64,000 bases of DNA from Candidatus Latescibacterota bacterium. Its GTDB lineage: Bacteria; Latescibacterota; UBA2968. A program made the position numbers and the translations under genes. The notes below the pieces were generated by a model. That model saw only the letters and a program-made list of their open reading frames with translations, made no database searches and was not told where the DNA came from. How positions within the stretch are numbered: the stretch's first letter is position 1; the number at the start of each line of letters is the position of its first letter. Location of the stretch: NCBI GenBank assembly GCA_965205975.1, contig OZ242195.1:3872001-3936000 (forward strand). The letters run 5' to 3'. Below are positions 1 through 64,000 of the stretch, one piece after another.

Positions 1-87
1 CTCTTCTTCTGTCCGGGATTCGACATGGTCAATGACCTCCTGGACGCGCTTCTGATTCCAACCCTCGGGATATTTATTTTTATCCAT
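1..87 (-). CDS. 5' part of a small hypothetical protein (MDKNKYPEGWNQKRVQEVIDHVESRTEEE...), running off the window edge; resembles small antitoxin-like proteins
   Basis: Manual translation from ATG at 87; frame is open to position 1. Confidence 0.55.
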   Translation of the reverse strand, partial: MDKNKYPEGWNQKRVQEVIDHVESRTEEE

Positions 88-299
88 AGTTAAAGAAAAA
101 TACCACAACAACCCGTATTTTCAAACTCTTTTTGTACGCTTCGCACTTGATTGGATTGGGAAGAATATATATTTTCTCTCGTTGCAGATTGTAAGGGCGA
201 GGCATGCCTCGCCCCTACGGTTGCTTCACACTTCACGGACCCTCTTTTTTATTTGCATTCATCTGCGTTCATCTGCGTTCATCTGCGGATCACACTTCC

Positions 300-1880
300 A
301 TGACCAACCAACGCTTTGTCGCACTCATCATCCTCGACGGCTGGGGATTAAACCCGCGCCGGGACCACAACGCCGTGGCCCTTGCCAGCACCCCGACAAT
401 GGACCGCATCTGGGCCAACTACGCCCACACCACCCTCAACACTTCGGGACGCGCAGTCGGACTACCCGACGGGTTAATGGGCAACTCCGAAGTCGGCCAC
501 CTCAACCTCGGTGCGGGACGCACCGTCATGCAAGCCATGACCCAGATCGACGACCGCATACGAGACGGCAGCCTGTACAAAAACGAAGCCTTAATCGCCG
601 CCATAGACCGCATCAAAAACCACAACCGCAACCTCCACCTCATCGGCCTCGTCTCCGACGGCGGCGTACACTCATGGCCCGGACACTACGAGGGCCTCAT
701 CAAAATGGCAGCCGAGCGCGGCCTTCCCTCAAACCGCCTCTTCATCCACGCCTTCACAGACGGACGCGACACACCGCCCCAAAGTGCAATCCACCGCATG
801 CGCGAACTCCTCGCCATGTTCAAAACCCATGGCATTGGCCGCGTCGCATCCATATCCGGGCGATATTACGCCATGGACCGCGACCACCGCTGGGAACGCA
901 CCCAAATAGCCTATGACCTCCTCACACAGGGCAAAGGCATCGCAGAAACCGACCCCATCACAGCCATACAAAACGCCTATAACAGGGGTGAAACCGACGA
1001 ATTTATCAAACCCATCGCCATCGCCGGCAACCCCACCATAAAAGACGGAGACAGCGTCATCTTCTTCAACTTCCGCGGCGACAGACCCCGGCAACTCACC
1101 CGTGCCTTTACACTCAAAGACTTCGACGGCTTTCAACGCCATATCAGGCCCAGCGTACACTTCACCACCCTCACCCGATACGAAGCCGACGTACCCGTCA
1201 CCGGCATCGCGTACCCCCCCGAAACCCTCTCGCAAAACATGCCCAACATCTGCGGATCGGTCATCGCCCGGGCCAACAAACGACAACTACGCATCGCAGA
1301 AACAGAAAAATACGCCCACGTCACCTTCTTCTTCAACGGCCAACGGGAAACACCCTTTGACGGCGAAGAACGCATCCTCGTACCATCGCCCAAAGACGTC
1401 CCCACCTACGACCACAAACCCGAAATGAGCGCCTCTGAAATCGCAGACCGATTCACAGAAGCCATTGCATCCAACCAATACGACGCCGCAATATGCAACT
1501 TTGCCAACCCCGACATGGTGGGCCACACCGGCATCCTCGAAGCCGCCATACAGGCCGTCACCACCGTTGACACCTGCCTGGACCGCGTCCTCAAAGCCAT
1601 AGAAAACGCAAACGGCGCAGCCATCGTCACCGCTGACCACGGCAACGCCGAACAAATGCTACATTACAACACCGGCGAACCCCACACCGCACACACCACC
1701 AACCCCGTACCCTTTGTACTCGTTGACCCCACCTACAAGGGAAAACTGCGCGACGGTGGCACCTTGCGCGACGTCGCCCCCACCCTGCTCGCCCTCCTCA
1801 ACCTGCCAAAACCCGATGAAATGACTGGAAAGGATCTAAGGCAAAAGCAACCACCGATAAACACAGATGGACACAGATGA
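300..1880 (+). CDS. gpmI: 2,3-bisphosphoglycerate-independent phosphoglycerate mutase
   Basis: LIILDGWG, MGNSEVGH, GRYYAMDRD, AETEKYAHVTFF, NFANPDMVGHTG, TADHGN motifs; start moved to ATG 300 (MTNQRF). Confidence 0.97.
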   Translation: MTNQRFVALIILDGWGLNPRRDHNAVALASTPTMDRIWANYAHTTLNTSGRAVGLPDGLMGNSEVGHLNLGAGRTVMQAMTQIDDRIRDGSLYKNEALIAAIDRIKNHNRNLHLIGLVSDGGVHSWPGHYEGLIKMAAERGLPSNRLFIHAFTDGRDTPPQSAIHRMRELLAMFKTHGIGRVASISGRYYAMDRDHRWERTQIAYDLLTQGKGIAETDPITAIQNAYNRGETDEFIKPIAIAGNPTIKDGDSVIFFNFRGDRPRQLTRAFTLKDFDGFQRHIRPSVHFTTLTRYEADVPVTGIAYPPETLSQNMPNICGSVIARANKRQLRIAETEKYAHVTFFFNGQRETPFDGEERILVPSPKDVPTYDHKPEMSASEIADRFTEAIASNQYDAAICNFANPDMVGHTGILEAAIQAVTTVDTCLDRVLKAIENANGAAIVTADHGNAEQMLHYNTGEPHTAHTTNPVPFVLVDPTYKGKLRDGGTLRDVAPTLLALLNLPKPDEMTGKDLRQKQPPINTDGHR

Positions 1881-2074
1881 CAATCAAAACCAACGGCAAA
1901 AACTTCTGGATCACGGCTTTAAGCATGCCGCGATGACGGCTTTGTTTATGGAGCGGGAAAAGGATTTCCCTCCTACGGGACGGCACGACAGCACGGGGAC
2001 CGTCCCCTACAACATACTGGATCTCGCCTCTTGCCTTTTATCCGTGTTTATCCGTGTTCATCGGTGGTTGCATT

Positions 2075-3499
2075 TCAACTGTATTCCTCCCAAACCGGAA
2101 TCGTCCCCGCAGTTGAGCCATCTTTCACCAGAAGCTGTTCGCCATCTGTAAAACCTTCTGGACGCCCGACCAATTCCCCAATAAGACGAGACCGCCACAT
2201 CGCGACCTCATCTGCCCACCCCGGATCATCCGCCAGATTACTCATCTCGCAGGGATCATTTTCCACATCGAAAAACAGCTCTCGCCCCTGTCCTGGCAAA
2301 TAAGCGAACTTGCGCTTGCCATCCGTCACATATTGCATCCCGCTATTCGACGTAGGCACACTCGCGCACTCGCCGTGAACATAATCTCGCCACGCCGCTT
2401 GTGAATCGCGAATAATCGGCAACACACTCTCCCCATCCACCGTATCCGGAACCGGAACGCCCACCGCATCGAGCAACGTCGGCATAATATCCATCAACTC
2501 TACCGGACGATCAATCACCTGCTCCTGCGGCAACCTCAAACTATCGGGAAACTTCATCAACAACGGAACCCGCGCAGACGGCTCAAAAGGATTGCGCTTT
2601 CGCAACCACTGATGATCCCCCAACATCTCCCCGTGATCAGAAGCAAACACCACAATCGTATTGTCCGGCAACACGCGACCACTAACCAGACGTGCGATCT
2701 GGTGATCGATATGCTCGACACACCCGTAATAACCCGCCCGCGTCGCCTTCATAACTGGCGGATCCAAACACAACCGCCAGCACTCCGGCTGCAACCCCCG
2801 CACAGGACCGTCAAAAACCCGCGCCCAATCCCCCACATAAGGCTCTGGCAAATCCATCGCCATATACTTATCAAAATAATGTGCGGGCGGCGTAACCGGC
2901 TGGTGCGGATGGATAAAATTGACCGCCAAAAACCACGGCTGATCCCCCCTTTGCGAATCGATAAACTCCAGCCCCTTCTGCGTACACCAGTTGGTAAAAT
3001 GCAAATGCTCATCCAAATGCCACGGACGCCCTGGAAAACCATTGCTATACATCCCGTGCGCATCGGAAGCGCGGTGCCACGCCGCACCATTCTCGCGCAC
3101 ATATTTCTGATAATCATTATCAGCCCCTGAAATCGGACTATCCGCCCATTCCGCAGAATCAAACCCCAGTTCCCTCGCAGGCGGACCCCAGTGCGCCTTG
3201 CCGGACAGATGGGTGCGATACCCCGCATCGCGCAAAACCCCGGGCAAAGTCGGCCACGGCAGCGGTGCTTTGGCATTTTGAAGCGCACCGTGATTGCTCG
3301 GCTTGCGCCCCGTAATCACCGTACGGCGAGCCGGCACACACACCGGACAAGCCGAATAAGCGTGGCGAAAACGCACTCCCGACGCAGCCATAAAATCCAG
3401 ATTCGGCGTCTGCAACACGGGATGGCCCTCAATACCCAGACAATCGCCGCGCTGCTGATCCGTCATAATAAGTAAAATATTTGGTCTCTTATCTGGCAT
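2075..3499 (-). CDS. Sulfatase (Cys-type, formylglycine-dependent)
   Basis: RPNILLIMTDQQR, CVPAR (CxPxR), SDHGEMLGDH; start MPDKRP with GGAG SD. Confidence 0.93.
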   Translation of the reverse strand: MPDKRPNILLIMTDQQRGDCLGIEGHPVLQTPNLDFMAASGVRFRHAYSACPVCVPARRTVITGRKPSNHGALQNAKAPLPWPTLPGVLRDAGYRTHLSGKAHWGPPARELGFDSAEWADSPISGADNDYQKYVRENGAAWHRASDAHGMYSNGFPGRPWHLDEHLHFTNWCTQKGLEFIDSQRGDQPWFLAVNFIHPHQPVTPPAHYFDKYMAMDLPEPYVGDWARVFDGPVRGLQPECWRLCLDPPVMKATRAGYYGCVEHIDHQIARLVSGRVLPDNTIVVFASDHGEMLGDHQWLRKRNPFEPSARVPLLMKFPDSLRLPQEQVIDRPVELMDIMPTLLDAVGVPVPDTVDGESVLPIIRDSQAAWRDYVHGECASVPTSNSGMQYVTDGKRKFAYLPGQGRELFFDVENDPCEMSNLADDPGWADEVAMWRSRLIGELVGRPEGFTDGEQLLVKDGSTAGTIPVWEEYS

Positions 3500-4217
3500 T
3501 ATAATCTCCTTTTTGAAAATGATGCATACAAATCGCGGCGGCAGCAGACACATTCAGAGACCCGATAGCACCGCGAGGGACAATGCGACATATTTCATCG
3601 CACTTATCGCGCGTCAGGCGTCGCATCCCGCTCTCCTCATTCCCCAGCACCAGAAGCCAGGAGCGATCCGCCGAAAACGCACCCAAATCCTTCTCCGCAT
3701 GCTCAGAAGTCCCCAAAACCCACAAACCCGCATCCTTCGCCACATCCAACGCCCGGCTCAAATTGGTCTGAACAGAAAACGGAACATACTCGACACCCCC
3801 CGAAGCAACATCGTACGCCGCGCCGCTCATCGGAGCGGAACGATCTCGGGTAAGCAAAACACCGCGCACCCCAAAAAAAGCCGCCGTGCGAAAAACCGCC
3901 CCCAGATTTTGCGGATCCTGAACCGTATCCAGCGCCAAAAAAAGACCCGCATTATCGGCAAACAGCTCCGCGAGATCACAACCCGGATGTTCTTTAACCG
4001 CAGCTTCTGCGTCTCCTCCGCGAGATCGATCCTGCCGCACAGCCCCCTGTTCGCTCCTCCCGAAAAACACGCGCACACCGACCTCCTCTGCCCGTTCCCG
4101 CACAGTACTCCACACGCTACCGCCCTGTTTGGCAGGCAATCGAATCTCGAAAATATCCTGCGGACGCTTTTCTATCACCGCCAGAATACTGTGCGGATTT
4201 TTGAGATAAATCGGCAT
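3489..4217 (-). CDS. rlmB: TrmH/SpoU family RNA 2'-O-methyltransferase (RlmB-like)
   Basis: DTVQDPQNLGAVFRTA, LVLGNEESG, SLNVSAAAAI SPOUT motifs. Confidence 0.8.
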   Translation of the reverse strand: MPIYLKNPHSILAVIEKRPQDIFEIRLPAKQGGSVWSTVRERAEEVGVRVFFGRSEQGAVRQDRSRGGDAEAAVKEHPGCDLAELFADNAGLFLALDTVQDPQNLGAVFRTAAFFGVRGVLLTRDRSAPMSGAAYDVASGGVEYVPFSVQTNLSRALDVAKDAGLWVLGTSEHAEKDLGAFSADRSWLLVLGNEESGMRRLTRDKCDEICRIVPRGAIGSLNVSAAAAICMHHFQKGDYNAR

Positions 4218-4224
4218 ACGATCT

Positions 4225-4710
4225 CTATTTGCTCTCAAACCTATCGACTCTCGGCACGCGCTTCTCCAACTCAATCTGTGACGTGACGGACTTTGTTCCA
4301 GCGCCGTAAAAATAAACCAGATGCCCACCCGTATATCCCGCCGCGCACACCAGACCCGCGGTAACAAGACCGAAAACGAGATACACATAGCGAACAAACC
4401 CGACAAATTTCTTTTTTAAAACAAAATGCGTGCGCACCAGCGCCAGAGCAAAAGCGAGGAACGTCGTAACCGTACCCAGCGTATCGTGATCCTCTAAATC
4501 TGCGGCAATACCATCGATATACTGCGCAACCTCGGCCGCACTATCCCCGGTAAGCACGACTGGAATCGCGGTCAAAGCACCAAGCGAAAAAAGCAAATAC
4601 CCCGCTCGCACAAAAAAGTCGCGATGACGTAATACCCCAACAGCATCGCAAACAACGCCGATGATCAGCAATACAATGGGAAAATGTGCAACAAGAGGAT
4701 GAATATCCAT
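4225..4710 (-). CDS. DUF2231-like membrane protein
   Basis: HPLVAHFPI N-terminus, about 4 TM segments, GYTGGHLVY motif. Confidence 0.8.
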   Translation of the reverse strand: MDIHPLVAHFPIVLLIIGVVCDAVGVLRHRDFFVRAGYLLFSLGALTAIPVVLTGDSAAEVAQYIDGIAADLEDHDTLGTVTTFLAFALALVRTHFVLKKKFVGFVRYVYLVFGLVTAGLVCAAGYTGGHLVYFYGAGTKSVTSQIELEKRVPRVDRFESK

Positions 4711-4806
4711 AACAAAATAAAAAAACTATTTCAATCTCGCGAAAAATCCATTACAATGGGCGGGTTAAAATACAAACAAACAAGACCTGCGACAAGGAAG
4801 GATTGC

Positions 4807-6138
4807 ATGAACGACCGACCAAACATCTTATTTATGCACTCGCACAACACCGGAACCTATATCGAACCCTATGGACACGCTGTACCAACGCCACACCTGC
4901 AGCAACTGGCAGAACAAGGCGTCTTATTTCGTCGGGCGTATGCCACAGCCCCCACCTGTTCGCCCAGCAGAGCCAGCTTCTTAACCGGCATGTACCCCCA
5001 CTCCTGCGGCATGACAGGCCTTGCACACCGCGGCTTTGCCATGTCCAATTACGACTGGCATGCAGCCCGCATCTTCAAGACACATGGCTACTTCACCGCA
5101 ACCGCTGGCGTAGAGCATACTGCACCGGACCTGGATACAATTGGATACGACGAAATCCTCTCCGGACTGGACACAAATTACCCCGGACAGCCCAAATGGA
5201 TTGAACCCGCGGATGCCGTCGTAGATTTTTTGCAAAACGCCCCCCAACAACCCTTCTTCTTAAATTTGGGATTAAACGAAACGCACCGGCCATTTCACAG
5301 TGCCAACCCGGACAAACACCCCGCAGAACGCGAACAATACTGCATTCCCCCCCGTCCCCTGCCCGACACACCGGAAACCCGCGCCGACACAGCCGACTAC
5401 AAAGCCTCTGCGCGCATCATGGACAACCACTACGGCAACGTACTCACAGCACTCGAAGAAACCGGCCTATCCGACAACACCCTCGTATTCTGCTTTGCCG
5501 ACCACGGCCTGCAATTTCCGCGCAACATGTGCAACCTGACAGACCACGGCATTGGCGTGTACCTCATCATACGCGGACCGGGCGGATTTGAAGGCGGAAA
5601 AGTCATAAACGCGATGGTCAGCTTAATGGACCTGTTGCCCACCGCATATCGCGCTGCCGGCATAGAAATCCCCGCCCACGTACAGGGAAAATTCCTGCAC
5701 CCTCTGATAAACGAAGACAGCCACCGGGAAGAAATCTTTTCAGAAGTCACCTATCACGCCGCGTATGAACCCATGCGCAGCATCCGCACAGAGCGATACA
5801 AATATATTCGGCGATACGACAACCGCGACAAACTCGTATTGCCCAACGTCGATGACACCCCCACAAAAGCCTTCTTACTCAATCAAAACTGGGAAAATTT
5901 GCCACGCGATCAGGAAATGTTGTACGACCTCATATTTGACCCCGATGAAACTCACAACATCATCGACCGGGAAGACATGGCACCTGTGCGGAAAAACCTG
6001 AGCCATCGAATGCACGCATGGATGGCAGAAACAAATGACCCCCTCTTGCCAGACGGACACATCGCCGCACCGGGCGGTTCGCAGGTCAACAACTCCGATG
6101 GTCGCTCGCCGAATGAGGCGCCGGAGGTCGTGGCGTAG
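4807..6138 (+). CDS. Sulfatase (N-sulfoglucosamine sulfohydrolase-like)
   Basis: RPNILF, CSPSRAS, FADHG motifs; start MNDRPN. Confidence 0.92.
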   Translation: MNDRPNILFMHSHNTGTYIEPYGHAVPTPHLQQLAEQGVLFRRAYATAPTCSPSRASFLTGMYPHSCGMTGLAHRGFAMSNYDWHAARIFKTHGYFTATAGVEHTAPDLDTIGYDEILSGLDTNYPGQPKWIEPADAVVDFLQNAPQQPFFLNLGLNETHRPFHSANPDKHPAEREQYCIPPRPLPDTPETRADTADYKASARIMDNHYGNVLTALEETGLSDNTLVFCFADHGLQFPRNMCNLTDHGIGVYLIIRGPGGFEGGKVINAMVSLMDLLPTAYRAAGIEIPAHVQGKFLHPLINEDSHREEIFSEVTYHAAYEPMRSIRTERYKYIRRYDNRDKLVLPNVDDTPTKAFLLNQNWENLPRDQEMLYDLIFDPDETHNIIDREDMAPVRKNLSHRMHAWMAETNDPLLPDGHIAAPGGSQVNNSDGRSPNEAPEVVA

Positions 6139-6168
6139 GCTGGATACTTTTTAAAAAGGAGACACCCC

Positions 6169-7266
6169 ATGAAAATGCAAGCATCGCTACTCTATGAACC
6201 GGGCAGGCCATTGGAAGTGGCGGACCTGGACCTGGAAGGACCAAAAGAAGACGAAGTCATGGTACGCATGATCGCCACCGGCGTATGTCACAGTTGTTTA
6301 CACGTCGTAGATGGCAGCTGGACCGGATTTCCAATGCCAATGGTACTCGGCGATGAAGGGGCTGGAATAGTAGAAGAAATAGGACCCGGCGTTCGACATA
6401 TAAAACCCGGCGACCACGTCATCCTATCCTGGGCATCCACATGCGGGCGCTGTCACTACTGCGTAACCGGACTATCGCACCTGTGTGAACGCACTCCGCC
6501 GGGCAAAGGGGTATTAATGGACGGCACATCCAGAATGAAAATAAAAGGCCAAACCGTGTACCATTACGGACCCGCGTGCAGCTACGCCTCATACTCCGTC
6601 ATGCCCGCCTCCTGTGCCGTCCCCATCCGGGAAGACATGCCCCTCGAAGTAGCCGCATTAATCGGCTGTTCGGTCATGACCGGCGTAGGCTCCGTCATCA
6701 ACACCGCCGCCGTAACGCCCGGAGCCAGCATAGCCGTATTCGGCACCGGGGGAATTGGCCTGAACGTCATACAGGGCGGAACCCTCGTACAGGCACACCC
6801 GATAATCGCAGTCGATATCAACCCCGCCAAACTGGAATACGCAAAATCCTTTGGCGCAACACACACCATCGACGCCAGCAAAGAAAATCCGGTCGAAGCC
6901 ATAAAAGACCTCACCGGACGCGGGGCGGATTATTCATTTGTAGCAGTCGGCAACGCGCAAGTCATCAATCAAGCGTGGGACTGTCTGGCATCCAGGGGCC
7001 AGTGTCTGCTCATCGGCCTGCCCCCAACCGGCTCCACCGTGACATTTGACACCGACAACCTCCAATCCAACGAACGCATCCTGCGCGGCTGCAAATACGG
7101 AAGCGCGAGAACCTGGGACGACTTCCCGCGCATGGTAGAACTCTATCTGGCTGGCAAACTAAAAATCGACGAACTCGTAACCCGGCGATTTGATCTCGAA
7201 GGCGCCAACGAAGCATTTGACGCCCTGGCCGCTGGAGAAGTCGCCCGGGGATTGATCGTCTTCTAA
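6169..7266 (+). CDS. Zn-dependent alcohol dehydrogenase (class III-like MDR)
   Basis: GVCHS, GDEGAG, CGRCHYC...C, GTGGIG; AGGAG SD. Confidence 0.92.
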   Translation: MKMQASLLYEPGRPLEVADLDLEGPKEDEVMVRMIATGVCHSCLHVVDGSWTGFPMPMVLGDEGAGIVEEIGPGVRHIKPGDHVILSWASTCGRCHYCVTGLSHLCERTPPGKGVLMDGTSRMKIKGQTVYHYGPACSYASYSVMPASCAVPIREDMPLEVAALIGCSVMTGVGSVINTAAVTPGASIAVFGTGGIGLNVIQGGTLVQAHPIIAVDINPAKLEYAKSFGATHTIDASKENPVEAIKDLTGRGADYSFVAVGNAQVINQAWDCLASRGQCLLIGLPPTGSTVTFDTDNLQSNERILRGCKYGSARTWDDFPRMVELYLAGKLKIDELVTRRFDLEGANEAFDALAAGEVARGLIVF

Positions 7267-7683
7267 TTAAAGACTATCTACAGGACTGGAGGCAGGAAAA
7301 ATAGTAGTAATAGCGTGCTGCGTAAGCGAATCTGAAAACGAAACCCGGGGAGAATCGGTCCGGCTCGTATCCATAACAGCAGCCGGCGATTCGGGAGACC
7401 GTGTCGCCGCGGGATCGGGCTGCGACTTGCGGATACCCAAAACCGCAAACAGAACAATCCCCATCGCGAAAGCCATCTGATAAACGGGCAAGCGCACCGG
7501 GAACCTGAAAAAACGCAATACATTGAACCCACCGCGTTCGCGCGCAGACATCTGGGCAACAACAGAATTGCGAATCGCCGGATCCGGTTCAAGACCCCCG
7601 GACCTGGGAACTGCAAGCACCTGGCTCAACATCCCATCTACATCTTTTTTATTATTAAACTCAATAGGAATAACCCGCTTCAT
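7267..7683 (-). CDS. Putative single-pass membrane anti-sigma factor
   Basis: Directly follows the ECF sigma gene; one TM segment; GAGGAG SD before ATG 7683. Confidence 0.6.
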   Translation of the reverse strand: MKRVIPIEFNNKKDVDGMLSQVLAVPRSGGLEPDPAIRNSVVAQMSARERGGFNVLRFFRFPVRLPVYQMAFAMGIVLFAVLGIRKSQPDPAATRSPESPAAVMDTSRTDSPRVSFSDSLTQHAITTIFPASSPVDSL

Positions 7684-7693
7684 ATCCATCTCC

Positions 7694-8281
7694 TCATCCA
7701 CACAGGGAATTTCGCCCCTGAAGTTTCTCTGCCAGCCTCTGCGTAACATGGTGAAGCCTCGACTTAACCGTACCCTCGGGACACCCGAGAATCTGGCTAA
7801 TCTCTCGAATACTGCGACACTCTTGATGCCGCAACAAAAACGTCGTACGCTGATCCACACTGAGCTTATCCAGCTCATCCATCATCGCGCGCAGAAAAGC
7901 CCGTTCATCGCACGCCTTTTCTATCGCATGATCACCGTCAACCCACCCACAATGCATATCGATATCGGGATCATTAACCACAATCTTGCGCACACTCTGC
8001 TTGCGATACTCGTTCTTGCACATATTGTGTGCAACCGTATAAAGCCAGGACGTAAAGGCATTACCCCGCTTAAAACGGGTGGACTTCTCGACAATTTTCA
8101 AAAACAAATCCTGCAGAAAATCCTGCGCCTTCTCCTCGTCCCCCCCCAGCATGCGATGAAAATAGTAAAGCATCCGCTTGCTATATCGGGCATAGAGTTC
8201 GTCAAATGCGGCCGTATCGCCCCGCTGAATGCGGGACATGAGCTTTTCATCGGAAAGCGTGTGATATTTTCTCGGGAACAT
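7694..8281 (-). CDS. ECF RNA polymerase sigma factor
   Basis: AQDFLQDLFLK, FTSWLYTVAHN, SIREISQILGCPEGTVKSRL. Confidence 0.95.
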   Translation of the reverse strand: MFPRKYHTLSDEKLMSRIQRGDTAAFDELYARYSKRMLYYFHRMLGGDEEKAQDFLQDLFLKIVEKSTRFKRGNAFTSWLYTVAHNMCKNEYRKQSVRKIVVNDPDIDMHCGWVDGDHAIEKACDERAFLRAMMDELDKLSVDQRTTFLLRHQECRSIREISQILGCPEGTVKSRLHHVTQRLAEKLQGRNSLCG

Positions 8282-8325
8282 AAAAATCCAGACGGTGCGT
8301 GATTTATAGCGCCTTTCTACCTATT

Positions 8326-8362
8326 GCATACCCCTGACATTGCCAAAAAGTTCAAACTTTTT
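8326..8362 (-). promoter_or_regulatory. Putative ECF-type autoregulatory promoter (GAACTT ... GTAT) upstream of the sigma gene
   Basis: Minus strand reads TGAACTTTTTGGCAATGTCAGGGGTATGC, resembling ECF -35/-10 elements. Confidence 0.4.
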
Positions 8363-8833
8363 TTACTGCGTAACATCGGCTTCTACGACAAACTCGACCT
8401 TACAGTTCACAATATGAAATAACGCGAGCATTTGCCGAATGGATTTTCGATAATTGGTCTGATCGAGAAGGCGGTAGTATTGCGCGGGCGATGTACCGAG
8501 CCGACGAATAATCTCACGGGTGCTCAGCGGCGACCTCTCGACCGCCTCCCGAACCCGGCATGTCAACTCATAGAGCAACAAATCCGCCATATAACCGGGA
8601 TCGCGATTGTATTCGAGCACATGATCGATATGAACCGTCCCCTCATCCCCGGAAGCGAGCACATAGACAAACCCCTCATTGTCCAACTCCGGATCCACAT
8701 AAACGTTGACAACCCAGCGCCCTTTGCGCGGTATTGGTCGCACAACCGCATAGGGAAACACATAGGTATTATTGTACGTATAAACCTCAAAAGCCTTCTT
8801 CCGATTATTCGGCACAACTTTTCGAATTTTCAA
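8363..8833 (-). CDS. Putative antitoxin with C-terminal HTH
   Basis: 4-nt overlap with the DUF4160 gene; STREIIRRLGTSPAQYYRL HTH-like segment. Confidence 0.65.
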   Translation of the reverse strand: MKIRKVVPNNRKKAFEVYTYNNTYVFPYAVVRPIPRKGRWVVNVYVDPELDNEGFVYVLASGDEGTVHIDHVLEYNRDPGYMADLLLYELTCRVREAVERSPLSTREIIRRLGTSPAQYYRLLDQTNYRKSIRQMLALFHIVNCKVEFVVEADVTQ

Positions 8834-9024
8834 AGCGCACCCCTATCTTGCAATTCTCGTATATATTTTAAAATTTGACCCGTCGGCTTTCCCTTCATCG
8901 CCCTATTATTTTCCAAATCCCATTTAACGACCAGCTTACCCGACTGATAGACGTGAACGTGTCTTGGGGGATGGTCGCCAGCCCAAAACACAAAAATGAA
9001 ATTTCCTCGCCGAATTCTACCCAT
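8830..9024 (-). CDS. DUF4160 (HicA-like) putative toxin, probably leaderless
   Basis: DHPPRHVHVY motif; 64 aa from ATG 9024. Confidence 0.8.
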   Translation of the reverse strand: MGRIRRGNFIFVFWAGDHPPRHVHVYQSGKLVVKWDLENNRAMKGKPTGQILKYIRELQDRGAL

Positions 9025-9028
9025 TCTT

Positions 9029-9059
9029 AAATGTAACCATATACGGTTACATTTGTCAA
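9029..9059 (-). promoter_or_regulatory. Sigma70 promoter (TTGACA-18 nt-TACATT) overlapped by a perfect 10-bp inverted-repeat operator
   Basis: AAATGTAACC (9029-9038) / GGTTACATTT (9045-9054); -35 at 9054-9059. Confidence 0.7.
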
Positions 9060-9185
9060 GAGCGGGCAAAAAAAATTTGATTTATCCTATTGTGCCAAAA
9101 GGTTCAAACTTTTTCTATTTTTTATTTATATTGAGAGGGTGTATAATTTGATTTATACAACCCCCTCAATTAAATCGGAGACACA

Positions 9186-10295
9186 ATGGACCGAGTAAAA
9201 CGTCGCGACTTCATAAAAAAAGCTGGCCTTGCCGGCGGCGCTGCACTATTGGCGGGCTGTGCATCCCCACAAGAAACTGGGGCACCCGCTGTACAAACGC
9301 GCAAAAAATACGAATGGAAAATGGTCACAACCTGGTCGCCGCACTTCCCCATCCTGGGAGAATCCGCTGAACACATCGCCAAATGGACAGAAGAAATGTC
9401 CGAAGGCCAGCTCAAAATACAGGTCTATGGCGGCGGCGAACTCATCCCCCCCCTCGAAGGCTTTGACGCCGTAAGCGCGGGAACCGCGGAAATGTGTCAC
9501 GGCGCCGCGTATTACTGGGCTGGAAAAGCGCAGGCAACCCAATTCTTCGCCTCTGTACCCTTTGGCATGAACGCCCAACAAATGAACGCCTGGATCACCA
9601 GTGGCGGAGGCCTCGCCTTATGGGAAGAACTCTACGCCCCATTTAACCTCATCCCCATCCCCGCAGGCAACACCGGCGTACAAATGGGTGGCTGGTTCAA
9701 CCGAGAAATCAACGCCGTAAGCGACCTTCAGGGCCTCAAAATGCGCATCCCGGGCCTCGGCGGCAAAGTCATCTCCAAAGCTGGCGGCGCCGCAATATTA
9801 TCAGCAGGAACAGAAATCTTCACCAACCTCGAACGCGGCGTCATCGACGCAACCGAATGGATCGGACCCTATCACGACTCACTCATGGGCTTTTACAAAG
9901 CCGCCAAATACTATTATTATCCCGGCTGGCACGAACCCGGCACCGTCATAGAACTCATCGTCAACAAATCCGCCTACGAAACCCTGCCCAAAAACCTGCA
10001 AGACATCGTGCGAACCGCTGCAGCCCGCGCAAATGCCTGGACACTATCGGAATTTGAAGCAAAAAACAACGCGCATCTGCAAACCCTCATAAAAGACCAC
10101 AACGTCATACTAAAAAAATTCCCCGACGAAGTCCTCAGCACACTTCAAAAATACGCCGGAGAAGTCATAGATGAACTCGTCGCAGCCGATGCCATGAGCA
10201 AAAAAGTATATGAATCATTTGAAGCATTTCGCAAAAAAATGCACGGCTGGGCGGCGATATCGGAGAAAATCTATTACGAGAACTTGAGTGCATGA
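9186..10295 (+). CDS. dctP: TRAP transporter substrate-binding protein (TakP-like, Tat signal)
   Basis: KRRDFIK twin-arginine motif; GNTGVQMGGWF, LKMRIPG, DATEWIGP. Confidence 0.93.
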   Translation: MDRVKRRDFIKKAGLAGGAALLAGCASPQETGAPAVQTRKKYEWKMVTTWSPHFPILGESAEHIAKWTEEMSEGQLKIQVYGGGELIPPLEGFDAVSAGTAEMCHGAAYYWAGKAQATQFFASVPFGMNAQQMNAWITSGGGLALWEELYAPFNLIPIPAGNTGVQMGGWFNREINAVSDLQGLKMRIPGLGGKVISKAGGAAILSAGTEIFTNLERGVIDATEWIGPYHDSLMGFYKAAKYYYYPGWHEPGTVIELIVNKSAYETLPKNLQDIVRTAAARANAWTLSEFEAKNNAHLQTLIKDHNVILKKFPDEVLSTLQKYAGEVIDELVAADAMSKKVYESFEAFRKKMHGWAAISEKIYYENLSA

Positions 10296-10298
10296 CCG

Positions 10299-11618
10299 CT
10301 ATCCCCCCAAATACTTTGGCAGAGAAGTCGCCATCTCGGGAAACGCGATCACGAGCGTCAGCCCAATCAGTTGAATAATAATAAACGGAATAATCCCCCG
10401 ATAAATATGGCCCGTGCGGACCTCGGGAGGCGCGACCCCCTTCAGATAAAAAAGTGAAAAACCAAAAGGCGGCGTCAAAAAAGAAGTCTGTAAATTCATC
10501 GCAATCAAAATACCCAACCACAGAAGATCCACACCCAACGCAACAAAAATAGGCGCCACAACCGGAACAATAATAAACGTAATCTCGATAAAATCGATAA
10601 AAAAGCCCGCCACAAAAATCATAACCATCACAAGCGCGAGAAACGCGCCCGGACTCATATTCGCCGAAAGAATCAGATTCGTCAAATACGCATCCCCGTG
10701 CATACCGCGAAACACCAGACCAAACGCCGTAGCACCCACCAGAATAATAAAAACCATACACGTCAGATGCGTCGTCTCCACCATCACCGACTTCAGCGTC
10801 GCATAAGAAAACTTCTTTTGCAGCACCGTCAAAAGCGTCGCGCCAAACGCACCCACAGCCGCCGCCTCGGTAGGCGAAGCAATCCCCGCAAAAATAGACC
10901 CCAGAACCGCAACAACGAGAACAGCCGGCAGAACAAAAGCCTGAAAAACGCGCCGCACCATCGCCCTGCCGTGAAACTGCGCGAGTTCTTCCTCCGGCAT
11001 CGCCGGTGCCCACTCGGACTTAAAAACCGCGACCAAAACGAGATAAACCACATAGAGCAATACCAGAACAAAACCCGGCACCACAGCACCCACAAACATA
11101 TCCCCAATCGAAACATTCAGCACACTACCCAACAGCACCAGCACAATACTCGGCGGAATAATCTGCCCCAAAGTACCCGACGCCGAAATCGTCCCCGTCG
11201 CCACCTCCGCACGGTATCCCCGCTTCAGCATCGTTGGCAAACTCAGCAAACCCATCGTAACCACAGTCGCGCCAACAATACCCGTAGAAGCCCCGAACAG
11301 CGCCCCCACAGCAACCACAGAAATCGCCAGCCCCCCGCGCAAATGACCAAAAAGCAACGCCATAGTTTCCAGCAAATTCTCAGCCAAACCGGACTTCTCC
11401 AGCATCACCCCCATAAACACAAACAAAGGCACGGCAATCAGCACATAATTCGTCATCACGCCCCAAATACGCAGGGGCAATAGATTAAAAAAAACCGGAC
11501 CAAACGTCAAATAGCCCAAAATAAAAGAAACACCACCGAGCGTAAACGCAACGGGAAAACCGAGCAAAAGAAGAAGAAAAAGAACGCCAAACAGAATCAG
11601 GGGCATCGCCTCGATCAT
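10299..11618 (-). CDS. dctM: TRAP transporter large permease
   Basis: GTLGQIIPPS, TPPFGFSLFYL; multiple TM segments. Confidence 0.95.
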   Translation of the reverse strand: MIEAMPLILFGVLFLLLLLGFPVAFTLGGVSFILGYLTFGPVFFNLLPLRIWGVMTNYVLIAVPLFVFMGVMLEKSGLAENLLETMALLFGHLRGGLAISVVAVGALFGASTGIVGATVVTMGLLSLPTMLKRGYRAEVATGTISASGTLGQIIPPSIVLVLLGSVLNVSIGDMFVGAVVPGFVLVLLYVVYLVLVAVFKSEWAPAMPEEELAQFHGRAMVRRVFQAFVLPAVLVVAVLGSIFAGIASPTEAAAVGAFGATLLTVLQKKFSYATLKSVMVETTHLTCMVFIILVGATAFGLVFRGMHGDAYLTNLILSANMSPGAFLALVMVMIFVAGFFIDFIEITFIIVPVVAPIFVALGVDLLWLGILIAMNLQTSFLTPPFGFSLFYLKGVAPPEVRTGHIYRGIIPFIIIQLIGLTLVIAFPEMATSLPKYLGG

Positions 11619-12133
11619 CCATCCACCTCCTCATCCCGAATGGAAAGCAAAGACCGACACGCCAGCCCCAGCCCCTGTAGCAAAAGCAGAACAAAACCAA
11701 GGGGAATAGCCGCCTTCAGCACCCACCGCGCGGGCAGACCCCCCGGATCGGGTGACGTCTCCCCAATGTGGAATGCACTAACCACAAAATACTGCGAACT
11801 CACAATCACAATAATGCAAAACGGAATCAAAAACAGAACGCTGCCAATCAGATTCACCCACGCCTTCTTACGAGCGGAAAACCGGCTATAGAAAACATCC
11901 ACGCGCACGTGTTGATCGTGCTTGAGCGAATACGCAGCACCAAGCAAAAAAATCAGCGCGAACAAATGCCATTCCAATTCCTGAACAGCCACCAGGCTAT
12001 TCTTCAGCAAATAGCGGGTAAAAACATCGTAACAAACCACCGCCACCAGCACAGCGGTAAGCCACGCAATCGCCCTGCCAACGCGCTCATTTAAACCATC
12101 GACAAATCGGATATATGCTCTTAAAACCTGCAA
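11615..12133 (-). CDS. dctQ: TRAP transporter small permease
   Basis: ELEWHLF, HVRVDVFY; TTG start at 12133 with AGGAG SD. Confidence 0.9.
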   Translation of the reverse strand: MQVLRAYIRFVDGLNERVGRAIAWLTAVLVAVVCYDVFTRYLLKNSLVAVQELEWHLFALIFLLGAAYSLKHDQHVRVDVFYSRFSARKKAWVNLIGSVLFLIPFCIIVIVSSQYFVVSAFHIGETSPDPGGLPARWVLKAAIPLGFVLLLLQGLGLACRSLLSIRDEEVDG

Positions 12134-12215
12134 AATGCGCTCCTGAAAAAATGGTTCAAAGAATATAAATAAATTCGCATAGTAGAAGAGAAAAAACGAA
12201 TACAAAACCAACAGC

Positions 12216-12256
12216 AAAAAGTCCGGATACACGATATGGTATCCGGACTTTTTTTT
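12216..12256. terminator. Bidirectional intrinsic terminator
   Basis: AAAAAGTCCGGATAC-loop-GTATCCGGACTTTTTTTT. Confidence 0.8.
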
Positions 12257-12278
12257 AAAGTTCAGGCTTTGGGTATTC

Positions 12279-12644
12279 TCAAGTGTGGTATTTTCGGTAA
12301 AATTCTTTTACTATTTTGGATGTGCGTTTAGATTTACATAGACCTGCATGCATCCTATATAATAATTCATTGGATATAGTTTCTTGTTGCTTTCCCTGTC
12401 TTTTAATATATTCGACATTGGATTCTTTGATTATGCTCGCTTTTCCGTATAGAACGACAGATTTTTTTCTTATGAAGGGATGTTCACCAGGTTGAATAAT
12501 ACAAGTCTCATCTGAATTTTTACGCCATGATGTGATATTCACTATTATTGCTTGTGGTGGGTCGCCCAAATAATCTGTTAAAAATATATGTAAATGATAG
12601 CCCCCACCATCTTCAAACAAATAACACTCGCCAGCTAATGACAT
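12279..12644 (-). CDS. Putative toxin (PemK/MazF-like fold suspected) paired with a Panacea antitoxin
   Basis: AT-rich; 2 nt downstream of the Panacea gene; IIVNITS..DETC...GEHPFI..KSVV pattern. Confidence 0.55.
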   Translation of the reverse strand: MSLAGECYLFEDGGGYHLHIFLTDYLGDPPQAIIVNITSWRKNSDETCIIQPGEHPFIRKKSVVLYGKASIIKESNVEYIKRQGKQQETISNELLYRMHAGLCKSKRTSKIVKEFYRKYHT

Positions 12645-12646
12645 AT

Positions 12647-13225
12647 TTATCCAATTAACTTATCGTAAAATAGCATGACACGCATTTCGTCTTTTATTGC
12701 CATTAAATCTTCTCCGTCCCATCCTGTAACATTGAAAAGTGTAGTCCAGGATATTGGTGTAGAAGTCTCGCCAGATTCCTCAAATTCAGGTAGAGAATGC
12801 GTATATTCTTTTAACTCTTGAAAACTCATATTTCCGTACTTTTTAAATACATCATTCATTAATTCAATTTCTATCTCGGATAATTCCCCATCATCTACAT
12901 CAAATGTTTTCAACCTCACAATATGATCTGTTTGAGAATATGAAAAGTACTTTGACCAATATTCTCCTTTCTTCTTTTCGCATGCAAGATCATAGGTATT
13001 ACTCAACACAGGACCAAAAGGCATATTGAATGGCCTGTCAAATGTTACAAGGTCGCCAAATTTTTCTAAGCCACGCCGATCAATTAGATACATCAGTTTA
13101 ATGAGCTTGTACAAATCAATTTTGCCACCATTGCGTTTTGCCAACAACGTAGCGATTTGTACGGTTTTTAACTCCTTGAAAGCGGGAACATCACTGTCGG
13201 AAACAAAAACCTTATCCTTGACCAT
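12647..13225 (-). CDS. Panacea (SocA/DUF4065) domain antitoxin
   Basis: KLIKLMYLIDR, MPFGPVLS, LKEYTHSLPE; AAGGAGG SD before ATG 13225. Confidence 0.8.
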   Translation of the reverse strand: MVKDKVFVSDSDVPAFKELKTVQIATLLAKRNGGKIDLYKLIKLMYLIDRRGLEKFGDLVTFDRPFNMPFGPVLSNTYDLACEKKKGEYWSKYFSYSQTDHIVRLKTFDVDDGELSEIEIELMNDVFKKYGNMSFQELKEYTHSLPEFEESGETSTPISWTTLFNVTGWDGEDLMAIKDEMRVMLFYDKLIG

Positions 13226-13500
13226 CTTGACCTCCTTACACAGGGGAATATAAGGGGAAGGTTTGAGGTTAGACACCTTATCCTATATTAAATATAGAGA
13301 ACCGATACTCCTGCGTCAAATTTTAAGGAGAATCCCTATATCCCAAACTACGCTATTTATTGAGTTTTAACTCCTCACCTACTTCAATCTTCGCGTCAAT
13401 TTTTATTCTCGTCACGGCAGCAAAACATGATCCTTGATATGGAATCGTTTTTTGTGTAAATTTAATTTGTCATTTTAGATTTACACAAAAAAACGCGCTT

Positions 13501-14655
13501 ATGAATTACCGTCCTCGACAAATTGAACCCATCCTGTCCGACTATCTCAATGCATTCCCTGTGGTCGGCATTACAGGACCTCGGCAATCTGGAAAATCCA
13601 CGCTCCTCCAGCAGGTACTGCGCGATGCTTACACCTACGTCACCTTTGACGACATAAGACAACTGGCATTATTTGAAGACGACCCCGAAAAATTTATGCA
13701 AATGTATCACCACCGCGTTATTTTTGACGAAGTTCAAAAAGCCCCTGCACTTTTCAACCACATCAAGCTCGCCGTTGATCGAGATCGCGATACCTATGGC
13801 AAATTTGTACTCACCGGATCCAGCCAATTCACGCTCATGCAAAATGTAGCGGACAGTCTGGCAGGGCGCATTGGTTTATTGTCACTTCTCCCCTTTGATC
13901 ATCGAGAATTGCCCAAAGCACTTTGTGCAACAGCGATATGGCGCGGCTGTTATCCCGAACTGGTCACGCGCCATTATCGCAATGCCGACGATTGGTATGC
14001 CTCCTATATCGAAACCTACCTCGCACGCGATGTGCGAGACGTGGCACAAATTGGCAATCTGCGCGATTTTCGGAACTTGATCCAGTTACTCGCTGCAAAT
14101 ACGGCCCAGATACTCAACATGTCTCGCCTCGCCAGTGACCTCGGCGTAACAATGCCCACAATCAAACGGTGGATTTCCATATTAGAAATGTCCTATGTCA
14201 TCTTTCTCTTGCCCCCTTATTTTCGGAACTTCGGCAAACGGGTTATCAAACGCCCCAAAATATATTTTTACGACACGGGCCTCGTATCGGCTCTCACGGG
14301 CATTCGGACTGAAGAAATGTATGACCGCGGACCCATGGCTGGTACACTCTTTGAAAATTATATCCTATCTCAAATCCTCAAACACCACAAACACACCAAT
14401 CGACGTTGTGAATTTTATTTTTACCGAACCAGTCATGGCGTAGAAATCGATCTCGTTATCGACACGGGACAAACCCGTCATTTTGTCGAAATAAAAAAAA
14501 CCGCGACCTTTAGACCTCGCCTGATAAAAACACTCCATACACTCGCTTCTCAAGCCGACACAGCGACACTGATCTATCAGGGAGAATCACTGCCCGATTA
14601 CAGCGGTATTCGCATTTGCAACTGGTCGAATTACCTCACCCCAAAAAAGGAGTAA
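13501..14655 (+). CDS. AAA_14 ATPase with DUF4143 C-terminal domain
   Basis: GPRQSGKST, FDEVQ, LTGS, PKIYFYDTG, FYRT..EIDLV. Confidence 0.9.
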   Translation: MNYRPRQIEPILSDYLNAFPVVGITGPRQSGKSTLLQQVLRDAYTYVTFDDIRQLALFEDDPEKFMQMYHHRVIFDEVQKAPALFNHIKLAVDRDRDTYGKFVLTGSSQFTLMQNVADSLAGRIGLLSLLPFDHRELPKALCATAIWRGCYPELVTRHYRNADDWYASYIETYLARDVRDVAQIGNLRDFRNLIQLLAANTAQILNMSRLASDLGVTMPTIKRWISILEMSYVIFLLPPYFRNFGKRVIKRPKIYFYDTGLVSALTGIRTEEMYDRGPMAGTLFENYILSQILKHHKHTNRRCEFYFYRTSHGVEIDLVIDTGQTRHFVEIKKTATFRPRLIKTLHTLASQADTATLIYQGESLPDYSGIRICNWSNYLTPKKE

Positions 14656-14660
14656 CTGCC

Positions 14661-16091
14661 ATGCCAGAACAACCGAACATCCTCCTCTTCATCAGCGACC
14701 AACAGCGCACGGACACCTTGAAATGTTATGGCAACGACTGGATACAATCGCCGCATCAAGACGCCCTTGCAGAGCGCAGCTTCGTCTTTGAAAACACCTA
14801 CGTCACACAGCCCGTATGCACCCCTGCACGCGGATCCTTAATGACGGGTCTCTACCCGCACAACCACGAATGCATGGTCAACCGCGACATATTGCGCGAC
14901 GAAATCCCATCCATCGCGGAAATGCTACCCGACACCTATCGAAAAGCCATGTTTGGAAAATGGCACCTCGGCGACGACTCCGTGCGACAACACGGCTTTG
15001 ACGAATGGATCAGCACAGAAGACGACCACCGCAACAAATACTCCCGCCCCGGCTTGCCTTTCAGCAGCTATTACTACTGGATGAAAGAACAGGGCATAGA
15101 ACCCCAAAACAACAGCGCCACCGGAGAAATCATCTTCTCACCGCGCCAGCGATCCCAACTCCCCGCAGAATACCAGATGGCCACCTTCATCGCCAACCAC
15201 TCCGAGCGATTCATCCGGGAAAACACACACCGCCCGTGGCTCCTCGTATTCAGCACATTTGAACCACACCCCCCAATGACCGGACCCTACGACGGCATGT
15301 ACGACCCCGATGCCCTACCCGTAGGTCCCACCTTCATGAAAAAACCAGAAGGACACGCCCTGTTTAACCGCGCCCGCGCAGAACACTACCTCAGCAACAG
15401 AGTTGAAGGCCAGGACCTGCGACAAGAACAATCCTGGCGAAAACTGCGAGCGCAATACTACGGCAACGTAAAAATCATCGACGACGCCATAGGCCGCATG
15501 GTACAGGCACTGGAAGAAACCGGACAAATGGAAAACACCATCTTTGCCGTCACCAGTGACCACGGTGAAATGGCAGGCGACCATGCCATGCTGGAAAAAC
15601 GCGCATTCTACGAAGAATCTGCACGCGTACCCATGATCTTAAGCGTCCCGTGGCTCACACAAACGCAAGAGCGCATCGACGGCGTCTTTGGACACGCGGA
15701 CCTGATCGCAACCCTCATAGAATTGGCCAATCAGCCACTCTCAGACGCCCTCCCGGGCCGCCCGTGTGCCGACGTCTTAAACGGCAGCGCCGACCTGCGC
15801 GACCACACCGCATTCATGGAATGGAACGGCATTGGCGACCGCAACCTGGGCAACCCCAAAATCAACCTCATGGCAACCTTGCCCTGGCGCTGTGCCGTAA
15901 CCGGAGACCGGTGGAAACTCAACTTATGTGCCGGCGACCAGTGCGAATTATTTGACCTGAACAACGACCCTTATGAAGAAACCAATCTCTTTGACGACCC
16001 TGCACACCGCGACCGGGCGCGGGAAATCGCGGCTCGCATTCGCCTGTGGCAACACGAAACAAATGACCGCGCGCCCTTGCCAGCGATTTAA
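14661..16091 (+). CDS. Sulfatase
   Basis: PNILLFISDQQR, CTPARGS, GKWHLG, SDHGEM; AAGGAG SD. Confidence 0.93.
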   Translation: MPEQPNILLFISDQQRTDTLKCYGNDWIQSPHQDALAERSFVFENTYVTQPVCTPARGSLMTGLYPHNHECMVNRDILRDEIPSIAEMLPDTYRKAMFGKWHLGDDSVRQHGFDEWISTEDDHRNKYSRPGLPFSSYYYWMKEQGIEPQNNSATGEIIFSPRQRSQLPAEYQMATFIANHSERFIRENTHRPWLLVFSTFEPHPPMTGPYDGMYDPDALPVGPTFMKKPEGHALFNRARAEHYLSNRVEGQDLRQEQSWRKLRAQYYGNVKIIDDAIGRMVQALEETGQMENTIFAVTSDHGEMAGDHAMLEKRAFYEESARVPMILSVPWLTQTQERIDGVFGHADLIATLIELANQPLSDALPGRPCADVLNGSADLRDHTAFMEWNGIGDRNLGNPKINLMATLPWRCAVTGDRWKLNLCAGDQCELFDLNNDPYEETNLFDDPAHRDRAREIAARIRLWQHETNDRAPLPAI

Positions 16092-16394
16092 GATCGCAGA
16101 CGGGAAGGCACACGCAGGGGCGAGGCATGCCTCGCCCCTACACGAATTAACAATATCACCACCTTTACAATTTATCTTGCATATAAGAGGAGAATGACTA
16201 TATTGCATATCGAGTGAGAACGCGGAATTGCGGGTATTAGTCATTCTTTCGCAGAGCCTCCCCTATCTCTGCTAACTGTGCCCTTCCTCACCTTCCGAGT
16301 ATCTCGCTTTTTTTCCCTCTACAATTCGTTCCGACTCTCTATTTCTATCAGAGAGCGGTGTAGTTATGTTTCACATCTCTTAAGGAATCCCGTC

Positions 16395-16607
16395 ATGAAC
16401 GACACGGCATTGTTAAAACTGCTGGCGGCTGGGATAGACGAAGACGTTGCTGCTACACAACTGAACATTTCTCCCCAACAAGTTAAAGGACGAATCAGAG
16501 AATATTTGCAAGCAGGCATCTTAAATTGCAATGGCGAACGCGAAACCATCAACTGGAAAGCCTTTGGCAAATGGAAAAAACTGGCACAAACTGTTGAAAC
16601 CGTATAG
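16395..16607 (+). CDS. Small hypothetical protein with an HTH-like segment (70 aa)
   Basis: AAGGA SD; EDVAATQLNISPQQVKGRI. Confidence 0.55.
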   Translation: MNDTALLKLLAAGIDEDVAATQLNISPQQVKGRIREYLQAGILNCNGERETINWKAFGKWKKLAQTVETV

Positions 16608-16686
16608 AAAAAGCAAAATGGATTTATGTAACAAGATGGGCAGTCGCATGTGTGCAACTGCCCGTTTTTTATCTGGAGAAAGAAGC

Positions 16687-17895
16687 GTGGGAATAGGTAA
16701 ACGGTACACCTCCATACTCTTTCTTTTATACTTCGCTACATCTGTCTCAGCAACACAGCTACAAATGGGTGTAGATGTATTTTTGGAACACCACACCCAT
16801 CTGGTAGCGGACGCACGGGTTGGATTAATCACCAATCCCACCGGACGCACAAAAACAGGCATCACCACAATCAATGCCTTGCAACAGCATCCCGACGTCA
16901 ATCTCGTCGCCCTATTTGCACTTGAACACGGAATCAAAGCAAAAGCAAAAGCCGGCGAACACGTGCGCGACACGCAAATAGACAGCCTACCCGTATATTC
17001 CCTCTACGGAAGCGGCCGCTCCTTAAAATCCGCACTGGACAACATCGACGTCATAATCTACGACATACAGGACGTAGGCAGCAGAGCCTACACCTACATC
17101 TGGAGCCTGAGCAAAATCATAAAAGCCGCGGGCGAACACGACAAGCGCGTCATCGTCCTCGACCGCCCCAATCCCCTCGGCGGGCGAACAATAGATGGTC
17201 CCATAACCGAAGAAAAATGGCGATCCTTAGTCGCGGGCTATTATCCAGTACCCCGCGCGTATGGACTCACAGTAGGCGAACTCGCGCGGTATCTCAACCG
17301 GGAACACCTGCTCGCGTGCTCCCTCACAGTCGTCCCCATGAAAGGATACCAGCGCAACACGCGCTGGACAGACATCGGACGCGAATGGATCCCGCCATCG
17401 CCCAACATCCCATCGCCTCAGGCTGCCATAACCTTTGCCGCAACCGGAACCATAGGCGCATTGGGAACCCTACACATCGGCGTTGGAACCGACATGTCCT
17501 TTCAAATCGTTGGCGCGCCGTGGATCAACGCAGAAAAAACAGCTCGCGACCTGAACGCCATGCAACTGCCCGGCGTAGAATTTCAACCCATAACACTTAC
17601 ACCCGACACATGGCTCTTTCGCAACAAAAAAGTACAGGCTATATTCCTATACATAACAGACCCCATCGCCTTTCGCCCAACGCGCACAGAAGTAGCCATA
17701 CTCGCCCATCTCGTGGCAACATATCCCGAATTCAAAATCCCAAAAGACCGGTATGAACGCTTTGACCAAGCCATGGGAACCAGCACCGTACGCGAAGCCC
17801 TCTTAAAAGGCGACACCGCGCGGGAAATATGGGAGCGATGGAAAGGGGAATTGGAGAAATTCGCTACTGTGAGGGAAAAATACTTTTTGTATTAA
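16687..17895 (+). CDS. DUF1343 / NamZ-like exo-beta-N-acetylmuramidase, secreted
   Basis: GLITNPTG, LEHG, DIQDVGSRAYTY, LDRPNP, PSPNIP; start uncertain (GTG 16687 chosen for its signal peptide). Confidence 0.85.
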   Translation: MGIGKRYTSILFLLYFATSVSATQLQMGVDVFLEHHTHLVADARVGLITNPTGRTKTGITTINALQQHPDVNLVALFALEHGIKAKAKAGEHVRDTQIDSLPVYSLYGSGRSLKSALDNIDVIIYDIQDVGSRAYTYIWSLSKIIKAAGEHDKRVIVLDRPNPLGGRTIDGPITEEKWRSLVAGYYPVPRAYGLTVGELARYLNREHLLACSLTVVPMKGYQRNTRWTDIGREWIPPSPNIPSPQAAITFAATGTIGALGTLHIGVGTDMSFQIVGAPWINAEKTARDLNAMQLPGVEFQPITLTPDTWLFRNKKVQAIFLYITDPIAFRPTRTEVAILAHLVATYPEFKIPKDRYERFDQAMGTSTVREALLKGDTAREIWERWKGELEKFATVREKYFLY

Positions 17896-17993
17896 ACCTT
17901 CTGGATCGCGGCTCAAAACCATGCCGCGATGACGGGCGGGTACGGGGACCCGCCCCTACAATCTGGATCGCAGATCAATAAAGGAACATCACA

Positions 17994-18650
17994 ATGCCCG
18001 GCATCATCTTCTGGGATGTTGATACCCAATACGACTTCATCATGCCCGACGGCAAACTCTACGTCACCGCATCGGAAAAACGCTTGCCAAATCTCAAAAA
18101 ACTCACAGACTATGCCAGACAGCGGGGCATCCCCATCTACGGCTCGGTTGACAACCACCAGATAGCAGACCCTGAAATCTCCGACACCCCGGACTTTCAG
18201 GAGACCTTTCCGCCCCACTGCATAGCTGGAACCTCTGGACAAAAAAAAGTACCCGAAACCCAACCGCAAAACCCCCTCTGGATCGACCCGGACGCCTCGG
18301 GCGGCCTCATCGACCAAGTACAAAAACACCGCGGTGAAATCATCTTTCGCAAACAGCACTTTGACGTCTTCACCAACCCCAACGTCGAACCCGTACTCAA
18401 CGCCATCAAACCCGACCGCATCGTCCTCTACGGCGTAGCCCTCGACGTCTGCAACGCCTACGCAATTAACGGCTTCTTAAAACGCAACACAGCGCCCATA
18501 CAACTCGTCCTGGACGCCGCACAAGCCATCGACCCCGAACGCGGCGACCGCATGGTAGCCGAATGGCGACAACAGGGCGTTGAAATCGTATCGACGGATG
18601 AAATTGTCAACCCTAAAAACGTAAAAGCAACCACAGATGAACACAGATAA
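17994..18650 (+). CDS. Isochorismatase/nicotinamidase family cysteine hydrolase
   Basis: DVDTQYDF, FPPHC, GVALDVC. Confidence 0.85.
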   Translation: MPGIIFWDVDTQYDFIMPDGKLYVTASEKRLPNLKKLTDYARQRGIPIYGSVDNHQIADPEISDTPDFQETFPPHCIAGTSGQKKVPETQPQNPLWIDPDASGGLIDQVQKHRGEIIFRKQHFDVFTNPNVEPVLNAIKPDRIVLYGVALDVCNAYAINGFLKRNTAPIQLVLDAAQAIDPERGDRMVAEWRQQGVEIVSTDEIVNPKNVKATTDEHR

Positions 18651-18789
18651 ACACAGATGAAAAGCAAAAGCCTGCCCCTGCATGGTGTTGAGCAGGGGGC
18701 AAAAAACTCTGGATCGCGGCTAAAAACCATACCGCGATGACGGGCGACCACAAGGGTCGCCCCTACACACTTCAACCTACACACTTCCC

Positions 18790-20574
18790 ATGAACGTCTT
18801 CCTCCGCCTCATCACATACATCCGCCCTTACCTGGGCCGCGTGTGCATCGGTATCGGCGCCACCCTCGTCATGATTGGCCTGGATGCCGCGCAACCCCTG
18901 CTCATGCGCGAAGTCATCGACAACATATTAACCCCTTACTTCACAGAAGGGAATTATATTGGCGGCGACTTCTCCGACACAAAAATCGCAGCCGACTTCG
19001 ACAGCCTCCAATTCTACGCCCTGCTCCTCCTCGGCATCTATATACTCCACACCATCTTCAGCTTCATCAACCGCTACTTACTCAACCGAACGGGACAGGA
19101 CATCCTCTTCAGCCTCCGCGTCCAGGTCTATGACCACCTCCAGCACCTGGGACTGCGTTTTTACAACGACCGCAGCACCGGCGAATTGATGTCGCGCGTA
19201 ACCGCCGACGTCGAATCCCTCCAATACACCGTCACAGACACCCTGGAACGCGTACTCGTAAATATCGCAACCATCGTCATCTACGGCATCATCCTCTTTG
19301 GCCTCAGCTTCGAACTCGCCCTCATTACCCTGTTGCCCATGCCTATATACAGCATCCTCATCATCTTCTACAACCGCACCATACGCCCCTATTACACCAT
19401 GGCACGCGAACGCATAGCCGACATCAGCGCCCTTTTGCAAGACAACCTCTCCGGCATCCGCGTCATCAAATGCTTTGCCCGCGAAGGCCACGAACTCTCT
19501 CGCTTCACCCAAAAATGCAAAGCCTTCCTCACCATCAGCATCACCATCATCAAAACCCGCGTCGCCTTCTTCCCCCTCGCCCGATTCATCATCTCCATGG
19601 GACCCCTCCTCGTCCTCCTCTTCGGCGGGCAACAAATCATCTCGGGCGACCTCACCATCGGCACCCTCTTCGCCTTTCAAAGCTTTCTCTGGCGTTTCTA
19701 CGGCCCCGTAGAAAGCCTCACCCGCATCAACGACACGATCGTACGCGCAGCCGCCTCAGCGCGTCGCATCTTTGAAATCCTGGACACCCAACCCGAAATA
19801 AAAGACACCCCCAATGCGCTCCCCTTTGACCGCCTGAACGGCAGCGTTGAATTTCAGAACGTCACCTTTGCCTACGAACACGGACCCCCTGTTCTCCAGG
19901 GCGTATCCCTCAGCGCACAACCCGGGCAACTCATCGGCCTCGTTGGCCCCAGCGGCGCGGGCAAAACCACCATCATCAACCTCATCTGCCGCTTCTATGA
20001 CCCCGACTCTGGCACCGTGTGCGTTGACGGCCATGACCTCAAAAACATGCAACGCGCATCCTTGCGCAGCCAAATCGGCATGGTCTTACAAGAACCATTC
20101 CTCTTCAACGGAACCATCCGCGAAAACATCGCTTATGGCAAACTCAACGCCACCGAAACCGACATCATCAACGCCGCAATGATGGCCAACGCCCACGACT
20201 TCGTCTGCGGATTCCCGGACGCTTATGACACCCACATTGGCGAACGGGGCGTGCGCTTATCCGGCGGCGAAAAACAGCGCATCTCCATAGCCCGCGCCAT
20301 CCTCAACGACCCGCGCATCCTCATCCTGGACGAAGCCACATCCTCTGTTGACACCGAAACCGAAATGCTCATACAAAACGCCCTCGAACGCCTCATGGAA
20401 GGCCGCACCACCTTTGCGATCGCCCATCGCTTATCCACCGTGCGCCGCGCCGACTGCCTCTACGTCATCGACCGCGGCAAAATCGTCGAATTCGGCACAC
20501 ACACCCAGCTACTCGCCAGCGACGGCCTCTACGCTCGCCTGTGCGACATGCAATTTGCCTTGGAAGAAGCGTGA
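18790..20574 (+). CDS. ABC exporter, fused permease and ATPase
   Basis: GPSGAGKTT, LSGGEKQR, ILDEATSS; N-terminal TM domain. Confidence 0.95.
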   Translation: MNVFLRLITYIRPYLGRVCIGIGATLVMIGLDAAQPLLMREVIDNILTPYFTEGNYIGGDFSDTKIAADFDSLQFYALLLLGIYILHTIFSFINRYLLNRTGQDILFSLRVQVYDHLQHLGLRFYNDRSTGELMSRVTADVESLQYTVTDTLERVLVNIATIVIYGIILFGLSFELALITLLPMPIYSILIIFYNRTIRPYYTMARERIADISALLQDNLSGIRVIKCFAREGHELSRFTQKCKAFLTISITIIKTRVAFFPLARFIISMGPLLVLLFGGQQIISGDLTIGTLFAFQSFLWRFYGPVESLTRINDTIVRAAASARRIFEILDTQPEIKDTPNALPFDRLNGSVEFQNVTFAYEHGPPVLQGVSLSAQPGQLIGLVGPSGAGKTTIINLICRFYDPDSGTVCVDGHDLKNMQRASLRSQIGMVLQEPFLFNGTIRENIAYGKLNATETDIINAAMMANAHDFVCGFPDAYDTHIGERGVRLSGGEKQRISIARAILNDPRILILDEATSSVDTETEMLIQNALERLMEGRTTFAIAHRLSTVRRADCLYVIDRGKIVEFGTHTQLLASDGLYARLCDMQFALEEA

Positions 20575-20724
20575 AAAAGCAACCACAGATGAACACAGAT
20601 AAACACGGATGAAAGGCAAAAAGCGAAAGGCAAAATCAAAATCAAAACCTCTGGATCGCGGCTAACACCATGCCGCGATGACAGACGGGACGGCACAGGG
20701 GCCGTCCCCTACGGAGATCTCGAC

Positions 20725-21267
20725 ATGGACCTCATGGTACAACAACTCATCCCCGAAACCATTGACTTATGTCAAAACGGTGACAGCCTGATCCTCTTTG
20801 CCGACGGAGAAGAACTACACATCGATCACATCGTGCGATGTTTTCCCTTTTCCACGCCCGATCAATGGATCAGCCTCCGCGACCGGGACAGAACCGAACT
20901 CGGCCTCTTGCCCACACTTGACGGATTAAATGCACAATCGCGGACACTCGTTGAAGAACACCTCAAAGACCGCTACGACATCCCCCAAATCCAGACCATA
21001 CTCAACATCGAAAGCAACAAAGAAGGCGGCACAAACTGGGACATTGACACCAACGCGGGACCTATGAACTTCACACTCCGAGGCGACCAGAACCTCAACC
21101 TCAACGCATTTCCCGAAATCGTATTCACCGACGCCATAACGCGCAAACGCTACAAAATCCCCGACTATACCAAACTCGACCGCGCCAGCCAAAAAACCGC
21201 CCGCGCGTACCTGCCCATGAGCTCTCGCCACTACTCCGGGCGCCGCGGCGGCAGGAGTGGAAGGTAA
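20725..21267 (+). CDS. DUF1854-like protein
   Basis: RCFPFSTPDQWISL, W.IDTNAGP, LDRASQK; follows an ABC exporter. Confidence 0.7.
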   Translation: MDLMVQQLIPETIDLCQNGDSLILFADGEELHIDHIVRCFPFSTPDQWISLRDRDRTELGLLPTLDGLNAQSRTLVEEHLKDRYDIPQIQTILNIESNKEGGTNWDIDTNAGPMNFTLRGDQNLNLNAFPEIVFTDAITRKRYKIPDYTKLDRASQKTARAYLPMSSRHYSGRRGGRSGR

Positions 21268-21457
21268 AAAAAACGGGCGACCACAGGGGGTCGCCCCTAC
21301 AATACCTTCTGGATCGCACGGGACGGCACAGGGGCCGTCCCCTACACCATGCCTGCCCCTGTATGCTTTAAGCAGGGGCCGCGATGACATGCCTTTAACG
21401 TCTTGTATCTTACGTTTTATCGGTGTTTATCGGTGTTCATCTGTGGTTGCATTTCCC

Positions 21458-22915
21458 CTACTTCCCCCTTCTCGACCCCATCATCTTCGACGCGATCTCG
21501 ACCTCCTCGGCAAACGCCTCTGCCTCATCGTCATACGTATCAAACGGATCGCGGAAACTCAAATGGAATTCATTTTCCAAATACACCGAATCCCAATCCA
21601 CAATATACCGCACCCGATTTTGCGACAACGTCTTCACCATTGCCGCCCGCGCCTTTGCCCGCGTATCAGCCGGAGGCGCCCCACAAGCCTCTTCAACGCG
21701 CTCATCCGTCAGCACCCGCTGCATCTTACCCTGCTGCACCAGATCAAAATACAACCCGCGATTGGGATCGATATTGTGATACTCCAAATCCAAACTCTGC
21801 AACCACGGATCGTTCCAACTCAAATTCTCCGACTCGCGAAACGCATCCAACAACCACTTCTTAGCCACCCAGTCCAAACGATCTGTCAACTGCATCGGAT
21901 CGGACTCCAGATCATCAAGTGTGCGCTCCCACTCATCCAGCACCCAATCTGACTCCTCATCCAAACCCCTCAAATGGCGTTGCGCCAAATCCAAATACGT
22001 GCGCTGTATATCAATAGCCGAAATAGACCGCCCATTCTGCCGATCCAGAATCCACTTATGTGTCGGATCCCGCGAAATCTCCTTCAATGCCCACACCGGA
22101 TCCCCCAGATCCACATCCTGAGGAAAAATTTTGCGCTCTAAGAGATTCAGCACCATCGCAGTCGTACCAACCTTCAAAGCCGTCGCATACTCCGACATAT
22201 TCGAATCGCCCACCAGAAGGTGCAAACGGCGGTACTTGCTGTGATCTGCCAGCGGTTCATCTCGCGTATTGATAATCGCGCGAGAAAACTGAATCCACTG
22301 ATAAATCTCTGTAACAATATGATCGGCACGCTGAGAAATCTGGAAAGAAACCGCATCCTCTGTATCGGCGGCATCTCGCACATTTTGCCCATAATAATAA
22401 AAACTATCATCATAACTGCCCACGCGACCTGCACCGCAAAAAATTTGGCGCGTCACCAAGAACGGCAACAACGCGGGAATAACAACCGTTGAAAACGGCA
22501 CATTGCGCCTGACCAGATAATTTTCATGACAGCCAAACGTCGCACCCGTATAATGATCGATATTATTCTTCAAAAACGAAGCTTCTTTAGCCAACCCCAG
22601 CGCGTGCAATGCCCGATACAAAATACAATCGCCCGCCCGATCAAAAGCCACAATATCCCACAACCCCATACACTCCGGCGTGGCGTATTCCAGATGCCCC
22701 ATATCGATATAAACCCGCCCCGCATTAAACAAAAAACCCCCATTGCCCGGGGGTTCATCCCGTCCGCGATAGTGAATATCTACAATCCCTATTCGGTCAA
22801 CGTGAAAAATGTGATCCTTTACCTTCACCGAAATCGTATCTGGACTCACAAAACCCTCGTGCTCGGGTGCCAAACACCCATACTCGGTTTCTATGCCAAA
22901 AATGCGATCTCTCAT
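21458..22915 (-). CDS. pafA: PafA-like ligase for the ubiquitin-like modifier
   Basis: RIFGIETEYG, N.GRVYID.GHLEYATPEC, GCHENY, IINTRDEP, RRLHLLVGDSNM; lacks the Dop loop. Confidence 0.88.
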   Translation of the reverse strand: MRDRIFGIETEYGCLAPEHEGFVSPDTISVKVKDHIFHVDRIGIVDIHYRGRDEPPGNGGFLFNAGRVYIDMGHLEYATPECMGLWDIVAFDRAGDCILYRALHALGLAKEASFLKNNIDHYTGATFGCHENYLVRRNVPFSTVVIPALLPFLVTRQIFCGAGRVGSYDDSFYYYGQNVRDAADTEDAVSFQISQRADHIVTEIYQWIQFSRAIINTRDEPLADHSKYRRLHLLVGDSNMSEYATALKVGTTAMVLNLLERKIFPQDVDLGDPVWALKEISRDPTHKWILDRQNGRSISAIDIQRTYLDLAQRHLRGLDEESDWVLDEWERTLDDLESDPMQLTDRLDWVAKKWLLDAFRESENLSWNDPWLQSLDLEYHNIDPNRGLYFDLVQQGKMQRVLTDERVEEACGAPPADTRAKARAAMVKTLSQNRVRYIVDWDSVYLENEFHLSFRDPFDTYDDEAEAFAEEVEIASKMMGSRRGK

Positions 22916-22985
22916 GGGGGGGCCTCAATGATAGATGGGCGAGGCATGCCTCGCTCCTACAATCGGGCAACCACGAGGGTTGCCC

Positions 22986-23777
22986 CTACAATATAAACGG
23001 TGCCAGCGCGGGCGCAATCTCTTCTGCATCGACATTGCGATATTTGTTTTTACCCACCTGCGACCGCCCCAACACCACCGCCTCCACCTCCAAATCCACC
23101 AACGCCGTCTCAAGCACATCAGCCACATCGACCGCCCCAGCCACCTGCTCCAACTCGTCGGCATCTGTAGGTACCTCTTCCATCTTCCCAATCCATCGCC
23201 CGATTGCCCAGGCGCGAAGCGCAGCACCTGCGGCATCTGACAAAGACAACGCCTCCGTATCCAAACCCGACAACTCGCGCACCATCATCACATCTGCCTC
23301 CACAACACCCCCCACAGCAACACATCCCTCGTGCCGATAAAACGCACCATCGTAATCCACCGTATAAAAAATCTGCGCCCCCTCCTGCCCATCCAACTCC
23401 GCCAGAAGCACCCGCGCCAAAAACGGAGACCGCACCACATCGTCAAACCCCGCCTTCATCGCAGGACCCAGACCAAAATACACAATCTGGCGCAACGTCA
23501 CATCGTCCTCTGAATAATTAAACCCAATCGAATGCGCCATATCAATCGCAGCCTGCCTGAGCTTCTCGATATCCGTCGAATGCCCAATCGCCGCAAGTCC
23601 GATGCAGTCGTACACCTCAAACACCTTTTGCTGACTCTGCGACAGCGTCAGCAACAAAATCCCATCCTCGTACCCAACACCCACAACCGGACTCCCCGTC
23701 CGAATCTGATCTTCGATATAATCGCGCCGATTCGCAACAGCCTCTGCCCAGCGATACGGCTCATCTGACAACATCAT
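22986..23777 (-). CDS. prcA: 20S proteasome alpha subunit
   Basis: GSPVVG...GILL, KVFEVYD.IG.AAIG; follows prcB in the operon. Confidence 0.85.
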   Translation of the reverse strand: MMLSDEPYRWAEAVANRRDYIEDQIRTGSPVVGVGYEDGILLLTLSQSQQKVFEVYDCIGLAAIGHSTDIEKLRQAAIDMAHSIGFNYSEDDVTLRQIVYFGLGPAMKAGFDDVVRSPFLARVLLAELDGQEGAQIFYTVDYDGAFYRHEGCVAVGGVVEADVMMVRELSGLDTEALSLSDAAGAALRAWAIGRWIGKMEEVPTDADELEQVAGAVDVADVLETALVDLEVEAVVLGRSQVGKNKYRNVDAEEIAPALAPFIL

Positions 23778-24577
23778 GCGCGTCCCGCCTCCTCCCCATC
23801 CACATATTGAACATAGAGCTGCCGCAACGCCTCGGTCTCGATCTCTTCCAGACCCGACGCCGTAATCGTCTTCACCGACGGAAAAATATCAGCCGACCGC
23901 TCGTATCGACCCGTCGCCGAATCGTATTCTGACGCTGTATCCAGAAGCTGAAGCGCGTGCCCGATAGCCGCATCGCGATCCATCTCCACAAACCGCCGAC
24001 CGCTCCAGCGATTCAAATAATACATCGCCCCGCGAATCGCCGGCGACCCCGACCCCGTCGTCGTAAAATCGGCGCTCTCGAACTGCGCCCCCAGCGCATC
24101 GTAAAAATAAATTTTACCCCGCGCATCCACCTGATCATACGTCGCAAAAATGGGAATCACAGCACCAATACCCTGCATCGCCATCGGCAAATTATCCTTA
24201 ATCAACAGCGACAACCTGCGCAACTTCGCCTGCAAACTCATCTCCTGAAGCAAACGACGGCGATAATACTGAAATGCATGCTCCAAAATTCGCGCAATCT
24301 CAAACGCAATAGACGGCGATCCCGAAATCGCCATCACAGAATACGCATCCAGATCAATCACCTTATCCGCGCGATCATAAAGCACCATATTGCCCGCTGT
24401 AGCGCGGCGATCACCTGCAACGAGCACCCCATCGGCATATTGAAATGCCAGAATCGTCGTCGCATCCGTCGGCTCAAAAGGCAAATCGCGCTCGGACTGA
24501 ACATCGCCCAAATTTTCACCTGGGAACCGGTAGCCCGTCTGCCGCAGCAAATCGACAAAATCCCCACCCGATTGCAT
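23774..24577 (-). CDS. prcB: 20S proteasome beta subunit with propeptide
   Basis: TTILA...GVLVAGDRRATAGN, TTGSGS. Confidence 0.92.
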   Translation of the reverse strand: MQSGGDFVDLLRQTGYRFPGENLGDVQSERDLPFEPTDATTILAFQYADGVLVAGDRRATAGNMVLYDRADKVIDLDAYSVMAISGSPSIAFEIARILEHAFQYYRRRLLQEMSLQAKLRRLSLLIKDNLPMAMQGIGAVIPIFATYDQVDARGKIYFYDALGAQFESADFTTTGSGSPAIRGAMYYLNRWSGRRFVEMDRDAAIGHALQLLDTASEYDSATGRYERSADIFPSVKTITASGLEEIETEALRQLYVQYVDGEEAGRA

Positions 24578-24580
24578 AAG

Positions 24581-24772
24581 CTACTCGCCTGTACGCTGGC
24601 GATAACGCCGCGCCTGATTGGGATCAACGCGCCGCATGCGCCGCAGCAAATCGCGCGTATCTGGCCGCTCCACCTTCGGGCGCGCAGGGCCACCATCGCC
24701 ATCATCACCAGGACCAGGACCTCCCGGATCGACTGGCTTCGTCCGTCGCTCAAACTGCAAGACCTTATCCAT
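24581..24772 (-). CDS. ubact: Ubiquitin-like protein UBact
   Basis: 63 aa, disordered Gly/Pro/Asp-rich N-terminus, C-terminus LLRRMRRVDPNQARRYRQRTGE (R[ST]G[EQ]); AAGGAGG SD; lies between dop and prcB. Confidence 0.92.
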   Translation of the reverse strand: MDKVLQFERRTKPVDPGGPGPGDDGDGGPARPKVERPDTRDLLRRMRRVDPNQARRYRQRTGE

Positions 24773-24928
24773 CTACGGCCTCCTTAATGAAAAATGTCTG
24801 AATCAGGATTTACAGGATTATAGGATGAAAAACAAAATCAAAACCAACAGCAAAATCTTCTGGATCGCGGCTTACACCCTGCCGCGATGACAATCACCCC
24901 TCACACTTCACACTTTCTCCTTCACACT

Positions 24929-26452
24929 TCACACTTTCTCCAACGCAGCTAAAAAACTTTCCAACGTCTCCGAACGATCAAGCACCTCATTATAACGCTC
25001 TACCCGCTCCGCATCCACCAATAATTTCATATCCACTGCATGCTGGCGGCCATTGCGCTTAAACACAATGCGATCCCAGTTAATCGACGACACATAATCG
25101 CCGAACTTCTCCAAACTGCGCCCTCGAAAATACGCCCGCGTACCCGAAGGCGGTTCCGACATCGCCGCAGCCACCTCATCATCGCCCACCAGACGCACCA
25201 TCTGCCCCTGCGACTCCAGCAAATAATACAAACCCGCATCCCGATCCACATTGCTATACTCCAGATCCTGACTCTGCATCCAGAACAAATCATCGGGATT
25301 ATCCCACGCCAGATTCTCCGCCTCGCAAAAACTATCGATCAACCACTTCTTCGTCACCCAATCGCACACACCCACCAGATCCATCGGATCGCGGCTCAAC
25401 TTCTCCAACACATCTTCCCACGCCGACAACACCCAATCCGTCTCTCGATCCCGCCCGGCAAACTCGCGCCGTGCCAAATTCAAAAACGCATCCTGAATCT
25501 CAACCGCGGGAACGAGGCGATGGCCGGGCCCCTCCACCTCAACCAACCACGCATGCGACTGATCCCGCGCGATATTCTTCATCGCCGCAATCGGATCCTT
25601 CAACCGATAATCCGGCAAACAATCCGCCTCAATCAAATCGATCACCAGCGCCGTTGTCCCCACCTTAAGCGCCGTAATATACTCCGACATATTGGCATCG
25701 CCCACAATTACATGCAACCGGCGATATTGCGCCGCATCTGCGTGGGGTTCATCGCGCGTATTCACAACCGGACGCTTGTGCATCGTATCCACACTCGCGA
25801 TCACCTCAAAAAACTCCGCGCGCTGCGACAACTGATAAATCGGTGCGCGATCCTCCCGCTCAACCCCCACCTTGCCAGCCCCGCAAAAAATTTGCCGCGT
25901 GGGGAAAAACAACAACAACCCCTTCAATATACGCTCGAAAGGCACCGAGCGATCCATCAAATAATTCTCGTGACACCCATAGCTATGCCCTTCAAAATCC
26001 GTATTATTCTTATACATCCGCACAGTGCCCTGATCGAGCATCTCCGTCCGCCGCTGCGCGCAAATATCCACAATGCGCTCCCCCGCCTTATCCTGTGCCA
26101 CAAGCTCGAACAAACTTATGCACTCACCCGTCGAATACTCTGGATGCGTATGATCGTTGTAAAACCGGGACCCATTGTAAATAATCAAATCGCTCTTCAA
26201 TTCCTTAAACGGAATCTTGCGCTTGCGATCCTGTTGCAAATGCACCTTTTCATCGACATCATTCAACAGATTTTTAACTTCAAACCCCCGCTCATCCCGA
26301 CGGGGATTCTCCAGCCGATAATCCCACAACGGAACAAACTTACCCTGCTGATAGCACCGAATCAACTGCATTGACTCTTCCACCACATCGACCTTATCCA
26401 CCTCGTCAATCGTGATTCCGTATTCTGTTTCTATACCGAATAAGCGCGTCAT
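24929..26452 (-). CDS. dop: Dop-like deamidase/isopeptidase
   Basis: GIETEYG, Dop-loop WDYRLENPRRDERGF, NGSRFYNDHTHPEYS, SYGCHENY. Confidence 0.88.
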   Translation of the reverse strand: MTRLFGIETEYGITIDEVDKVDVVEESMQLIRCYQQGKFVPLWDYRLENPRRDERGFEVKNLLNDVDEKVHLQQDRKRKIPFKELKSDLIIYNGSRFYNDHTHPEYSTGECISLFELVAQDKAGERIVDICAQRRTEMLDQGTVRMYKNNTDFEGHSYGCHENYLMDRSVPFERILKGLLLFFPTRQIFCGAGKVGVEREDRAPIYQLSQRAEFFEVIASVDTMHKRPVVNTRDEPHADAAQYRRLHVIVGDANMSEYITALKVGTTALVIDLIEADCLPDYRLKDPIAAMKNIARDQSHAWLVEVEGPGHRLVPAVEIQDAFLNLARREFAGRDRETDWVLSAWEDVLEKLSRDPMDLVGVCDWVTKKWLIDSFCEAENLAWDNPDDLFWMQSQDLEYSNVDRDAGLYYLLESQGQMVRLVGDDEVAAAMSEPPSGTRAYFRGRSLEKFGDYVSSINWDRIVFKRNGRQHAVDMKLLVDAERVERYNEVLDRSETLESFLAALEKV

Positions 26453-26550
26453 AATTCAGTCCCGAACCACCACCTGCGGGCGGGCACAAGACCCGCCCCT
26501 ACAATTTTTCCATCTGCGTCCATCTGCGTCCATCTGCGTCTATCTGCGGA

Positions 26551-28191
26551 TCACACCACACCATGCCCGCGGGTGCGTCGTTCTCGCCTGGGGCGAATCG
26601 GTGCTGCGCGCACCACATTTTCCGGATCGTAATCCAGCAACTTCAACCAATCCTCTGTATTATCCGTCGGCGGGAAAATCTCATTCTCGCTATACTCCGT
26701 CTCAATCCCCGCGAGCAAATCGTCAAAACCAATCCCATCTTCCGCGCCAGAAGCAATACACCGCTTAATCGCAATCTCCTTCGCACGCTGCGCAATAGAC
26801 TCGAGAATTGCCCCACTACACAGATCTCCGCGACTCAACACTTCCTTCCGACCGCTTCTAAGCGTCACCTCCAAAAAACGCGTATCATCGCGCCTGGCAT
26901 ATATCTCTGCAATCGCGCGCGCCACCAGATCGTCAACTGCTGCCCGCACATTGCCATCATGCACATTTAACGCAGCCTCTGACAGCGGCAAATCAGCCGT
27001 CAAATAAATACCCAAAATCTCGCGCGCCGCATCCATATCCGGTCGAATAACCTTGATCTTGCGATCAATTCTCCCCGGACGCAAAATCGCCGGATCGATC
27101 AAATCTGGACGATTGGACGTCAAAATAATCACCACATCTTGCAGTGACTCGATCCCATCCATCTCGGAACAAAACATCGGCACAACCGTATTTGAAATAT
27201 TGTGCGACCGAATTGCCCGCCGCGTCCCCAAAACCGACTCTGCCTCGTCGATAAACACCACCGGCAAAAATCCCTCGCGCCGCTTCTCCCGCGCCTGGGA
27301 GAAAATCTCGCGCACCTTGCGTTCAGACTCTCCCAACCACATATTCAAAATCTCAGGACCCTTAATATGCATAAAACACGCCTTGAGATTCAGGCCGTCT
27401 TCCTGCACCTGCCGCTCCAGATTGTACGCCGTCGCCTTCCCAATCAGCGTCTTGCCACACCCCGGCGGACCGTACAACAAAAACCCCTTGGGCGTACTGT
27501 ACTGAAACCGCTTAAACAACTCTGGATGCAACACCGGCATCTCAATCGTATCTTTAATCGCCTGAATCGCATCCTTTTGTCCACCGATCTTCTCCCACGG
27601 CAAATCGGGCACTTCCTCCAAATAAAAATCCTTAACCTCGCACATCTTCTCCAGCGCCACGCGAAAATGCGGATCGATACGCACCTCTTCGCCCGCCTTC
27701 AAAGCCTCGGCCTCCAGATCTGCCCCTCGCAGCAGAACATGCGTCTGCGAACCGTGCTCTTGCCCCACCTGCAAACGCCCATCGTCCAGCACATCGACAA
27801 TTTTGCCCACAGTCCCCGACGGAGACTCCCCCATATCGCCCACCACGGCAAACGCCTCATTGACCAGCACGCGCGTACCCACCCTCAAACTGCGGTCATC
27901 CAACCGCGAATCCACATTCGCATAATACTCCGCCCCCCCCACCGTAAGATACGCGATACCATTCTCTGGCGGTGCCAACAGCGTCCCCACCCGATTGGCC
28001 GGAGCCGTCACCTTCTCCAGCGCCCCTTCCAGCTCCACAATCGTGCGCCTCGCCTCTTCAAACGTAATCTCATCTTCCTGAAGCTGCCGACGCAACTGGT
28101 ACAACAGGGGCCGCCGTCGATCCGTCTCATCCATCGTCATCAAAATTTGATCGATAATCGACAACGACTGAAACGTATGCTGCATATCCAC
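26551..28191 (-). CDS. arc: Proteasomal AAA+ ATPase (ARC/Mpa-like); true start may be at 28251
   Basis: N-terminal coiled coil and OB-like region, GPPGCGKT, IKGPEILN, FIDEAE, SNRPDLIDPAILRPGRID. Confidence 0.92.
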   Translation of the reverse strand: MDMQHTFQSLSIIDQILMTMDETDRRRPLLYQLRRQLQEDEITFEEARRTIVELEGALEKVTAPANRVGTLLAPPENGIAYLTVGGAEYYANVDSRLDDRSLRVGTRVLVNEAFAVVGDMGESPSGTVGKIVDVLDDGRLQVGQEHGSQTHVLLRGADLEAEALKAGEEVRIDPHFRVALEKMCEVKDFYLEEVPDLPWEKIGGQKDAIQAIKDTIEMPVLHPELFKRFQYSTPKGFLLYGPPGCGKTLIGKATAYNLERQVQEDGLNLKACFMHIKGPEILNMWLGESERKVREIFSQAREKRREGFLPVVFIDEAESVLGTRRAIRSHNISNTVVPMFCSEMDGIESLQDVVIILTSNRPDLIDPAILRPGRIDRKIKVIRPDMDAAREILGIYLTADLPLSEAALNVHDGNVRAAVDDLVARAIAEIYARRDDTRFLEVTLRSGRKEVLSRGDLCSGAILESIAQRAKEIAIKRCIASGAEDGIGFDDLLAGIETEYSENEIFPPTDNTEDWLKLLDYDPENVVRAAPIRPRRERRTRGHGVV

Positions 28192-28351
28192 ATAGTCCTG
28201 AAGAAAATCTTCAGGTGACTTTCTCTGACGATCAGAATCATTGGTATTGATGGGTCACCTCCGGATCAGGATGTGCAGGAAAGATTTTCTGAAGAATACC
28301 ATATCTCAAAACCCGTGTCAAGCCGCGAGACGGGCGAGGCATGCCTCGCCC

Positions 28352-29287
28352 CTACTCCTTCTCCAACTTCTCTAACTTGCGCTCCATATCGATCTTAACC
28401 TCGGCGACAATATTGGCAATCGGATCCCGCTTCCCCGCTTTAATCACCACGGGCCTATCGATATTAAAATGCACCTTGTGCTCCATCACCAGGCCGCGCG
28501 TCGCATCGATCACCCACGACCCCCCGCCTGTACCCTTCCCATTGTAATACAAAGAAGCCGCACTCACATCGATCCACCCCGCGTACATCACCTCACTATC
28601 CTCATCGATATGCACCTCCACGCGCCCCTTCTCCTGCTTGATATTCTTCACCTCATACGTACTCTTAATTTTAATCTCCGAATCGCGCCCCAGCATATCC
28701 ATACTCGCAAAAGGACGCCAAAAAACGCGCTCCCCCGTCCAGGTATCGCCCTTATTAACCGGACCCTCTGGCAAAACCGGTGCAAACGCCGGCATCGCCC
28801 CCTGGTACATATCCGTAATCAAATCCTGCCGCTCCACGCGAAACGCGGGAAAATCCGGCTCGAACTTCTGCGCTATGCCCTCGGGCGTCACCTGCCAGGT
28901 AAAAACCCTGTCATTAAACATATCAAACGTAAACGGAAACTGCTCATACGTCTGCTTCTCACCCAGAAAAATCGCTGCACTCGCCCCCTTTTTAATCTCA
29001 GCGCGGATCCCCATCACCCCTTCGGGAATCGTCCGCCCCGGCAATGCCCGGGGCACAACCACCTCTTCATGGCTGCGCCACTCATTATCTATAATCACGC
29101 GAATATGCCCGCTCCGCATCACAATCTGCTCGCCCTGATTGCTGTAATACTCCACCCGGAACTTGTGCTTATATCGCGCCTTGCGTCCTTCCGGAAACTT
29201 CAATGCCAGCACAGTGGGTTGCGCCCAACAATCGGCGGCAACACCGGCGAGTAACCCGAGAACAATCGTTAATTTCCACATAAGCAC
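28352..29287 (-). CDS. Secreted hypothetical beta-rich protein
   Basis: Signal peptide; GGAGG upstream; VLPEGPV.KGDTW and WVIDATRGLV patterns. Confidence 0.7.
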   Translation of the reverse strand: MLMWKLTIVLGLLAGVAADCWAQPTVLALKFPEGRKARYKHKFRVEYYSNQGEQIVMRSGHIRVIIDNEWRSHEEVVVPRALPGRTIPEGVMGIRAEIKKGASAAIFLGEKQTYEQFPFTFDMFNDRVFTWQVTPEGIAQKFEPDFPAFRVERQDLITDMYQGAMPAFAPVLPEGPVNKGDTWTGERVFWRPFASMDMLGRDSEIKIKSTYEVKNIKQEKGRVEVHIDEDSEVMYAGWIDVSAASLYYNGKGTGGGSWVIDATRGLVMEHKVHFNIDRPVVIKAGKRDPIANIVAEVKIDMERKLEKLEKE

Positions 29288-29330
29288 CTCCTAAACGATC
29301 ACGGATGAAAGCCTGCCCCTCATCTCATAC

Positions 29331-29548
29331 CAACTCAGGTGGTAAAGATGCTTCGGCTGCGCTCAGCATGACAAAACACCACTCGCCAACTCAGGTGGAA
29401 CAGATGCTTCGGCTGCGCTCAGCATGACAAAACACCACTCGCCAACTCAGGTGGAACAGATGCTTCGGCTGCGCTCAGCATGACAAAACACCACTCGCCA
29501 ACTCAGGTGGAACAGATGCTTCGGCTACGCTCAGCATGACAAAACACC
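29331..29548. repeat. Tandem array of about 4 x 56 bp containing AGATGCTTCGGCTGCGCTCAGCATGACA
   Basis: Units start at 29331, 29387, 29443, 29499 and are nearly identical. Confidence 0.95.
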
Positions 29549-29588
29549 GGACATCCGTAACATCAGGTATTAATTTTAAAACAGCTTC

Positions 29589-30602
29589 CTACCTCCTACT
29601 TCGCGTGCGCTTCACCCGCACGGGGCGCCCGCCTTTTTCTGCCGACTCCCATGCGGCCTCGGTCAACTGAATCACGCGCAAACCGCACACGGGCGGCACC
29701 TGAACTTCATCGCGTCCCAAAATCGCATCCACAAAATTTTGATCTGGACTCACAAACCGCGACGGCAAACTATCCGCATCCACCTCTACCGGTGCGCTGC
29801 CGCCGTATTTGCACGTCACCTTTCCATTGCGGGAATAAATCGCCCCCTTTGTGCCCCAAATCGTAATATCCTCCCACATCCCCGGACCGGGACCTGTACC
29901 CACAACAGAAAAATTCGCCAACGCACCATTTTCAAACACAATCGACAGCGCCGAATTGATATCCACCTCTGTATCCAGATAATCCATAAACGCCGACACG
30001 CGCGCAGGCGCCTGATCCACCATCCACAGCACAATATCCAGCAAATGGCTCCCCGAATCATTCAACTGCCCCCCGCCCGACAGCGCGTGAACCTGTCGCC
30101 ACTTCCCCTGTTGATTCGCATACCAGTGCTGATCTTGCATCGCCTGAATAAACTGAACCTCTCCGATCTCCCCCGCCTGAATCTGATTCCGCATAAACCG
30201 AAACGTCGGCGCCAGATGCCGTTGATAGGACACCATCAAAACGCGATCCACCTCCTCGGCCTTATCCATCACCTGAAACGCGTGATCAACCGTACACACC
30301 ATCGGCTTCTCTGTCAGCACATGCAGACCCTTATCCAGACTATCCATAATCTGTTCAAAATGCAACGTATGCGGCGTAGAAATCTCTGTCGCATCCATCG
30401 CCACCTCATTCAGCATCTCCTTGTGATCTGCAAACCTCGGCAACTGCTCTGCCTGGGGCACGCGCTCAAACAACCTTGCAAAACTCGCCTCACTCGGATC
30501 TGCCAGCGCCACAACCTCCACATCCTGCATCTTCATCAACCGCCCGAGGTGACCGCCCATATTGCCACCACACCCGATCAAGCCCATTCGCACCTTCTCC
30601 AT
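29589..30602 (-). CDS. Gfo/Idh/MocA family oxidoreductase
   Basis: GLIGCGG, HVLTEKPM, GGGQLNDSGSHLLD. Confidence 0.93.
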   Translation of the reverse strand: MEKVRMGLIGCGGNMGGHLGRLMKMQDVEVVALADPSEASFARLFERVPQAEQLPRFADHKEMLNEVAMDATEISTPHTLHFEQIMDSLDKGLHVLTEKPMVCTVDHAFQVMDKAEEVDRVLMVSYQRHLAPTFRFMRNQIQAGEIGEVQFIQAMQDQHWYANQQGKWRQVHALSGGGQLNDSGSHLLDIVLWMVDQAPARVSAFMDYLDTEVDINSALSIVFENGALANFSVVGTGPGPGMWEDITIWGTKGAIYSRNGKVTCKYGGSAPVEVDADSLPSRFVSPDQNFVDAILGRDEVQVPPVCGLRVIQLTEAAWESAEKGGRPVRVKRTRSRR

Positions 30603-30745
30603 TTATGTCTCCTTTTAAATGCAACCACAGATGAACACAGATAAACACGGATAAATGACGGGCGAGGCATGCCTCGCCCCTACAGGTGTTCACACTTCAA
30701 CCATCGTGCTCGAATATAGTTTCACATATATAATACCGCAATAAC

Positions 30746-30785
30746 AAAAAAAAGGCCACTGGACAAAATGTCCAGTAGCCTTTTT
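30746..30785. terminator. Intrinsic terminator downstream of the secreted-protein cluster
   Basis: AAAAAAAAGGCCACTGGACA-AAA-TGTCCAGTAGCCTTTTT. Confidence 0.8.
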
Positions 30786-30880
30786 AAATCGGCACCGTCC
30801 CAGGAATCGGCGCCATCCTCACGGGCGTAAAATTTTACGCCCCTACAATCATCTGCGTACATCTGCGTACATCTGCGGAT

Positions 30881-32923
30881 CTATTTCAACAACAGCATCT
30901 TCTGGATCGCGGTATTTGGACCCGCTTTGATCTTGGCAATATAAACGCCACTACCAACACTGCGGCCCATAAAGTCCTTCGCATCCCACTGGACGCTATA
31001 GCGACCCGCTGTATAATGCTGACTCACGAGATGACGAATCTCCTGCCCAATCGCATCGTAAATGATAATTGACACATCTGCGTCAGCGGGCAAATCGTAG
31101 GAAATCGTCGTTCTCGGATTAAACGGATTGGGATAAACAGCCGACGCAAATTCTGTGGGCAGAATGAAACGCGCGCCCAACAGCACCTCAATCGGATTCG
31201 ACAGATTAACCGTCCCATCCAGATCAACCTGCTCGAGAACATAATAAACGATCTCAGCAGCCGGAAGGCTCGTATCCTCAAACATATAATCCATCAACTG
31301 ATCGGTCGTACCGGCACCCGCGATAAGCTCGCTGACCACCTCGTAGGTCTCTCCATCCGTACTGCGAAGCACGCGGAAACCCGCATTATTGGTCTGCGAA
31401 GCCGTCGCCCAATTGAGCACCACGCGGTTTTCGACCACGGATCCGACAAACGACGACAACTCAATCGGCACCTGCTCGTCAAACTGAACCGTCACCTCCT
31501 GAGAAGCCATGCCATCGGAAGCCGTCACCTTCACAACAGCCGAACCGAGACCTGTCGCAGTCAAAACATAGACATTCTGCATATCCATTTCCGGGTGGCC
31601 ATCAATCATAGCCGCGCCTTCTACAGTATGCGCAAAAGTAATCTTCGCACCCTCGGCAAAACCCAGAGCTGTAATTTTAATCGTCGCAGAATCACCGCGC
31701 GGAATCGTCGCAATATGCGCAGACACCTCCAGCCGCGGACCGAAATTATACATCACCGGTGCGGGATTCATCAGCATAGTCTCTTCGCCAGAACCGAGAA
31801 CTGCTCTAAACGACTCGACAGAAACCGTAAACGGCACAGCCTCTTCACCCGTCGTCAGCTTCAGCGTGCCCAAAAAACCACCATTGGACAGCATCACAGC
31901 TTCTTCGGAACCGACATCGATCTGATTACCGGAAATACCCAACAGCGTCATACCCTCAGCAGGGTCAAAACCCGTAATCATCGCCGCAGAAGCCGGATCA
32001 ATGACAAAAACGATACTCGCACCGCCGAGACCGCCATCTACATCACCTGCAAACACCTCAATAGCGATCTCTTGATTGGCATCGGCACTGCCCGCGAGCA
32101 TGCCATCATCCATCATATTCATCATGTCCATGCCTGCGATATCCAGCGCGGGAATCCGCATCTCGACAAACTTAATCTCAACCGGATCGGTCGAAGCCAT
32201 ACCATCACTCGCCGTCACCGTTGCCGTTGCCGGACCACTCGCCGTCAGTGTCAACGTGGCACCTTCTTGAGCATGCATAATATTATCGAGCATCATACCC
32301 TGCACATCAAACGCAATCGTCGCATCGGCGGGGAAATTCACAGCCGTCACCGTCGCCGTGCCCGTGCCACCTGGCGGCACCGGAACCGTAGTCGCACTTG
32401 CATCCAACCTGGGAACAGCATTGAAAGACAAGGGCGCCATCATCGCCGTGGTAATATTATCCGTATCTGTAGGATTGGCAGCACCGGCCAGATTCATAAT
32501 ACTGACACCAACGGTAAATTCGGTACTCGCCATCAAACCCTCTACGGGCGACAGCGTAACAGTCCCGAAATAATCGTTGGTCAAAGTACCAGAAGGAACA
32601 GCACCAAAAGAAACGGTACTCGCCGTTGTACCCAGCGCAAAAAATCCCGTAGCAGGAGCCGCGCTTGTGACCGTCAGCTTATCCGTATCAAAAGTCACCA
32701 CACCACCGACAATGGGACCTGCCAGCCCGGTAATAAATATTTCAACGACAACATCGGTACCCGCAACAGCAGTACCCGATGTATTGCCATCATTCATCTT
32801 ATTGTCACTGGCATCAATGTCAACTGCCACAACAGCATTTGCATTGGGACCCGCAGAAGCTTGCCCCACAAAAGCCAGCAACATAAGAGCAGTAAAAAAT
32901 AACAATCCTTTTTTCAAAAACAT
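30881..32923 (-). CDS. Secreted acidic Ig/cohesin-like protein with FlgD-Ig/T9SS-A-like C-terminal domain (680 aa)
   Basis: Signal peptide MFLKKG...ASA; VPIELSSF..VVLNWATAS; YPNPFNP...SGVYI..KMLLLK. Confidence 0.8.
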   Translation of the reverse strand: MFLKKGLLFFTALMLLAFVGQASAGPNANAVVAVDIDASDNKMNDGNTSGTAVAGTDVVVEIFITGLAGPIVGGVVTFDTDKLTVTSAAPATGFFALGTTASTVSFGAVPSGTLTNDYFGTVTLSPVEGLMASTEFTVGVSIMNLAGAANPTDTDNITTAMMAPLSFNAVPRLDASATTVPVPPGGTGTATVTAVNFPADATIAFDVQGMMLDNIMHAQEGATLTLTASGPATATVTASDGMASTDPVEIKFVEMRIPALDIAGMDMMNMMDDGMLAGSADANQEIAIEVFAGDVDGGLGGASIVFVIDPASAAMITGFDPAEGMTLLGISGNQIDVGSEEAVMLSNGGFLGTLKLTTGEEAVPFTVSVESFRAVLGSGEETMLMNPAPVMYNFGPRLEVSAHIATIPRGDSATIKITALGFAEGAKITFAHTVEGAAMIDGHPEMDMQNVYVLTATGLGSAVVKVTASDGMASQEVTVQFDEQVPIELSSFVGSVVENRVVLNWATASQTNNAGFRVLRSTDGETYEVVSELIAGAGTTDQLMDYMFEDTSLPAAEIVYYVLEQVDLDGTVNLSNPIEVLLGARFILPTEFASAVYPNPFNPRTTISYDLPADADVSIIIYDAIGQEIRHLVSQHYTAGRYSVQWDAKDFMGRSVGSGVYIAKIKAGPNTAIQKMLLLK

Positions 32924-33013
32924 TTGCAAAACTCCTTCGCTGAAAACTACTCCTTGTAAGTTCTGAGGGGAAATAGGTAGGGGCGAAAGATTTTTCACCC
33001 CTACCAAAACGAA

Positions 33014-36000
33014 TTACTTGAGCAGCATCAGCTTCCGCACATCCTGGAACTTCCCTGCCGAAATCTGGTAGAAATAAATTCCACTCGAAACCGGCATCCC
33101 ACGATCATCCATACCGTCCCAACGGACCTGATATCGACCGACCGACTGCGGTTCAGCAACCATAAGTGTCCGAACCACCTGACCCACCACATTGTAAATC
33201 TGGAGCGTCACATCGGCAGACTCGGCCAATTCATAACCGATCGTTGTTTCGGGGTTAAACGGATTGGGGAAATTCTGGAGCAGTGCAAACTCTGTAGGCG
33301 TCGTCTGAATATCCAGCACACTGCCAGCCAGTGGATTGGCGAGTTGGCTCGGATCGAAAACCAGACCATTGGCAATCTCGAATCGCGCATTATCTTCAAA
33401 ATCGCGCAACACGCGGAACACCAACCGAACGATATCGCCATCACCAGAAACCTCTGAGCCATTCACGATCGCATTCATAACGTGAACCTGCCCGGCCTCA
33501 GGCGACCAACCCCTCAACAGCGGGGTCTCGCCACCTGTTGACGTCAGCAAATCCTCAGTAGCTGGCACAGCTTCTACAAACTCGAACGTCTCAGCGTCGT
33601 AGTGCAGCACAAACCCATAACCCATCAGAGCCTGTACATTGGCCAGAGACACATCCACAAACATCGTCTCGCCAGCCACCACGCGATCACTGCCCAAACG
33701 CAACGACAACTCGGCAGCCTCATTCACGCCAAGAACAGGCGTAACCAGAGACTTACCAGCCGGACCTGTCGCCTCTTTGCCATAAGAGCCAAAGAACAGA
33801 ATGAAGTCATCGAAATTAACCACAGCATCGTCATTCAGATCAGCCTGAATAAAGACTCGCCATTCCTCGCGCGTCGAGGTGGCCTCACTTGTATTAAACG
33901 CCATCGTAAAGGCCACAAAATCTTCAAAGTCAACCAACAGCGGCGTCATAGCCCCGTACCTATCGAGCTTCACGACAAAAACGGGATTGCCATCGGCATC
34001 CGCAAACAGCTTGCGCTTCGGTGCAAGTTCAACCACCAGAGGCGGTACAATCGACGTCATGTTGGTGCCGTCCATCACAACCACATCTATCAGCACCGCA
34101 GGCACGCCCTGATCAATCAGAGACTCAATCAAAACCTGGGGAACCGTTAAACTGGTCGAACCAGGAGGAAGAACCCCTCCAACCACTGCGGTAACATCAA
34201 TCGGCGGTGCTTCTGAACCGACGACACTGGCCATAACCCTGTAGCCCGTCACATGCGGAACCATAATCGCGTGACCGCGATACATCACAGCATCCATACC
34301 GCCATCATCTGCGGACGCCGTCCAGGTAATAACCCCGGTATCCGGATCAGCAGCAACATCGGTCACAGCAGCAGGAGCCGTATCATCTACTGCACCCGCC
34401 ATACCACCATCGTTTGCCACGACAATTGGAGACGAAACAATGGGACCAAGATGACCATCTGTGCGGATATTCTGCGGAACAGCCAAATCGCCACCAATGA
34501 GAACACTCAAATCGGGATCCAGAGCCGCAAACACCACATTCTTCCTGCCGCCAGTAAGCGAATTAATATAATCAGCAGAAGGCATCAACATCTCGCTGAG
34601 CGCATTCTCGGTCACAACCAGATTGGGATCAACACCCAAAAGCTGAACGATCGCCTGCACGCTCTCTTTGGAGAACACGCGCTTGCCAGCAGGCGTAATC
34701 ACTTCCTCGCTCGACTCCTGGCCCGATTCCGCTGCAACGCCCCAGCGCGTCGCGTTGTTATCCGTCACCGGAACAACCGCGCGCGTAATACCCGCTTCAT
34801 CATTGTCCATCGCGTCAACAACAGCCCAGGACATCCACGTTGCAACCGGCGTATCGGTCGTCACCACATTGCCATCGGCATCCAGCGCGGTATTCACCAT
34901 CATCTCGCGATAAATGCGATACTGACTCACATCCGCGTGATTTGCCGAATTGGCAAAACTAACCATCACATAATGACCGTTATCGCCTTCATTATCCTGC
35001 ACAACCACACTGCTGGGTGCAGCGGGCAGTGCCTGCTCGAACGCAACCTCAACCGCAGACGTCGTAACGCCCGCGCCAGAAGCCGTCACAGAAACAGAAA
35101 CCGTACCCGTAGCAGTCAGTGTCAGCACATTGCCATCTGCCGACGTCGTAAGATTGGGATGGCTCGCCGGATCGACATTAAACGTAATATCGGCACCTTC
35201 GGGGAAACCCGCCGCAACGACCATTGCCATTGCACTGGGAACCTCAGCTTGCGGAACCATGACAACATCAGGCGCATCTGAACCAACAGTGGGCATCGCC
35301 CGGAACAGAATACTAATCGCCTCAGTCGTATCATCAGCATCAGAAGCCGTCACCGTCACCGTAGCAGACCCCATACCGCTCCCCGTAATCGTCACCATAT
35401 CACCATCGGTATCGGCGTTAATCGTAGCGGTACCGGAAGAGCTAATCGCATAAGTAATCGCACCTTCCAGACCCGTTGCAGAAACCGTCACCGACTTCTC
35501 TCCACCCTCGGGAATAATAACATCATCTTCACTCGCCGTCAGGTAAGGATCGGGATCCGTAAACGTAAGCGTAAGCGAAGCAGAAGACGTACCATCGGTC
35601 GCCGTCACCGTCACCGTGCCAGCCGAAGCCGTCGTAATCGTCAAATTGGCACCATCTTCCATCGACGTAAAATCGGCAGTCGCTTCATAAGAATAGTCAA
35701 TCTCGGCACCTTCTTCAAAATTCATAGCCGTAATCGACACCGAAGCCTCGGTACCAAAATCTTCAAACGTAATCGCGGTCTCTCCATCAGCAGTCACCAA
35801 CTCCGGCACGGGACCACCGCTAACCACCACAGCATCGCCAGCAGCAGCGGCAACTCTCATCCCACCCGATGTAAACACAGTAACCGAAGCACTAATGGAA
35901 ACCTCCGACCCATCGTAAGCAGGGCCCAGAGTCAACACCACAGTGCCATAACTGCCGTCTGTCAACGTCGTTGGCGCGCCAATAAGCGTAAGGCTCATAC

Positions 36001-36700
36001 CGACAATACCGTCTGGAGACACGACCAAACCGCCAGCAGGATCGCCACCAGTGATCGCCGCCACAGCGGGATCAACCGCAATGCTAATCTCGGCACCAAC
36101 TGTTGCAGCCTCCAACCCATCAACAGCGACATTGACAACAATATTATCACCTGCAGCAACAGGTCCCTCGCCGTCACGCGTCAGAGAAACGGACAAATTA
36201 TCATAAGACGGCGTCATACCAGTGCCGCCATTACCATTGCCATCACCATTGCCACCAGTCCCACCTTCATTAAACACAAGTGCTCCGGGAAGTGGAACAG
36301 TAATAGCAACATCATTGAGTTTAATTGACGCAATGCCAATAGAAAATTCCACATCCGTTACATCTGAGGCTGTGGTAAAGGTAAAAGACGCACTTGCGGG
36401 CACTGCTGTCGCCTGAATGGCAACCAGGCTTCCACTATTACCAGAAACAAGGCCAGTAAAGTCATCAGCAGAAGCGGCAGTCAATGTTACAGAATTATCA
36501 ACAGCGAACTCAACCGCTATGGCATTCACGGATGCGGTAAGACCCATCTGGGACACAACAACCGTAATTTCCGTGCCCGATCCTGAAACCGTGGTGGAGC
36601 CATCCCCACCAACAGCGAGCGACACCTGCGCAGAAGCCTGCCCTGCAAACATCAGCAATGCCAAAGCAGTCGTAAACAAAAGACTTTTTTTCAAAAACAT
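33014..36700 (-). CDS. Large secreted protein (1228 aa): Ig-like repeats, dockerin-like, cohesin-like and FlgD/T9SS-like CTD
   Basis: Signal peptide; VDFEDFVAF...ADLNDDAVVNFDDF; GYGFVLHYD; NFPNPFNPET...RKLMLLK. Confidence 0.82.
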   Translation of the reverse strand: MFLKKSLLFTTALALLMFAGQASAQVSLAVGGDGSTTVSGSGTEITVVVSQMGLTASVNAIAVEFAVDNSVTLTAASADDFTGLVSGNSGSLVAIQATAVPASASFTFTTASDVTDVEFSIGIASIKLNDVAITVPLPGALVFNEGGTGGNGDGNGNGGTGMTPSYDNLSVSLTRDGEGPVAAGDNIVVNVAVDGLEAATVGAEISIAVDPAVAAITGGDPAGGLVVSPDGIVGMSLTLIGAPTTLTDGSYGTVVLTLGPAYDGSEVSISASVTVFTSGGMRVAAAAGDAVVVSGGPVPELVTADGETAITFEDFGTEASVSITAMNFEEGAEIDYSYEATADFTSMEDGANLTITTASAGTVTVTATDGTSSASLTLTFTDPDPYLTASEDDVIIPEGGEKSVTVSATGLEGAITYAISSSGTATINADTDGDMVTITGSGMGSATVTVTASDADDTTEAISILFRAMPTVGSDAPDVVMVPQAEVPSAMAMVVAAGFPEGADITFNVDPASHPNLTTSADGNVLTLTATGTVSVSVTASGAGVTTSAVEVAFEQALPAAPSSVVVQDNEGDNGHYVMVSFANSANHADVSQYRIYREMMVNTALDADGNVVTTDTPVATWMSWAVVDAMDNDEAGITRAVVPVTDNNATRWGVAAESGQESSEEVITPAGKRVFSKESVQAIVQLLGVDPNLVVTENALSEMLMPSADYINSLTGGRKNVVFAALDPDLSVLIGGDLAVPQNIRTDGHLGPIVSSPIVVANDGGMAGAVDDTAPAAVTDVAADPDTGVITWTASADDGGMDAVMYRGHAIMVPHVTGYRVMASVVGSEAPPIDVTAVVGGVLPPGSTSLTVPQVLIESLIDQGVPAVLIDVVVMDGTNMTSIVPPLVVELAPKRKLFADADGNPVFVVKLDRYGAMTPLLVDFEDFVAFTMAFNTSEATSTREEWRVFIQADLNDDAVVNFDDFILFFGSYGKEATGPAGKSLVTPVLGVNEAAELSLRLGSDRVVAGETMFVDVSLANVQALMGYGFVLHYDAETFEFVEAVPATEDLLTSTGGETPLLRGWSPEAGQVHVMNAIVNGSEVSGDGDIVRLVFRVLRDFEDNARFEIANGLVFDPSQLANPLAGSVLDIQTTPTEFALLQNFPNPFNPETTIGYELAESADVTLQIYNVVGQVVRTLMVAEPQSVGRYQVRWDGMDDRGMPVSSGIYFYQISAGKFQDVRKLMLLK

Positions 36701-36720
36701 TACAAACTCCTCTATTGAAA

Positions 36721-36763
36721 ATGGAATCGGGAAGCCTCACATTTGGGAAACTTCCCGATCCAT
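36721..36763. terminator. Intergenic stem-loop (terminator or mRNA stabiliser) between the 1470-aa and 1228-aa genes
   Basis: ATGGAATCGGGAAG ... CTTCCCGATCCAT inverted repeat. Confidence 0.6.
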
Positions 36764-36770
36764 CGGCGAA

Positions 36771-39700
36771 TTACTTGAGCAGCATCAGCTTCCGCACATC
36801 GCTGAACTTTCCGTCTGCCGCAATCTGGTAGAAGTAAATTCCACTCGAAACCGGCACACCGCGCTCATCCATACCATTCCAGCGGATCTGATAGCGACCC
36901 GCATTCTGTGCCTCAGAAGCGACCAGCGTCCGAACCACCTGACCCAACACATTGTAAATCTGGAGCGTCACGTCAGCGGACTCGGCCAAATCGTACTTAA
37001 TGGTCGTATCCGGGTTAAATGGATTGGGGAAGTTCTGGTGCAAAGCGAACTCTCTGGGTGTGCTCTGGAGTTCCAACACACCCGCGACCACCGCCGGGTT
37101 CTGCAACTGACTCGGGTCAAAGACCAGACCGTTGGCAATCTCAAACCGGGCGTTATCCTCGAACTCATACAACACGCGGAACACAAACCGGACAATGTCG
37201 CCACCGCCGGAAACCGCTGTACCATTATACATACCCGTGGCAACTTCAACCTGACCGTCGCCCGCGATGTGATGGAACAACGTCTCGCCACCTGTTGACG
37301 TGAGCAAATCCTCATCGGCCTGAGCAACACTCACGAACTCGAACTTCGCAGCATCGTAATTGAGCGTGAACCCATAACCGATCACAGATGCGACATTGGC
37401 AAGCGATACATCGACAGCCACCAACTCGCCAGCAACCACGCGCTCGCTACCCAGACTCAGTGAGAACTCAGCATTCTCGTTTACGCCGGGAGCCAGAACG
37501 ATAGGCTTAGACGCCGGACCATCAATTGTCCTGCCCCAAGAAGTAATAAACAGGAGGAAGTCAGCCACATCAACCGTGTCATCATCGTTGATATCAGCCT
37601 GAGGATTGTAATTCGCATCACCAGGACTGCTACCCCACGCAGCAACAAGGGCAAGGAAGTCATCCACGCCAACCGTGCCAGAAGACTTGGCAATCAGATA
37701 AACGGGATCGCCATTTGCATCGACATAACTGCGACGACCCATTTGCTCTTCATGGACAATATCAAGACTCGTCGAATACTGACCACTCGTAGCCGTCACC
37801 GACACAGTGCCTGACCCGGTCAGGGTAATAGACTGTGTAGCATAGCCACTGGCATCTGCTGTCGCTTCTGTCTCATCACCGTCAACGTTAAAGGTAACCG
37901 TATCGCCCTCGTCCAGACCTTCTGCACGAGCCGTTACCTCTACCTCGCCACCAGCGGGAATCGTGACAGTTTCACCAGCCTGATCCCCATCCATACCGGG
38001 AACCCAGAGCGTAATGGAAAGATCCAGAGGCGCGCTAATGGTAAAACTCTCAGTAGCTTTGATATCCCTACTCCGCATATCAGCATCGTCTAAGGACGCA
38101 TTCGCGACCAAGACCTGAACCGCCACACTCTTCTTGTTATCAGGTGCTACGAGTTCAAACGTCTCACCTGCCAACGGAATCGGCCATTCAAATAGAGAAG
38201 GCAGATCATCAAGCGCGGGATTGGAACGGAACGTAACGTCAACATCATCATATTTGAGGACTTTCGCCGTAATGGCAGCGGCCGTTTTGACGACATTTGC
38301 ATCCAACAGATTCAAGGTGTCTGCAACATTGGCTGGAGCCTGCTTAAAAGCCTTCAAAGAGGGGTTGCCATACTTATCAGTCGGAACCACTCGGAGAGTG
38401 AAATCACCCCAGACCGATGTCGCAGCGCCTACTACGCCTTCTTCCCAAGCAGTTATTTCAAAGTCGGCGAAGTCAGCGGCGTCAACAGTAATATCTACTG
38501 ACTCGGTAATGGTCGCAACACCGTCAGCGCCCATTTCTGTCACAGCAACCGTGAAAGTACCTGCCTTTTCTGATATCACCACGATACCCTCGAACACGCC
38601 TGCAGTCCAGGTATCGCCATTCAGCGTAGCAGAACCGTCTCCATTATCCGTGACACCCGTGCCTCCGAAAGATACCTCGGACACCATGTTACCATCGGAA
38701 TCCGTAGCGGAGACCATCACACCGTCTGCAGAGTAGGTAACAGCCGTCTTTTTCAATGTTGCGTCACGCGCCGTAACTTCCAAATGCAACGCCTGACCAG
38801 CAATCACAGCAGGCTTATTCTTATTTCCGCCACCAGTGGTAGTGGTAACAAGCACAAACTGATCAGCCGAAGGATTAACGATATTGTTGTCAAACGTCAA
38901 ACCTAATTGCCTGCCACTGGTACCTACATAACCAGCCTTGTCTCGAACATAGACTTGCAGATCATATACGTCGTCCTGCTGAAGCATTTCGTCTCCGAGG
39001 AACGAGATCCTGATATTCTGTCCCACCGTGGACTTCTGAGCAGCAGTACCCGCTACTTCGAGAATACCATCACTACCCTCGTAGCGAACCAAAATCGAAT
39101 CCGCTGCTTCGCTAATACGGAAAACCGGATGCTGTGTCCCGCCGCCAATCTTATTATCGGACAGGTCATCAGTATTGGGGAACAATCTCGAAACTGTGGG
39201 TGCCAGGTTGTCGAAAATTGCTTGTCCGGCATTTCCAGATGTACCTTTTTTAGGCGAGACCGTCCCCAGGTTACCAACCTCGTCTCTTACACCAATTTTG
39301 AGATTGGCTGCTGCACCCTTATTATACTTCTTCAGCACTCCTGGGTGTTGAGTGGCCTTGAGAGTAGCATTTCCCTTCCGATGCGTAAGCGCTCCCAAGT
39401 CCGCCTGCAAACCTGCATCGTCCGCAGAAAAATCAATATCTTCCAATATAAGGCTATCTGCGCCAATGACGATGAACGATTCATGGTTTGTAGCTTCATC
39501 AGAACTGAAGTTCAGCGGGTTGAGATCAAGGTCCACATCATCACCTTCTCCGATAAATGAGTAGAGTTGCGTCGATAGTGATGTGTAGTGCTTATGAGAA
39601 CTATCGGGATGCGCGATCGTAATTTTCGGCGGCTTGGAATCCAGCGTAAATACCGCAGACAATCCGCCGTCGGCAACATCTGCATCCAATTCAGTCTGGG

Positions 39701-41183
39701 TATATTGATCGCCTTTGTTACCAGCTTTATCCGTCACCTGTGCCCGCGCACGCACCATCATATTATCGGCTTCAAGCAGATCATTCTTCTTAACTTTATC
39801 AGCCGCATAAGCTGTGGTAGCTTTGCGCTTAAACTGGTTCGCCGACACTGTGAACTTATGGCTCACTTCACCGCCAGCATCCAATATTTCTCTAGCCATA
39901 AACGTCTTAGAAAACCCAACCAGAGGTGCATCTGCAGCGACGACCGGTACTTCATCACCACTGCCCATTTGATCAGGAGTTGGATCCCTCACATCTTCTC
40001 CCGTATCGATGATTTCAACCAGCACGCTGGTATCGTTGAAAATACCATTGATGGTCACGCTCAACGTAATCTGGTCCTTGATGCCAGCTGTTGTTGTCCC
40101 ACCAACACCATTTTTGTTAGCAATTTTATGCGTCAAGGCACTAACAACATCGCCACCAGGTGCAACGCGGTCAATTTTTATCAGCCTTCCATCACCGACC
40201 ACATCATCAAAAGCCGAATGAATCTTTGTTTCGGTGTCCCGGCTCTCAATCTGGTTATTTGCACTAAGATCACCGCTGGTCAATGTAGCAACAGCATACA
40301 CCTTGGACAAATCCGCATCCGTGCCAGCAGTTCCCGGTGGTATTGTAAGCACGAACTCAAGCGTGTCATAGTGGCCCGTTCGGGATCTCTCTGTATAGAA
40401 TGCCTGAGTGCCTGCACCGCCGGCGTCTGCTTCCAGGGTATCCTTTTTTACATCTTCCAGACCCAAACTGCTGAGTTGATTGTTTGTGCCCTGTGAAATT
40501 GTCATGGAATAGTATGCCGTAGCAGAGGCAGGGCGTTTACTACCAGTAGTTGCATCTACATTATCACCATCCTGAGACTCATCAAACAACCCAACCGAAA
40601 TCGAAGAAAAGTTACCCCAGGGGAAGGACGGGCCCTGTCTGCGAAGCAACCGAACCTTAACCTTGCCTTCGATTCCCGTCCACTCCTTAGATGGTGGCAC
40701 GATTTCAACGCGGAATCCCGAAACAGAATTAGCGGCGGGCGTGCCAACAGCCACCGCGTTATCGTTTATTTCAAGGGTAGCAGTCTGACTCTCGAAATTA
40801 GGTGCAGAAGCCGTCACTGTGACTGTTATATCTTGATCATCTTTATCCTGTGTGATACCCGCGAAAACCAGTACACCATCTGTTGAGGTACCAGTTACAT
40901 TGCCCGAAGTAACCGGCACTTCGACATCAACGGAGGGCCTGCCATCATAGGCACCTCGCATAGATGGCGCAGTTACTCTCACAGTAACCGTCGTGTCATT
41001 GTCAGGAGCGGTTTCGAAAGTCACATTCACGGACGCTGTCACTGTCGAGCTTGCGACATTATCCTGTATAGTAGTCGGATTAAGCGTAAGCGTGATTGTG
41101 TTTTGTGCAAAACTATCTGGCACTCCGATGCCCACCATGAGCAAAAGAGCCGCCAAAAAGCCAATTGTTTTGTGAAAATTCAT
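36771..41183 (-). CDS. Large secreted, possibly S-layer, protein (1470 aa): beta-rich body, dockerin-like, cohesin-like and FlgD/T9SS-like CTD
   Basis: Signal peptide; AGGAGG SD; VGVDDFLAL...ADINDDDTVDVADF; GYGFTLNYD; NFPNPFNPDT...RKLMLLK. Confidence 0.82.
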   Translation of the reverse strand: MNFHKTIGFLAALLLMVGIGVPDSFAQNTITLTLNPTTIQDNVASSTVTASVNVTFETAPDNDTTVTVRVTAPSMRGAYDGRPSVDVEVPVTSGNVTGTSTDGVLVFAGITQDKDDQDITVTVTASAPNFESQTATLEINDNAVAVGTPAANSVSGFRVEIVPPSKEWTGIEGKVKVRLLRRQGPSFPWGNFSSISVGLFDESQDGDNVDATTGSKRPASATAYYSMTISQGTNNQLSSLGLEDVKKDTLEADAGGAGTQAFYTERSRTGHYDTLEFVLTIPPGTAGTDADLSKVYAVATLTSGDLSANNQIESRDTETKIHSAFDDVVGDGRLIKIDRVAPGGDVVSALTHKIANKNGVGGTTTAGIKDQITLSVTINGIFNDTSVLVEIIDTGEDVRDPTPDQMGSGDEVPVVAADAPLVGFSKTFMAREILDAGGEVSHKFTVSANQFKRKATTAYAADKVKKNDLLEADNMMVRARAQVTDKAGNKGDQYTQTELDADVADGGLSAVFTLDSKPPKITIAHPDSSHKHYTSLSTQLYSFIGEGDDVDLDLNPLNFSSDEATNHESFIVIGADSLILEDIDFSADDAGLQADLGALTHRKGNATLKATQHPGVLKKYNKGAAANLKIGVRDEVGNLGTVSPKKGTSGNAGQAIFDNLAPTVSRLFPNTDDLSDNKIGGGTQHPVFRISEAADSILVRYEGSDGILEVAGTAAQKSTVGQNIRISFLGDEMLQQDDVYDLQVYVRDKAGYVGTSGRQLGLTFDNNIVNPSADQFVLVTTTTGGGNKNKPAVIAGQALHLEVTARDATLKKTAVTYSADGVMVSATDSDGNMVSEVSFGGTGVTDNGDGSATLNGDTWTAGVFEGIVVISEKAGTFTVAVTEMGADGVATITESVDITVDAADFADFEITAWEEGVVGAATSVWGDFTLRVVPTDKYGNPSLKAFKQAPANVADTLNLLDANVVKTAAAITAKVLKYDDVDVTFRSNPALDDLPSLFEWPIPLAGETFELVAPDNKKSVAVQVLVANASLDDADMRSRDIKATESFTISAPLDLSITLWVPGMDGDQAGETVTIPAGGEVEVTARAEGLDEGDTVTFNVDGDETEATADASGYATQSITLTGSGTVSVTATSGQYSTSLDIVHEEQMGRRSYVDANGDPVYLIAKSSGTVGVDDFLALVAAWGSSPGDANYNPQADINDDDTVDVADFLLFITSWGRTIDGPASKPIVLAPGVNENAEFSLSLGSERVVAGELVAVDVSLANVASVIGYGFTLNYDAAKFEFVSVAQADEDLLTSTGGETLFHHIAGDGQVEVATGMYNGTAVSGGGDIVRFVFRVLYEFEDNARFEIANGLVFDPSQLQNPAVVAGVLELQSTPREFALHQNFPNPFNPDTTIKYDLAESADVTLQIYNVLGQVVRTLVASEAQNAGRYQIRWNGMDERGVPVSSGIYFYQIAADGKFSDVRKLMLLK

Positions 41184-41753
41184 CCTATCGACCTCCTAAA
41201 AAAAAGTCAGGATCGAGTAAATGATTGTTTACGAACGTTTTGATTCTACTGCGAAACTGCATCATCTCGCGCTGTCCATCGCGCTGTTTAAGACCGGACC
41301 CCAGAACAGGGTGAGAGCCGCGACCTTTGCGACACAGCGGAGAAGTTGATCGGGTTTCAAACCCGACCCTACGAAAATCCAAATTTATATCCCTCCCTTC
41401 AACAGACTTGTTTTCATTTCTTTTAATTCCTTTCAATACAACAAGTTACGAACAACTATGAATTAACCATTTTATTCAAGTACCTCCTTCCAAAAACAGC
41501 CTAACACACACCAATGCAACATCCTCACAATGGCGTTAAGGAGTAATGCGTTAGGAAAAATCAACACCCTTTCTGTTTTGTTTGATGTTTGATTCATGGG
41601 AACTGCTCCACCTTAAATATATGACGGGCTAATTATATGCAATCAAAATGGTAGTGTCAAGCGTTTTTTCTTCGGTAATGATATGATAATAAAAAAGAAA
41701 CGCAAAGGCAATCAGAAACGGTGTACAACTGGTCGATTCCCAGACCAGTTCAT

Positions 41754-42020
41754 CAGGATGTACAGGATTAAAGGATGTACAGGATGAAAGGCAAAAGCAA
41801 AAGGCAAAAAGCATCCGCAGATGACGCAGATGACGCGGATGAAAAGGCGAAAGGCAAAGGCAACCACAGATGAACACCGATGAACACGGATGAAAAGGCG
41901 AAAGGCAGAGGCGAATCCGCAGATGACGCAGATGACACAGATAAAAGGCAAAGGCAAAAGCAAACCTTCTGGATCGCGGGTAACACCACCCCGCGATGAC
42001 ACCTTAGAGGCAAAGGCAAA
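41754..42020. repeat. Cluster of short repeats (CAGGATG/T 9-mers, CGCAGATGA 9-mers, AACACAGATG 10-mers, AAAGGC 6-mers, one family-B hairpin)
   Basis: Directly visible low-complexity intergenic mosaic. Confidence 0.85.
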
Positions 42021-42062
42021 AGCAAAATCTTCTCCAGTGGTAGCGCATCCGAGACACCTTTT

Positions 42063-42326
42063 TTATCCGAGTTTGACAAGAATGAGCGTTCCGAGTGTGA
42101 TCAACGTTGTAAGCTGCGTGCTGATCAAAATACCGATAAGCCAGCGAAAATCTGTTCTGGCGGTTTGGCGTGTTTCGGCAAAGCCATGCTCAACCTTTTG
42201 CTCAAGGCTGGTCAAGCGCGTCTCAAGGCTGGTCAAGCGCGTGGCGATTTGCTCAGTAATGCCTTCAACCCGCGATAGGCGGGCGTCAAACTCGGACAGC
42301 TTGTTTTCAACGGTTGGAAGCTGCAT
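42063..42326 (-). CDS. Small coiled-coil protein with C-terminal TM anchor (DUF1640/CCDC90-like)
   Basis: Heptads RLTSLET/RLTSLEQ, then FRWLIGIL TM; GGAG SD; paralog at 48145. Confidence 0.7.
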   Translation of the reverse strand: MQLPTVENKLSEFDARLSRVEGITEQIATRLTSLETRLTSLEQKVEHGFAETRQTARTDFRWLIGILISTQLTTLITLGTLILVKLG

Positions 42327-42397
42327 TGTAAAAACTCCAGTGAAAGGAATATACGGTTTAAGGAATATAAGGAATATGGGGGAAGAACAAAAGTAAA

Positions 42398-44038
42398 TTA
42401 CCTGCTTTCAGCCGCGAAGCGGATACCATTATTGGGTGGGGGTTCTGGCGCATTGGGATTGACTTGCTTCATAATCTGATCCAAATTCCCGACAACTATC
42501 GGATTGTACGCCTCCCATTGACGGATCGGCGCATCATTCTCGTCTCGGCGCCAGATCTGGACATCGCCGAATTGCTTCTCCACTGTATAGCCGGGAATAG
42601 TGAGATTGGTATTCTCCGACACAATATGGCTGACCGAAGCCGCAGTTATCTCCAGACCCTTGTTTATCGCACGCCCTGAATACGCATCGTAAAACGGTAT
42701 CTCCCGGTGCAAATAGTAGTAGCCAGGAAGGTTGTAATAAGGTCGGTCGGCCTGCCACACCCCCAGAACACCGGGCACGCGGGCGAGATAGCGATACGCG
42801 GCAAAAATCGGATCCTGATCGCGGATGAACCCCACCTTCCCCGTCTCTTTGGAAAAAGCGCGATAAATCTGAACCTGTGAAGGCAGCGCATTCAGAACCC
42901 CGCCTATTGAAATTGCCGCGAACAAACCCCCCACCAATCCCCAAACGCGCACATGCCCACCAAATCGCGCCACCACATCTGCACCGAGCAAAAGCCACAG
43001 CGGAACAACCGCAAAAACGAACCGGTACTCCTTGTGCGCCTGAACAGAATGAATGAGCAACACCAGAGCGACCATCGCCAGAACAAACCCATAACGCCGC
43101 ACATCGCGCAATGCGACAACCACACACAGCGCACCCAACCCCACACTCGCCAGCAAAAGCCACCACAAAAACTGGTATCCCGGGGACTCGCCAGCGCGCC
43201 CCTGATCAAAGATGAGATTAAAACGGATATTCGCAACATAGGAATGAAATAAACCGCCATCCCACGTCATCGCATCGAACACCCCCACCGCCAGCAAAAA
43301 CGCACCCGCAGCAACCAATAGCTGAACCTTCTTCTCCGTCCTCAAAAAGAACACACCCAAAAGCAACAATGCAATCGGCGCGTACTGCACTCGTATCGCC
43401 GCCGCCAGCACCGCCACAAGTGCCATCAACCAGACCGTCCCCATCCTGTGTACCGACGACCGCGCACACATCACCAGCAACGCCATCAACAGGGCCGTAG
43501 CCACAAACTCCGTCATCGGCTTGTGGGCAAACCCCACCAACTCATACCAGAAAGCACCAGCCAATAATGCAACCCGCGCCGAAGTCTCCCCAAAATGCCG
43601 CCGCGCAAAAAAATACATCCCCACTGGAATCAACAGAGAAATTGCACAAAACATCAGCTTGACACCGCCCACATACCAGAACGGCTCATCGAGTCCCACC
43701 AGATCAAACACCTTCAACACCCCCGCAACCATGCCCGGCACCAGCCATGCACGCGCCCCGTAAAAAAACTCCCAATACGTAACCCCATTCCCAAAAACCA
43801 GACGATGCGCCGGCTCCAAATACTGCATAATTTCATCCGGGTGCAAAACAAAATCGCCACACAGCGCAATCGCCGCACGCACCGCGAATGCCAAAACAAG
43901 CACTGGCAACAAAAACTTCCACGGACGCTCATCGGACACCTGCAAATGCAACACGCGATCCACCAAAGGGACCAACGACCTCTGCCGATCCCCGCGCGGA
44001 TCGCGGCGCGTCCTCCTTGTCTTCCTTCTGTTTGCCAT
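42398..44038 (-). CDS. GT-C fold glycosyltransferase (Alg9/PIG-B-like mannosyltransferase)
   Basis: HPDEIMQYLEPAH..TYWEF..GAR, HKEYRF motifs; many TM segments. Confidence 0.85.
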   Translation of the reverse strand: MANRRKTRRTRRDPRGDRQRSLVPLVDRVLHLQVSDERPWKFLLPVLVLAFAVRAAIALCGDFVLHPDEIMQYLEPAHRLVFGNGVTYWEFFYGARAWLVPGMVAGVLKVFDLVGLDEPFWYVGGVKLMFCAISLLIPVGMYFFARRHFGETSARVALLAGAFWYELVGFAHKPMTEFVATALLMALLVMCARSSVHRMGTVWLMALVAVLAAAIRVQYAPIALLLLGVFFLRTEKKVQLLVAAGAFLLAVGVFDAMTWDGGLFHSYVANIRFNLIFDQGRAGESPGYQFLWWLLLASVGLGALCVVVALRDVRRYGFVLAMVALVLLIHSVQAHKEYRFVFAVVPLWLLLGADVVARFGGHVRVWGLVGGLFAAISIGGVLNALPSQVQIYRAFSKETGKVGFIRDQDPIFAAYRYLARVPGVLGVWQADRPYYNLPGYYYLHREIPFYDAYSGRAINKGLEITAASVSHIVSENTNLTIPGYTVEKQFGDVQIWRRDENDAPIRQWEAYNPIVVGNLDQIMKQVNPNAPEPPPNNGIRFAAESR

Positions 44039-44205
44039 TTCGTCTCCGTGAGCGGAAAACTTACACCAATCTATTAACCAAAATAAAAAACAAACGCCTC
44101 ACGGGTCGGCAAAAAGACCTGGGAGGCACTTAAAAAAAGATAGAACCTTCTGGATCACGCGGGACGGCACAGGGGCCGTCCCCTACAACACCAGACTGCG
44201 ATGAC
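44008..44205 (-). repeat. Duplicated block Y copy 1: family-B/REP hairpin, terminator-like hairpin, RBS and first codons of the GT gene
   Basis: Near-identical to 46469-46687 and, in part, to 47701-47800. Confidence 0.9.
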
Positions 44206-44244
44206 GGTGATGGATTATTGGCGTCAGGCTTCAGGGCAATCGCG

Positions 44245-44825
44245 TCACGCATCCAACACGTGCTCAAATGCCTCAAGACTGGACACCTGAACCGCCGAGC
44301 GAAGCAACTGCTTCAGGCGCTGCAAATCATCAATCGCGGCAATGCGCGTGGATAGCGGGTGCGCTTCACGCAGATCAAATCGAATCTCCAACACGTCGAG
44401 GATATCTTCGAGCTTACTTCTTCTTTCACCTTCCTCAATACCCTGTTGCTTGATGTATTGTGTAAACGACGATTCGCGCATGATGGCGTCCATAAGACCC
44501 TCCTGTAAGAGAATGCGATTGATCAGTGCCTCATCATACTCTAACCCACTCAATATCATCAACCGCTCCAAAATGTCAACCTTTATTGATTCATCCACCC
44601 GCAAAGCATTTGCAGCGTCAACACAGTGATGCAGCCACGCCTCTGAATCTATGCCAACAGGACGCTTCATCAACGATGCAAATGGAAACAAGCCCGAAGG
44701 TCCACCATCAAGAATATCCTGTCCTTCTATCTCACTCAACCGAATCACTGTGTATTCTAACAAAACGCGACGGCCGAGAAAATCCTGGATATAATATCCC
44801 GGATCGCGCCGACCTGCATTGCGCC
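44245..44825 (-). pseudogene. 5'-truncated Rpn/YhgA-like (PD-(D/E)XK) gene; C-terminal small ORF 44245-44493 is intact
   Basis: High similarity to the 3' part of 48530-49495; homology breaks near 44825. Confidence 0.85.
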
Positions 44826-44940
44826 CCTAACTTGAATGCAGGAATCACTTTGAGAGATACATATAAATGGAACGCGCTGGGCGTTAAGCGTGTAAGTTTT
44901 GATCTATGGAGGATGGGATATCGTGAAAAATATGTACCTT
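44826..44940. repeat. Duplicated block X, about 115 bp, upstream of both Rpn copies
   Basis: Similar to 49626-49740 (TGAATGCAGGAA...TGTAAGTTTTGATC...GGGATATCGTGAAAAATATGTACCTT). Confidence 0.85.
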
Positions 44941-44942
44941 TA

Positions 44943-46499
44943 TCACTCCCGTGGAGAAAGATAGAGAATCGGCATTTTCTTGTTGATATATGCTTGCATC
45001 AACCTTTTTTTAAGCGCCCTCTCCCGCTCAAAATTGGCGATATGGTAGGCAATCTGTGGCCTCGTCCACTGCCAAAGACTATCCTTGTCGGGATTGTTAT
45101 CGCGCGTCTCGTTCCACCACTGCTCGGTCCATCCCGTCACACTATAACTATAAGCCCCGATGAATTGCACCGTAACGGACCAAATCAACAAAGCACCAAA
45201 CAGCACCCGCATGCGACGGTTGGCAACAACCCGCTCAATAATCGGAACCATCAACAGCGCAAAAAATGGAACCGTATCCACAATAGACCGATAACCATAA
45301 GCCGAGCCGCCCCACCAATCGTACCACATAGACGCCACCAGAATCAGCAACACAGTCGCCACTTGCAGGGGAAGCAAAGGTCGGTAGCGAGAATCTCGCC
45401 ACGCCAACACCGCGCCGACAACGCCGAACAACAGCACAGGAGAAAAGAAAACCAACCCTCGCGACGGACTGATAAAAAGCCCCGGCAGGCTCTCCCACAC
45501 GGGACTCTGCCAGAGATCGTCAGACCCCGTAGTCGCAAGCGCGATATTCTTCGACGTAATGGTCTGCCCAAACTCGAGAATATTACCAAAGTAGTAGCCA
45601 TTGTACGCTGCCAGGATAACGGCGAAAGGCACCCCCCCAAGCACAAAAGCAACGAACCCGCGGCGATTCACCCACAACAAATACGCCCCCACGCAAACAA
45701 CCACCACAGCACTCGTCGGACGGCACAAAACCGCCATGCCAAGAGCCGCACCACAATAAGCCGCATAGCACTCTCGCACTGAGATACCAAACAAAAAATA
45801 AGCACCAAGACTTAAAAAAAACGTATTCGCCGGATGCTGCCAAAGTGCCTGACTGCTAATGGGCCACGCGCAACTGCCCAGCCCAAACGCCAGAGCCACC
45901 AGAAACGCAGGTATGGGCGCGACAAAGCGACGCGCCGACAAAAAAATGAACAACGTCGCAAATGCGACCAGCAAAGAAGCGGTCAAGGCACCGCCGTGCC
46001 ACCACCAGTACCGATCGGATTCAACATCGACAAAAAAATCGAGAACCGCATAAATCGGCAGCCCGACAACCGCCGATCCAATCCCAAAAGCGTTGACATA
46101 CACATCGGGCCGCGTGGTCTGGGCAAGATAGTAGCCTCCTCTGGCTTTTAATTGGCCCTTCTCGTACAGATCATTGACCTCCTGATCCCAGGCGTTGACA
46201 GTGACACGAAGCGGATTCTCACCGGGCCGTTCCAGTGTCCATAAAAAAGCCCCCGGCGCATCTGGCGGACTGAGCGAAAAGGTGTTGCGCTTTAGCAGAT
46301 TCACGCTAAGCAGCATATTGCCTTCCTGATCACCACCAGGGAGAAAATCGCCATTGCTCACGTACGCCCCAAAGCAACCGACGAACAGGAGAACCGGCAG
46401 AAAGTATTTCGACAAAGCCACTCTCCCCCCAGCCTGCGCAGTCGGCGTTGCGCCTGGTCTTTCGAGACGCGTCCTTCTCGTTTTCCTTCTTCTTGCCAT
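44943..46499 (-). CDS. Polytopic membrane protein, probable GT-C glycosyltransferase
   Basis: SQALWQH, LCRPT, GLFISPSRGLVFFSP, WWGG.AYGYR; GGAGA SD; start MARRRK. Confidence 0.75.
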   Translation of the reverse strand: MARRRKTRRTRLERPGATPTAQAGGRVALSKYFLPVLLFVGCFGAYVSNGDFLPGGDQEGNMLLSVNLLKRNTFSLSPPDAPGAFLWTLERPGENPLRVTVNAWDQEVNDLYEKGQLKARGGYYLAQTTRPDVYVNAFGIGSAVVGLPIYAVLDFFVDVESDRYWWWHGGALTASLLVAFATLFIFLSARRFVAPIPAFLVALAFGLGSCAWPISSQALWQHPANTFFLSLGAYFLFGISVRECYAAYCGAALGMAVLCRPTSAVVVVCVGAYLLWVNRRGFVAFVLGGVPFAVILAAYNGYYFGNILEFGQTITSKNIALATTGSDDLWQSPVWESLPGLFISPSRGLVFFSPVLLFGVVGAVLAWRDSRYRPLLPLQVATVLLILVASMWYDWWGGSAYGYRSIVDTVPFFALLMVPIIERVVANRRMRVLFGALLIWSVTVQFIGAYSYSVTGWTEQWWNETRDNNPDKDSLWQWTRPQIAYHIANFERERALKKRLMQAYINKKMPILYLSPRE

Positions 46500-46790
46500 T
46501 TCATCTCCGTGAGCGGAAAACTTACACCAATCTATAACCAATATAAAAAACAAACGCCTCACGGGTCGGCAAAAAGACCTAAGAGGCACTTGAAGAAAGA
46601 GAGAACCTTCTGGATCGCGCGGGACGGCACGGGGCCTGCCCCGTAATGTCTCTATACGGGGACCGTCCCCTACTATGCCGTGATGTCACAGATGACAAGC
46701 TGGGTATTGGTTCTTGATTTTCAGTCCCAGGTTTTATATTTTTTTCGCAACAATCTATATCTTCCAAACCATTATTAAAGGATTTTAGAC

Positions 46791-47042
46791 ATGAATAAAA
46801 CGATAAAAACAAAAGTAACAGCCCAAGGGGTTTTGATCCCTCGGCAGTTGTTAGAAGGAATCGAAGAAGTGGAAATAAAAAAAGAAAATGATGTAATTAC
46901 AATTATGCCGACGGGACAGATAAATTCCAACGGTAGCCGTTCACAGCTTGATCCCATTTGGAATCTGGGAGAAAATCCAGTGGAATGTGATATTTCAGAT
47001 GCTTCCGAACAGCATGACAAATATTTGTATGGAACATCTTGA
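46791..47042 (+). CDS. AbrB/VapB-like antitoxin
   Basis: KVTAQGVLIPRQ; C-terminus DASEQHDKYLY; overlaps the PIN gene. Confidence 0.75.
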   Translation: MNKTIKTKVTAQGVLIPRQLLEGIEEVEIKKENDVITIMPTGQINSNGSRSQLDPIWNLGENPVECDISDASEQHDKYLYGTS

Positions 47043-47455
47043 TGAACTCAAATATATTCTTTCTTGATACAGGTTATCTCATTGCCCTTGAAGCTTCAAA
47101 CGACAAAAATCATACACGCGCAAAAAATCATTGGCAAAATCTTATTCGCTCGCGCCCGTCTTTAGTGACCACTTCCTTTGTATTTGATGAAGCGGTCACT
47201 TTTTTTAACAGTCGAAATCGACATGATAAAGCAGTTGAAGTTGGCTCGCGTCTCTTGAACAGTCCTTCCATTCGGTTAATCCAGGTGGATGATTCTCTTT
47301 TTCGCAAAGGTTGGGAATATTTCGAGCAACATTCAGATAAGCTCTACTCTTTGACAGATTGCATTTCATTTGTTGTCATGCAACAACAAAAAATTCAGAC
47401 CGCCCTAACTTTTGATAGACACTTTACGCAAGCCAATTTTTTGACCATTCCCTAA
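47039..47455 (+). CDS. vapC: PIN-domain VapC toxin
   Basis: FLDTGY, VFDE, SLTDCISF, LTFDRHF. Confidence 0.9.
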   Translation: MMNSNIFFLDTGYLIALEASNDKNHTRAKNHWQNLIRSRPSLVTTSFVFDEAVTFFNSRNRHDKAVEVGSRLLNSPSIRLIQVDDSLFRKGWEYFEQHSDKLYSLTDCISFVVMQQQKIQTALTFDRHFTQANFLTIP

Positions 47456-47541
47456 ATCTCCAGTGCTGTAACGTCAAGTCATCTTATGTCTTAATGTTTT
47501 AACTGCTCTCATCTCTTTTAAGCACTTCTCGACACAGATCA

Positions 47542-47690
47542 TTAGAACACATCTGCAAGTGGCAATTGCCAGCCGGGCACGACATCGCCGCCATCAATAA
47601 GACCCTCCTGTAAGAGAATGCGATTGATCAGTGTCTGATCATAGGCTAACCCACTCAATATCATCAGCCGACCCAAAATGTCAACCTTTC
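47542..47690 (-). pseudogene. Chimeric remnant: Rpn internal fragment fused in frame to a Uma2/DUF820-like C-terminus
   Basis: Manual translation KVDILGRLMILSGLAYDQTLINRILLQEGL|IDGGDVVPGWQLPLADVF*. Confidence 0.7.
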
Positions 47691-47831
47691 TTTAGCCGAG
47701 ATAAAAAAATAAACGCCTCACGGGTCGGCAAAAAGACCTAAGAGGCACTTGAAGAAAGATAGAACCTTCTGGATCGCGGCTTTAATCATGCCGCGATGAC
47801 AACAACAGCACAACGTCAATATCGCGCATTA

Positions 47832-48110
47832 TTATTTCAGCCCAACCTCTCGACGCAAGTCGTCAACGGATTGGGCGGGTTCTGTACCGGCTTTTGCTCG
47901 ATTTAGCGCTGTTGCCAATCGTTCCGCATTTTTGGGTGAGCTGAGAAGATGAGCGGTTTCTATGAGACTGGCAAGCTCAGACGCAGAAATCAAAGCAACA
48001 TCTTCATGCCCCGGACGGGTGATAATGACGTAATCACTGTCATCCGTCACATCTTTGCAGAGACTGGCGAGCCTATCGCGTGCCTGAGTATAGGAAAATG
48101 TTCTGGTCAT
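47832..48110 (-). CDS. Phd/YefM family antitoxin with no adjacent toxin
   Basis: SYTQARDRLASL..VIITR..LIETAHLLSSPKNAERL. Confidence 0.88.
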   Translation of the reverse strand: MTRTFSYTQARDRLASLCKDVTDDSDYVIITRPGHEDVALISASELASLIETAHLLSSPKNAERLATALNRAKAGTEPAQSVDDLRREVGLK

Positions 48111-48144
48111 ATTATTTGAAATATAAGGAATAACAAAGCCCGCC

Positions 48145-48429
48145 CTATTTGGGGAGATTCATCAAAATGGTAATTGACGTGCCGAAAATGGCGATCAGAA
48201 CCGTCAAAAGAAGTCCAACCGTCCATTTTAAATGGCTGGTCATGCGGGTTTCTATACTGTTCAAACGGTTGTCCACACGGGTTGACAATTCGCGTTGGCT
48301 TTGCTCAATGCTGGTCATGCGAGCGTCCATGCTGGTCAAACGCTGCACGATCTGATCAACAATCCCTTCTATTCGACTCATGCGCGTATCGATATCGGCC
48401 ATTCTGCTTTCTGCTGACGGAAGCTGCAT
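48145..48429 (-). CDS. Small coiled-coil protein with C-terminal TM anchor, paralog of 42063
   Basis: MQLPSAE..RMSRIEG, heptads, KWTVGLLL TM. Confidence 0.7.
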   Translation of the reverse strand: MQLPSAESRMADIDTRMSRIEGIVDQIVQRLTSMDARMTSIEQSQRELSTRVDNRLNSIETRMTSHLKWTVGLLLTVLIAIFGTSITILMNLPK

Positions 48430-48529
48430 TGTGTGTCCTATCATTTTCGAATGATACGTTTAAGCGCGCGGAACCTGGCCCCGTAGCTATAATATATTGA
48501 AGACGATGATAAATATGAAGGAAATCGCG

Positions 48530-49495
48530 TCACCCATCCAACGCTTGCTCAAATGCCTCAAGATTGGACACCTGGATCGCCGCACGGTGCAACTGCTTGA
48601 GACGTTGCAAATCATCAATCGCGGCAATGCGTTTGGATAGCGGGTGTGCTTCACGCAGGTCAAATCGAATCTCCAACACGTCGAGAATATCTTCAATCGC
48701 GCGTTGCCTGCCCCCTTGCTCAATACCTTGCTCAATACCTTGCTCAATACCCTGCTCAATACCTTGCTCAATACCTTGCTCAATACCCTGCTCAATACCT
48801 TGCTCAATACCTAATTGCTTGATGTATTGTGCAGACAATGATTCGCGCATAATGGCATCCATAAGACCCTCCTGTAATAGAATACGATTGATCAGTGTCG
48901 GATCATACGCTAACCCACTCAATATCATCAACCTGCCTAAAAAGTCAACCTTTATTGATTCATCCACCGGCAGCGCATTCGTCGCGTCAACACAGTGACG
49001 CAGCCACGCCTCTGAATCTATGCCAGACGGACGCTTCATCAACGGCACGAACGGAAACAAGCCCGAAGGTCCACCATCAAGAATATCCTGTCCCTCTATT
49101 TCACTCAGCCGAATCACGCTATATTTGATCACAGCAAGATGGCCGGACATTTTATGAATAAAGTGCCCCGGATCGCGCCGACCTGCATTGCGTCGCAAGT
49201 AGATCACACTGGAATAAATCGGCAGGTTGTGCTGCTCTATCGCACGTATCATATAGCCCGCCATGCGCAGCGGCATAGACGGATCGTCAGTGGTTTGAAA
49301 CTCCGTATGGATCAACGCCTCCTCACCTGCGATAAGGACGCGGATAAGGCTGTCCATGTGTCGTGTTTCAACGGTGTTTTGCTCTGTGTCGAGGATGTCG
49401 AGGACTTCTACATCGTCCTGTCCGAATGTGAGGCGGATGAAGTCTTTGGGGTAGGTTTGGATGAGGTCTTTAGAGATGGTGTCATATTCGGCCAT
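48530..49495 (-). CDS. Rpn/YhgA-like PD-(D/E)XK nuclease family protein with (IEQG)8 tract
   Basis: YD..KDL, RHMDSL, HTEFQT, PLRMAGY; 12-bp repeats at 48713-48808. Confidence 0.85.
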   Translation of the reverse strand: MAEYDTISKDLIQTYPKDFIRLTFGQDDVEVLDILDTEQNTVETRHMDSLIRVLIAGEEALIHTEFQTTDDPSMPLRMAGYMIRAIEQHNLPIYSSVIYLRRNAGRRDPGHFIHKMSGHLAVIKYSVIRLSEIEGQDILDGGPSGLFPFVPLMKRPSGIDSEAWLRHCVDATNALPVDESIKVDFLGRLMILSGLAYDPTLINRILLQEGLMDAIMRESLSAQYIKQLGIEQGIEQGIEQGIEQGIEQGIEQGIEQGIEQGGRQRAIEDILDVLEIRFDLREAHPLSKRIAAIDDLQRLKQLHRAAIQVSNLEAFEQALDG

Positions 49496-49753
49496 GTGGC
49501 ATGCCTCGCGTCTGATGGGTGAATTTGATCAGACACAAAGCAAATATCAGGCCAACATCACTGAATTGAGCGATACATTGTATGGACAGAAGCTCAAATA
49601 GCCGCATCAGGCGTTTAATATGCTGTAACCTGAATGCAGGAAGCACCTTTGGAGATACATACACATGGAACGCGCTGAAAGGTAAGAGTGTAAGTTTTGA
49701 TCCATGAAGAATGGGATATCGTGAAAAATATGTACCTTATTATTATAACGCAA

Positions 49754-50374
49754 TCATTTCTCGATACTGTGTTCAAGCCGGCCGATCTCGTCGCGCAGCC
49801 TGGCGGCTTCTTCGTACTCTTCCAGCGCAACCGCCTCTTGCAAACGCGCCTTGAGCGCATCTACCTGCTGCGTCACCTGATCGGGTGCCTCTTCAGTGGA
49901 TTCATCCTCTCCTGCAGCCCTTATAAAAGCAGCAATATTCTCAACGCCTTCAATGGGTGCCTCGGCCTCTTGCATCTCGACCGACAGCCCCGCCTCCTCA
50001 ATCACCTGATCTGCCACAAAAATCGGGGCATCAACGCGCAACGCCAATGCCAGCGCATCGCTCGGACGCGAATCAATACAAATCGATTCCCCATCGCGGA
50101 CAAGCGTAATCTCCGCAAAAAACGTCTCGTCTTTCAACGCACTGACCAGCACCTGCTCGACGTGTACATCGAACCCCTCTAAAATATCACACAACAAATC
50201 ATAGGCAATCGGGCGCGGCGGCGGCTCATCGTGAAGCGCTATAGAAATCGCAACCGCCTCAAAATTGCCAATCGCAATGGGCAAAAAGACCTTCTGGTCC
50301 TTATCCTTTAGCCAGACCAGCGGATGACTGCTATTGGGTTCAAGCTGCACGGCAATCACTTCCATTTCTGTCAT
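49754..50374 (-). CDS. Bifunctional nuclease family (DUF151) protein with C-terminal UVR domain
   Basis: LPIAIG.FEA, PRP..YDL, IDSRPSDALALA, EEYEEAARLRDEI. Confidence 0.92.
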   Translation of the reverse strand: MTEMEVIAVQLEPNSSHPLVWLKDKDQKVFLPIAIGNFEAVAISIALHDEPPPRPIAYDLLCDILEGFDVHVEQVLVSALKDETFFAEITLVRDGESICIDSRPSDALALALRVDAPIFVADQVIEEAGLSVEMQEAEAPIEGVENIAAFIRAAGEDESTEEAPDQVTQQVDALKARLQEAVALEEYEEAARLRDEIGRLEHSIEK

Positions 50375-50387
50375 GCGAGAAATCCTT

Positions 50388-50621
50388 TTAGATGAGGGAA
50401 TTAGATACAATATCGAATATAAAAGTCTCGAACCTCAAATCTCGTATATTTAGATTTTTGCAACCCTGCAATAACACGAGCCAACACATATTGACGGCAA
50501 TTGCAAAATACTCTGTCTCGTTACTCCGAACAACAGGAACAAGGTCAGTCACAAAAATAAGCAGATGTTTACGGATTCCAATTTCATCTTGAGCAAGAAT
50601 ACAGGTGCCCGCTAATCCCAT
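50388..50621 (-). pseudogene. Probably truncated paralog of the 12279 putative toxin
   Basis: First ~45 aa align with the 12279 ORF (MxLAGxC..HL.IF.TD...AI.VN); similarity is then lost. Confidence 0.55.
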
Positions 50622-51170
50622 GCATGTCCAATCATTTTTTCAAAATCCGCTCTGATAGCCAAATCTTCTCGTATATCCAATATATCATCCTCATCCCATC
50701 CAACAGCACGCAACCAATTATTCCACTCAATAGGTCGAGCAGTGTTACCCGTATCTTCATACTCTGCCAATTTGTGCGTCTGTTGAGATATTTCATGAAA
50801 AGACATATGTCCAACTTCTTCTATCACTTTGTTGATATATTCCATATTCGCTTCAGACAACGCACCTGTACCAACTTCAACATCTCGCAACTTTACAAGA
50901 TGTTTGGTATCAAGCCCCCAAAATACCTTATTCCAATACCTACCATTGCCTTCTTTTATCAATCTATATGTACAGCTCAATAACGGTCCAAACTTCATAT
51001 TACAAGGACGATCAAAAGTGATGGGATAACCGCGGTCCTCCAGAGACTTTCGATCTATCAAATAGATTATCTTGAGCAATTTGCCCATATCCATCTTATT
51101 GTTAAATTTCTTTACCAATAAGGCAGCAACCTGCACTGTTTTTCTCTCATCAAAATCAGGAAGTTTCAAG
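50612..51170 (-). CDS. Second Panacea/SocA-domain antitoxin (start uncertain)
   Basis: KTVQVAALL, KLLKIIYLIDR, TFDRPCNMKFGP, THKLAEYE; clear paralog of 12647. Confidence 0.78.
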
Positions 51171-51732
51171 TCGTCAACGTGAGAGGACCGTAATGTTGCC
51201 AGACTCGTTGGACAAGATTCGAGGTAACACCAGTGTACAGGGTTCCGTTGCGTTTGCTCGCCATGATATATACGCAGGGTTGGTTCATTCCTTAAATATT
51301 CTGGATCGCGGCTCAACTACATAGCCTGCCCCGTAGTGATTCTATACGGGGCCGCGATGACGAGTGCCACCGCATAGGCATGTGTCGTAATAGCCTGCTC
51401 TGGAATGTTTTAATCCAGAGATTCTATACGGCAGGCTTTGCTCGACACCTCTGGATTAATGAATTCATTAAAAATAATGAAGTATAAACAGACAAAAAGC
51501 AAGCGGAAATAGTCTGTCCCCTTTATTAACACCTCAAGGGACAGATAAAACCTTCTGGATCGCGGCTCAAGCATGTCCCTGCATGGTGTTGAGCAGGGAA
51601 CCCATACCGCGATGACGGCGGTACCCTCTTCTCCCTTCACACTTCATTCTTCTCCCTTCTCTTGACAGCCCGCGCGTCGCATCGTATCATTAAACCCGTA
51701 TTCACGCAACCCATAACCTCAGGAGAATCGCT

Positions 51733-52674
51733 ATGTCCTCCCCCTGCTGCGGTGCGAGCAGACCTGTCTCATCCAAAAAAAGAAAAACGCGCAAACAAAA
51801 AAACAGGCGCAGAAATGACACACCCCTCAAAAACATGATCCGCATATCGGGCGGCACATTTCTCATGGGAACAGACAGCGACGAAGGCTTCGCAGAAGAC
51901 GGCGAAGGACCCATGAGAGAAGTCACAATCGATCCCTTTTACCTCGATGCGTGCGCCGTCACCAACGCCGACTTTGCCAAATTCGTCCGCACAACCGCGT
52001 ACAAAACCGAAGCCGAACGCTTTGGCTGGTCCTTTGTATTCCACCTCTTTGTACCTCCCAACACCGCATCGCACATCTCGCAAACCGTCGTAGATACCCC
52101 CTGGTGGTTTGCTGTTGACGGCGCCTGCTGGCACCGCCCCGAAGGACCGGGAACAAATGTCAACAACCGCTGGAACCACCCCGCCATCCACATCTCGTGG
52201 AACGACGCCGTCGCCTATTGCAACTGGACGGGAAAACGCCTGCCCACAGAAGCCGAATGGGAATTTGCCGCACGGGGCGGCTTAAACAGCATGCGCTACC
52301 CCTGGGGAGACGACCTCGAACCCAACGGCAAACACATGTGCAACATCTGGCAGGGCACATTCCCCGAAGAAAACACCAGAGCAGATGGGCACATCGGCAC
52401 CGCACCCGTCACCTCATACCCCCCCAACAACTACGGCATCTACAACATCTCGGGCAACGTCTGGGAATGGTGCAGCGACTGGTTCAGCCCCACCTTTCAC
52501 CTCAAAAGCACCTCTGTAAACCCCACGGGACCCCACATCGGACAGGCGAAAAGCATGCGCGGCGGCTCCTACCTTTGCCACGACTCCTACTGCAACCGAT
52601 ACCGCGTTGCTGCCCGCAGCGCAAACACCCCGGACAGCTCCACGGGCAATCTGGGGTTTCGGTGTGCGAGGTGA
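51733..52674 (+). CDS. Formylglycine-generating enzyme (SUMF1/FGE)
   Basis: RLPTEAEWE, GNVWEW, RGGSYLCHDSYCNRYR, NLGFRC. Confidence 0.95.
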   Translation: MSSPCCGASRPVSSKKRKTRKQKNRRRNDTPLKNMIRISGGTFLMGTDSDEGFAEDGEGPMREVTIDPFYLDACAVTNADFAKFVRTTAYKTEAERFGWSFVFHLFVPPNTASHISQTVVDTPWWFAVDGACWHRPEGPGTNVNNRWNHPAIHISWNDAVAYCNWTGKRLPTEAEWEFAARGGLNSMRYPWGDDLEPNGKHMCNIWQGTFPEENTRADGHIGTAPVTSYPPNNYGIYNISGNVWEWCSDWFSPTFHLKSTSVNPTGPHIGQAKSMRGGSYLCHDSYCNRYRVAARSANTPDSSTGNLGFRCAR

Positions 52675-52679
52675 GGCGC

Positions 52680-52767
52680 GAATAGACGAATCAACGAATA
52701 GACGAATCAACGAATAGACGAATCAACGAATAGACGAATCAACGAATAGACGAATCGGCGAACAGAC
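52680..52767. repeat. Tandem 16-mer (GAATAGACGAATCAAC)x4 plus degenerate units
   Basis: Directly visible. Confidence 0.95.
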
Positions 52768-52807
52768 AAAAAAAGCGGAAGACGCAAACACGTCTTCCGC
52801 TTTTTTT
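52768..52807. terminator. Bidirectional intrinsic terminator between FGE and rplI
   Basis: AAAAAAAGCGGAAGACG-loop-CGTCTTCCGCTTTTTTT. Confidence 0.88.
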
Positions 52808-52834
52808 CACACTTCCTACTTCACACTTCACACT

Positions 52835-53278
52835 TCACTCTCTAACCACCCACACCTTCACAGACACCACAACCCCTGCATAAAGCCGAATGGGCACATC
52901 ATATACCCCCAGTGCTCGAATCGGCTCTTCAAGCTCTATGTCTCGGCGATCAATATCGAACCCCAGATCACTGAGCGCAGCTGCTATTTGCTGTGCCGTC
53001 ACCGATCCAAAAATGCGATCCTCTTCGCCAGCCTTAACCGCCACATTGCACGAAACCTCTTTCAAAGCCTCTGCCAGCGACTCGGCACCGCGCGTTTCAC
53101 GCGCGCGTTGGGCTTCGCGTTGCTGGCGCACCTTCTCGTACACCGCCATATTTTGCTCATTTGCAATCAGCGCCACCGAACGAGGCAGCAAAAAATTTCG
53201 CGCATAGCCATCCTTCACCTCAACCACATCGCCAGCATTGCCCAGCGCATCCACATCTGCTGTAAGAATAATTTTCAT
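52835..53278 (-). CDS. rplI: 50S ribosomal protein L9
   Basis: MKIIL..V..LG..GDVVEVKDGYARNFLLP; FGSVT. Confidence 0.97.
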   Translation of the reverse strand: MKIILTADVDALGNAGDVVEVKDGYARNFLLPRSVALIANEQNMAVYEKVRQQREAQRARETRGAESLAEALKEVSCNVAVKAGEEDRIFGSVTAQQIAAALSDLGFDIDRRDIELEEPIRALGVYDVPIRLYAGVVVSVKVWVVRE

Positions 53279-53331
53279 AATATATTCCCGGAATATTAAG
53301 CGGGCGGGCACGGAGGCACCGCCCCTACAAT

Positions 53332-53583
53332 CTAACGAATCGAATCATTCACATAAGGCATAAGCGCGAGGAAGCGGGCGTGCTTAATCGCGCGCACCAA
53401 TGCGCGCTGCCCCTTTGCACACGTACCCGTCATACGCCGGGGAACAATTTTCCCGCGCTCGGTAACAAACCGGCGCAACAAACGCTCATTCTTATAATGA
53501 ACATCCAAACGGTGTGCTTCAAAATGGCAGGCCCCTGTATGACCCTCGCAAATATGGCAAACCTTCACTCGTCCTCTATTCAT
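53332..53583 (-). CDS. rpsR: 30S ribosomal protein S18 with atypical Zn motif
   Basis: [26 protein letters not shown]. Confidence 0.95.
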
Positions 53584-53942
53584 TGGGCAACCTCCTCTTC
53601 GATAACATCTTCAGACAATTCTTCAGCCGCCTCTTCAGCGTCATCCTCTTCCTCTTGAGGAGGAATTTCAGTCTGAAGAATCAGATGCCGCAAAACAGCC
53701 TCATCCAAACGGCACGCCCGCTCAACATCCGCAATCGCGCCCGGATCGGCCTGAAAATAAAAAATTGTATAGTCGCCCTGCTGCCGCTTTTGAATCTCAT
53801 AAGCGAGCCTGCGCACGCCCCAGCGGTCAATATTGACCACCGTAGCGCCCTGATCGGCGAGCAATGACGCATAGCGTTCGACCGTCTCATCCGCATTCTC
53901 CTGCGTACCGACAATCAAAACCATCTCGTACTCTCGTGACAT
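53580..53942 (-). CDS. rpsF: 30S ribosomal protein S6
   Basis: [20 protein letters not shown]; acidic tail. Confidence 0.96.
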
Positions 53943-54003
53943 AAACTATCCCCCATGGACGTGTGGTTCAGAAAACCGTGTTCTGAACGAGGAAAAAAAG
54001 CGC

Positions 54004-54157
54004 GAATCTGCGAATCTACGAATCTACGAATCTACGAATCTACGAATCTGCGAATCTACGACGGAGTTTGTAACGACTTTGGGTGGTTGAGCGGGGTTCG
54101 TCTATTCGTCTATTCGTCTATTCGTCTATTCGTCTATTCGTCTATTCGTCTATTCGT
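54004..54157. repeat. Two facing 8-mer tandem tracts: (GAATCTRC)x7 and (GTCTATTC)x7
   Basis: 54004-54059 and 54100-54155. Confidence 0.95.
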
Positions 54158-56152
54158 TCACACCAACATTGGAGCCAGAATCAGCGAAACCACCGACATC
54201 AACTTAATCAAAATATTCAACGCGGGACCAGACGTATCTTTTAACGGATCGCCAACCGTATCGCCAACCACGGCAGCTTTATGCGCCTCGGACCCCTTAC
54301 CCCCCAAATTGCCCCCCTCAATCAACTTCTTCGCATTGTCCAGCGCCCCCCCACTATTTGCCATCATCAGCGCCAGCAACACACCCGACACAGTCGCACC
54401 CGCCAGCATACCGCCCAACGCCTCGGCCCCCAGAACAAAGCCCACCAGCACCGGCGTCAAAACAGCCACCAGCCCCGGCACCACCATCTCGCGCAAAGCC
54501 GCGACAGAACTGATATCGACACAGCGACGCGTATCCGGCTTGCCCGTCCCCTCCATCAACCCTGGAATCTCGCGGAACTGCCGACGCACCTCTTCAACCA
54601 TCTTAAACGCCGCATTGCCCACACTCGTCATCGTCAACGCCGCCACGCAAAAAGGCACACCACCGCCCAAAAACAAACCGATCACAACCAGAGGTTTGAC
54701 CAGATTAATAGACTCTATCCCCACAGCCGCCGAATACGCGGAAAACAGCGCCAGCGCAGTCAGCGCAGCAGAACCAATCGCAAACCCCTTGCCAATCGCC
54801 GCCGTCGTATTCCCGATCGAATCCAGCTCATCGGTAATCTCGCGCGTCTCCGGACCCAAATTCGCCATCTCGGAAATACCGCCCGCATTATCTGCAATCG
54901 GACCGTAAGCATCCACCGCCATCGTAACACCCACAGTCGATAACATACCCACAGCCGCAATACCAATACCGTATAACCCCGCAAAGTGAAACGACCCTGC
55001 AATAGCGACACAAATCCCCAAAACCGGCAACGTCGTACTCTCCATCCCCACCGCCAAACCCGCGATCATATTCGTCGCCGACCCCGTCTCTGAAGAATGT
55101 GCAATGCGCCTTACAGGCGCCCCGCCCGTATAGTATTCCGTCATCAGTGCAATGGCAATACCAACGAGACAACCAAAGAGAATCGCCCAAAACACCCCGC
55201 GAGCCAGACCGAGATATTCCGCGGCAAAAAAAGATCCCACAAGCATCAAAACAGCGGAAATATACGTGGCATAGCGCAACGCAGCATCCGGGCTTAAAGA
55301 CTGCAAAACGCGAATGGACCCCACCCCGATCAGCGACGCCAACAAACCGATCATAACCACGATAAGGGGATATTGCATCGCAGCGACCCTCACCATCTCC
55401 GAATCGCCCCCCAACGCGCTCAACGCCGTGCCACCAGCCGTTGCCGCAATCGCAATCGTCGCAATAATAGACCCCACATAAGACTCAAAAATATCCGCCC
55501 CCATCCCGGCCACATCGCCCACATTATCGCCCACATGATCTGCAATAACAGCCGGATTTCTCGGATCGTCTTCCGGTATCCCGGCCTCAACCTTACCCAC
55601 CAGATCTGCACCCACATCCGCAGTCTTCGTATAAATACCGCCCCCGACCCGGGCAAACAGCGCAATAGAACTCGCCCCCATAGCAAAACCATTAATCATA
55701 GCCGCCTGATCGGGTTTGCCGTAAAAATAAAAAAGCAAGCCCACGCCAAAAAGCCCCAGACTTGCTACAGACAGCCCCATCACTGCGCCACCTGAAAACG
55801 CGACATTTAACGCCTTATCCCGCCCGCTCTCACTGGCGGCATAAGCCGTCCGCACATTTGCCTTGGTCGCTGCCTTCATCCCGATAAAACCCGCGCCAAG
55901 CGAACAAAGCGCGCCGCCCAAAAAAGATATGGCCGTGGGCAAATTGATACCCCAGCACACCAGCGCGAACACCACAACAATAAAAACAGATAGCACACTG
56001 TATTCGCGTTTCAAAAAGGTCACGGCCCCATCCTGGATATCTGCTGCGATCTCTCGCATCAACGCCGTGCCCTCTGGTTGTCTGGCAACATAGAGATAAA
56101 TCAAACCAGCGCAAACCAGCCCAACCACGCCCAGCACAGGTGCCAAAATCAT
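54158..56152 (-). CDS. hppA: Membrane-bound pyrophosphatase, K+-dependent type (probably Na+-pumping)
   Basis: [29 protein letters not shown] (Ala at the K+-dependence position), [14 protein letters not shown]. Confidence 0.95.
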
Positions 56153-56268
56153 AAAAATCTCCAAAATCAGGGCGAGGCATGCCTCGCCCCTACATATCAA
56201 CGCGCAATGACGGGCGGGTTTGGAGCGATGTACAACTGCGACAGCAGTTCAACCCACCCCTACATCAT

Positions 56269-56856
56269 CTAATTATACTGATTCATCGCCCGTTCAATAC
56301 CTTGTGTTGCCCAACAAAGCGCGCCCTTAACCGCATGCCCAACAGCATCTACAATCACATCTCCATCTTCGAATGGAAACTCACCCAACACATAATCGAT
56401 CATCCCGTCCAACTCGGCGGGGTGCCCAATACCGATGCGCAACCGCGGAAAATCCGCAGACCCCAACGCGCGTTCAACAGACCGCAAACCATTGTGCCCG
56501 CCGTGACTTCCCGTGCGCCGGAAGCGCAACCGCCCCAAACTCAGATGCACATCGTCAACCACCACCAGCACATCTGCTGGCCCAACCTGAAAACACCGCA
56601 CAACCTCGGCCACACCCAAACCGCTCTTATTCATATAAGTCAGCGGCTTGACCAGCACCAGATCATCTGAAAACCTGCACCACGCACAAAACTCAAACGC
56701 ATGCCAGGGCTTATGTTTCCCCAGCGCATCAACCACCCAAAACCCCACATTGTGGCGCGTACGTGCATAGCGCGCGCCCGGATTGCCCAGCCCCACAATC
56801 GCCTTTGTGTACGGCCGAAAAATTTTTCGGCCCCTACTCATCGCCTTCTTCGTCAT
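56269..56856 (-). CDS. pth: Peptidyl-tRNA hydrolase
   Basis: VGLGNPG..Y..TRHNVGF, KPLTYMN.SG, GGHNGLRS. Confidence 0.95.
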   Translation of the reverse strand: MTKKAMSRGRKIFRPYTKAIVGLGNPGARYARTRHNVGFWVVDALGKHKPWHAFEFCAWCRFSDDLVLVKPLTYMNKSGLGVAEVVRCFQVGPADVLVVVDDVHLSLGRLRFRRTGSHGGHNGLRSVERALGSADFPRLRIGIGHPAELDGMIDYVLGEFPFEDGDVIVDAVGHAVKGALCWATQGIERAMNQYN

Positions 56857-57529
56857 CGTCGCGCCTTCTGCCGCGCTCAATAAGCTCTGGCTCCTGCATT
56901 TCTTCGCCTTCTTCGCCCTCAGCGACCAATCCTTCTTCGTCCTCCACATCCTCTTCTTCTTCGATAACAAGCGCGGGCGCAGCCACCGCAAACATCGTGC
57001 GGTCGCTCTCCGTCACAATAGACAAATCATCGCTATCCAGAACAATATCCGAAACGTGCAGCGAATCCCCGATATCCAAATCCGACACATCAACTGCAAT
57101 ATTATCGGGTATATCTGTAGGCAGGCACTCGACCTCAAGCTCGTGCAACATCTGTTCCAGAATCCCCTCGCTAATCCGCACCCCAACGGCCGACCCCGTA
57201 GCGTGAATAGGCACCTCAACCACAATTTTGCGCGTCAAATCAATGCGGTGAAAATCCACATGCAATATCTCGCCGTGCACGGGATGATACTGAATATCCT
57301 TAATAATAGTACTATGGCTCGTATCGCCTGCGCTCAGCGAAATAATCGCATTGCGACCGTGTGCCTTCAGCAAATCGGACAATGTGCGATAATCCACAGA
57401 ACAGGCAACAGGCGCGGAATCTTCGCCATAAACAACCGCGGGCAACTGACCGCGATAGCGCAAGCGCTTGGCAAATTTCTTTCCCGATTCCGTGCGAACA
57501 TCTGCATTGAGAGAAACTTGATCGGACAT
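56834..57529 (-). CDS. rplY: 50S ribosomal protein L25/Ctc
   Basis: LPAVVYG, IQYHPV..ILHVDF, GILEQ, IGDSLHV; acidic tail. Confidence 0.95.
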   Translation of the reverse strand: MSDQVSLNADVRTESGKKFAKRLRYRGQLPAVVYGEDSAPVACSVDYRTLSDLLKAHGRNAIISLSAGDTSHSTIIKDIQYHPVHGEILHVDFHRIDLTRKIVVEVPIHATGSAVGVRISEGILEQMLHELEVECLPTDIPDNIAVDVSDLDIGDSLHVSDIVLDSDDLSIVTESDRTMFAVAAPALVIEEEEDVEDEEGLVAEGEEGEEMQEPELIERGRRRDDDEEGDE

Positions 57530-57575
57530 ATCTATTCTCCAGCGGGCGGGCACAGGGGCACCGCCCCTACATAAA

Positions 57576-58427
57576 TCAAACAGGACAACACAAAAACGCC
57601 CGAAACTGATCGGACCTGAACCTCGCCCAAACAGCCTCGGCAACATCTCGAGACTCAAAAACACCGTAAAGCGTGGAACCACTGCCAGACATCGACGCAA
57701 CTATTGCGCCAGCATCTGTCAACCGCGACAAAATGCCGCGCGTCTCTGGATGCGTTTGAACAATAAGCGGCAAAAAATCGTTTTCAATACGCTCAAAAAA
57801 ATCTGAAACGGGTAAATGCTTTACAGAATGGATGAAACTATCATATTCACCATGCCCTGTCAAGGTCTTTTTATAATTTGCAAAAGCCCAGCCCGTATGC
57901 ACCTGAAACCCCGGACAAACCAACACATAGACCACATCTACAGACCAGGGCACATACCGCAAACGCTCTCCCCGACCCGAAACAACTGCCGTGCCCTTTT
58001 GCCGCACAAAAAACGGCACATCGGACCCCAGAGTCGCGCCTATCTCGCGCAGTTCTCCACCTGAAAGACCCGCTTTCCACACCCGATTCAAAACCCGCAA
58101 CACAGCCGCCGCATCTGAACTTCCGCCCCCCAAACCCGCCGCCATCGGAATCCGCTTCTCTATCACAACCTCAACCCCCCGGTCCATTCCCGTATAAGAC
58201 CGAAACGCCGAAACCGCCTGATAAACCAAATTTTCTGGACCTGTGGGCAAATCCGCATCGTCGCACGACAAAATAATCTGCCCCTTCTCGGCGTGCCTGA
58301 AAACGAGGCGGTCACACAGATCCACAGTCTGAAAAACCGACAAAATATCGTGAAACCCATCGCCGCGCCGCCCGAGAATCTTCAACCCCAAATTGAGCTT
58401 TGCATAAGCGTATTCGACAATATCCAA
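57576..58427 (-). CDS. ispE: 4-diphosphocytidyl-2-C-methyl-D-erythritol kinase
   Basis: AKLNLGL, KRIPMAAGLGGGSSDAA, LGSDVPFF, MSGSGS. Confidence 0.96.
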   Translation of the reverse strand: MDIVEYAYAKLNLGLKILGRRGDGFHDILSVFQTVDLCDRLVFRHAEKGQIILSCDDADLPTGPENLVYQAVSAFRSYTGMDRGVEVVIEKRIPMAAGLGGGSSDAAAVLRVLNRVWKAGLSGGELREIGATLGSDVPFFVRQKGTAVVSGRGERLRYVPWSVDVVYVLVCPGFQVHTGWAFANYKKTLTGHGEYDSFIHSVKHLPVSDFFERIENDFLPLIVQTHPETRGILSRLTDAGAIVASMSGSGSTLYGVFESRDVAEAVWARFRSDQFRAFLCCPV

Positions 58428-58583
58428 AACGATTATCTCCCATTGACGCTTTTGGCAAAATATAATACATTCGTAAAATAAAGAACCTTCTGGATCGCGG
58501 CTTTAAGCATGCCGCGATGATGGGCGAGACATGCCTCGCCCCTACGGTTGTTCATCCTTCTCACTTCACACTTCTCACTTCAC

Positions 58584-61500
58584 ATGACCCTTCTAAAAAA
58601 CACATTAATCTGCATCCTCCTCTTCGGCATCTCATCCCACCTCTGCGCGCAGGGGACCCAGGATGAAAACTCCCATTACGAACTCGCACAGCGAATCTTC
58701 AACGATGGCCTCTATGCCGATGCCGCGCGGGAATATAAACAATTCATCATCAACTATCCCAACAGCAAGCGACTGCCCGATGCCATGCTGCGCGTTGGAC
58801 AGGCACTTGCAAGAGCCGAACAATACGACCACGCACTCGAAGCCTTTCGGCAATTCATCGACCGCTACCCCACCCACATCGAAGTAGGCAGTGCAATGCG
58901 CGCACGCGCCAATGCACTCAGCCAACTTGGAGAACACACCCGAGCCGGTGCAGCCTATCGCGACGTACACGCGGCCTATCCCGCCTCGACAAACGCGCCC
59001 CAGGACCTCTTATCAGCCGGAGAGAACTACCACAAAGGCGGCGCCTTACCAGAAGCCGGCGCGGCCTTTCGCCAACTCGTCGAACAATATCCCAAATCGC
59101 CTATAGTCAACGAAGCCACCTTCAACCTGGGCAGAGTCTTACTTGAAGAATCGCGCACCGAAGAAGCCCTCGTACAATTTCGCACCCTCGCCGAACATCC
59201 CGGTTCCGCAAAGCGCAAGCCCGACGCCCTCCTCGAAATGGGCAACATCGCCCTATCGCGCGACAACCTCTCGGAAGCAGAACGCATCTTTGCAAACCTG
59301 CGCGCCAGATATCCCGCAACACTCGCCGCCCAGAACTCGCACCTCATCACAGGCGCGTGGCACGCCGGCAAAAACGACTGGACAAGCGCTGAAAAAACCT
59401 ATAACAACGCCCTTGTAAAAATACCGAACAACACCCGTCGCCAGCAGGCCCTGTTGGGAAGTGCAAATGCAAAACGCAAACTCGGCAAAAGCGAAGGTGC
59501 GCTACAGCGCTACGCCTCATTTCTAAGAGCCTATCCCAAAAGCCCCTTCCACGCCCACGCCCTGATAGGCTATGGCCGCGCATTTGCAGACCTGAAAAAT
59601 TATCGCAACGCACTGGACGCCTTTAGAAATCTACAGGAAAAATATCCAGACGCAGACGTCAGCATCCAGGCTTATGGCGACATCGGAAACATCTGGCGCG
59701 TGCTTGGAACGCACCAAAAAGCATTGACAGCGTATCAAACATACCTCACGCGCATACAATCCCCTATCGAAAAAGCCAATGCACGACTACAAATTGCGCA
59801 AATATGCGAAGACCTGAACTGGTACGACCTCGCAGCCGAAAATTATCGCACCCTGATCAACAGCGCAATACCACACTACGCCTCCGAAGGTCAAATTGGC
59901 CTCGCACGCGTATTTGAAAAAAATGGACAAACCGCACTCGCGCTGCGAGAATATCGCACCTACATTAAAAATCACGGCGACGCCTCGCACGCCGAAACAG
60001 CGGAAACGCGCATCCAACTCCTCACCGAATTTGGCACAGAGACCGACCGCGACCGCATCTATATCGACCTCCTTGCCGACCTGCCCGGCATCGCCGACGA
60101 CCCACACACGCAATTTAAACTGGGCAAAACCCTCCACACCCAAAAACGCTACAACCGCGCAATCCCACACCTCGAAACCGCGCTATCAATCCAGGGAATA
60201 TCCCCCTCAGCCTATGAACACATACTCGTCGAAGAAACACCCGAAACACCTGAAAACACACCCGCAACCACATCAGATGACACACTCGCCTTTGCAGCCG
60301 AAGCCGCACGCGCAGCCGAAGCCGCGCTTGCAGCATTATCTAACCCAGCAACCAGCGATACAACCACCGACGGACGAGACATGTCGGCTAATGACGACAC
60401 ACCCATACCCGATGAATCGGCATTCACCAACGCCCCTGCCTGGGCTTATGAAGCCTATTATCTCCTCGGCAACAGCTACTTAAAACAGGCGCGCAGAGCC
60501 ACCCTCGAAAACAAATCCCCAGACGAATGGCAAAACAAGGGCCTCACAACACTCAAAATACTCGTCAAAATATTTCCCGACAACGACCATGCGAAAAACG
60601 CCGCACTCGCCGTCATACACACAGAAACAGCCGACATACAACCCGACACCCTGCGCGCACAAACGCGCCTGAGCGCCTATCGCGCATATCGTAAAACACA
60701 TCCCAACAGCCCCGATTTGCTCCTGCGAATCGCCGACGCCCATTTCGCCAACACCCATATCGACAGCGCCCTTAGCCTGTACCTCCAAATAGAAAAAAAA
60801 GCTGGGGATCCCACACTCAAAGAAAAAGCCGCCTATCGCATCGGCTTGTGTCGGGCCAAGCAACAACAACACGTACGCGCCGAAGAAACCCTGAAAAACT
60901 TCCTCTTCAACTATCCGCAGAGCGACCTGACACCACACGCGCAATTTCAACTGGGACGCATACTCCTCGACCGGGAATTTTACGCCAGCGCTGCCGAAGC
61001 ATTCTCCGAACTCCTCTCCGCATCTCCAACGCTCGCACTCCAGCGATCTGCCCGCTCGCTATTGGCAGAAAGCTACCATCGCACAGGCAACTATCAACGC
61101 GCCATAGAAATAGACGAAAGCCTGATCACCCACAACACCACCCCTCAACTATTGCGACGCCTCGCCAGATCCTATGCTCAAAACAACCAGCGCGACAAAG
61201 CCATCACAACTTATAACATGTACCTCCGCAAATATCCACAAGCACCCGACGCCGACAGCATCGCCTACACACGCGCCGAACACCTGACATCGCGCAACCG
61301 CACATCAGAAGCCCTCACCGCCTTCCGCGAATTCTCCAAAAAATATCCCAACAGCCCGCTCGGCACACAGGCAGATCAAGCTGTGGGCGACCTCCTCTTT
61401 CAAACGGAAAAATACGCCCAGGCCATCACCGCGTACCGGCGCGTACCAGAACCCGCGCGCAACGAAACCATGGCCGCACGCGAAGTCTTGAGCCTATACC

Positions 61501-62426
61501 GCCTCCGGCGCATTGGCGAAGCCAACAAAGCCGCGGGCCAATTCAAAAAAACCTATAAAACAGCAACCGAATGGCTCGCCCGCTTCGAAGTCGAAAAAGG
61601 CAGATATCAACTCGCCGTCAGAAATCCCAAAAAAGCGCGACAAATCTTTGAAGACATCTCAAAAAAATACGCCGCCACCGAAGCATCGGCCGACGCGCGT
61701 TATTACATCATCCGCGCCTACCACAACGAAGGACCCGACAAAGACGGCAACAACGAACCCTATCTCAACGCACTCACCGCATTCATAAAAAATTATCCCG
61801 ACAGCCCGCACTGGGCAGATGCCAACATCGAACTCGCCGAATTTTGGGAACGCAACGAAGAATACAACCTCTCTGCACGCGCATATCGCAACGCCATTGA
61901 AAAAGGCGTCGCCCAATCCAAAAAACCCGACATCCTCCACAAACTCGCAAAAAATTACAGCAATCTCAACGCCTATGACCTCGCCATCAACTTTGCGCGC
62001 CAGCTCATCCGCGAATTTCCCCAGAACCGCCTCGCCCTGAGCGCCCGCATCGACATCGGCACCATTTACCTGCCCAACAAAGGCGACCACAAACAAGCCA
62101 TCGCAGAACTTCGGCCCCTGCTCAAAATCGTGACCGTGGAAGACGAAAAAGCCAGCATCCAGTATTCCATCGCAGAAAATTATTTCGAATTGGGCGACTA
62201 TGCCAACGCACTCCGAGAATTTTTGATCTTGCGCTACAACCAGAACGCGAGACCTATGTGGATCGTATCCGCACAAATGAAAGTAGCAGAATGCTATGCG
62301 GCACAGAACAACATCGAACAAGCCATACAAGAACTCGAAGCCATAAAACGCCGCCACGGCGTGGCCAGCATGTACGGCATTGGCGCGGAAAAGGTCATTC
62401 AGCAAATAAAAACACAACGACAATAA
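58584..62426 (+). CDS. Large secreted TPR protein (BamD/YbgF-like repeats)
   Basis: Signal peptide; many helical repeats ending in YP(N/K/Q)S. Confidence 0.88.
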   Translation: MTLLKNTLICILLFGISSHLCAQGTQDENSHYELAQRIFNDGLYADAAREYKQFIINYPNSKRLPDAMLRVGQALARAEQYDHALEAFRQFIDRYPTHIEVGSAMRARANALSQLGEHTRAGAAYRDVHAAYPASTNAPQDLLSAGENYHKGGALPEAGAAFRQLVEQYPKSPIVNEATFNLGRVLLEESRTEEALVQFRTLAEHPGSAKRKPDALLEMGNIALSRDNLSEAERIFANLRARYPATLAAQNSHLITGAWHAGKNDWTSAEKTYNNALVKIPNNTRRQQALLGSANAKRKLGKSEGALQRYASFLRAYPKSPFHAHALIGYGRAFADLKNYRNALDAFRNLQEKYPDADVSIQAYGDIGNIWRVLGTHQKALTAYQTYLTRIQSPIEKANARLQIAQICEDLNWYDLAAENYRTLINSAIPHYASEGQIGLARVFEKNGQTALALREYRTYIKNHGDASHAETAETRIQLLTEFGTETDRDRIYIDLLADLPGIADDPHTQFKLGKTLHTQKRYNRAIPHLETALSIQGISPSAYEHILVEETPETPENTPATTSDDTLAFAAEAARAAEAALAALSNPATSDTTTDGRDMSANDDTPIPDESAFTNAPAWAYEAYYLLGNSYLKQARRATLENKSPDEWQNKGLTTLKILVKIFPDNDHAKNAALAVIHTETADIQPDTLRAQTRLSAYRAYRKTHPNSPDLLLRIADAHFANTHIDSALSLYLQIEKKAGDPTLKEKAAYRIGLCRAKQQQHVRAEETLKNFLFNYPQSDLTPHAQFQLGRILLDREFYASAAEAFSELLSASPTLALQRSARSLLAESYHRTGNYQRAIEIDESLITHNTTPQLLRRLARSYAQNNQRDKAITTYNMYLRKYPQAPDADSIAYTRAEHLTSRNRTSEALTAFREFSKKYPNSPLGTQADQAVGDLLFQTEKYAQAITAYRRVPEPARNETMAAREVLSLYRLRRIGEANKAAGQFKKTYKTATEWLARFEVEKGRYQLAVRNPKKARQIFEDISKKYAATEASADARYYIIRAYHNEGPDKDGNNEPYLNALTAFIKNYPDSPHWADANIELAEFWERNEEYNLSARAYRNAIEKGVAQSKKPDILHKLAKNYSNLNAYDLAINFARQLIREFPQNRLALSARIDIGTIYLPNKGDHKQAIAELRPLLKIVTVEDEKASIQYSIAENYFELGDYANALREFLILRYNQNARPMWIVSAQMKVAECYAAQNNIEQAIQELEAIKRRHGVASMYGIGAEKVIQQIKTQRQ

Positions 62427-62428
62427 CC

Positions 62429-63955
62429 ATGCCCACCGACCAAAAAGAAGCCCTCATCATCGTAGATCAACCCACCGAACTGGGTCGGGACCTGCGCGTC
62501 GAACTCGAAGAACTCGGCTGGCAAACCCTCGTGACCAACAGTGCGAGACCCGCCAGAAAACTGATCTCTGAAAACCAGTTTGACCTGCTCATCCTGGACG
62601 AAACCACATTGCCCGAAGCCGACGTACAACTCGCCGACATATTATCTGAGCAACCTGAAAAAATCCCCATCTTCGCAATCGCCACCCTGGACGGCACCCA
62701 ACTCCAAACAGCACCCTCATTAGACCCCGATGCCCTGCTCTCCTATCCGCTCATTCCCGCAGAATTGCAAGACGCCCTGACGCAAAAACGCACCCGACCC
62801 GACACCACGATCCTCGGACGCTCAGACGCCATACAACAAATCCGGGAAAGCGTGGCACAAATCGCGCCCACCCCCGTCAGCGTACTCATCACAGGAGAAA
62901 GCGGCTCCGGAAAAAATCTCATCGCCGAAGCCATCCACCGGCAAAGCGTGCGCAGCGACGAACCATTTCTCATCATCAACTGCGGCGCAATCCCCGAAAC
63001 CCTCCTCGAAAGCGAACTCTTCGGCCATGAAAAAGGCGCATTTACCGACGCGCGCACGCAGCGATCTGGCATCTTTGAAGCCGCCAACCGCGGCACCGTC
63101 TTCCTCGATGAAATCGGCGAAATGTCCCTCTCTGCACAGGTGCGCTTATTGCGCGTCCTCGACGCCAAAGAAGTCACCCGCCTGGGCAGCACCGCCCCAA
63201 TAGCCGTTGACGTCCGCGTCATAGCCGCCACCAATCGCAACCTGCAACAAGCCGTTGCCGAAGGCAAATTCAGGCAAGACCTCTACCAGCGCCTTCGCGT
63301 CATCGAAATCGAAATGCCCCCACTGCGCGCCCACCCCCAGGACATCCCCCTCATCGCGCAAAACATCATCCAAAAACAAAGCGACGAACTGCACATGCCC
63401 CCCATTGAATTTGCGCCCGACGCGATGAACGCACTCCAGCAATACCACTGGCCGGGCAATGTCCGGGAACTCATCAACCTCATCGAACGCCTCATGGTCT
63501 TATCCAAAACCCGACACATAACCGCCGTGGACCTCGCGCAACACCTCGCCACAACCCCGGAGACAGAACCCTCTTATCTCCCTGTCCTCGCGGGCAAAAC
63601 ACCTGCAGAATCCGATCGCGACCTCCTCTACTGGGCAATACTCGAAGTCGCCAAAGACGTCAAAGAACTCAAAGTCTATATCATGCAAAGCATGCAAACG
63701 CCTGTACAAAATACACCAACACCCGTCCTACCCGTCTATGACACACCTATAGAAGACACAGAAATCAAAGAAACCGCAGGTGCAGGTTTAAAACCTGCAC
63801 CTACCGAAGAAGACATACGCCCCTTGCGAGAACTCGAACGCGAAGCCATCGCCAATGCCCTGCGCGTAACCGGCGGGCACCGCGAACGCACCGCAAAACT
63901 CCTCGGCATGGCCGTACGCACCCTCTATCGCAAAATTGATCAATACGATTTGTAG
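62429..63955 (+). CDS. Sigma-54-dependent Fis-family transcriptional regulator with degenerate receiver domain
   Basis: GESGSGK, ESELFGHEKGAFTDA, FLDEIGE, WPGNVREL, C-terminal HTH. Confidence 0.93.
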   Translation: MPTDQKEALIIVDQPTELGRDLRVELEELGWQTLVTNSARPARKLISENQFDLLILDETTLPEADVQLADILSEQPEKIPIFAIATLDGTQLQTAPSLDPDALLSYPLIPAELQDALTQKRTRPDTTILGRSDAIQQIRESVAQIAPTPVSVLITGESGSGKNLIAEAIHRQSVRSDEPFLIINCGAIPETLLESELFGHEKGAFTDARTQRSGIFEAANRGTVFLDEIGEMSLSAQVRLLRVLDAKEVTRLGSTAPIAVDVRVIAATNRNLQQAVAEGKFRQDLYQRLRVIEIEMPPLRAHPQDIPLIAQNIIQKQSDELHMPPIEFAPDAMNALQQYHWPGNVRELINLIERLMVLSKTRHITAVDLAQHLATTPETEPSYLPVLAGKTPAESDRDLLYWAILEVAKDVKELKVYIMQSMQTPVQNTPTPVLPVYDTPIEDTEIKETAGAGLKPAPTEEDIRPLRELEREAIANALRVTGGHRERTAKLLGMAVRTLYRKIDQYDL

Positions 63956-64000
63956 AATTTCTCGGAACCATCTCATAGTGTCGTGGGTCTAATCGTCGAA

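Follow-up and report, generated by a model that had tools for sequence, protein, structure and literature searches.

A UBact tag-proteasome operon in a Latescibacterota bacterium whose ATPase lacks the penultimate-tyrosine tail

Those tag-driven proteasome ATPases of bacteria that have been investigated to date require a C-terminal tail with a penultimate tyrosine. How, then, might an ATPase that lacks this tail work with a 20S core? The question is raised by a six-gene locus of Candidatus Latescibacterota bacterium, analysed here within a window of 64,000 nucleotides (the whole stretch of DNA under study) and against its relatives. The reading favoured in this work, with a probability of roughly 0.7, is that the locus encodes an intact UBact-proteasome pathway that would work like pupylation.

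The operon and its distribution

A sequence-only reading of this DNA had proposed a complete six-gene UBact/20S operon, and the profile searches that it suggested (UBact, Pup_ligase and proteasome) matched all families. The six co-oriented genes lie in the order arc-dop-ubact-prcB-prcA-ligase on the minus strand (Table 1), with every frame intact, each gene in single copy in a 98%-complete genome, and intergenic gaps of 98 (arc/dop), 156 (dop/ubact), 3 (ubact/prcB), -4 (prcB/prcA) and 70 nt (prcA/ligase). Both 20S subunits match PF00227 and both Pup_ligase paralogues match PF03136 with more than 480 bits each, while the five enzyme and subunit genes all score under the actinobacterial NCBIfam equivalog cut-offs. 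The 63-aa ORF is indeed UBact, as had been proposed, scoring above the cut-offs of both NF033388 (80.2 bits, cut-off 35) and PF20513 (70.4 bits, cut-off 27.8). The Pup profile PF05639 matched neither this tag nor anything else in the genome, and did match the control in C. glutamicum. The description of the host as non-actinobacterial also holds, since the relatives are mostly Ca. Latescibacterota.

Table 1. Features of the UBact locus, numbered along the window
Feature	Position	Strand	Remarks
terminator candidate	21275..21296	-	hairpin + T-run
putative UBact ligase, PafA/Dop family, own clade	21458-22915	-	no Dop-loop; alpha/extended loop HIVTEIYQWIQFSR
prcA, 20S alpha subunit	22986-23777	-	K52/D144 equivalents kept
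prcB, 20S beta subunit	23774-24577	-	39-aa propeptide, Thr1 = T40
ubact, UBact tag	24581-24772	-	63 aa, ends RYRQRTGE; last 27 residues net charge +5
dop, putative Dop-type deamidase/de-conjugase	24929-26452	-	Dop-loop, DHTHPEY motif
arc/mpa AAA+ unfoldase	26551-28251 (GTG at 28191)	-	OB domains, Walker A/B, beta-hairpin RSGRK
Shine-Dalgarno GGAGGT and probable ATC start of arc	28262-28257; 28251-28249	-	
sigma70-like promoter candidate	28293..28321	-	TTGACA-17-TATTCT, TG before -10; consensus match only

The full gene order was found in 73 of 80 genome loci, the remaining seven being cut by contig ends, and UBact is present in 108 of the 114 genomes of the same Latescibacterota class; the related sequences behind these and the following family counts are kin and not independent of one another. 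Diverse metagenomic loci share the layout, while in some loci arc-dop has neither a tag gene nor 20S genes beside it, and in others dop-ubact-prcB occurs but arc is missing. No phage copies were found in viral_contigs, an Atlas search returned only ARC/AAA clusters, and the flanking genes belong to families unrelated to the operon. Since the operon is standard across its class, the locus is of a known kind: a real, intact instance of the already described UBact tagging/proteasome operon of Gram-negative bacteria. Numerous UBact loci are already on record, so that this one contributes little on its own, and the features shared across the family weigh more.

The operon might instead be a relic, silent or in decay, or else have arrived only recently as a passenger. 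This would fit the palindromic repeats between genes and the contigs from four sponge RNA libraries (two studies), which span the operon and its flanks alike and may thus stem from DNA. Nevertheless, the six intact frames with conserved catalytic residues, the near-constant presence of UBact in the class and a GC content resembling the rest of the window make this highly improbable. With regard to transcription signals, promoter matches of the kind listed in Table 1 occur at 11 sites, against 6.2 +/- 2.8 in shuffles, and the hairpin of the terminator candidate is a member of an intergenic palindrome family, whose repeats are inserted between genes.

The tag, Dop and the putative ligase

UBact tags reportedly end in the motif R[ST]G[EQ], as described by Lehmann et al. 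in 2017, and this motif closes all 117 related tags, here as RTGE. Glutamine is the last residue in 43 of the 117 orthologous loci, and a Dop tree of 113 tips shows no fewer than 16 switches of the end between Glu and Gln; the Dops of this family thus most likely keep their deamidase chemistry. The earlier suggestion that Dop should act only as a de-conjugase therefore stands for tag maturation in this strain, but not for the family. The upstream paralogue carries the Dop-loop and DHxHPEY and scores 450 on TIGR03688, under the cut-off of 492; the loop motif W[DN][YF] is present in 134 of 144 Dops and in none of 97 ligases. This enzyme would strip the tag and could deamidate Gln-ended tags.

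The downstream paralogue would, with ATP, activate the side chain of the terminal Glu of the tag and link it to a target lysine, as the chemistry of the family suggests. The sequence-only reading had labelled it PafA, which agrees with the absence of a Dop-loop but is looser than implied, as the protein scores 379 bits on the PafA model TIGR03686 (cut-off 551) and 370 on the Dop model. Compared with solved structures by sequence, it is closer to Dop (303 bits, against 255 for PafA), and its six best Foldseek matches are Dop structures, with PafA just behind (TM 0.82-0.84 against 0.77-0.82). At the Hecht positions of PMC7947786 (Table 1 therein), PafA-type residues are found at 7, 11, 13, 14, 25, 33 and 46, and Dop-type residues are retained at 3, 15 and 28. 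The site of the Dop-loop holds a different 14-aa insertion, and both PafA loops, SSATTRSR (the alpha-loop) and DVGSH, are altered. Two alpha-loop threonines are required for full PafA activity (PMC7947786); in the UBact ligases this pair is missing and I/V-Q is found instead in 90 of the 90 parsed sequences (of 100). The AF2 model of the alpha-loop, a strand plus loop, is uninformative as a test of ligase identity because the loop is likewise non-helical in a PafA control that scores above the cut-off.

The supposed PafA thus branches apart from the known enzymes and has a substrate loop peculiar to it, so that the ligase activity of the downstream paralogue is assigned by exclusion. The enzymes might have roles unlike their labels, the downstream paralogue not being a PafA-type lysine ligase (with another acceptor, bifunctionality or a cofactor) or both reactions being shared, to which the near-equal scores, the Foldseek ranking, the missing threonine pair and an alpha-loop resembling that of neither PafA nor Dop would lend themselves. 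However, loss of the Dop-loop together with alpha-loop replacement is what converts Dop into a ligase (PMC7947786), the Dop hallmarks sit in the upstream paralogue, and the downstream one conserves GhExE, Asp and Arg at the catalytic positions, which renders such a division of labour improbable.

UBact ligase and UBact Dop form separate clades of their own (support 100/99 and 99/97). IQ-TREE, on a sample of 58 chosen rows from 130 plus 10 added, groups the two clades (85/98 under LG+G4; SH-aLRT 97 under C20), which would fit a ligase that parted from the cognate Dop in a duplication of their own, so that a hydrolase would have given rise to a ligase for a second time. This independent origin is unproven, because FastTree on 130 rows did not join the two and the classical PafA/Dop split survived AU tests (p 0.35 and p 0.43), and it is put forward tentatively, as a little less probable than its opposite.

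The unfoldase, its docking on the 20S core and its start codon

In the pathway favoured here, ARC would bind the tag, unfold the target and pass it to a 20S core whose Thr protease is predicted to mature itself. The beta D17, K33, S129 and D166 equivalents are all intact, and among relatives T1 and D17 are found in 110 of 110 and K33 in 109 of 110. An Ala at beta -1 was dismissed as a special feature, being also present in 28 of 110 relatives and in Nonomuraea. The ARC coiled coil shows no reversed charge to suit the basic tag (median -1 in 101, and -1 also in Nonomuraea).

ARC scores 458.7 on TIGR03689, under the cut-off of 504.75, and ends in GHGVV, without GQYL/HbYX. This absence, which the sequence-only reading had missed along with the probable ATC start, is general: the tail is found in none of 123 ARC relatives, Tyr never being at -2 and the final residue always being I or V. 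The aliphatic end may be purely structural, as it falls 28-34 residues past a conserved Trp, at the position of Mpa T601 and the beta-grasp boundary. In the known system, the tyrosine of GQYL is bound by alpha R26 and E119 (PMC9599533). Here these equivalents are T27 and L120, and across the family R26 is retained in 4 of 102 alpha subunits and E119 in none (98 I/L/V/M, 4 T), while K52 and D144 are kept in 102 of 102; actinobacterial controls, which comprise a single family of 69-97% identity together with Rhodococcus and Mycobacterium chains, have each of these pocket residues in 120 of 120. Furthermore, the D504 position of the ARC hairpin is Arg in 100 of 116, and alpha helix H0 has an acidic residue at position 21 in 89 of 103 and at position 22 in 98 of 103 (E22/D23 here), where 120 of 120 controls have R/K.

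The missing Tyr tail, the loss of both Tyr-binding residues and the swapped hairpin/H0 charges together point to tyrosine-free docking. A basic hairpin (RSGR) would contact the acidic H0 helix, and the aliphatic C-terminal carboxylate may or may not enter the remodelled, Lys-keeping pocket. According to section 8 of PMC8755798, Mpa employs such a hairpin-H0 rail, and the hairpin contact by itself forms no stable complex in Mpa. A functional, HbYX-free coupling of ARC to 20S through the charge-swapped rail and the remodelled pocket is slightly favoured over its absence.

Alternatively, ARC could be uncoupled from 20S, tagged proteins being only unfolded or remodelled, as in proteasome-less Corynebacterium, with 20S acting alone or with another activator. 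This would accord with the universal lack of HbYX, the tail ending at the beta-grasp boundary, the loci with arc-dop but no adjoining tag or 20S genes and those with dop-ubact-prcB but no arc, and the description of GQYL as essential in mycobacteria in PMC12288473, in which the opening of unmodified 20S by Mpa is still an open question. Such uncoupling is nonetheless unlikely: arc and prcBA share one operon in most genome loci, the charge changes are reciprocal on ARC and alpha, the pocket Lys is invariant, and Cpa and 11S provide a precedent for Tyr-free 20S binding (PMC6017811). The Bpa profile PF10759 had no match in the genome (its control sequence matched nowhere either), and four ORFs ending GxY[LIMV] are candidate replacement activators. 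A widespread natural system without the tail, with both sides of the interface altered, is a ready-made test of the requirements for gate opening, feasible with six genes of a marine bacterium that is not a pathogen.

With regard to translation, arc probably starts at the ATC (566 aa, against 546 aa from the GTG), given an in-frame TGA two codons upstream and ATC, ATT or ATA at this position in 41 of 42 kin. The end coordinate of 28254 given earlier is the limit of the arc frame when measured from stop to stop. A weak AGGA precedes the downstream GTG/ATG, which could be the true start or a second one; cloning from it would lose 20 conserved residues. Genome-wide use of ATH starts was rejected (0.5-0.69-fold after GGAGG, against 8-fold for ATG, in 3036 long ORFs). 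In E. coli, AUA, AUC and AUU starts reach 1-2% of AUG initiation (10.1101/063800), and in this order the AUC/AUU start probably holds ARC output down; if so, a conserved start codon throttles the amount of unfoldase.

Comparison with known systems

This locus shares with other Gram-negative UBact loci (Lehmann et al. 2017, PMID 28087277; NF033388, PF20513) the tag family and the adjoining ARC, Dop, ligase, PrcB and PrcA, and does not differ in kind, although arc and its probable ATC start seem to set this lineage apart. UBact had been called largely uncharacterised, in line with a search of the open literature, exclusive of the text of Lehmann et al. 2017, that found no experimental study and no report of the ARC tail/alpha swap, the ATC start or the separate ligase clade. 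The missing Tyr tail and the matching changes of the docking surface thus seem unreported, and Lehmann et al. may already mention some of these features.

The actinobacterial Pup-proteasome system (Mpa/ARC, Dop, Pup, PrcBA, PafA) has the same gene set and order, as in a Nonomuraea locus (L093), and the same enzyme folds, Thr protease site, pocket Lys and beta-grasp hairpin. Conversely, the UBact tag is unalignable to Pup (BLAST gives no alignment with that of Nonomuraea) and basic, its last 30 aa carrying +3 to +7 in 117 tags against -9 in the acidic Pup system; GQYL is absent, R26/E119 are replaced, hairpin and H0 charges are swapped, ligase and Dop stand in their own clades, and neither Pup nor Bpa was matched. 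A Glu end is not peculiar to UBact, as the Nonomuraea Pup ends in GGE. These differences can be read as UBact systems being a second tag-proteasome pathway of bacteria, which would have evolved separately.

Among activators without a penultimate Tyr, Cpa and eukaryotic 11S/PA28 likewise bind 20S without HbYX, but are unrelated to the tag-driven ARC, and the last five residues of Cpa are dispensable for binding (PMC6017811). Finally, the gene-specific near-cognate start recalls the AUU starts of E. coli infC and pcnB; here it lies on a proteasomal ATPase, varies freely among ATC, ATT and ATA, and its regulation is putative.

Identity, distribution and surroundings of the operon

The complete UBact/20S operon proposed by the sequence-only reading was recovered as six uninterrupted ORFs on the minus strand, with intergenic gaps from arc to the ligase gene of 98, 156, 3, -4 and 70 nt. 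The 63-aa tag ORF, which ends in RYRQRTGE, lies above both UBact model cut-offs in profile searches (80.2 bits for NF033388, cut-off 35; 70.4 bits for PF20513, cut-off 27.8), in agreement with the identity first suggested for it. The other five genes match actinobacterial ARC, Dop, PafA, beta and alpha models, all below the equivalog cut-offs. There is one copy of each operon gene in this genome, and a profile search of it for Pup found none, while a positive control did match.

UBact is present in 111 of 151 genomes of the phylum, comprising the window's own genome, 108 of 114 same-class genomes and 2 of 36 elsewhere. Among the best 80 of 132 genome loci, mostly titled Ca. Latescibacterota, all six genes stand in the same order in 73, and contig ends cut 7. 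A metagenome scan with the Dop motif gave at least 120 matches; in the 80 loci retrieved, ARC identity is mostly 50-63% and the layout is the same or split. Sponge metagenome runs contain close relatives. The locus is genuine and intact and, given this distribution, a member of an already known kind, the UBact-proteasome operon.

Certain relatives' loci (L101, L105, L117, L126, L142, L144, L156 and similar) present arc-dop pairs directly followed by neither a tag nor a 20S gene; these are probably split loci, and their ARC still ends in VI or II. In L146, L147, L151 and L155, dop-ubact-prcB cassettes have no arc, prcA or ligase match within 7 kb. In L044 (1631-9912), arc is apparently truncated and about 1.6 kb separates prcB from prcA, and one relative's contig (G107:C69:7179-7576) contains a pair of UBact-like matches (80.6 and 53.9 bits) spaced by about 150 nt. 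Hit 5 in the ESM Atlas is an ARC-like ATPase cluster that is 68% viral. Families of short, REP-like palindromic and tandem repeats occupy the intergenic spaces of the operon and differ from relative to relative. The ABC transporter/DUF1854 pair resembles a cyanophycin-associated pair and is convergent on the operon.

Features of the operon and its surroundings (window positions)
Feature	Position	Strand	Remark
UBact/20S operon	21458-28254	-	arc, dop, ubact, prcB, prcA, ligase
Putative UBact ligase	21458-22915	-	downstream paralogue
Dop	24929-26452	-	upstream paralogue
SD and putative arc start	28249-28262	-	
Intergenic repeats	20575-20712, 21273-21345, 21410-21454, 22933-22992, 24828-24892, 26477-26548, 28328-28355		palindromic/tandem families
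ABC transporter + DUF1854 protein	18790-21267	+	NF052233, NF052234, both below cut-off
311-aa protein directly upstream of operon	28352-29287	-	signal-peptide-like N-terminus, weak DUF6263 match

The start codon of arc

Judged from its sequence, arc probably starts at an in-frame ATC (28251) behind a strong SD, GGAGGT, 5 nt upstream, with an in-frame stop two codons before the ATC. The SPEDFLQDY block is shared by 42 sequences, whose homologous codon reads ATC in 25, ATT in 15, ATA in 1 and ATG in 1, with GGAG or GAGG ahead of it in 37; L043 and L044 likewise have ATT there. Codon variants in the block upstream of the GTG are synonymous in 17 cases versus 5 non-synonymous, and in L027 neither of the downstream canonical starts is present. 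In other lineages (68 loci scored, 37 without an SD-linked start), an SD-linked ATG stands 76-89 codons ahead of the anchor in 17 cases of 19, compared with 83 for the ATC here. Against this start, the downstream GTG is kept in 37/42 and the ATG in 40/42, with a weak AGGA; however, GTG makes up 112 of the 155 operon Val codons. No genome-wide enrichment of ATH starts was found in this genome. In E. coli, AUA, AUC and AUU reach 1-2% of AUG initiation (10.1101/063800, in excerpt).

The tag, Dop and the putative ligase

The terminal Glu had been taken to restrict Dop to de-conjugation, which stands for tag maturation in this strain. It fails for the enzyme, since tags end in Q in 43 of 117 loci (E in 74), the tag end switches between E and Q at least 16 times on a 113-tip tree, and the upstream paralogue carries the Dop-loop and DHTHPEY. 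The tag proved unalignable to Pup, and the last 30 residues of UBact are basic (+3 to +7), whereas those of Nonomuraea Pup carry -9.

By exclusion, we infer that the downstream paralogue is the UBact ligase. The Dop-loop motif occurs in 0/97 ligases versus 134/144 Dops. At the diagnostic positions in the available part of Hecht et al. (PMC7947786), the paralogue is PafA-type at 7 and Dop-type at 3, and it lacks the TT pair which, according to the same text, PafA needs for full activity. Its AF2 model (pLDDT 90) matched Dop and PafA structures about equally; the alpha-loop is modelled as strand plus loop, and that of a PafA control is likewise non-helical. UBact ligases form a supported clade (100/99, IQ-TREE); their sisterhood with UBact Dop was recovered in two IQ-TREE runs but not by FastTree, and AU tests did not reject the classical PafA|Dop split (p 0.35 and 0.43). 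Most alpha-loop positions are neither PafA-type nor Dop-type and, since this loop is a main substrate contact in PafA (10.64898/2026.04.10.717840, in excerpt), target choice may differ from that of PafA.

The proposed ARC-20S interface

The Thr active site of the beta subunit is intact. The ARC of the window ends in GHGVV. Among relatives, 123 ARCs are complete at the C-terminus (71 from genome and 52 from metagenome loci); Tyr at -2 occurs in none of them, and the last residue is invariably I or V. The filter removed four other loci, of which two likewise end in VI/II and two seem truncated. Mycobacteria require GQYL (PMC12288473), whose Tyr docks to alpha R26 or E119 and whose carboxylate docks to K52 (PMC9599533, PMC11953334; all in excerpt). 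In relatives' alpha subunits (102 of 106 hits scorable, positions assigned via PDB alignment), every one has K52 and D144, 4 retain R26 and none retains E119, whereas actinobacterial controls, from one family only, keep all four in 120/120. The conserved ARC Trp lies 28-34 residues from the C-terminal end, which coincides with the Mpa T601 position, 8 residues short of Mpa's end; the aliphatic pair may thus be the last beta-grasp element and not a docking motif.

In the open literature covered, we found neither a functional UBact study nor any report that ARC lacks this tail in the phyla concerned; some of these points could already stand in Lehmann 2017 or De Mot 2007. The value of the locus would lie in two features read from sequence, a putative HbYX-free interface across the family and a probable, conserved non-AUG start.

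The second contact of Mpa places a hairpin, ANGDK, onto the basic H0 helix (PMC8755798, in excerpt). The hairpin of the window ARC is RSGR. Of 127 ARCs, 116 could be parsed, and 100 of these have Arg where Mpa has D504. H0 positions 21 and 22, numbered from the PDB alignment (the excerpt lists R22), are acidic in 89/103 and 98/103 relatives, whereas actinobacterial controls have R/K in 120/120. This reciprocal charge swap is the best sign of continued ARC-20S engagement, as a correlation among kin and not proof. Tyr-free 20S binding has precedent in Cpa and 11S (PMC6017811, PMC6466877, both in excerpt).
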